NCBI GenBank assembly: GCA_001724245.1
Contig: MEDX01000028.1
Location: forward strand, 1 to 41,293
Reading direction: 5' to 3'
DNA: 41,293 nt
Source of the DNA: Fonticula-like sp. SCN 57-25
Taxonomy: Eukaryota
Part shown: positions 1-41,293 of the stretch, piece after piece
How positions within the stretch are numbered: position 1 is the stretch's first letter
Layout of the letters: the number at the start of each line of letters is the position of its first letter
Program-made: the position numbers and the translations under genes
Notes under the pieces: generated by a model
What the model saw: only the letters and a program-made list of their open reading frames with translations
Told to the model about the DNA's origin: nothing
Database searches by the model: none

Positions 1-28
1 CCGTCTTCTTACCGCTTCTCCCTTTCAG

Positions 29-1798
29 CGGTTCCTTCATTGGCTCATCCTCAAGCGGCTCGAGGTGCGCAAGCTCTACCGGCAGCTGAACGCGTCCAAA
101 TCGTACAAGGAGTGGCGGGCCGTTGCCAAGAAGCTTGACACGTACGGCTCTTTAGCATAAACGTATCCATTTTAACATGAATATGTGGTTATAAAGGCTT
201 GAGGGAAAGGATTCGTGGAAGACCACCGATGATTCGAGCCTCTTTGATTCGCGTCTGATCGGCGCGCGCCTCATGAACCTCGCGGAGGCGCGTGCCAGCG
301 GCGACATTGACCAGATCGTGTTTGTGCTGCGCGCCGGTCTTATCCGGAACATTGGCGGCATCGGCAACCCGAAGCTGTACGCGCACTGCCTGACGGGCAC
401 CAAGACCATCATCGAAGAGGCGCGTGCCAAAGGAAGGGGATATGTGCTGGTGCTTGTGTGTGCATTAGAGTGTTTATATCACCGTTTGTGTTACTATTCT
501 GATTCCATGAGTGCTTGAAACGCCGATTCTAATACCCTCTTAGTATCATGTTGAAGTCGAGCGTCTTTTGACGACGCTCCGCGAGACCGAATCCGAGTCC
601 TTTTCCTCGCAGGCAAAGTACGAGATGCTCGTCGAGTGCCAGCAGAGCTTTGGCCGCACCGCTCTTGTCCTCGCCGGCGGTGCTGCGCTTGGTGTGTACC
701 ACCTTGGCGTTGTGCGCGCCCTTCTCGAGGCCAACATGCTCCCCCGCGTGATCTACGGAACGTCTGTTGGCGCAATGGTCGCCGCCCTGATCTGCTCGTA
801 CCCGACGAGCGAGCTCCCCCAGCTGTTTGAGCGCGGTGGCCTGAACCTGTCTGCCTTTTTCCAGCCCAAGCCCGGCAAGCCCGGCTGGAGCGTGAGCCGC
901 CGCCTGAACCGCCTGCTCAAGCACGGCGTGCTGATGGACGTGAGCATCCTCGAGACGGCCGTGCGCGACAACATTGGCGACACGACCTTTGAAGAAGCCT
1001 TCAAGCGCACCGGCCGCATCCTCAACATCACGGTGGACGCGCAGGCGCGGAATCAGCCGCCCGTGCTGCTCAACTACCTCACGGCGCCCGACGTGGTCGT
1101 GCGGAGCGCGGCGTGCGCGTCGTGCGCCATCCCTGGCCTCTATGACCACGTGCCGCTCCTCGCAAAGGACCACACGGGGCAGCTCGTAAAGTGGAACTAT
1201 ACTGGGCACGCGTGGCACAGGCAGTCAATCGAGAGCGAACTGCCCTCATCGAGGCTCAGCGAGCTCTTCAACGTGAACCACTTTATCCTGTCGCAGATGT
1301 CGCCGCACATTGTGCCGCTGCTCCCGCGCTCTTCAATGAAGTTTCGCGATGGACCGGGCGCGCTCATCAAGACATTCATCCGCTCAGAGCTCAAGCACAG
1401 GCTCGGCCAGGTGCGTTGTTTTCTTTTTCTTTAGTGCCGTACCTGACATGGTTGTTTAGCTTGCAGAGATTGGCGTCCTGCCAAACTGGACGGTCAATCT
1501 GCTCAACACGGTGCAGCAGATCTACATGGGCGACATTATTATCGTGCCAAACATCACCATGAGCGATCTGCGCGACTTTTTGCGCACACCGACCGACGAC
1601 TTTTTGCAGGTCTGCATCCTGCGCGGGCAGCAGTCGACGTGGCCGCAGCTGAACCTGATCCGCGGGCACCTCGCGGTGGAAAACTGCCTGGAGCGGCTGG
1701 TTGAGGAGCTGCGGCAGGAGCTGGACGTGCAGAGGCGCGCAGAGTCGAGCCAGCTGCCGGTGCCGCCGATCCAGCGCAGGCGCAGGTCGGTCCTGTAG
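29..1798 (+). CDS. Patatin-family triacylglycerol lipase, TGL3/SDP1-like (5' end lies outside the window; 4 visible exons)
   Basis: Spliced exons 29-141, 197-419, 544-1410 and 1460-1798 give SYKEWRAVAKKLD...W, RNIGGIGNPKLY...GTKTIIEEY, FGRTALVLAGGAALGVYHLGVV, GTSVGA (GxSxG), TFEEAFKRTGRILNITV, LLNYLTAPDV and RLSELFNVNHFILSQ, all hallmarks of TGL3/4/5-SDP1 lipases. Confidence 0.92.
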
Positions 1799-2011
1799 CC
1801 GTGTTTGCGATTATTTCTGACCGGCTTTTTGACCGATATTTCTGTTTGTATCCATATGACCCCTACCATTCTGTCTATAATGATATTATTCTGCACCAAA
1901 TAGTGAATTGCACCTTTTGCAGAGGCAAGCAGCACAAATATGCAATAGCAACGCAAGATGAAAACGAACACGAATAGTCATACAACAAACAAGGGTAATG
2001 TACATAAAGTG

Positions 2012-3582
2012 CTATAGGATGGGCGATGCGGAGCGCCCAAAGTGCGCAAACGGCCTGCTGGGCAGCGCCTCTGCGCTTCCCGCCTGCCCCGTCCCGCCGC
2101 ACAAGTTGGAGCTGCTATTGAACGCGCTCCCCGTCATGAGCGCAAATGTCGAATTGCTCATCGACTCTGCCGGATACGACACCACCGCGTTCGCCGCCGC
2201 GTCGCCGTTGATGGCCGACAGCATCTGCTGGTACGTCACGCTGTTCTCGTCCACCTCGGGCATGCCGCTCATCGACATGTCCGGCACGGCGAGCGGCAGC
2301 GGCTGCATCGGCGAGCCAGCCGGGAACGCCGAGTCGGGCATGTCCAAGTACGACGTCCACGCACGCGAGTCGCTGTCCGGCTCGCTGCGGTCCGACGGCT
2401 TCATGGGGGAGGGGCGCGACGGCGCGCGCGAGAATGACGAGAGCGCGTCGAGGCGTGCGACGCCGGGCGACAGAGAAGAGGAAAACGCGCCGTTCGGCGC
2501 CTCAAATGACGACGACGGCACCGGCAAGGGCGTCACGCGACGAAGGGCCGGCGCAACAGGCGCGGGCGCGGACGCGGAAGGTGCCTTGCGCTTCAACGGC
2601 AATGTCGGTGGGGTTGGCCTGGGCGCGGCAGGCTTGACAGCCCGCTGCGGAGGCGTCTGCTGCTTCTGCTGTTGCGGCGCCGTCTTCTTTGCCGGGGCCG
2701 CCGGGGCGGGCTTTAGCGTAGGCGTATCGGCACGAAGCATCGGCGCCAGCGGCTTGGGCGTTGCCGACGGCGTGAGCGGCGCGCTGCTTGTCCGCGGCAG
2801 CGCCGGCGTCGCGTAAAAGACGTCCTCGGCGGGCGCCGAAGCATCCATGAGCGATGACTCGTAAGCGGTATTCTAATGCAGCATGTCAGCATTCGCACAC
2901 GCGGCGCAGGGCGGTGTGCGCACAATGACGTCATTCCAGTCGTAGTAGAGCGTGAGGCTGTCGCCGAGGACGCCGCGGGCGGCGCAAATGTCGCCGACAG
3001 TGAGCGTTGGCGACATTGTCCAGTTCACGGGCGCCTGGTCAGAGGGAAGCAGCCGAAGACCTTCGCCGACAAGGCACGCACTATTGGCTGGCGTCCACTT
3101 GGAACACAGATGCTCATACACGCGCTGCACATTCTTAGTCTTGCGCACCGACAGACTGCGCGGGAGGTGAGCAAGAAAATAAAAAAAAGCTGAAGAACGC
3201 ACTGCAAAAAGGGATTAAACTCGTGCCGCTCGAGCAGGTCTCTTACTGGTTTCCTGTACGGCAGGAGATGCAGCTTGATCCTCGCGGCGCCGTCACTCTG
3301 CTTCACACCACTCGCCGTCGGCATGCTCGGAGTGATCGGCGATGCAGGCGATCCCACCCGCGGCGGACTACTCCCGCTGACAAAGCCGTTCCCGCTGCTT
3401 GTTGGGGGCGTCTGCGGCATGCGCGTCGGGGTCGCAACCGCCGCCTGCGGGGCACCCGATGGCTTCCCTTGAATGCGCGCGATCAGCTCAGTCACACGCG
3501 TCACCTGCTCGTCATCAAGCCTCCATCCCCGAAGCACAGAATCAAGCGTCTGGCCGTGGGGGAAGAGATCCGACACCGCCAT
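2012..3582 (-). CDS. Protein with a CRAMP1 (Cramped)/plant TKI1-like conserved domain and a long Pro/Ser-rich tail (3 exons)
   Basis: Spliced core RIKLHLLPYRKPVRDLLERHEFNPFLHLSVRKTKNVQRVYEHLCSKW...LRLLP...WT...LTLYYDW matches the recalled TKI1/CRAMP1 pattern KIKLQLFP...HNPHLEL...KKISSVLEHLxxKW...YGW. GT-AG introns at about 3202-3156 and 2923-2873. Confidence 0.65.
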
Positions 3583-3934
3583 TGGCCTCGAAGCGTGACG
3601 CGCGCGCGCAAGACAGTGTTTGCGGAGCGGCGCGGATGCGGCGGACAAGAAAATGATCAAAGCGCCAAAACTCGGTTGGCGCTCAAAATTGCAATTTTCG
3701 GTTCGCGCCCTTTTTCAGGATTGGCGCGCTATGATCTGATTGGCTGATGTCCACAACGGTGACTCATCAAATCGTCGAATCTCTTTCATGATCTCTTTTG
3801 AAGATCTGAACAACGGGCGAACGGATTACCATCAAAAATGCTTATATTGTATGCAGAAATAATACAAAACGACATTCGGCCTACAGCCACCAAAGTAGAC
3901 TGAATGGCTCTGTAGAAACATCACTTTAAAACTC

Positions 3935-5153
3935 TTATACTTGGTCTGATATGGAATCCATGGACAGCTCGGTCGAGATCGCCGGCATCGCCTTCTCCAT
4001 AGTCTGCTCATTGGTCAACTGGTACCACACGCGCGGCCAGCTGCTCGACAGCGGCGCGCAGCAGATGGCCCGCAGCTCGGCACCGCACGAGCTCTTGTAA
4101 GGGTTCTTTGTGTACCGCCTCGACAGCTACAAGCACCGCGAGCGCATTAGAAAACAGCAGCAAAGATTAGAGAAAGAAGGGAAACGCACCAATTCGTTTG
4201 TTGTCAATTGCTTAAAGAGAAGCAAAATGTGAAAGTTGACGAGAACGCCCAAGCCAATCAGCCCCATCAAGCACGTCACAAACATAAACGCCCTGCCAAC
4301 GAGAAACGAGCGTTAGATCAGCAGCGCGAGCACCAGATCGGCGGCCGTACGATGTCGGCGTCGCAGCGAGCGCCTCGCCAAATGAAAGGCTAAACACGCG
4401 CGCGTAGGTCGCGATGAGGACGGCCGACTGGATCACGATGTAGACTCCCAGCGTGAACGCGGAAAAGATAAAGGACAGAAAGAAGCGGTAGTTGCGCTTT
4501 CCAATGCAGGTCGAGAGGTACGGGCAATCTACCAACAAAAAGTTAGATATTCGCTCAATGATCGCTCAAGCATACGGTGGTCAAAGCGCTCTATAGCCAG
4601 TGTGAGTGAAAATGGCAACATTTATCCCCAGCGCACCGATGCAGTTGTTGCACACTCCGCAGTGGTTGGAGCGCGGCGGCCGGTACATGTTGCACGTCTG
4701 GCAAAACTTGCAGTCAACGTCAATTCCATTCACAGCAATGGAAATCTTGAACGGCGACAGCGAATCATCCTCCTCTGAAGCGGGCCGCCGCGGCAGCATG
4801 CTGGTCATCATTAGAAGCGGCCTTTGCGTCATTCGAGACGTACCCAGGGTCAGTGAAAGCGGCCATTTGGAGCGCCCCAAAGCAGAAAAGAAACAAGAGG
4901 ACGGTAATCAGCGGCAGTGCGGGCGACACCAGCGTCCACAGCGGCGGCGCCCTAACGGGGAGTCAGCAGCGGGGTACAGAGCATCGACCGGGCCGTACAT
5001 GAGCGCCAAATAGACAATAAAGAGGGCTGTTATGACAAAAGACAAATAAAAGACATTCCAGCGGCTCGGGCCTTGCATGACGCGAGCGCCGCAGTAGAGG
5101 TTGTAGCGCGGCGGCTGCACCTCCACAGCCACGGTCATCGGCTCTTGGATCAT
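3935..5153 (-). CDS. DHHC palmitoyltransferase, Erf2/ZDHHC9-14-18-like (multi-exon)
   Basis: [44 protein letters not shown] is assembled across two introns. N-terminal YCGARVMQGP plus TM segments, a TTNE motif and NPY downstream. Confidence 0.93.
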
Positions 5154-5442
5154 GGCGACGCACGACGATCCGCCGAAAATCAGAACAAATCAGGCAAAAT
5201 CAGACACGTAAATATGAAGGATCGTCGGTGTGCGTGTGAAGGCACGACTAGAGTGGACCGGAAAAAGGCGCCACCAGCTGCTGGCGCACTCTAAATTCGA
5301 ATACAAAACACCTTTGTGACCAGATGGCCGACGATGAAATCCGTCGCACAATGTTTGTATCTCAAAGACCAAAGTGAGATATACTTATAGAATCACATTG
5401 GATCCTTTTCCCACGTTTTGAAACTTGTTTCTCACGGTCAGG

Positions 5443-8400
5443 ATGCTGTCGGCGGCCGCCCTCCGTAGCCGCACAAAAGTGCTCGCTCTGCGAGGCGTTC
5501 GCGCTTACCTCGAGGGTGAGACGGTGTACGGATTCCGTATTCCGCGCAAGCTTCAGCTGCCGCCCTATTCCGCCGAAGAGATCGCCAACCGCAAGGAGAA
5601 TGCCAACCTTCTCCGCATGGTCTCCTCCTTCCGCACCTACGGCCATCTAGAGGCCGATCTGGACCCCCTCGGCCTCCAGAACCGCGGGAAAGCGCAGGAA
5701 CTGCGTCTTGAAGAGTACGGTCTTGAAAAGGATGACGGGAAACGCTTCAAGACGGCGGGCATTCTCCACATGAAGGGCGCCTCGAGCGAGGCGTCCCTGA
5801 ACGACATTGTCGGGCATCTCCGCGCAACCTACTGCGGCCGGATCGCTTTCGAGTTTGAGCATCTGGTTAACCCCAGCGAGCGTCGGTGGTTCGCCGAGAT
5901 GGTGGAAGGCCATCAGTCGCCCGAGCTGTCGGATAAGGACAAGCTCCACATCCACGGCCTCCTCGCCCGCTCCGAGGTACACACCGCCGATGCCGCCTCT
6001 CGTTGGTCTCACACTCGGCCTTGCAGACCTTTGACGAGTTCATGGCGAAGCGCTTCCCGCAGGTGAAGCGCTACGGCCTCGAGGGCGCCGAGAGCATGAT
6101 TGTCGCCCTGGACGCCCTCTTCCGCGGTGCCAGCGAATGTGCGCCTCTTTTCGCCCCCCTTTTTATTCCCTGACCCCCCATTGCAGATAACATTTCAGAG
6201 ATTGTGCTCGGCATGCCTCATCGCGGCCGCCTGAACCTCCTCACAGACGTTCTCCGCTTCTCCCCTGGCGCGCTCTTCCACAAGATTATGGGCAACTCTG
6301 AGGTGCCCGAGGGCGTGAACGCCGCCGGCGACGTGCTTTCGCACTTGTCCAACTCTGTTGACCTGACGTACGCGGGCGACAAGTCTGTGCACGTGTCGCT
6401 TCTGCACAACCCGTCTCACCTTGAGGCCGTGAACCCCGTCGCGATGGGCAAGGCGCGCGCCAAGCAGATGGACCTTCAGGCGACGCTCGAGCGCGCCGCC
6501 TCTGGCGCGCCGTCGTCGTGCGCCATCGGCGACCGCGTCATGTGCGTTCAGATCCACGGCGACGCTGCGTTCACCGGCCAGGGCGTTGTGATGGAGTCGC
6601 TCGCCATCTCTGACATTCCTCACTTTTCGTCTGGCGGCAGCGTGCACGTCATCGTCAACAACCAGATTGGCTTCACGACGCCCGCGATGAACTCGCGCTC
6701 GTCCATCTACACCAGCGATGTCGGCAAGATGATCAACGCGCCCGTCATCCACGTCAACGGTGACAACCCGGCCGACGTGCTGCGCGCGAGCGAGATTGCG
6801 CTCCACTTCCGCCAAAAGTTCCGCCGCGACGTCATCATTGACCTTGTGACGTACCGCCGCTGGGGCCACAACGAGCTCGACGAGCCGGCCTTTACGCAGC
6901 CCGAGATGTACAAGATCATTCGCGCGCGCAAGAGCGTCCCGCACCTGTTTGAGCAGCGCCTCGAGAAGGAGGGCGTCATCACCGCCGCCGCCGCCAAGGA
7001 GACCCGCGAGAAGGAGTACGCTCGCCTCGACGCGCACATGAAGGAGGCGCCGCAGTACAAGCCGCAGCCGTACTACCTCCAGGGCAAGTGGGAAGGCATG
7101 ACCATCAACACATCGCGCCTCGGCGAGGACGTCCAGACTGGCGTCGACGAGGAGACGCTCAAGCGCGTCGGCCACGCGTCCATCGCCGTCCCTGACGGCT
7201 TTGTCATCCACGAGCGCCTCGAAAAGGGGTACGCAACGTTCATTTGTGCACAGTTCTTTTGCTGACGCAATGTTCTTCCCTTTGCAGCCATGTTGTGCCG
7301 CGCGTGCGCCGCATGACTGACGGCGCCAAGCTCGACTGGGCGACCGCCGAGGCGCTTGCCTTTGGTTCGACGCTGCTTGAGGGCTACAATGTGCGCCTGA
7401 GCGGACAGGATGTTGGCCGCGGCACGTTCAGCCACCGCCACGTGATGCTCGTCGACCAAAAGACGGAGAACGTGCACACGCCGCTGAACCACCTTGGCGA
7501 CGGCAACGCCGGCCGCCTCGAGGTCGTGAACAGCGCGCTCAGCGAGCTCGCCGTGCTCGGCTTTGAGTACGGCATGAGCCTCGAGAACCCGCGCCTTCTC
7601 CCCATCTGGGAGGCGCAGTTTGGCGACTTTTTCAACGGCGCTCAGGTCGTGATTGACACCTTTATTGCCTCTGGCGAGAGCAAGTGGCTTCGCCAGTGCG
7701 GCCTTGTCATGCTTTTGCCGCACGGCTACGACGGTGCCGGCCCCGAGCACTCTTCGTGCCGCGTTGAGCGCTTCCTCCAGCTGAGCGACGAGCCGCTCGC
7801 GCTTGCCGACGGCGAGGACGCCCCGCAGCCCAACCTTCTCGTGCTCAACTGCACGACGCCCGCGCAGTACTTCCACGCGCTCCGCCGCCAGGTCAAGCGC
7901 ACGTACCGCAAGCCGATGGTGCTCGTCGCGCCCAAGACGCTGCTCCGCCTCCCCGCCGCGGTCTCGGACCTCAGCGAGATGGGGCCGGGTACCGCGTTCC
8001 GCCCGGTGCTCCCCGACGCTGCCATGCAGGGCAAGGAGCACCGCGTCGAGAGGCTGATTCTGTGCTCGGGCAAGGTCTACTACGAGCTCGAGGAGCAGCG
8101 CAAGAGCCGCGGCATCACCGACACGGCCATCGTCCGCGTTGAGGAGCTCTCGCCGTTCCCCTTTGCAGAGCTCAAGGAGCAGGTCGAAAAGTACTCGAAC
8201 GCGAACAGCATCGCGTGGGTGCAGGAGGAGACGCAGAACGGCGGCGCGTGGGCCTTTGTCGAGGTACGAAAAATGCCTTTGTTTGGCCCCTTTTGCCTGT
8301 GATTTTGGTGCTAATCTGTGCCTTTTACTCAGCCCCGCATCCGCTCGATCCTCCCCGAGGAGCTCAATCTCTCGTACGTCGGTCGCGCGCCGTCTGCCAC

Positions 8401-8476
8401 GCCCGCCACCGGTGTCTCGTCCGTGCACAAGAAGGAGGTCGCCAAGCTGTACAACGACGCATTCTCGTTCGAGTGA
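5443..8476 (+). CDS. DHTKD1: 2-oxoadipate dehydrogenase E1 (DHTKD1, OGDH family), mitochondrial; 5 exons
   Basis: Arg-rich presequence, VYGFR N-terminal motif typical of DHTKD1, [32 protein letters not shown] motif [34 protein letters not shown] and [22 protein letters not shown]. Confidence 0.9.
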
Positions 8477-8654
8477 TCCGTCCATACATGTCGACATACG
8501 CTAAAGTGCCCAGTCTGCAAAAAATAACGATGAACGACCCATTTTTGTGTCACTTAATAAAACCGCATTTCCATTCGATGCCTATTCATGACTGTATTTA
8601 AAAGCACACAAAAGAAAGAAAAGTGTATAATATAAAGCAAAAAGTAATCGCCGC

Positions 8655-10221
8655 CTACGCCTCGAGCAGCGCGAGCCTCTCTGCCTGCTCCTTTTTCTCC
8701 TCCTCGCTCGCCGCGCGGCGCGTGACAAGCACCTTTTCTGGCGGCGGCACGTCCACATCCGTCTACAATGACAGTCAGCACAAAATACAAATCTTTTTCA
8801 CTGCGCACCCTTCTCCTCTTTTGGAGTCGCAGCCTATTGGGCGCCTCCTGGTAGCACACCGCCTCCTCCTGCTTGAGCGTAAAGATAAACGTCTGCGCCT
8901 TTGTCTCGCGGTCAAACTGCATGTACTCGGCCACTACTTCATACTCGTTGGCCTTTTCCTCCTCCTGGTCGTCCTCGTCGTCGTCAAAGGCGATCCTCTT
9001 GAGCGTCTCCTCTGTCGGCACGCAATAGTAGTAGAGCGTCTGGCGCTTGTGCATCGGATGCTGCTTGGTGACGATAAACGCGTTCTCGCGCTGCAGCCCG
9101 CGCAGCTCCTCGTCGGGCATGCCGACGGCGGCGCGCGCCTTGCTGAGGTCGGGCGGCGCCTCAAACCCGACGCGGACGACGCGGTTGGCCCACTGGTCAA
9201 AGTCGGGGAAGACGGGCAGCACCTCGACGGGCGTTAGCGACGGCTTGGTCGGGTGCACGGGGTCCTTCTTGGCGGCGGCAAAGGTCGCCTCAATGAGAGC
9301 GGGCTGGTCTTCGGGCGCAATGTATTCGAGCTTGCGGACGGGGTTGCGGATGCGCTCAACGTACGTCGCATCGTCGGGGCGGCCGAGAATATTGTTTGAC
9401 ATGGCGACGTACTCGCTGCGGCGCAAAAAGGGGACATTTACCTTGGCCGTAGAGGAGCGGTCGGCGCGAGCGGCGCGCGACGGGTCCGACTCGGAAACGG
9501 TCGACAGCATCAGCGCGCGATCCTCGGGCGCGAGCGCATCGAGAGATGCGTTCGCTTTGGTCGCAAGGGCCGAAACATCAACAAGATCAATGGGGATGCC
9601 GAGCATCAGCTCGGAGCGGAGCTCGCGCTTCTGCGTCTGCTCAAGAGACGTCGGCGTAAACTTGGTGAAGCGCGCGGGATCATAGGAAAGGGAAAGCGAT
9701 TTCGGCTCAAAGGGGATCTCGGGGAGCGTGTTGCGGTATTTTAGCTTGCCGAGGAACCAGTCCTTCTTCGGGGGCATCGACGCGCGCTTGTCGGGAATAC
9801 GCGTCATAGAAGAAGATGAAGAAGAAGTGGGCGCAGGGCGCGATCCCGACGACGACGACGACGGGGCAGGCTTGGACGCCGAGGCGGGATGCCGCGACGG
9901 CGCAGAGGAACTCGTTGTAGGCTTTACCGGTTCAGCCGCGGCCGGACGTGCCGAGCTCGCAGCAGCGGCGACAGCGGCGGCATTCGCGTAAGCCCACGCA
10001 TCCGCGGTCGGCGGCATCTGCTGCACGCCGTAGGGCATCATGCCGGGCGCCGCAGGCAGCATCGGGACCATGCCCGGCATAGGGAATCCGGCCATAGCGG
10101 GCGGCGCCATGCCGGGGGCAGTGTGCACGCCAACACCGCCCATCGGGGGAGCGTACGGTTGCGAGGGAGGCGCCGATGGAGCGGGGCGGCCGCTCGCATC
10201 ATGGCCGTACTGGTTCCACAT
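8655..10221 (-). CDS. PAF1: RNA polymerase II-associated factor 1 (Paf1 complex) with a Pro/Met-rich N-terminal extension
   Basis: FLGKLKYRNTLPEIPFEPK, TSLEQ, LGIPIDLVD, VPFLRRSEY and IEATFAAAK...HPTKPSLTPVEVLPVFPDF are Paf1 signatures. One 3' intron at about 8808-8763. Confidence 0.93.
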
Positions 10222-10352
10222 CCTCGTCGCTGTTGGTGCAGGCGCGATGCGGAATACAAAAAAAATCTTTCCCGTGGGATTCTCTATGAATGGACGGTTC
10301 ATTCGACAAACGGTCCTGACAGCATTGTGGCAATCGTGCAGGGTTTGCTGAC

Positions 10353-11242
10353 ATGGCGGCGGTGTTGGGGCAGCTCGCCGAGCGCCTCGAGCAGGAGTCG
10401 GCCAAGCGCGAGGTGCGCTTCGTTGGAGCCATACATTGAGCATGACGCTAAACAAGGCGTAGAGTATCAGGACAGCGGTCAAGGCGCTTGATCAGCATGG
10501 GCGGTTCATCCTCGCATCGCTTCAGTCAATCCACGCGCAGTCGAATGGTGCGCCACCGCGCGTCATGCACCTGAAACTAAACATATCCGCTCATTGTGCT
10601 AGTCCAAGCGACGTGCGAAGCTGTCAAGCGCGGCCTGGCAGAGTCGCTCCCGCTTTGGCAGCAGCTTGCAAGCGAGATCCCGCCTTCCCTCTACTACAAG
10701 TACGTTCCGTCACGATTCAAGCAGCGCCCTCACACTACATAGGTACAACGACATGTTCAAGCAAGTTCTCCAGCAGTACATCTTTTACGTCTGCTTCCTT
10801 TCGTTCGCCGAGTCCAACCAGTTTGCCTCTTTTGAGCGCGTTCAGAGCGTCCTCGGCAGTACGTGCATTTCCCGCCAAACCCCGAGCTGACTCCCGCGCA
10901 GTTCCCGCCGAAGTCCAGACCGAATTCCACTTTGACATTGAAGACTATTTGTTTGGTCTTGCCAATCTTTCCCCCGAGCTTGTACGTCTTTTTTGCCCCA
11001 TTTATTCCCTCTCACGAGTGTGCACACAGTCTCGCTGGGCCGTCAACTGCGTCATCCACGGCGATTTTCAGCGCCCCTTTGTCATTTCTGCCTTTCTCGC
11101 CGAGCTGCTCTCGTCGTTCCAGCAGCTCAACCTGAAGAACGACGCGCTCAGGCGCAAGTACGACGGGATAAAGTATGACGTCAAGAAGGTGGAGGAGGTC
11201 GTGTACGATATCAGGGTCAGGAACCTTGGCGCCCCGCAGTAG
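10353..11242 (+). CDS. TSN: Translin (C3PO subunit), multi-exon
   Basis: Spliced product contains E-SIRTAVKALDQ...LQSIH, FHFDIEDYLFGLANL, SRWAVNCVIHGDFQRP and FQQLNLKNDALRRKYDGIKYDVKKVEEVVYDI, the translin C-terminal signature. Confidence 0.93.
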
Positions 11243-11573
11243 CTGCGCACATGTTGGTGAACTCTAATTCGAGCATGAAAGTCCGATAAAAGGGATTTGT
11301 TCATATAATAATTTACTGCGATATCAATATGGTATATTTACTTTTTTGATAAACAACTCGACGATACATTTTTCAAAGATACGAATTAGTGCGCAAGAAT
11401 ACATACACCAACGGATATGGTTTGACAAACAAAGCGAGAGTAGAACTGCAGCAGAGCATGATGGCCAGCAACAGGCTTGCTACAGACACTCCCTCTGAAA
11501 ATAGCAATAGTAGACAGCAAAAGGAACTGATGCGAGACGGGATAGATATGAAGAAGAAACGTTTGCAGTTGCT

Positions 11574-12154
11574 CTAGTCCTCGGGCGGCGGAGGCGTGTC
11601 GAGCGGCATGTCGTACAGGCCGTACAGGTACTTTTTCGCTTCCTCCAGCTGCCCCGGAATGCTACCAACACTGGGTAAGTACCTACACTCAGCAGCCGCA
11701 GCGCCCGCGACGTACGCTTTAATGAGCTTTTCGCACGCCTTTGCCGCCTCATCCTCGGGCACGGGGGTCGACTTGTCCGGCAGCTCGCGCGCCGCTTGGT
11801 TCTGTATCGTCTCGCACGACTCGCGCACCTTGCGGATACCAACCACGGCGGCGCTGCCTTTCAGGTAGTGCGCGCGTTTGGAGAGGTTTGTGAGATCCCG
11901 CTTTCGCCTGCAACGTGGCAACCGTCATGAGCAACGGTCAAAAAAGGAAAAGGGAAAAGAAAACGAGGAAATGGCGCGTACAAAAGATCGGCCAATTCGG
12001 GCACAACGTCGTTTGCTTGCGAAAAAAACTTTAGAATGAGCGTCCTCGAAAAAGAGTCGTCATCGTCATCGTCGCACGACTTGATCGACTCAAAGGCGGG
12101 GACCATGATAATGCCATCGTCCAGCGCGTCAAAGTCAATCTCGGTCGCGGTCAT
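11574..12154 (-). CDS. YPD1: Histidine phosphotransfer (HPt) protein, Ypd1-like; start may lie further upstream
   Basis: IIMVPAFESIKSCDDDDDDSFSRTLILKFFSQA...DLTNLSKRAHYLKGSAAVVGIRKVRESCETIQN contains the HxLKGS phospho-His motif. Two short introns. Confidence 0.9.
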
Positions 12155-12815
12155 CTTCCTGGAGGCAGTATTCACTGCCGGCTCAGTGTCGTCGGAATCC
12201 GCCCGAGGCCGCTTTTGTTGCGCAGACGCCAGGTTTACTCAAATGTCCTCAAGAAACGAGGGCGCGCAAATAACGGAAACAACCACGTCAAAAAAGAAAA
12301 AAAAGAAGAGATCTCTGCTGAAGCAGCGCGAGAAATCAGCAGGTGTTGATGCCGTTACCCCGCTTCCAATTCGCGGTTCTCCGAGCGCAGGACACTGGAA
12401 GAGCAGCAGGAGCAAGGGAGGTCGAGTCACACTTGAAACAAGTGAGGCGGGTGGACCCAGGGGGGAGGCTGGCAAATCCGGACTTGGCGGATGCAAACTG
12501 AGATGCAAACTGAGATGAAGGTATGTGACCCCTTTCCTCCTGCTTTCCTCGGCCGCTAGCAACTTTAACGCGCCCATATTGCGTGTACACCTGGCGGGTG
12601 TGTCCCTGGTGCGTATGGCAAGGTTGCTTCACGTTTACATATGCGCGATAGGGCGGCTGATAGGCTCTGCCCGCGCCAAGTCAGGGGGTCACATTTTTTC
12701 TTTGGCAGAATTGGAGGTTGCAGTCCGAGTCTTGATGGTCATCAGTGCCAAACACTGATTAACTTTGGCAGTTTGCACTTTGCAGGATTGCAGGCGGCAG
12801 TCTCGAACAGCGAGC

Positions 12816-14702
12816 ATGTCGTTCAAGTGCACGGTCTGCGGCGAGGAGCTGTCGTCGGCAAAGGGCCTTTCGATGCATAACAAGCAGCGCGTACGCTTTC
12901 TCGGATATAATATATTGTTTATTGTACTTTTTTCTCTGACATGCGTCCTTTCCAGCATGGCAATGCCGATATTGCACAGGCGACCGCCGCTGTCAGCGCA
13001 ATGAAGACTACCTCGTGGGCCGACGACGTGTCGGATGACGAGGACGGTGCCCCCGCCCCCGTTGCCAAGCCGGCGGCTGCTCCTCAGCCCGCCGCTGCCA
13101 AGCCCGCCGCCGCCCCTCAGCCGGCCGCTGTTGAGCCCGCTGTCGAAGCATCGGAGCCCGCCGGGCCCCCGGTCGATGCTTCCGAAGTCCTGCAGACGCT
13201 CGTGCACACGCTCAGCGAGGTCGAGGTGAAGCTTGCCGAGCAGCAGGCGGACTCCAAGTCGCCCCTCTTTTCTGCGCACACATTCGAAGAGCTAGAACTG
13301 TGCGCATTTTTTCCCTCGTTTTCCCTGCTAACCATGCACAGGTCGCCCGAGCTGCTCAAGGGCGTTTACTCGATGGGCTTCAACCGCCCGTCCAAGATCC
13401 AGGAGCGCGCTCTCCCCCTTCTCCTGCGCAATGGCCCGAACGGCCGCCCGCGCAACGTCATTGCGCAGTCGCAGTCTGGCACGGGCAAGACGGCCGCCTT
13501 TGTGATTACGTGCCTGAGCCGCGTGGACGCGTCGCTCGACACGCCACAGGCGCTCATTCTGGCGCCGGCGCGCGAGCTCGCCGTTCAGACGAACGAGGTG
13601 CTCAAGGGCGTCGGCAAGTTCACCACCGTCAAGAGCTGCCTCGCCGTCGCCGGCCGCCGCCGTACGCATTTCCCGCCTCTTTTTCATGTCCGCGTCTTAC
13701 ACGCAAATTTTTTCATGCAGACACGGGCACTATCAAGGAGCAGATTGTTGTTGGCACGCCCGGTAGTATTCTCGAGCTCATGCAGCGCCGCTTCATTAAC
13801 TTGTCGACGATCAAGGTGTTTGTGCTCGACGAGGCCGACCAGATGATGAACATTCAGGGGCTCGGCGAGCAGTCCATGGTCATCTACGAGTACGTTTTCT
13901 GTCGCGATTTTCATATTTAATTTGTGCCTATTTTTTAATGCTAAATGGTGGTACAGCAATGTGCGCAAGGCGTCGCCCGAATGCCAGGTGCTCTTCTTCT
14001 CCGCGACGTACCCCGACGCCGTGAGCCGCGTCGCCAAGCGCATGGTGTCTGAGCCCAATATGCTCTACCTGAAGCGCGAGCAGGTGGCGCTCGGCGCCAT
14101 CCGCCAGTACGTCATCCGGTGCAAGGACGAGGACGAAAAGATGTCGATGCTCTCGGACCTGTACGGCCTCTTGACCGTCGGCTCGAGCATGATTTTCTGC
14201 AACGTACGCTCTATTTTTTCGTGTGTTTTCCCGCATGCTGATACTTTTTTTGTTTTAGCGCATTGATACTGCTCAGATGATCAATGACCAGATGAACAAG
14301 GAGGGCTACACAGTGTCGCTGCTGACTGGCCGGCTCGACAGCACGGAGCGCGACCGCGTCATGGACGACTTTTGCAAGGGCAAGAGCAAGGTGCTCGTGT
14401 CCACAAACGTGCTCGCGCGCGGTATCGACGTCGCGCAGGTGTCGCTCGTAATCAACTTTGATGTGCCGACGGCCTTTTCAGAAGACCGCTCGGCCGTGCC
14501 GGTGGCCGACTATGAGACGTACATTCACCGTATTGGCCGCACGGGGCGCTTTGGCCGCTCGGGAGTGGCCATCAACATGGTCGACTCGCAGGTGACCATG
14601 GGGCTCGTCAAGGACATTGAGCGCTTCTACTCGCACCCGATCGCCGAGCTGCCCGTCGACCTCGGGGCGCTCGAGGCGATCCTGCAGAACAAGTCAAGCT
14701 GA
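12816..14702 (+). CDS. DBP5: DEAD-box RNA helicase Dbp5/DDX19 (mRNA export) with an N-terminal C2H2 zinc finger
   Basis: FEEL...[73 protein letters not shown] and [17 protein letters not shown]. First exon 12816-12890 splices in frame to 12956. Confidence 0.93.
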
Positions 14703-14846
14703 GCGGAAGCCGCTTGTGTATCGAAAACAATAATATAAAGTGTGCATCCATTGAACAGCGTCGCATCTTTTGGGTTTACATTTGGAAACGTTTCAATACT
14801 TTTTTCTTTTCTATTGAAACAGATAGCATACATTTCAACCCTCCTT

Positions 14847-16208
14847 TCACGCACTCTGCACCTTGCTTGGCCTTGTTACGATGAGCTTGCCATCGGCGCC
14901 TCCACTCAAAATATTTCCATCGTCCGTCCACTCGACGCAGAGCACCTTGTCCTTGTGCGGCGTGACTGTGTGGATTGGCTGGAGCGCCCTGACGTCCCAC
15001 ACCTTGATGGTCCTGTCGTACGACCCCGACACAAACTGCAGCGACGTCCCCGACGCCGGCGCCCACGCGACGCACGACACAAAGTTCTTGTGGCTCACGA
15101 GCTTTTGCTTGATGACGGCGCCCTCGCGGACGCGCGGGTCCCAGATGCGCACGGCCTTGTCGGCGTGGCCGGTGATGATGAGCGAGCCGGCCTCCGAGTA
15201 CGACATGGCCTGGATCGCCGTGTCGCCCGTCATAGAGTGCACGTTGATGCCAGTGTTCATGTCCCATTGCCGGATGACGTGGTCCATGCTCGAGCTGAAG
15301 AGCGTCTCGGGAGTCGTCCACTCGATCCCAGTGATCGCGGCAGTGTGCCCATTCATATTGGTCAGCGAGTGGCGGAGCGCCACGTCATCGTCCTGGCGAG
15401 CGGCGACCTTGCGGCGCTTGCCGACCGTCGCGCCGGCGCTCGCGTGCCCTTCGGCATCCGTCACCGACGTCTGAAGATCCCAAATCTTGAGCTGGCCGTC
15501 CCACGAGCCAGACACAAAGCGAAGCGGGGTGACATTGTTCACGGCAACAGCGTCAACGGACGACGTGTGGCCAACAAAGCGCGCCGTCGCAACAAAGGCG
15601 GGCTTGCCTTCCTCATTCTCGCGGGCCTGGAAGAGACGGACCGTCTGATCCTGCGATCCCGTCAAGACCATCTGTGACGTGGTCGACACGACCGGGGCGA
15701 CGCACTTGATCGGTTTCGTGTGCGCGGCGGTAAAGGTGAGCGGCTCGAATTCGCTCGTCCAGAGACGCAGCCGGCCGTCATACGCGCCTGTGACAACACT
15801 GAAAAAAAGAGAGGCGTCAGTACGCGCGGGATCAGGGGAGCGCAGGACGCACGTGGTGCCGAGATGCTTCACGCACGACACCCAGTCATCGTGCGTGTGG
15901 CTCGCGACCTGCTCCGGCGGTGGGAGCGCTTCTACATATTCAAGCGTGATAACCTGCTCAGAAGAAAGCGAGTGCTCATCAATGTAGTCTTGGAGGCTCC
16001 CGAGAAGGAAGCGGCCATCAATCAAAAAGTGGAAGGGGCGAGCGGGCTCGCTCTCAAGCAAGTGGTTGACAATCTCGCTCAAACCATACCGGCGTAACCG
16101 AAGTGGAACGGCGATAGGGGCGTCCGTGACCGCGTCTTCGGCGCGCGCGGTGACAAAGCGAACCTTGATCTGCGCCTCATTGGACGCGTCCTGAGCCGGT
16201 GTCGCCAT
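14847..16208 (-). CDS. YTM1: Ribosome biogenesis WD40 protein Ytm1/WDR12
   Basis: N-terminal ubiquitin-like NLE domain (QIKVRFVT...PIAVPLRLRRYGLSEIVNHLL...PFHFLIDGRFL...LEY), HDDWVS, then WD40 repeats. One 54-nt intron at 15852-15799. Confidence 0.93.
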   Translation of the reverse strand: MATPAQDASNEAQIKVRFVTARAEDAVTDAPIAVPLRLRRYGLSEIVNHLLESEPARPFHFLIDGRFLLGSLQDYIDEHSLSSEQVITLEYVEALPPPEQVASHTHDDWVSCVKHLGTTCVLRSPDPARTDASLFFSVVTGAYDGRLRLWTSEFEPLTFTAAHTKPIKCVAPVVSTTSQMVLTGSQDQTVRLFQARENEEGKPAFVATARFVGHTSSVDAVAVNNVTPLRFVSGSWDGQLKIWDLQTSVTDAEGHASAGATVGKRRKVAARQDDDVALRHSLTNMNGHTAAITGIEWTTPETLFSSSMDHVIRQWDMNTGINVHSMTGDTAIQAMSYSEAGSLIITGHADKAVRIWDPRVREGAVIKQKLVSHKNFVSCVAWAPASGTSLQFVSGSYDRTIKVWDVRALQPIHTVTPHKDKVLCVEWTDDGNILSGGADGKLIVTRPSKVQSA

Positions 16209-16405
16209 GCTGCCTACCGGTATGCAAGGCCACGCTGCCACTGAATCTGGGGCAGATTTGACAATCGACCATGATCAAGCCATTTTTGATGGTCATCAGC
16301 GAACGCCGTTACAAACCGTTGTCACGCTTTTGAAACATCAGTGTCTGCGCCTGCATCGAGGCGGCGGAGCGGCCCGAGTAGCACAGCAAAGAGGCGCCGA
16401 CCAGA

Positions 16406-19400
16406 ATGGACTCTGCGGCAGCGTACGCACTCTACTATTCAGTTTGCATGAAGAGATCCCGCCGTGTCGCTAATCTCTTTGGACAGCGAGAGTATTCGGG
16501 TGTCAGTCCGTGTGCGTCCGGTGACGGCCGTAGAGACCACATGGGGACAGGTCGAGACGCTTAGTGTCCGCGCGGATCCCGAGCAGAACGCAGTGTTTGT
16601 GACGGGCCCGAAGGAGCAGGAGACGTTTTCTTTTGATCATGTAGCGGGCGAGCGCTCGACGCAGGAGGAGATCTTTCGTGTGGCGGGAAGGCCGACCACC
16701 GACAACTGCCTGCGTGGCTACAATGGCACCATCATCGCATAGTACGCCACGCCGAATGAGCACTAATATCAAAGTACTATGTCTAACCGCGCCATATAGT
16801 GGCCAAACCGGCAGCGGAAAGACGTTTACGATGTTTGGTCCTCTCGAATCCGCTGCTCGCCAATCGAGCGAGGTCCGCGGCGTCATCCCGCGATGCCTCG
16901 AGCATCTTTTTGCGGGAATTCAGCGCGAGCAAAAAAACAGCGGCGGGCGGATTTCCTACACGTGCCGCATTAGTTATGTTGAAATTTACCACGAGAACGT
17001 GTACGACTTGCTTGGCCCCAACGGACCGGCGCAGCACCTCTGCCGTACGCCGTTTTACGTTTGCGCCAAAAATGCTCATTTAATGGTAGAATTGCGCGAG
17101 GACAGCCGCCGCGGTGTCTTTGTTGACGGCGCTGTTGAGGAAGTTGTTTCATCCGCTGACGCGGCCTACTCGCTTTTGCTGCGTGGCGCGCAGGCCCGCC
17201 GCGTTGGCTCGACTGCCATGAACCACGAGAGCTCCCGCAGCCACTCTGTGTGTACAATCTTTATTTCTAGCTCGCTGACAGAGGACGGCATGACGAGCGT
17301 AAAGGAGGCGCGTCTCTGCCTTGTTGACCTGGCTGGCTCGGAGCGGCAGCGCGACACGCACGCGACCGGCTCGCGGCTCAAGGAAGGTAGCAGCATCAAC
17401 AAGGCGCTGTCGACGCTTAGCAATGTTATCCACGCGCTGAGCACGAATCGCCAGTTTATTCACTACCGCGACTCGAAGCTGACATTTTTGCTGCGCGACT
17501 CGCTCGGCGGCAACGCCAAGACGCACATCATTGCCAATATCTCGCCCGTCTTTGCCAACTATTCCGAGACGCTCTCGACGCTCCGTTTCGCGCAGCGCGC
17601 CAAACTCATCAAGAACAAGGTGTCGCTGAACGAGAACACGACCGCGCAGACGGAGCAGCTTCGCGAGCAGAACCGTCTTTTGAAGCTTCAGATTGCGCAG
17701 CTTGAGCAGAGCAAGGGCAGTCTCGTGTCTGCGTCGGCGCCTGACGAGCTGCAGGCCCAGCTGAACGACCTTAGCAACGCGCTTGTGATTGCGCTGGAGA
17801 AGCGCAAGGTGGCCGAAAAGGGCCTCGAGGACCACGCGCGGCTGTACAGTGTCGCGCAGAGCAACCTTGACATGGCGAGGCAGCAGCTCCGCCGCGAGCG
17901 CATGGTGATCCGTCTCCGCAACGCCTCAATTGATGCGCTCAAGCCCGGCGCGCCGCCGTCAGCCCTCAAGGTGTTTGCCGACCGCGCGCCTCTTGAAGAA
18001 GCCGTTGAGGAGCTTCACGCGGCGCTCGAGCGCATGCCCGAGATGATCAAGCACGCCGTTGACGCCGAGCAGCTGCGCGTCACGATGGCCGAAAAAGACC
18101 GCCTGATTGAGATTTACGCCAACTTTGCCGCCGAGCGCGCGCGCCAAGAGGACTACCAGCGTCAGCTGAGCGACCACCTGATTGAGCTCAAGGCGCAGCT
18201 TGCGTCGGCATCGGCGGCCGCGGCGGCGCAGGGTCTTGATGGGCCAATGGACGCGCGCACGCGCACGCAGGTGAGCGACTTGCGCCAGCGGCTTGCTGAA
18301 GAGACGCGCATTGCCGAGGAGCTCTCGTCAAAGTACAAGGCGCTTGTTATAGAGTCGGAGAGCCACCGCGCGCGCGCCGTCGAGCTTGAGGTCGAGCTTG
18401 AGAGCGCGCGCAAACTGCAGGTCGGTTTGCAGGCGGCGCTCGATCAGATGCGCGCGAGCCGTGAGCAGGAGGTCGAGGGTCTCAATATGGCCATCGAGAC
18501 GCTGCGTATGGAGAAGGGCGCGTCGGCGAATGACGCAGGTGAGCGTGCAGAGTTGCAGCGCATGTTGACCGACGCCCGCATGATGCTGGCGCAGCGCGAC
18601 GAGGAATTGTCGCTTGTGAGGCACAAGGCGGTCAAGGCGGAGAGCCGCGCTCGCCGCGCCAGTGACGCAGTACGTTTACTTATTTACTTTTGTATGTTTT
18701 ATTGACGGTCTGCAGTTTGCACAGGAACACATGAAGCGCAACATTGCGCTTGAGGCCGAAAAGCATCAGCTCGAAAAGCAGCTTGGCGGTTCGTTTTTCG
18801 CTTTTTTTCCCTCTCTTTTGCTGACAGATGTGTGATTCCAGATGCTGCGCAGCGGCTTTCCGAGCGCGACCGCGCCGTTGAGAACCTCGAGCAAGAACTG
18901 ACCGACCTTCAAGGCGCGCTTGAGCAGGGCGCCAAGGACCGCAGCGATCTTGAAGCCGAGCTGCTGAGCGCCAACAGCAAGATGGGCACCCTCGAGCAGC
19001 GCCTTGACGAGGCCGCCTCCAAAGAAGACGAGCTTGCCACGCAGGTGCAGAGCCTTCAGGACGAGCTTACCTTTCACACTGCGCGCGGCGTCGAGGACGG
19101 CAAGGCCATTCTTGGCCTCACCGGCACGATTCAGTCGCTTGAAGGGCAGCTCAAAGCGGCCTTGGAGCGCGTCTCGCACGCCGAGCAGGACATGCGGAGT
19201 CTTCGCGAGGAGCGCTCGGACGGCACCGCTCAGACGATGCAGGAGAACCAGCGGCTTCGCGAGGAATTGTGGGAGCAGCAGGAGGCCTTTGCGGCGCAGA
19301 GCGAGGCGCTGAACAAGGCGACGGCGGCGCTCGGCGAGGCGACGGTGGCGAGCGAGGAGGCGTGGCGCGAGTGCGACGCCGCCAAGGAGGTCGCCGAGCG

Positions 19401-20898
19401 CCTTTCAGAGGAGGCGGCGACGCTCAGAGCTTCGTTTGCCGAGCAGCTCGCGCGTGTCGAGGCGGACGCGCGCGCGGCGCAGAGCGCGGCAAAGGCGGAA
19501 ATTGCGGCGATGCGCGACGAGGCGGCTGACGCTGCGTCGCGCGAAGGGCGGTTGAGGCTCGAGTTGCAGGCTGCTGTGAGGCAGCGTGATGACGTGCAGG
19601 CGCAGATGACGTCAACATTGGAGCGGTGCCGCGACATGGAGGAGCACTTGACGATGGCGCGCGCGGACGCGGAGACGGCCTCGGGCGCGGCGTCGGATAC
19701 GATTCAGAGGCTGAGCGAGGAGGTGGCGGCAAAGGCGGCCGAGTTGCAGGCGGCGCAGAAGAGGGCGGCGCAGTTGCAGGCAACCTTGGAGCAGATGCAA
19801 GAGTCGTCAAAGATGTCGGCTGGTACGGAATGGTAATAGAATAAAAGTAAAGTATTAATTGTGGGTTTAGAATCGACAGATGATGCGCTTAATGCTATCA
19901 GGCGCGATCTCGACCGCACAATCTTTAGGAATAACGAGTACGCTTTATATAGATTATTGCTTTTTTGACCCCCCTTTTTACACTTTTTGTACCAATTTTG
20001 CCTCCATTTCTCTCACTTATGATTTCCGTTGTTTTAACTGATTTTTTCTAGACTTGAAACGCAAGCGAGCGCACTTGCTTCTGACTTGCGCAACGCCGAG
20101 CTGCTCATCCAGCAGGGCCGCCTTGACCTCAAGGAGCTCCAAGAGAGCGCCGATGAAGCCAAGCACGCCCTCCTCATGGAGCGCACCGCCCTTCAGCAGC
20201 GCACCGCCGCGGCCGACAGGCTTCAGTCTCAAGTATCCGCTCTTCAGCGCAATGAAGAAGAGCTTTCCGAGGCGCGCGCCCTATTGAGCCGCCAATCCGG
20301 CAAGCTGGCCACGCTTGAAGCCGAGTGCGCGCGCCTTTCAAAGGAGCTTGCACTAGCCGACGGCGCCAAGAAAGACGCCCTTTCCGCGCACGCCGAACTT
20401 CAATCGAACCTGCAGAGCTGCCGCGAGATGGAGTCGCTTGCGCACGCGCGCGCCGAAGAGAGCGAGACGCGCCTTCAGCAGCTTCGCGAGGAGCACAAGC
20501 GCGTTGTTGATGCGATGACGTCGTCGACAGAGGCGATCGAGTCGCTTCAGAATGAGAATCTTTTGCTGAGCCGGCACAACAATTCAAAGCAGCGGATTCA
20601 GCACTTCGTGACGGTGAAGAAGCAGAATGATGACTTGCAAAAGCAGGTGGCGGACCTGCAGCGGCAGCTGGCAGAGGCGCAGTGGCAGCTGGGCGGCGAG
20701 CAGGCGCCTGCTTCGAGGAGGTCGACGGAGCAGTTTGCCGTGCCGCAGACGCCGACGCCGGCGCCGACGCCGCAGCCGTTGAAGGAGAGGAAGGCGCCGA
20801 CAGCGCAGCAGGAAGTGCAGGAGGCGGCAAAGGCGGCGCCGCCGGCGAGGGAGTTGAGGTCGAGGGCGAGGTCGCAGAGGGCCGCGCAGAGTAGTTGA
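16406..20898 (+). CDS. KIF15: Kinesin-12 motor (KIF15/Xklp2-like) with a long coiled-coil tail
   Basis: IRVSVRVRP, GYNGTIIAY-GQTGSGKT, NHESSRSH, LVDLAGSERQRDT and HYRDSKLTFLLRDSLGGNAKTHIIANI. The C-terminal HNNSKQRIQHFVTVKKQN matches the KIF15/HMMR C-terminal motif. About 7 exons. Confidence 0.85.
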
Positions 20899-21113
20899 GT
20901 GATGCTGTTTTATATCAAAATTCTCTCTGTTATGTTTGATGCAATACCAATAGAGTAGGAATAATCCTTGAATACATGAGAACTGGTCTGAAAGGGCGTT
21001 ATTTTATGGTGCATTGCACGAAAACCAGTGAACATTGTTCCTTATTTCCCTCCAAGGCTTCAAGATTGCTGATTTCGTGTTTCCCGCCAAAAATCTGGTT
21101 TGAAAGATCTGTC

Positions 21114-21939
21114 ATGAGCTCCATCGTGGCAAACTTTGTGCAAAAGGGCCGCAAGATCGTCGCGATCGGCCGCAACTACGGGTGCGCCATTTCCTTCCCA
21201 TTATCAAAATGAAGCTTATGGTGTTGCTTTAGCGCGCATGCAAAGGAGCTTGGCAATGCCGTTCCGACCAAGCCGTTCTTCTTCCTCAAGCCGACCTCGA
21301 GCTACGTCGTGGAGGGCCAGGCGATCGAGGTGCCCGCTGGCGTCGATGTCCACCACGAAGGTACAAAATCTTATTTAGCGTTGTTTTTGGCTTATTTTGG
21401 CTTTTTCAGTGGAGCTGGGTGTTGTGATCGGCAAGACTGGCCGCGACATTCCCGTCGCCGATGCCCACAGCCACATTGGCGGCTACTGCCTCGCGCTCGA
21501 CATGACTGCGCGCAACCTGCAGGTATATTTTCTTTGTTCCTTTCCATTTTTTGTATAGTTTGCTTACTTTGAGTAGATTGAGGCCAAGAATGCCGGGCTT
21601 CCGTGGTCGGCCGCCAAGGGCTACGACACGTTCTGCGGCGTGAGCGGCCTCATCGCCAAGGAAAAGATCCCGGATCCCGACAACATCTCGCTTTGGCTCG
21701 ACGTGAACGGGACGCGCCACCAGTCGGGCAACTCGCACGACATGATCTTTAGCGTGGCGCAGCTCATCGCGCACACGAGTACCATCATGAGGCTCGAGGA
21801 GGGCGATCTGCTCCTCACGGGGACGCCGGCGGGCGTGGGGCCCGTCTTGCCGGGCGACGTTATCACGGCGGGGCTCGGCGACGGAATTGCCAAGATTACT
21901 TTCAACGTCATTGCGCGCCCGGCGCCCGCAAAGTTGTGA
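21114..21939 (+). CDS. FAHD1: Fumarylacetoacetate hydrolase domain protein (FAHD1-type acylpyruvase/oxaloacetate decarboxylase)
   Basis: GRKIVAIGRNY-AHAKELGNAVP..PFFFLKPTSSY, VHHEVELGVVIG, YCLALDMTARNLQ, GLPWSAAKGYDTF and LEEGDLLLTGTPAGVG. 4 exons. Confidence 0.93.
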
Positions 21940-22068
21940 GGAATGTGCCGCTTTATAGAACTGTGCTGGAATCGGCAGCAAACCGAATGTAAGATGGTCA
22001 TACGTACATTATCAACATTAAACTATCGCAAAGAGTCTCTGCGCTCTACAAATAAACATAAAAAGACA

Positions 22069-22820
22069 CTATTCAAAGTCGCTATCGTCGCGCGCGGCCG
22101 ACGACGCCACTTTCCCACCCGCCGACTTTGACTTTTTCTTCCGCTTCCTGACGAGGCATTTGTTGACGATCCGCGACAGGTCGAGCTGCACCGACGCTTC
22201 ACCGAGCAGGCTCCGCTTCCCTCGGATGACCCCCGCAAAGAGTCGGCTGTGGTACTGCGTCGCGATTTTTGTATTGGCTTCAACGAGCTGCTGCTGGCGC
22301 TCGCGGATCTGCATTGCCATGTCGGCCGAGAACCGTCCAGCTACATCCACTGTGTTAATAAAATGAATTATGGCAATGCTGTTGTCGCACCTCTTAATTG
22401 CCGGTGGAAAGACAACAAAGGGCTGTCAAAGAAAAACACCTTTCCGCTAAACAGATCATTGATGGCAGCTTCTTGCGAGGCGGCCCGCTGCTCATCCGTC
22501 ACTTTTAAACCGCATCTCCGCTCCGACGCGGCGCCCGGCAAAAAAGCCTAACACAATAATGAGCATTATAATCAATTAATGTACAGCCTCGTACGCGAAG
22601 CCGTGTCCGCTCTTCATCATTAAGAAGATCGTCCCACGTCTCCTTGTTCAACGCATCAGAGATGGCGTCGAGTTCGACGAGACCCGAGATCCCAGGAACA
22701 TGCTCCTCGTCCAAAATCGGCTGCAGCACCAAAAGGTTAAATAAATAACCATTAACAGAGTGAGCAAGACTGCAGTGCGGCAAAAGAGACGGCCGAACGC
22801 ACCTTCTTGACCGTCGCCAT
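22069..22820 (-). CDS. Small NFRKB(INO80G)-type DEUBAD-domain protein (4 exons, under 200 aa)
   Basis: Spliced: DALNKETWDDLLNDEERTRLR-AFLP...AINDLFSGKVFFFDSPLLSFHRQLR-...GRFSADM...QYHSRL. This matches the NFRKB/ASX DEUBAD pattern (ETW..L.eeE...L..fLP; LF.G..F.F.sPl). Confidence 0.7.
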
Positions 22821-22945
22821 GACGATCGGAAGCCAAGCCGCGACCTTACCGCCTGCTTACCGCTGATCGATATGCACCGTCAGCGTTTCAGTTTCTGTTT
22901 GGCTGTAACCGACGTCAAAGTCTGCAGCGGGATCGGCTTTCGGGA

Positions 22946-24049
22946 ATGAAGACGGAAGTATTAGAGGACACGGTCGCCGACACGACACGCGGCGCCACGA
23001 GTGACATGCTTTCTCGTGTGTCATACATGTTCTTTATGTCCTCCATGTTGCTAATCTTTTGGTTTGCACTGTAGAGCCCGAGTGGGTTGCTCGCATGGCG
23101 TCGACGAGCGCGGCCAACCGCGGGATCCTCAAGCATCAGATCCGCCGCGTGCCGTACTTTGACTCGAACACGCTCACGTACCAGGTCCCGCATCGCTCCA
23201 AGCTGTACTTTTACCCGCCTTCGCGCGCGCCCGATATCCTCTTTGGCACGGGCGGGCTGTACCTCACGGAGACGGCCAAGAGTGTGACCGCGCGCGCTGT
23301 TGCCAAGGCCGCGTCCGCGTCCGCCGGCGCGTCAACCCAAACTGGCGCGTCTTTGGCGTCGGCCGCATCTAATTCGAGTGCGACTGCGACCGCTTCTTCC
23401 GCAATAACCGCTGCGGCTTCGGCATCGCCACCGCCGCCTCCGCAAACACCGGCCGGCCGCCGCGCGTCGTCTAACCGTCATAGCCCGACGCCCGACGGCG
23501 GCGTGGACGGCAGTGACTCTCGTTCGCTACGCGGTGCGCGCGAGACGCCGGTCCCGTCGAGCCCTGCCCGGCCAGGCCGGCCGAGGCGCAAGGCCGCCGT
23601 GCCTGCCGAGGACCGCGCTGCGGCTGCTGCAGAGTCGATATGCACAAAGTGCTACGAGCCGTGCGCGCGAGACGACGCCGACAAGCGCTCAATCTCGTGT
23701 GGCGACTGCGGTCACCAGTGTACGCATCAGAAGAGACTCTCGTTGTGTTGTCTGACGTCGCGACAGTTCACACGAAATGCCTCGAATGGACACCAAAGAT
23801 CGCCGATCGCGTCCGGTCATTCCCTTCGTGGCAGTGCGTCGACTGCAAGGTGTGCACGCAGTGCCACGCGGTGGGCGACGAGGTGCGGAATCACTTTTTT
23901 GTCGCACGATCTTTTGAGCTGACCCTCTCGCGCGATAGGGGCGGCTTTTGTTCTGCGACCAATGCGACCGCGGGTTCCACATGGACTGCCTGCCAGAGCC
24001 GCTCACGCAGATTCCAGAGGGCGACTGGAGCTGCCCAGAGTGTGCATGA
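22946..24049 (+). CDS. PHF10 (BAF45a)-like tandem PHD finger protein; first exon uncertain
   Basis: Double PHD: CTKC...[15 protein letters not shown]...[12 protein letters not shown]...[16 protein letters not shown]...[11 protein letters not shown]. The N-terminal [27 protein letters not shown] resembles the PHF10 segment RRAYFDLQTHVIQVP. Confidence 0.72.
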
Positions 24050-24383
24050 GGTCGCTGCCGAGTGTACGGCTGTGTATTATACTGAATAGACTGCATTGTG
24101 TGTTTAGCGTTTTGGTTTCGCCATTTTCCTTCGTATTTTTGTCAGTATTTTGTCAATAAACAGTGCCAAAACTATCATTGAATATCTTTTCAATACCGCC
24201 AAGAGTCTTACAGACCGACTATCGTTGTGGACTGACAAAAGTCGCACGGGATGAGCATAAATTTTGTATTGGAATCTTTACATAAGCAATTGGCAGCAAG
24301 TCAAACCCCGCGCGTCAGGGACAACATAGGTTGAGCCAGACAGCGACAGCGTTCTTCCCGACAACCAACAAATACAAATGCTT

Positions 24384-24931
24384 TTAGCGGAGACGGCGGG
24401 CCTCGCGCTCAGACTCCATAAGGGTCAGGATGTCACCCTCGCGGATCGGGCCGATCACGTTGCGGATGATCGAGCGGCGGGTGTCGTCGAGGAACTCGAC
24501 GCGGACCTGCGTGCACTGACCACGCGAGCCGGTGCGGCCGAGAACCTTCTGAACCTTAGCGAGCTGGATGGTTGGGAAAAAGAGGCGTCAGTATCGCAGG
24601 TAACGATGGCATGGGCGAGGTAAAAGAAAGGCCATAAAAGACTCGAACGGGCGGAAAAAGAAAGAGAAAGGGAAAAACGACAGCCAATTATGCACACGCA
24701 AAATGGAACATAAAAAAGAGAGATGGGGCAGGAAAGGAAAGACATGGGACACGCGGGATGGGCCTTTACTTTCGGTCCCATTCTCTCAACGGAATCCCTT
24801 CAAGCTCAGTAGCAAAAAAGCCCAGCGTCTCCGTGGACATGGTCTTTAACTTCTCCTCCACTTCCCTCACCCCCCACAATATGAATATAGAGCCAGCGTG
24901 TCTTTCGTACCTTGCCGGCGGTCTTGTCCAT
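24384..24931 (-). CDS. RPS28: 40S ribosomal protein S28 (eS28); exons 24931-24911 and 24563-24384
   Basis: [67 protein letters not shown] pyrimidine-rich TOP-like leader precedes the ATG. Confidence 0.97.
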
Positions 24932-24962
24932 GTTGGAACAGAGGAGAGGGCAAAAGAGGAAG

Positions 24963-25118
24963 AACCGAAAGCGGCCACGATGAGTTTTTTGCTGCCTTCC
25001 TCGATGCCATGTGGTCCTTGATTTTCCCTCTAGGAATTATGATCAGTTGGCTCTTTCGTCTCAACAGAGTAAATGTTTCATGATGGACCAACATGAACGA
25101 TCTGAGACGCTCTCGGTT
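24963..25118 (+). ncRNA. Candidate box C/D snoRNA
   Basis: Terminal stem AACCGAAAGCG/CGCTCTCGGTT, C-like box ACGATGA (24977-24983), D box CTGA (25102-25105), C'-like ATGATGG, and the 12-mer TGCTGCCTTCCT complementary to the conserved 18S rRNA segment AGGAAGGCAGCA. Confidence 0.45.
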
Positions 25119-25666
25119 GGACTTTAGTGCAGCGACTGCGCCACTTGTCGTCCTCTCACTCTACCGGTGGCATCGCTTTTGTACGCTTCGCGTTTAAATC
25201 ATTGGCGAATCTCCCCGATATGTATGTCTTGTGGGCGGGATTGTAGTGGACGGGGAGAGGATGGGGAGAACGAGTGTGGATGGGTGTTTGAAGATGGGCG
25301 CGCGCGGATGAAGGATGGATGGGTGCCGACATGCTCTGCGTGATGCATCCGGCGCTCATCCTCCGCATCGTGGGGGATGCGCGGCGACGGCGGATGCATC
25401 GTTGTATCTGCCGCGCGTCGTGGCATCGCTCTGGATGCATCCGTGGTTTTGGGCTGTCACTTGTGCGGTCTGGACGAACCTGTGTCGCAGCTGCTTCATG
25501 ATGAGTGATTCTCATCGTGGAGGAATGTGATTGCATGCGTCAGTGATTCAGCGCTCTTGGCGGTCGTGATCTGTTGTTCCACTCGTTCCCCTTTTGCGTG
25601 TTGTGAATTGCTATTCTACTGTGCGCTATTTGATCTGATTTGCTTACGCTGCGCCCAATAGCTACA

Positions 25667-26040
25667 ATGAAGGTCCTCGCTGCTTACCTCCTCTCCGTCC
25701 TCGGTGGCAAGGCTGCCCCGACTGCCGCTGATGTCACTGCCGTCCTCAAGAGCGTCGGCATTGAGGCTGACGCTGCTGAGGTCACCCTCGTCGTTGCCCA
25801 GCTCTCTGGCAAGGACGTGAACGAGATCATCGCCGCCGGCTCCAAGAAGCTCGCCACCGTCCCGTCGGGTGGTGCCGCTGCCCCGGCCGCCGCCTCGGCT
25901 GCTGCCCCGGCTGCCGCCAAGGAGGAGAAGAAGAAGGAGGAGAAGAAGGAGGAGTCCGATGACGTACGACTTTGCTTTAATTGCTGCCACTTTTCGCTCA
26001 CTCTATCTTTTAGGATATGGGCTTCGGTCTCTTCGACTAA
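25667..26040 (+). CDS. RPLP2: 60S acidic ribosomal protein P2
   Basis: MKVLAAYLLSVLGGKAAPTAADVTAVLKSVGIE...LSGKDVNEIIAAGSKKLATVPSGG...EEKKEESDD-DMGFGLFD. One intron at about 25964-26013. Confidence 0.96.
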
Positions 26041-26409
26041 GCGCTCTCTGAGTTGTCTTTGTAAAAATCATGCAATACTAAATGCGTGCATCCTCCAATT
26101 TCTCTTACCTTTGAAGACGGCTTTTGCTTCCACATGTCCACCGACTGTGATAATCTAGAGAAACGTATCATTGATGAATTCGTTCAATGCGAATATCAAC
26201 TAAAGCTACACTTCGCTATAGCAGAGCCATGCTATACTGAACTGTATGTATACTGCAACAAATAGGGACGCGGTAGTGTATGTATGCAAGGGAACTGCTT
26301 CGACGAAGCTGCGACGAAGCTGTCCAATAACTGTCCAAAGTCATATCAAAATCGCATGCGTTTTGACTTTTGATTTTTTGTCGACCACATCCAGACCCTG
26401 TTCGGTGGG

Positions 26410-27127
26410 ATGGAGGACGTCGCTGGAGCGGTCGTTGTGTGCGCCGTCGCGGCGTCGGAGGGGTATGATGCCGTGACGCCCGCCGCCGTGCGCATTCTCC
26501 AGCACGTATTCCATTGGCGTACGTCCTTTTCCTTTTCCTTTCCCTCGTTTATTGACCTACTGCGGCGCAGATCTCGACAAGCTCTGCGCCGATGCCAACC
26601 TGCATCGCCTCTTTGCTGCGCGCTCGCGGGGCAGTATCCAGGACGTAGAAAAGGCCATAGAATCGTCAGGCTCTTCATTCGCTTTATTAAAAGAGTATTA
26701 CAAAGACGCTGCAACCATGTCATTACCAAGTGCGCCGACCCTCTTTCCCGCCTCGTTACCTTTGCTAACGACCCGCGATCTGCAGGCGCGAGGACGCCGC
26801 CGCTGCCAGAGTCCTTTGACCCGCTCGTGGAAGAGGCGCTTGCTCAGCTCCCGGTCGACGACGTTCTCCCAAAACCGGAAAAGATCCCGAGCCACTTGCC
26901 GCCGTGGCCTCGCGCGCACACATTCAAGCGCACACGGGTGCGTCATTTCCGGCACCCCCTTTGGATCAGCTAACATTTCATGCATGTTCCAGGCGACGCC
27001 AAAGACGCGGACGACAGCGGCTGCGCTGCAGGCGCTCCGTTGCGAGCAGCGGCGCCAAGTGGAGGCGGATCTGCGCCGCCTCATCCAGGAGACCAACACC
27101 ATCAATTCGCAATCCTCTGCCGTGTAA
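26410..27127 (+). CDS. TAF8: TFIID subunit TAF8-like (histone fold plus TAF8 C-terminal motif)
   Basis: Histone fold (AVAASEGYDAVTPAAVRILQH...LDKL...AARSRGSIQDVEKAI), then IPSHLPPWPRAHTFKRT and EQRRQVEADLRRL, matching the TAF8 IPxxLPxFPxxHTYxxT...QRRDVERAL pattern. Confidence 0.85.
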
Positions 27128-27390
27128 GAAAAAAGTCACTTTATCATACCGAGCCACGCACTACCTGCGCCGCCATTTGTACCAACGCCTTTATTTGTAT
27201 AATATTATAGCTATTAATTGATGGTTGTTATTGTTTTCATTACAATTCCTTGTGGTGGTATGTGTTTCACTCGTGTGCGAATATGAGATGAACGGAAACA
27301 TGAAAATCAACATCGGCGAGGCGATTCCGTGACTCGGCGAATAGACAAAAAACTAAAACATAAAACGTATATCACTTGGTATATCAAGCT

Positions 27391-29079
27391 CTAGTGCTCC
27401 TCGTCGATGGCGTCGCCGGAAGCGTCGGCGTCGCCCTCTTCCTTTTCGTCGTCCATCTGCTCCATGCCATACTCGTCGTCCTCGCCCTCGAGCGGGTCCA
27501 TGTCGTCGGCGGGCGCGTAAATGTGCGACTGGAAGGCAATGTAGATATTGAACAATGTATAGTACGAGAAGAACGCCAGCGCTATATATCTTGTTAGTTA
27601 AAATGCGATGAAATTGAACGGCGTACAAAGCGAAAAGACGCCGAAAACGGTGAGCGCCAGTCCGACAATCGACACAACCAGGACGACAATTGTGGCCGTG
27701 ATAACAACCTTGAGGCGCATATCTGCATTCCAATGCATCAGTACTCGTCTTTCAGCATAACTCAATAGTAAATACGCACCGATATCAGCCGACTGAAGGC
27801 GGCCGACGGTGCGCAACACGTGATACCCAAACGTGATGAGGTAGAGCCCCGCGAACACGCCAAATATAATGACAAACGCCTTGAAGCCGTCAATGTCGCT
27901 CAGCAGGTGGTACGACGGGTCCTCAACAAGGTTCATGTGCTCCCACGTGGTCACGACAAGGACGGCGACCCAAAGGGTACCCACGAGGAAGAGCTTTGGG
28001 AGGTAAAAGCCGATGGGCCGGTAGATGCGGCGCATGCCGTGGAAGAGGCAGATCCAGTAGAGGAGCAGGCCGGCGACAAAGGTCGTCTGGAGCAGCGAGT
28101 CGATGAAGAGCGGCGCGGCGCTGTCCGTCATGACCGACACGGGGAAGATCGGGTTGTTGAAGCCGATGAGGAGGAAGAGGAGGAAGGCCGTCCACTTTTG
28201 CTCGTACGACCAGTCGGCGCGGTGGAAGCGGCGCATGCGCCAGATGTAGAGGGCGGTGACGGTGCAGCTGAAGAGGAGCGTGCCAAAGCGGAAGAAGACT
28301 TCGAGGAACGTAAACTGATCATTGCGCATCCGCCACTGGAAAGGAAAGTTAGCAAAAGGGGATCGCGTCGGCGGGGGACGTACGATGTAGTCGAGCTTTT
28401 CAATGTGCGCGAGCTCGTCTTCGAGACCGAGGAAGGTGACATTCATGCGGTACGACGAGTAGTCAATGTACGGGATGTGCGCCAGCAGCACGCGATCGCA
28501 CTCGACCGCCTAGATCAATTTCGTCAGCAGAGCATACCAAAGACAGGGATGGCGCACGAGGTCGGTGCAGTCGAATGACCTGAGGCGGTTCGACGAGCCG
28601 TCGGCGATGACTAACCACTCATTCGAGCCCTCCTCCATGCCGGACATGTGCACGCTCACCTGCACATCGAGGATGAAGCGCGATGAGGGCGTCGTCTTGG
28701 TGATGACGGCCTCGAGATACAGCTGCTGCTGGTACCGGCTCAGGTTGTGGAGCGCCCAGACGAAAGAGGCGCCGCGGCCGGGGGGCGGCGGGGCAATGCC
28801 GGCCTGCGGGACCGAGCGCACTTCCTCGTAGATCGGGGGGACTGAACAGGGGTCAGTTTCAGCGTGAAACAGGGGTACCCGATGCCTTCTACGTACCGAA
28901 CCAGATCGAGGCGATGAGAAAGATGACCCAGAAGGAGAACAGGGCGGCAGTGAGAGTAAACACCTTCTTGCGCGAGAACGCGAAAAGGTTCATTTTCATG
29001 CTGTCGATCACGGTCAATGTCAGACACACGTCATCAATCACCGCGGGCAGGCGTACATGGGAGCATTCTCCTCCTCCAT
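27391..29079 (-). CDS. TMEM181: TMEM181 (GPR178; Wntless-related) multipass membrane protein
   Basis: MKMNLFAFSRKKVF..., NDQFTFLEVFFRF...RMRRFHRADWSYEQKWTAFLLFLLIGFNNPIFP, LLLYWICLFHGMR, FYLPKLFLVG and C-terminal YTLFNIYI...IYAP all follow TMEM181. Confidence 0.88.
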
Positions 29080-30229
29080 CGTCCACGACGCACTCACGTC
29101 GTCGGTGTGCCCCAGCTTCTAACTCTCTTCCCTTGCTTGCTTACTTGCTTTCTTGTGCGGTGCGACCTGGGCGGCGCGGTCGGCGGATCCGGCGACGGCG
29201 GCGCACGAGGAGGGGCCGAGGAGCGAAGTGAGAACAGGTTTTGCGACTGATCGATGTTTACATGATGTAATATGGCTGATTTCGTCTGATTTGACTTATT
29301 TGTGCTGATTTCTGGCGAAAAGCGCGCCAAACGCAAGGCATAAAATAATGTAGATCGCGCTTCAGTGCAATATTATGCATACTACCATGGTCAAGGGGCG
29401 CACGCGAGCACATAAGGCTCAGCTGCTGCTTATTATATGTCTTTAAGCAGGCCTAGGCTTACGACGACACACACAAAAGTATATTTTTTCTCTGGTGTCC
29501 ATACTGTAGATCATGGCCGAAGCTTAACTTTCCCCCACCTTTCCAGTCTCCCCGACGTCGGCCCTGCCGGCGCACACACAGCACAGTAACAGACACAGCC
29601 TCAGGTAGCTTTCCTTTGAATTATTATTCTTTTGGTATGGTTTTGGATGTAGGGGACCGGCAGGGCGCCATATTCAATGTATCCTCGGCGGCCCGAATCA
29701 GTGTACCGGCCTTCCCCAGTAGCTTTCGCCCGGTTTTGACCCCATCGAAGGACCTAGAAAAAACATCGAACAACGATGGGAACACTTAGACACAGGCAGT
29801 GAAAGGGCCGCGGCGGCGCGCAGCGATTTCAAGGTCGTTCGTTTTTCGGCTGCTGGAATTGTGGGATTCAATCGTGATTGAAAAGAGCGTTGACCGGCAA
29901 TGACGGTCCTTTTTGGCCTTTTTGTGGCCTCATATTGGTCTGCTGTCTTTGTCTAGTCGTTCGGCCGTGCTCCGCGTCGCTCTTCTATGCATACCACATG
30001 TACTTTTGAGCGTTTAGCATGGCTTTAGGCCGCCTTTTTCTATGAAAGCGGCCTTTCCTGTCCTAATCGGGAACAAAAATTCGATCGGATTCCAGTTTAG
30101 ACCAATCACCATCTTGTTCTTGCGAAACCCACCAATCCCAAACACACTAGACTAGAAATGCCATCCACGTGGCCGACAGTTGCATACCAGCTGCCTCCTG
30201 TGCCCCCCTCGCCCACCGGCCGAAAGGGA

Positions 30230-33200
30230 ATGAGAGGCAGCGCCTTTTTGATCGCTGCGGCGGCGCTTCTGCTGCTCTCGCAGAATGCGCAGGCGTACAC
30301 TCCTCCCGCTGCTCCTCAGCTCATTTTGAATCCCGGCGCAGTTGTTTTTGGCTCTTTTGACAGCGTTCAGTCATTCAACCGCGGCACTGCGGGCTCTAGC
30401 GACGGCTCTGATGTGAGCTTTTTTAACAAGACCGACTGGGCTCCTCTTGCCTTCCAGGCGAATATTGTGCGGGATATGGTCAGGCTGGATAACGGCACCT
30501 ACTTTTTTGGCGGCGCGTTCCAGACCGTCGCGGGCATGACGTGCTACTATGTCGCGCGCATGGACGCCGACGGTTCGATCTCGTGCCTTGATGAGGGTCT
30601 CGACGGCCAGGTGACCTCCCTTGCTGTACGTTTTTTCTCTTTTTTAATTTCCCAAGGGTTTTGACGCGTGTGGCAATAGTGGGATGCGCCTACGGAAACG
30701 CTGTACATTGGCGGCAGCTTTTCGTCCCCACGTGGAGTCGAGTACACGGGCACGTACATGCAAGGCCTCATCCGCTGGCAGGGCCGCTTCATCGCCGCCC
30801 CCTACTACGGCATTGCGGGTTCTGTTTATGCTATGGCGATGGATTCCGCGTACGTTATATCTTGTTTTGCCCATGGACGCTGATCATTTGTGGCTGCGTA
30901 GTGCCCGCAAGCTCTACGTCGCTGGCCCCTTCGGGAGCACGGCCGACACTTCCTCCTCCGTCCCGCTCCGCAAGGTTACCATTGCGTCTATTACGAGCAC
31001 GACGTCTCTCTCGACGTCGCCTTCGCCGTCCGTCCTCATTGACGACACGATCAGCGACGATCCTTCGCAGTCGTGGCTCGGCGTCAACGGCGGGACCTCC
31101 ACGCTCGTCCTTGACCTCGGCTACTCGCAGGAGGTCAGTGCCATCAAGCTGCGCAACACGCGCGTGGACGGCCGCGGCACGTTCGAGTTCCGCGTGACGT
31201 GCGGCTCGCTCCAGCAGGTGAGGTACCTGGACGAGTACACAAAGAACCAGGATAATACCAACGTCCCGAAGCTCTCGCGCCTCGACCCCCTGGTGTCGCA
31301 GATGTACTACTTGGTTAACAGCCCGTCCTGCCGCGAGCTTACCATCACTGTACGTGTGAACAGAGGAGGAATGGCCCGCAGACTGACCGCTTTTGTTTCC
31401 TGTAGCTGCCGACGTACTATGGTCAGGGCGCCGGTCTCAGCCACATCGAGGTCTTCACCCGCTCGATGATCGTGGACGAGACGTACAACACCCCGGGCAA
31501 CAGCGTTTCTGCGCGCACCGGCCAGTGGGCCACTGTGGGCACCTCCACGGACACCATGGGCCCGCACCTCCGCGGCGAGGTCACCAGCGGCGGTGCGTTC
31601 TAGTTGCCTTTTTTGCTTGCAGTCAACTGATGCTTTTTGTGTTTAGCGCGCACCACTCTGCAGTACACTGTGAGCATCCCGATGACCGGCGCGTACTCTG
31701 TTGTAGTCATGTTTACCACCTGCACAGGCTCGTGCGCCACGACGGTTACCGTGACGGTCGGCAACGAGCTCCCGTTCTCTGTGACGCCCACCGGCACCAG
31801 GACCATTGGCACGTACACGATCACGGAGGGCTCTGTCAATGTGCTCGTGCAGCTGCCCGAGTACACTGGCTCGAACGCCGGCCTGCAGGTCGACATCAAC
31901 GCCCTCCGCCTCACCAAGACGCCCACGTACACTTTGCTCCGCAGCCTCGTCGAGTACGACCTGGACCAGGGCACGCTGGTGCCCGCGTTTGGCAGTACGT
32001 CGCGCTTGCCTTTTTTTTGGCATTTTCTGTTTGCTGATAGCCCTCGTGTTTTCAGATCTGCCCTCTAACAGTATGGATATCAACACCCTCGCGCTTGACT
32101 CGAAGAACCTCTATGCTGGCGGCGATTTTTCCATCTCTACCTCTGGCAGCAGCGACTATGCGACCAACATTGTCGGCATTGTGCGCAGCTCGGGCCTTCA
32201 GTTCCCGCTTGCGGTTGGCCCTACTAGTGACGTGCACACGATCACTGTCATTGGCGACGAGCACTTGTTTGTTGGCGGCGGCTTTCAGTCTTGCAACGAG
32301 GGCAGCGTGCTCACCCCGTACATTGCCATCTACAAGGACAATGCGTGGTCCGCCGTCGGCGGCGGCATGGACGGCTACGTCGGCACGAGCGTCATGTACG
32401 ACGGCAATGTCTACTTTGCCGGCCCCTTCACGCGCTACTACATGAAGGACGACCGCTTCCCGTACACGGCGCACCGCATCGCCTCGTACAACCTTACGAC
32501 GGGCCTGATCAGTGCCGCCGGCGCCGTCGTGGCGTCGACGACGTCGGCCAACTATGCCGAGCTTCGCGTGTTCAACGACATCATGTACCTTTTGATTCCC
32601 GCCTCGCGCGTTTCGACGTCCATGGTGGGCTCGATCGCCAAGCTGAACGGCGACTTGTTCGAGTCGATGCACGGTGGTTTTGACCGCGATCGCCACCAAT
32701 CTGTCATGGGCTTCCAGCCTTCGCTCGCGGCCACGGTCTACGTCAACGGCACTCTGTATGCCGGCGGCTCCTTTAGCATGCAGGGCGAGCGCCAGCACGC
32801 CAACAACGTCGCGCGCTACGACCCCGAGACGGGATGGTCGGTGCTCGGCAACGGCCTCTTTGACGGCACCGTGTCCACCATGGTCGACCTCGACGGCTTT
32901 TTGCTCGTCGGCGGCACCTTTACCCGCTCGTGGAACCGCACGTCGGGCGGCGACGTCGTCAGCCTCAACGGCCTCGCGCTCTGGAACGGCGACGAGTGGC
33001 TTGCGCCCTTCCCGACGCTCTCGGCCAGCGCCGTCGTCACCTCGATCGTCGTCGACTGGAACGGCTCGCGCCGCTACGTGTTTGTCGGCGGCCGCTTCTC
33101 GACTGCCGGCACGGTCGCCTGCAACAACGTTTGCATGTGGGACGGCGAAAAGTGGAACGCGCTCGGCCTCGGTGTCGCCTACGAGACGACCACCCCCATC

Positions 33201-34406
33201 ATCAACGACATGAAGCTGTACGGCGGCCGTCTCTACGTGGGCGGCTACTTTAACAGCGCGGGTGGCATTGTGGTCCGCAACCTCGCCGTGTGGACGCCGT
33301 GGACAGGAACGTGGGCGCCCATTGCCCAGTTTGCGACGCCGACCAACCCGATTACGTCGATCGATGTCGCGGCTGAGAATGACATTGTCGTCGTGTCTGG
33401 AACGTGCGTACTGGAGAATTTTTTGTGGGTCTTTTTGGCGCGTTTTTGTGATCGTTTAGGGGCATTTTATTTTATTTTAGCTCAAATTTGCTCAATTTCG
33501 TGTCATTTTTTGCCATTTTCACAATGATTTCTTTTGACTTACTCTTGTTTCCAGCTACATTGGCCGTCTCACCGAGGATAAGGACGCTTTCGATACAATC
33601 CCGTCGCTCGGAGGCGGCGCGTCCGTGAGCCGCGCCCGGTACTGGCCCGCCCACAACATCCCCTCTGTCGAGAAGGGCACCCGCGCGCTCCCCTCTGGCA
33701 ACGTCCTCCTCATTACCGGCCAGAACCTCCTCCCCGGCAGCTCCAGTGCGCCCCCCCATTGGTCCCCTTTTTTTTTCTTTTGCTGACTCACTTTCCGCCT
33801 CAGTGGCCGCCTCGATGGTGATGTTTGACGGCAGCAACTACCGCCCGGTCTCGTACACGACCACGTCGGCTACGGGCACCGCTTCGGGCCTGGTCAGCGG
33901 CGCCATCGACGGCCCGTACAGTGCGTCTTTCGCGCCCACAATGCTGCCACAGTACTGAAAATGTTTTTTTTTGTCTCTTTTTAGCCGGCCTTGCCACGTG
34001 GCAGATTGCGCTTATCGCCGTCTTCTCGTGCCTCTTTGTGCTGCTGATCATCTTCCTGATCGTCTTCTTCCTTGTCATCCGCCCGCGCCGCAACAAGAAC
34101 AAGGACAAGAAGGCCGACAAGTCCGCCTCGCAAAACTCGATTCCGATGACGTCCACCCCGTCGCAGAACAACACTGGCGGCAACGAGGGCAAGCTTATTG
34201 CTCTGTACGCAATTTGATTGGTCGATAGATGTGGCTGACATGTTGACAGGCACTCGTTCCACGCGCGCCCCGGCGAGGACAACGAGCTCAGCATTGAGCA
34301 GAATGACGTCATCACGATTGTCCGCGCGGACTCGTCCGATTGGTGGGAGGGCGAGCTGAACGGCCGCCGCGGTGTCTTCCCGGCAAACTATGTCAAGCGC
34401 ATGTAA
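30230..34406 (+). CDS. Rax2-like type I membrane protein: signal peptide, beta-propeller/beta-sandwich ectodomain, single TM, cytoplasmic SH3 (about 10 exons)
   Basis: Signal peptide MRGSAFLIAAAALLLLSQNAQA. Rax2-type motifs KLRNTRVDGRGTFEFR and YYGQGAGLSHIEVF, with repeated LYxGGxF blades. TM segment IALIAVFSCLFVLLIIFLIVFFLVI. C-terminal ALHSFHARPGEDNELSIEQNDVITIV...DWWEGELNGRRGVFPANYV is a canonical SH3. Confidence 0.78.
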
Positions 34407-34811
34407 GCGCGAAATTCCCGCCGCAGTTTTCATGCAAGTTTGCTGCGGTTATATATCCATTTTGATGGTGAAATATGATATTTTTTTATGTTCTCTACGA
34501 GTGTAGCCTATCGTGCTTTTCTCTATATATTTTTTCTCCGTCGTTTGTTGCTTTCTTTTTCGGTGCAGTTTTGATCGATGGAGTCGTTGCGTTGATGTTT
34601 CTTGCTCTCTCTTTGCATGAGTTTTCCAGGTTTAGTAAAGGTATAGGTTATCTATTATAAAGTGAGCACAAAGTGTCCAAATACGCGCTGAACAAGCGGT
34701 TTTAAAAAGAAACAAGTGTCCAAATACGCGGCTTTTATTATAAAAAGGCACTTAAAAACGATCAAATATTGACTCTTGGACCACCACCAATGTACACGTA
34801 ATAAAAAAAAC

Positions 34812-36151
34812 TTAAAAGTAGAGCTGCCTGTGGCTATTTATAACGACCGCCTGCAGCGCCCCCTTGAACACGTCCAGCCTCGCGTCCGCCAGCAGCTTCA
34901 ACTGCCCCTCGGCGACCAATGGAAAACCGCCATCCAGCGCGCCGCTTCCCGCGCTCACAAGCACAGGAATGTTCCTTTCGAGCGCCAGCCTATAAACAAG
35001 CATGTTTCGCTCCTGCATTGTGACACGTGATAGGCCGAGCGGCGAGCTGATGCTGCAGAGGGATTCGACGCCGGGGCGGTAGACGATCAGTTCGGGGCGG
35101 ACTGTTTCGATGACGTCTTGAAGGGCGGTCGTGACGGCCGACATGTAAAGGTGGTCGGGCGTGCCAGCCTGTAAATATTACACATTAGATATGAGGCAAA
35201 GTGCAAACTGCGAATTAAATGTACCTTGCATTCGACGAAAAAGTCGCAGGGGGATTGGCCAGCGCCGGCGCCGTCAGAGTGTATTGAAAAGGTGTAGATG
35301 GAGCCGTCGCCGGACTTTGATATCTCTGTATCATACAAAGTAAGTAAATTTGATATAAAGTATTCAAATAGCTGAATAGGGACGTGCCTCGGGCGGCGGT
35401 GCACGTCACGGAAGGATAGTCGGCGCTGAGGTCGCAGACGAGGATGCGCTTGTAGAGGCCTTCGTGAAGCGCAGACGCTGTTAAAAAGCGCCAAATTAGC
35501 ACCCTTTTTGCTCTTTTTACGCATCAATTATAGTAAAAGTCGTACCACATGCGATGGCGACGTCGTCAAAGAGGCTTGCGTCGATGCTGAGGTTGTCCGG
35601 GAACGGCCTCGGGCTGCCGCCCACGAGGTTTCCCGCGATCTGCTCGCCGCTTTTGAGTGCGCGCACCGCCTGCAGCGCACCGCCCACCGTGCACAGGTGA
35701 TGACGCAGCTCGGCCTCGCCGCCGCGCGTCGCCAGCGGGCCGATGGTCGCGTCAGGGATCGCCCCATCTGGGCCGCCGAGGAGTGCAATGTCGCTCCCGC
35801 AGCTCAGCAGGCGCGCCTTTTTTGGCATCGAGCGGAGCGCGTCGAGCGTGCACGGCTCGGCGGGCGACACCACAAAGCCGGGGATCGTCTATTTCGCGCA
35901 GAAAGTGTGAGAAAAGATCGCGATCGGCGGGGGATCGCGGCGCACCTCGAGCTCCTCGCGGACTTGGCTATAGAGCGCATGGGGGGCATCGCCATCGCTC
36001 TTGTTGGCGGGATATCGCGCATGATCGGAAAAGAAAACGGGCTTTATGAAAGATGGACACACATATTGTTAGTGCGAAAGGAAAGAAACAATGAATGTCG
36101 GCGTACCACGCGGCGCGCGGGCATGCGCCCCGCCAGCGCCCGGACCCACAT
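34812..36151 (-). CDS. Degenerate class IV (HDAC11-like) histone deacetylase-fold protein, probably catalytically inactive
   Basis: The HDAC scaffold is recognisable: TVGGALQAVRAL...AGNLVGG...LFDDVAIA, RILVCDL, IYTFSIH, RPELIVYRPGVESL and ERNMLVYRLALERNIPVLVSAG. About 6 exons with GT-AG introns, starting MWVRALAGRMPARRV. Confidence 0.75.
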
Positions 36152-36362
36152 TCAGGCCAACCCCAGATGATTGCAAAGTGCAAATCGCAAACTGCAAACT
36201 GGGATTTGTCAGCCCCAGACTCGCCGGTTTCGCAATCATCGATCATCAGCGACGTCGCGAGGTCGCTTGGCGGCGTTGGCAGTTTGCGAGCGGATCTCTG
36301 CCACGACGGTAGACGCGTATTTTTGTGCTAGTAATTTGCGTTTTTATTGAGCATTTATTACC

Positions 36363-38935
36363 ATGGAGGACGCTGCTCAGGACTGCGTCGTTTGCCGCGA
36401 GCCTATCCGGTACTATCTGCTCGGCCCTTGCGATCATCGCCACACGTGCCACCTGTGCGGCCTGCGCATGCGCGCCTTGTACGAGACCAAGACATGCCCT
36501 TATTGCAAGCTTGAGGCTCCCAAGGCGATATTCACGTCGGACCCGTCGACGCCGTTTAATTTGATACGGCTAGGGACGATGCATGAGCATCGAAAACTGC
36601 AGATCTTTTGCGAAACGCCCGAGCTGCTGCGCGAGGTGGAGCATTTGCTACAGTTCAATTGCCCGGACTGCGGTACTTCATGCAAAAGAAAAGACGAGCT
36701 TAACCAGCATATCAAGAAAGAGCATCCAAAGCTGAGTTTATGGTGCGTCTCGATTGTTCTCTTTTTAGTGTGATTCCATTGCTGATCCGATGCTGACGCA
36801 GCCACATTTGCGTTGACAATCGCAAGTACTTTTTCCACGAGCACAAGCTGTACACGCAGTCTCAGCTTGACCGCCACCGCCGCGAGGGCGACCCGGACGA
36901 CCGCTCTTTCCGCGGCCATCGCCAGTGCCCGTTCTGCCGCAAGTGGGTGTTTGCCGACTCTGAGTACTACGACCACATGGAGCAGAACCACCACTTTTGC
37001 TTCATCTGCCGCCACGAGGGCAAGTTTGATCAGCACTACGCCGACTATCCCGCTCTCGTACGTAATTTGAAGCCGTGAAAGTTTCATTTTTGTGTGAGCT
37101 GAAGATCATGTTGCCTCGTCGTTTATTGTTTCACGTCGTTCCGTGTCGATAATTATGAAATCCACGTCATTTCAATGCCATTTTCATGTCATTTTCATTG
37201 TTTAGCATTTTTCATTGTTTTTTCCTCTCTTCTAACACTTTTTCTTCAGGAACGCCACTTTGAGCAAGCCCACTTTCTGTGCACCGACCCTCTCTGCCGC
37301 AACCAGTACATGGCCTTCAAGACCGAGCTCGACCTCAAGGCCCACCACACGCAAGTCCACCTCCCCGGCCTCAAGCTGTCACGTGCCCAAGAGCGCCAGC
37401 TTCGCCAGGTCGACCTCGGCTTTTCGTACGGCGCGCCCGGCCCGACCGGCGGCCGCGAAAGCCGCGAAAGCCGCGAGCAGCGCCGCGGGCCGTCTCGCCA
37501 GTCGCAGCATCAGCAGAACCAGCAGAACCAGCAGAATCAGGCACAAAATCAGCAGAATCAGCAGCAAAGGGCGCAGCAGCGTGAGCAGCAGCGCGAGCAG
37601 CGCGAGCTAAAGGCGGAAGAGGAGCGCGCTGCTGCTCGCGCTGCCGAGGCACAAAAGCTGACATGGGAAGAGCCGATTTATGTTGTCGCGTCAAACAATT
37701 CGTCGCGCGTTTCGTCGCCGACGGCGGCGTCGGCGGCAGCCGCGGCGGCCGCAATGGACGCGTGGGACGCGCCGTCTGCAAGTGAACTGCCGTCAACTGC
37801 AAGCAGCAGCAAGACAGTTCGACCGCCGCCCGGATTTGGCGCGCCACCTGGCCTCGCCCCTTCTGCTTCTTCTTCTTCTGCTTCAGCGCCGCCACCTGGT
37901 CTGCCGACCGGCCCACAGCGCAAAGAAAATGCGCGCCCGTCGGTCAAGACGCGCGCGCCCGCCGGTTTTGGCCAGCTTTCCACGACCGTTGCGGGTCCGA
38001 CGCGCGCGTCACGTGTGTCGGGATGGGACGACGACGAAGAAGAATTCGAACCTTTGCCGCCGCCGACGGAGAAATCATCAGAAGCATCTTCAGATGATTT
38101 GTTGCAGGCAGAGGACAGTGACTTGCGACTTGACCGCGAGCGTCAGCGCCAGCGCGCGTCATCACTGACGTCATCAACGTCTGCTTCTGCTTCGCCCGCG
38201 TCGCCCGCCGCGCCCGCCGCGACGCCGCTTATGCAGCGCAAAAACAATGAACTTATGGACCGCGTGCGCCAAGCGCTCGACAACCGCGAAGAATTTGTTA
38301 GTCAATTCCGCTCGGCATCGCGCGCATTTCAGCAGGGAACGACCGACGCGGCCACTTTTTACCGCTTTTACGTCGCGACGCTCGGGCCGAGCGCGTCGGC
38401 GCTCTTCCCACTGCTCGTTGAAGCACTTCCGGATGAGGCAAAGCGCAGTGAATTGTTGCGTGCAGAGGCCGACTGGAAGGCTGGTCGCAAGCCTTCTTCT
38501 TCTTCAGGTTCATCTTCAGGTGGTTCTTCAAGTGCTTCTGGCCAGAAAAAGGCGAAAATTCTTGTTTTGCGGCCGACCGCCGGCTCTGCTTTCGTCTCAA
38601 AAGGCAAAGGTGCCGCTGCGGCGCCGCGCGCGGCCGACCCCTGGGAGACGCAAAAACTCCAACAAAGTCTGCTCAAGCGTTGCACTGTCTGCAGCGCCCC
38701 AGTGTCTGTGCGCGACTATGACTGGCACTTGGCATCTCACATTGGCGGGTCGTCTTCCGGGTCGCGGCCAGTGACGCCAGTGACGCCCGTTGATGAGAGC
38801 GCGTTCCCTGCGCTCGGCGGGAAGCAGGCGGCCGCGCCGGTCGGGTGGGTCGGGAGGAACGGCGGCGGGGCGGCGGCGCCGTCGGCGGATATGTTTCCGG
38901 CGCTGCCGACAAAGGGGAAGGCGCCGAGGAAATAG
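36363..38935 (+). CDS. ZNF598: RING/C2H2 E3 ubiquitin ligase ZNF598/Hel2 (ribosome quality control)
   Basis: RING CVVCREPI...GPCDHRHTCHLCGLRMRALYETKTCPYCK, C2H2 fingers, FRGHRQCPFC...HMEQNHHFCFIC, HFLCTDPLC, and a PAH-like domain RKNNELMDRV...LVEALPDEAKRSELL. Confidence 0.92.
37510..37566 (+). repeat. Coding 9-nt tandem repeat (CAGCAGAAY, encoding QQN) within ZNF598
   Basis: cagcagaac cagcagaac cagcagaat caggcacaaaat cagcagaat cagcag. Confidence 0.8.
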
Positions 38936-39304
38936 AAGAGTGGCGCAGTTTTGTATAACGAGGATGTATTTAAAGATATAATGAACTATTTTGATTAGAT
39001 ATCGGCTCGGGATACTTGGAAAGTGGGGTGAATATGTGGATTTAGGCGTTGAATGGTGTGTTTTATAAGTCAAAAATGAACGAAAGAGAAGCAAAATTTT
39101 CAATAATGGGGCAATTTTGGATATAAAAAGCACATTGTCAGTGCTATTTTTCTATCGTTTTCATTTCTATACATGCATTTTTGCATGCACTTTTGTATAC
39201 AACGCTTACACACACTGTACGTTCCGTTTCCACGCTCAATTTTTATCAGATGCAAACTGATCTTAGTTTGCAGTGTTTCAAGCTGTCGTCATCCCCCCTG
39301 CGCG

Positions 39305-41293
39305 ATGTCGAGCGTCGAGCGGCCCCGCTGGCTGCTGCTCTACGCCTCGCTCGCCGTCCTTCGCGTGCTTCTCTCCGTTCTTCAAGGCGGATACGTCCAC
39401 GCGGACGAGTTTTTTCAGTCGCCCGAGCCGATATCGGGCGCCCTCTTTGGGTATCGCGTGCATTACGCCTGGGAGTGGCGGGATGGCCCGCACGGGATCA
39501 GCCGCAGCGCAGTCATTCCTCTATTGAATAGCGGCCTTCCCTTGTGGCTTCTTCAGCAGACCCGCCTCGCCGACAATGCGTGGGCGCTGCTCATCATCCC
39601 GCGTCTATTCAGCGTACTGTGGTCGTTTGCGATTGACGTGTGCGTCGTGCTGCTGTGCCGCCGCGCAGGGATGCCGACGCGCACGCCGCTTCTCCTGCTC
39701 GCATCCTCGTACGTAATGTGCGTCTTTTGCGGCCGCCCGTTCTCGAACGGTGCCGAAGCAGTCGTCCTGATGCTCTCTCTCGTCGCGGCCGCGCATCGCC
39801 ACTCGTTCCTCTTTGGCATCCTGTGCGCCATCGGCGTCTTTACGCGCGTCACCTTCCCCGCCTTTGCACTCCCCATCGGCGTCGCGCTCCTCTACGACGC
39901 CCTTTCGCGCCGCCGCATTTTCCTCTGCGCTTTCTCAATCGCCTCTGGCGCGCTCTTTGCCACCGCCCTGTGCGTCGCCGCCGACAGCGCCTTTTTCGGC
40001 CGCCCCTTCCTCGCCGCCCCCCTCAACAACGCCCTCTACAACGCACAGTCAGCACACCTCGCCGACCACGTGCTCCACCCGCGCTACGTCCACGTGCTCC
40101 TCAACCTCCCCATGCTCTTTTCTCCCGCCGCACCGCTGTGGCTCGCCTGGCGCGCCCTTTCCGGCGTCCGCCGCTGGCTCGCCGCCCTCAACGACCTCCA
40201 GCGCGTCTGCCTCGCCGTGATTACGTCATCTTTGCTAATTTTGTCGGCGATTCCGCACCAAGAGCCGCGCTTTCTCGTCCCGCTGGCGGCGCCGCTCGCC
40301 ATCGTCGCTGCTAGTGATAGCATTGTGACACGCGCAGGGCCGGCGGCCGTCGCTTTGTGGATTGCGTTCAATGTGATTGGTGGAATTGGGTATGGCCACG
40401 TGCACCAGGGCGGGCTTGTGCCTGCGCTTGTGTATGTGCGGCAGAGTGTCATTGAGGGGCGGGTGGCGGCGACGGAAATTCAAGTAGTTAGGGAAGTGAT
40501 GAGGGGGTTGCCGGGGGCGGAAGAAGGGATAAATATGCTGAAAAGTGATTGGAAAGGGGTGAAAAGTGGTGATTTGGAGGCGATTTGTGGTGATTTAGAG
40601 ACGATTTGTGAAGAATTTGCGTCAATTTGCACTGAATTGACTGTCAAATGCGATGCATTGGCGACAATTTCCGGTGATCTAGCGACTGTTTCAAATGAAG
40701 TATCGACAATTTCAGGCGAATTGGCGACTACTTCTAATGAGTTGTCAACCATTTCCGGTGAATTATCAACAATTTCAGGTGATTTGGCTGTCCAATCAGA
40801 AACATTACCGAGCGAAATTACCTATGAACTTTCCCCCCTCACCACCGCCCTCGAGCTCATCACCGCCCTTTCCCTCATCCGCCACGCACATTCCTCCACT
40901 TCCCTATCACCCATATTAACCGCCGCCGTCGCCGCTCGCCTTCCTTTTATTTCCCTCTTCTTCTGGCACACTTATATGCCGCCGCGTTACCTTTTAGCGC
41001 GCCGCGACGACCGCGTCAAAATTACCGACCTTTCAGGCGCGCCAGCACAAGAACTCGCCACTGAATTGGCCACGTGGCGTGAATCAGCGATGGCCACGTG
41101 GAATGAATCGTCACGTGATAATGCGCGTGCTTTTCTGTTTGCGCCCGCGACGGCGCCCATGGACGAGCTGGCGGCGGCGTGCGGTAATAGTTGTGGTCGG
41201 CTTGAAGTGATTGAGAGGTTTGCGCCTCACGTGACCATGGAGCATTTTGGGAGGTATTTTGAGATGGGAATGCGGCCTGGGCTCTTTCAGCTT
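39305..41293 (+). CDS. PIGZ: GPI mannosyltransferase IV (PIG-Z/Smp3); open to the window end, 3' partial
   Basis: Frame from ATG 39305 carries GYVHADEFFQSPE...YAWEW, RPFSN..E, GVFTRVTFPAF, PLNNALYN...HVLHPRYVHVLLNLPMLF, IPHQEPRFLVPL, HQGGLVP and FWHTYMPPRYLL. It is absent from the ORF track, presumably because no stop occurs before the window end. Confidence 0.92.
   Translation, partial: MSSVERPRWLLLYASLAVLRVLLSVLQGGYVHADEFFQSPEPISGALFGYRVHYAWEWRDGPHGISRSAVIPLLNSGLPLWLLQQTRLADNAWALLIIPRLFSVLWSFAIDVCVVLLCRRAGMPTRTPLLLLASSYVMCVFCGRPFSNGAEAVVLMLSLVAAAHRHSFLFGILCAIGVFTRVTFPAFALPIGVALLYDALSRRRIFLCAFSIASGALFATALCVAADSAFFGRPFLAAPLNNALYNAQSAHLADHVLHPRYVHVLLNLPMLFSPAAPLWLAWRALSGVRRWLAALNDLQRVCLAVITSSLLILSAIPHQEPRFLVPLAAPLAIVAASDSIVTRAGPAAVALWIAFNVIGGIGYGHVHQGGLVPALVYVRQSVIEGRVAATEIQVVREVMRGLPGAEEGINMLKSDWKGVKSGDLEAICGDLETICEEFASICTELTVKCDALATISGDLATVSNEVSTISGELATTSNELSTISGELSTISGDLAVQSETLPSEITYELSPLTTALELITALSLIRHAHSSTSLSPILTAAVAARLPFISLFFWHTYMPPRYLLARRDDRVKITDLSGAPAQELATELATWRESAMATWNESSRDNARAFLFAPATAPMDELAAACGNSCGRLEVIERFAPHVTMEHFGRYFEMGMRPGLFQL
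40568..40798 (+). repeat. Degenerate 21-nt (heptad) tandem repeat, 11 units, inside the PIG-Z coding frame
   Basis: GDLEAIC GDLETIC EEFASIC TELTVKC DALATIS GDLATVS NEVSTIS GELATTS NELSTIS GELSTIS GDLAVQS. Confidence 0.85.

Follow-up and report, generated by a model that had tools for sequence, protein, structure and literature searches.

The PIG-Z gene of Fonticula-like sp. SCN 57-25 carries, in the loop between two conserved motifs, a stop-free, in-frame segment whose central heptads coincide with an array of A/T tracts spaced one helical turn of DNA apart. We hypothesize, with a probability of about 0.55, that this segment arose as a DNA-driven repeat island expanding where a loop of the lumenal domain could accept it, and that selection at the level of the protein now holds it in place. 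The gene lies at the end of the window (the whole stretch of DNA analysed, 41,293 nucleotides of contig MEDX01000028.1, assembly GCA_001724245.1), and its features are collected in Table 1.

Table 1. Features of the PIG-Z gene and its insert, in positions of the window
Feature	Coordinates	Strand	Basis or remark
PIG-Z/Smp3-type GPI mannosyltransferase gene	39305..41293	+	Single open frame; start codon uncertain; contig end falls 7 residues short of the stop
Signature DE + aromatic residue in the first lumenal loop (putative catalytic acid)	39404..39412	+	Sequence; motif as given in the available part of PMC6056205
HQEPRF motif	40256..40273	+	Columns invariant or nearly so in the alignment of relatives
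HQGGLVP and normal first helix of the lumenal domain	40403..40450	+	Sequence and relatives; pLDDT 76-97 in the model
G-rich arm on the left of the insert (5' strand of the fold-back)	40453..40573	+	Gly/Glu/Val/Lys/Arg 52%; G at 19/24 fourfold sites (both taken over 40424-40573)
Nested long-range stem with two perfect 10-bp helices	40466..40935	.	40466-40475 with 40926-40935; 40489-40498 with 40897-40906
A/T-tract array in one 10.5-bp phase	40531..40819	.	24/28 tracts within 1.5 nt; begins upstream of the heptads
Eleven 21-nt units, equal to eleven heptads; predicted continuous helix	40574..40804	+	Repeat analysis, model of the isolated insert, synonymous-only strain differences
C-rich arm on the right of the insert, including an 18-nt tandem repeat (3' strand of the fold-back)	40805..40948	+	Leu/Ser/Pro/Thr/His 60%; C at 26/36 fourfold sites (both taken over 40805-40960)
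Normal beta-strand and TYMPP motif, where the lumenal domain resumes	40949..40984	+	Relatives; model strand E589-594, pLDDT 82-97

The enzyme and its enlarged loop

The open frame matches the Pfam family PF03901 (Glyco_transf_22) with an E-value of 3.4e-52, and every match named to subfamily is GPI mannosyltransferase 4 or PIG-Z (class Z). The core retains 60 of the 62 columns conserved at 85% or more, and two conserved residues are changed (P33A and G256V). The signature of the first lumenal loop, DE followed by an aromatic residue, is described in the available text of PMC6056205 and reads HADEFF here (residues 32-37); the last seven residues of the protein are supplied by P0001, a protein from a second assembly. 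By each feature open to testing, namely match names and conserved columns of the predicted protein, the gene is closer to PIG-Z than to PIG-B, ALG9 or ALG12, and the encoded enzyme would, by family, be the fourth GPI mannosyltransferase. It is the sole PIG-Z-like GT22 match found within the host assembly (9.5 Mb in 749 contigs), in which no 18S gene was found. Matches to DHTKD1, a neighbouring dehydrogenase, are mostly at 59-66% identity, with fungi and animals about alike, and they point only to a deep-branching, fungus-like opisthokont as host.

Between HQGGLVP (40403-40423) and FWHTYMPP (40961-40984) lie 537 nt, the 179 codons without a stop that the original prediction had singled out; stops are present in the other two forward frames and in all three reverse frames, and a single one of 20000 base shuffles of the 537 nt was stop-free. 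The original prediction had placed these motifs only a few tens of residues apart in animal and fungal PIG-Z/Smp3, which the measured relatives bear out. In the 129 of 163 other proteins measured by motif search, the median spacer is 22 residues and the longest 65, and a profile method, which measured 150 of the 163, gives a maximum of 58. The motif search missed 34 of 164 proteins, of which the profile method measured 26 (12-52 residues), the other eight having at most 223 residues beyond HQGG, which would not accommodate both the domain and an insert of this size. Among genomic loci from metagenomes (65 of 80 measured, 15 left unmeasured) the spacer is at most 41 codons, always in frame and free of introns. 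The 179 residues seen here, nearly three times the next-longest spacer, are thus far outside the range of the PIG-Z orthologues measured. Spacer lengths do vary among relatives, with 50 residues or more in 11 of the 129 proteins (6 of these near-identical), and the loop is therefore, judging from the alignments, tolerant of length changes. The helix after HQGG and the beta-strand before TYMPP are kept in relatives and are both present here; these normal elements take up about 20 of the 179 residues, which leaves a true gain of about 155-160.

The middle of the insert consists of heptads in which position a is mostly Leu (Leu 9, Phe 1, Val 1), d mostly Ile or Val (Ile 7, Val 1, polar 3), e Cys in the first four and Ser in the remaining seven, and g mostly Asp or Glu, so that a hydrophobic a/d pattern runs through all eleven. 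The Table gives their coordinates as started at Leu; shifted to 40568-40798 they are the eleven acidic heptads, the first four ending in Cys, that had been predicted, with 14 Asp/Glu against 1 Lys/Arg. The combination of Leu at a, Ile at d, Cys or Ser at e and Asp or Glu at g we take to be the pattern of a multi-helix coiled coil. In the AlphaFold model of the full-length protein (117 sequences) the enzyme is predicted to be intact around the insert, with pLDDT mostly above 90 in the core and in the alpha/beta domain that follows; the insert itself is all helical at pLDDT 54-67 and broken into several helices. Modelled in isolation, the heptads form one continuous helix (residues 421-500, 80 residues, pLDDT 83-95), an alpha-helix rather than a beta-roll, which bears out the expected helical reading. 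An ice-binding beta-roll (Pfam PF21300, E 0.0035, below its cut-off) was ruled out, the model being helical, and an extra transmembrane segment is unlikely, as hydropathy over 19 residues peaks at 1.64, in a stretch that overlaps the normal beta-strand. The isolated insert gave no Foldseek match in the PDB, a profile search of PDB sequences found none, and the ESM Atlas gave no usable match.

For the whole enzyme, the closest solved folds in Foldseek are ALG9 and ALG12 (E 5e-9 to 2e-8), of the GT-C fold. The C-terminal domain of these two proteins sits in the ER lumen, according to the available portion of PMC13503287, and by this homology the insert would likewise face the lumen, where it had been placed by the prediction. 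The Leu/Ile face would most likely pack into the interior of a coiled coil or helical bundle, formed by one PIG-Z chain or by several. The four Cys residues are seven apart and cannot pair within one straight helix, so that in the oxidising lumen they would bond between helices. From the pattern alone we infer a disulfide-linked coiled-coil stalk and, at the same strength, an oligomer.

Assemblies, strains and splice sites

The insert has the same length in P0001, which comes from another assembly with different alleles and differs by 3 amino acids over 663; the check for an assembly artefact that had been proposed with the prediction thus came out in favour of a real insert. Contigs of the runs X7 and X6 match the repeat with no gaps, and a piece from X2 crosses the right junction (40872-41022) with zero differences, in a comparison that took in 4 of 21 runs and in all four of which 40463-40613 is next to uncovered. 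As this DNA may itself come from run X1, that run was left out as independent support. For run X6 the kind of library is unrecorded, and contig depth does not rank the parts of a gene, so its contigs over the repeat were not counted as evidence of expression. Among the 21 runs no RNA run containing this DNA is listed, which speaks neither for nor against expression.

The X7 strain is about 4% diverged. Over 40614-40818 its contig has 8 other letters and no gaps, and each of the 7 listed falls on a third position and is synonymous, against a synonymous share of 25-31% expected by chance (P about 1e-4 to 3e-4 for 7/7, or 4e-4 to 2e-3 should the unlisted eighth difference not be synonymous); the signal comes from one contig of one run, at a depth of 2.2, and covers the heptads and not the arms. 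In the rest of the gene, 15 of the 21 listed differences are synonymous when scored singly, which makes the constraint on the repeat look no weaker than that on the enzyme. Sequencing errors would not land on silent sites alone, and the X7 changes are in this respect unlike error. Each variant base is also found at the corresponding position of 2-8 of the 10 other units, and gene conversion between units may have produced the silent changes.

Because the listed differences in the repeat of this diverged strain are all synonymous, the insert, in frame and stop-free, is probably not an intron, as had been foreseen. The absence of a good AG acceptor just before FWHTY was also noted correctly: the last AG ends at 40855, 105 nt upstream, and is a GAG. 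Within the insert there are 21 in-frame GT-AG pairs of 250 nt or more (GT donors only were enumerated), in which consensus-like donors pair with GAG acceptors only and the four CAG pairs have the donors GTGTCA or GTGATT. The four introns of DHTKD1, a small reference set, are about 50-70 nt long with the ends GTAC/GTGC...CAG, and no pair in the insert matches both ends. Taken together, we consider the insert to be a real, lineage-specific and probably translated insertion in a tolerant loop, of which the whole would be read by the ribosome.

Phased tracts, skewed arms and fold-back

The GC content is 0.49 in the whole 179-codon stretch and 0.41 in the heptads, compared with 0.65 in the 5' part of the gene (GC3 0.31 against 0.79), and the codons TTA, ATT and TCA are enriched. 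The insert had been described as AT-richer and as unlike the rest of the gene in its codons, and both observations hold for the stretch as a whole; on closer view only the middle is AT-rich, the left third being G-rich and the right third C-rich, and the odd codons appear not to be peculiar to the origin of the insert and to be the local form of a genome-wide DNA signal. The amino-acid make-up of both arms tracks their G and C skew. A search of the insert against the genome, as had been suggested, found it once in the assembly, whether DNA or protein was compared, and within the repeat, units 5-11 use different codons in 45 of 80 same-residue pairs.

The 28 A/T tracts span 40531 to 40815, with a best period of 10.5. 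None of the 500 independent synonymous recodings made at each of three GC3 settings matched the observed power, which was matched by 18 of 500 codon shuffles within the block and by 12-48 of 1000 duplication-aware recodings (P about 0.01-0.05, modest). Before the heptads begin, in 40511-40573, the tracts consist of Lys and Asn codons and already keep this phase (R 0.70). A peak at 10-11 bp is found in 124 of 300 AT-rich windows of the genome versus 44 of 300 GC-rich ones. Strong periodicity of this kind occurs in 7 of 204 long open reading frames; the periodic introns at L119 and L113 are stop-free in frame. A second coding case is a bZIP frame on another contig, taken as coding from its frame alone: its phased 21-nt repeat lies on the A-rich strand and encodes a polar 7-mer, not a hydrophobic heptad. 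Most of the other strongly periodic frames look like introns read through in frame. Amphipathic helices by themselves create a 10-11 bp periodicity, as described in the available part of PMC3431218, and the cause may for that reason run from helix to DNA here.

The order of G-rich, AT-rich and C-rich sequence is general in this genome, being found in 73% of 136 AT-rich dips in 241 kb. Among 20 strong skew islands in 641 kb the insert scores highest, a rank favoured by scan window sizes that were chosen after its locus had been seen. Of the other islands, 18 of 19 are not spanned by any open frame, and those inspected are repeat-filled introns or spacers. The 10-11 bp peak is present in 9 of the 20 islands and missing from 11. 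The fold-back of the two arms has z-scores of -4.2 to -5.4 against block-wise dinucleotide shuffles (0 of 40 each) and is the strongest among the 20 islands; z is -2 or lower in 6 of the 19 others versus 1 of 22 random windows. Direct alignment of arm to arm is marginal, its score being reached by 20 and 35 of 500 shuffles. A purely compositional fold-back was rejected, as block-wise shuffles do not abolish the stem, which is partly unexplained.

Origin, meaning and known systems

We hypothesize that a local process or constraint acting on the DNA builds AT-rich islands in which A/T tracts are spaced by one turn of the helix, with a G-rich arm to their left and a C-rich one to their right. Units in introns and spacers could take any length; in an exon only a triplet-compatible unit of 21 nt, or two turns, would be allowed. 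T at the second codon position gives a hydrophobic residue and 10.5 bases are 3.5 codons, so that phased T-runs in frame would read as an a/d heptad, and the arms would read as Gly/Glu/Val-rich and Leu/Ser/Pro/Thr-rich helices. The island would thus have come first and the coiled-coil pattern after it, with selection on the protein then keeping the heptads. The bZIP repeat, whose A-rich strand gives a polar 7-mer, fits this presumed sequence of events. No close relative without the insert was found: a search of JGI metagenomes for a close relative returned none with a single protein as query, and with an alignment as query the best segments were at 38% or less. The product would be a full-length PIG-Z with about 160 extra residues looped out of the length-tolerant loop of its ER-lumenal domain, bearing an amphipathic helix of about 12 nm that is now maintained at the protein level, and catalysis in the membrane core is probably unaltered. 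Since skewed, phased islands occur also inside one apparently unspliced exon, a cause at the level of the DNA is favoured over a device for intron definition.

The main rival, which we judge unlikely, has the protein come first: tandem duplication of a heptad would have been followed by selection for a coiled-coil stalk or spacer, and the helix, together with local AT-rich codon use, would cast the 10.5-bp signal as its shadow. It is consistent with the synonymous-only strain differences, the clean a/d pattern and confident helix, the recognised ability of helices to produce such periodicity (available part of PMC3431218), the modest P with which the duplication-aware null is beaten, and the independent occurrence of look-alike heptads in the unrelated proteins P0287 and P0288. 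A coiled coil does not, however, explain the skewed fold-back arms or their silent-site bias, the phase runs unchanged into non-heptad sequence upstream, and the non-coding islands of the genome have the same layout. That layout is also shared with the long introns at L112, L119 and L091, and so the insert could descend from a repeat-filled long intron that lost its acceptor and was fixed as coding once its stops had been purged, an origin that we find quite improbable. The donor-like GTATGT at 40432 and GTGCGG at 40436 and a pyrimidine tract directly before FWHTY would be its traces, and some periodic introns (L119, L113) are indeed free of stops; yet the two donor-like sequences fall within the helix that relatives keep, the pyrimidine tract codes for the conserved beta-strand, 0 of the 65 measured metagenome loci have an intron here, and the islands are also intergenic, so that the layout needs no intron.

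There is a slim chance that the centre of the insert behaves as an exitron, sometimes spliced out in frame with the aid of the fold-back stem to give a short and a long PIG-Z. The insert is stop-free and offers the in-frame GT-AG pairs counted above, removal of 40484-40855 would leave 55 residues, inside the range of relatives, and the stem survives block-wise dinucleotide shuffles as the strongest of the 20 islands; but fold-back is common to other islands, the consensus-like donors meet only GAG in frame, and no enumerated pair matches the small set of short DHTKD1 introns at both ends. Foreign DNA, either a miniature inverted-repeat or fold-back element or a captured segment of a viral fibre, is very improbable as a source: the arms bracket the inserted part and hold the two perfect inverted helices, and the heptads have a weak similarity to P0287 (E 2.9e-8, 33% identity), but this is confined to low-complexity repeat, the insert is single-copy, and the arm-to-arm alignment hardly exceeds shuffles. 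We find it scarcely credible that the repeat was mis-joined or expanded in assembly; a tandem repeat near a contig end in a fragmented assembly, with no single contig of the compared runs covering the entire stretch, would invite such an error, but the length is identical in the second assembly and the gapless X7 and X6 contigs and the X2 piece agree with it.

If an island of the sort that inflates introns in this organism did grow in the coding exon, it is possible to go further, and we do so tentatively, regarding the full chain of events as unlikely: curved, PATC-like DNA, one turn of which is half a heptad, would have given birth to a coiled coil de novo, and this would have been recruited as an acidic, disulfide-laddered stalk that oligomerises PIG-Z or tethers it in the ER lumen. 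Were both this origin and the stalk true, islands of skew and periodicity would need no splicing and would act on the DNA itself. For GPI biology, the gene presents a PIG-Z loop that accepts a very large insertion, and a natural variant in which to ask whether GT22 enzymes oligomerise or scaffold from the lumen; for genome evolution, it is a candidate for a protein heptad written by the helical phasing of DNA, whereas the usual view has the helix cause the periodicity. The feature appears to be confined to a single lineage and its role is putative, and what makes it interesting is not so much the putative stalk as the connection between a DNA signal present across the genome and the origin of a repeat in a protein. 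In the openly licensed literature we found no paper on a coiled-coil insertion in PIG-Z, nor one on phased DNA giving rise to a heptad, which is weak evidence of absence.

The enzyme is like other PIG-Z/Smp3 proteins (GT22, PF03901, GT-C fold) in its membrane core, DE signature, HQEPRF, HQGG and TYMPP motifs and C-terminal alpha/beta domain, and unlike them in the loop between helix and strand, which has 179 residues with a Cys-bearing heptad helix here and 12-65 residues in theirs. The heptads themselves resemble what we take to be the closest known design, coiled coils with Leu at a, Ile at d and small residues at e, such as the GCN4-pLI tetramer and designed helical barrels. They share Leu at a, Ile or Val at d, Cys or Ser at e and Glu or Asp at g, and differ in having almost no basic partners and many Gly, Ser, Thr and Asn residues, and in being embedded in a loop of a membrane enzyme.

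Exitrons are in-frame, stop-free introns inside coding exons, the candidates being described as GC-rich in the available text of bioRxiv 10.64898/2026.02.27.708503. The insert is like them in being in frame and stop-free with weak splice-like sites; unlike them, it has no consensus-like donor with an in-frame YAG acceptor and is the AT-richest part of its gene.

At the level of the DNA, the array is close to the periodic An/Tn clusters (PATCs) of C. elegans, being AT-rich and repeat-derived with A/T tracts at a spacing of about 10 bp (bioRxiv 10.64898/2026.08.08.743475; PMC4947018). PATCs are described as non-coding, mostly intronic and often extending over kilobases, and the accessible portion of the preprint traces them to minisatellites remodelled by mutational bias. 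Intrinsic curvature, disruption of nucleosomes, protection from silencing and an origin in Helitron minisatellites also belong to the picture of a PATC, and the single-copy state of the insert bears on the last of these. By contrast, the array here is about 290 bp long, has mirror G- and C-skewed arms, and lies in a reading frame under apparent purifying selection; because it is in frame and PATCs are described as non-coding, the array is, on its predicted coding status, PATC-like in phasing and not a member. A precedent for phasing inside a reading frame is human L1 ORF2, in which, as far as the available part of 10.64898/2026.08.08.743475 goes, a 10-bp signal is carried by codon choice and lost on synonymous recoding. 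Both have helical periodicity within a protein-coding frame, but that of L1 ORF2 overlies an existing retroelement protein, whereas here the signal lies in sequence that a housekeeping enzyme has newly acquired, and the amino-acid pattern itself may have been set by it.

Repeats and open frames elsewhere in the genome

Inside an open reading frame containing a bZIP domain lies a 21-nt repeat whose unit encodes seven residues drawn from Gln, Pro, Lys and His. The A-tracts of this repeat fall on a 10.5-nt phase, and it is likely another coding island of the type seen in the PIG-Z insert. Elsewhere, an AT-rich low-complexity stretch encoding Ile, Asn, Thr and Asp extends a protein kinase frame; it shows no clear phasing. 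Two T-rich, periodic, intron-like stretches contain no stop codon when read in frame with the exons on either side, and an open frame alone is therefore no proof of coding in this genome.

Coordinates of the features discussed
Feature	Position	Contig
Spacer separating PIG-Z from the gene upstream	window 38925-39300	
Region of the presumed PIG-Z start	window 39170-39310	
PIG-Z gene (1989 nt)	window 39305-41293	
PIG-Z residue 33	window 39401-39403	
PIG-Z residue 256	window 40070-40072	
24-nt duplication	window 41067-41109	
Repeat in bZIP frame	L089:1703-1850	G000:C2
Low-complexity stretch, kinase frame	L097:7112-7290	G000:C4
Stop-free intron-like stretch	L119:7745-8746	
Stop-free intron-like stretch	L113:8937-9998	
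Second GT22 gene	L146/L147	G000:C57:24683-25755

The PIG-Z gene and its 5' end

The presumed start Met of PIG-Z is replaced by Leu in the other assembly, and intron-like sites lie directly upstream of it; it is therefore uncertain where the gene truly starts and whether it has a 5' exon. The layout of G-rich, AT-rich and C-rich segments recurs in the spacer upstream, with a period of 10.5-10.75 bp. Within the gene CACGTG occurs seven times (two of them in the 24-nt duplication), the genome carrying about 0.5 per kb (600 kb counted). At two alignment columns where 95% of relatives agree, this protein differs: residue 33, which adjoins the DE signature, is Ala instead of Pro, and residue 256, within the HGLHP motif, is Val instead of Gly.

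GT22 genes and related PIG-Z proteins

Besides PIG-Z, the sole GT22 gene found in the assembly looks like ALG12, judging by a motif. No PIG-B or ALG9 turned up among the GT22 genes of the assembly, whose incompleteness is the probable reason. One group of PIG-Z proteins (P0009, P0012 and P0014-P0017) has long N-terminal extensions, for which P0009 and P0012 are annotated with EF-hand domains; in this group, the loop that holds the insert here carries an Asn/Thr/Asp-rich expansion of 55-65 residues.
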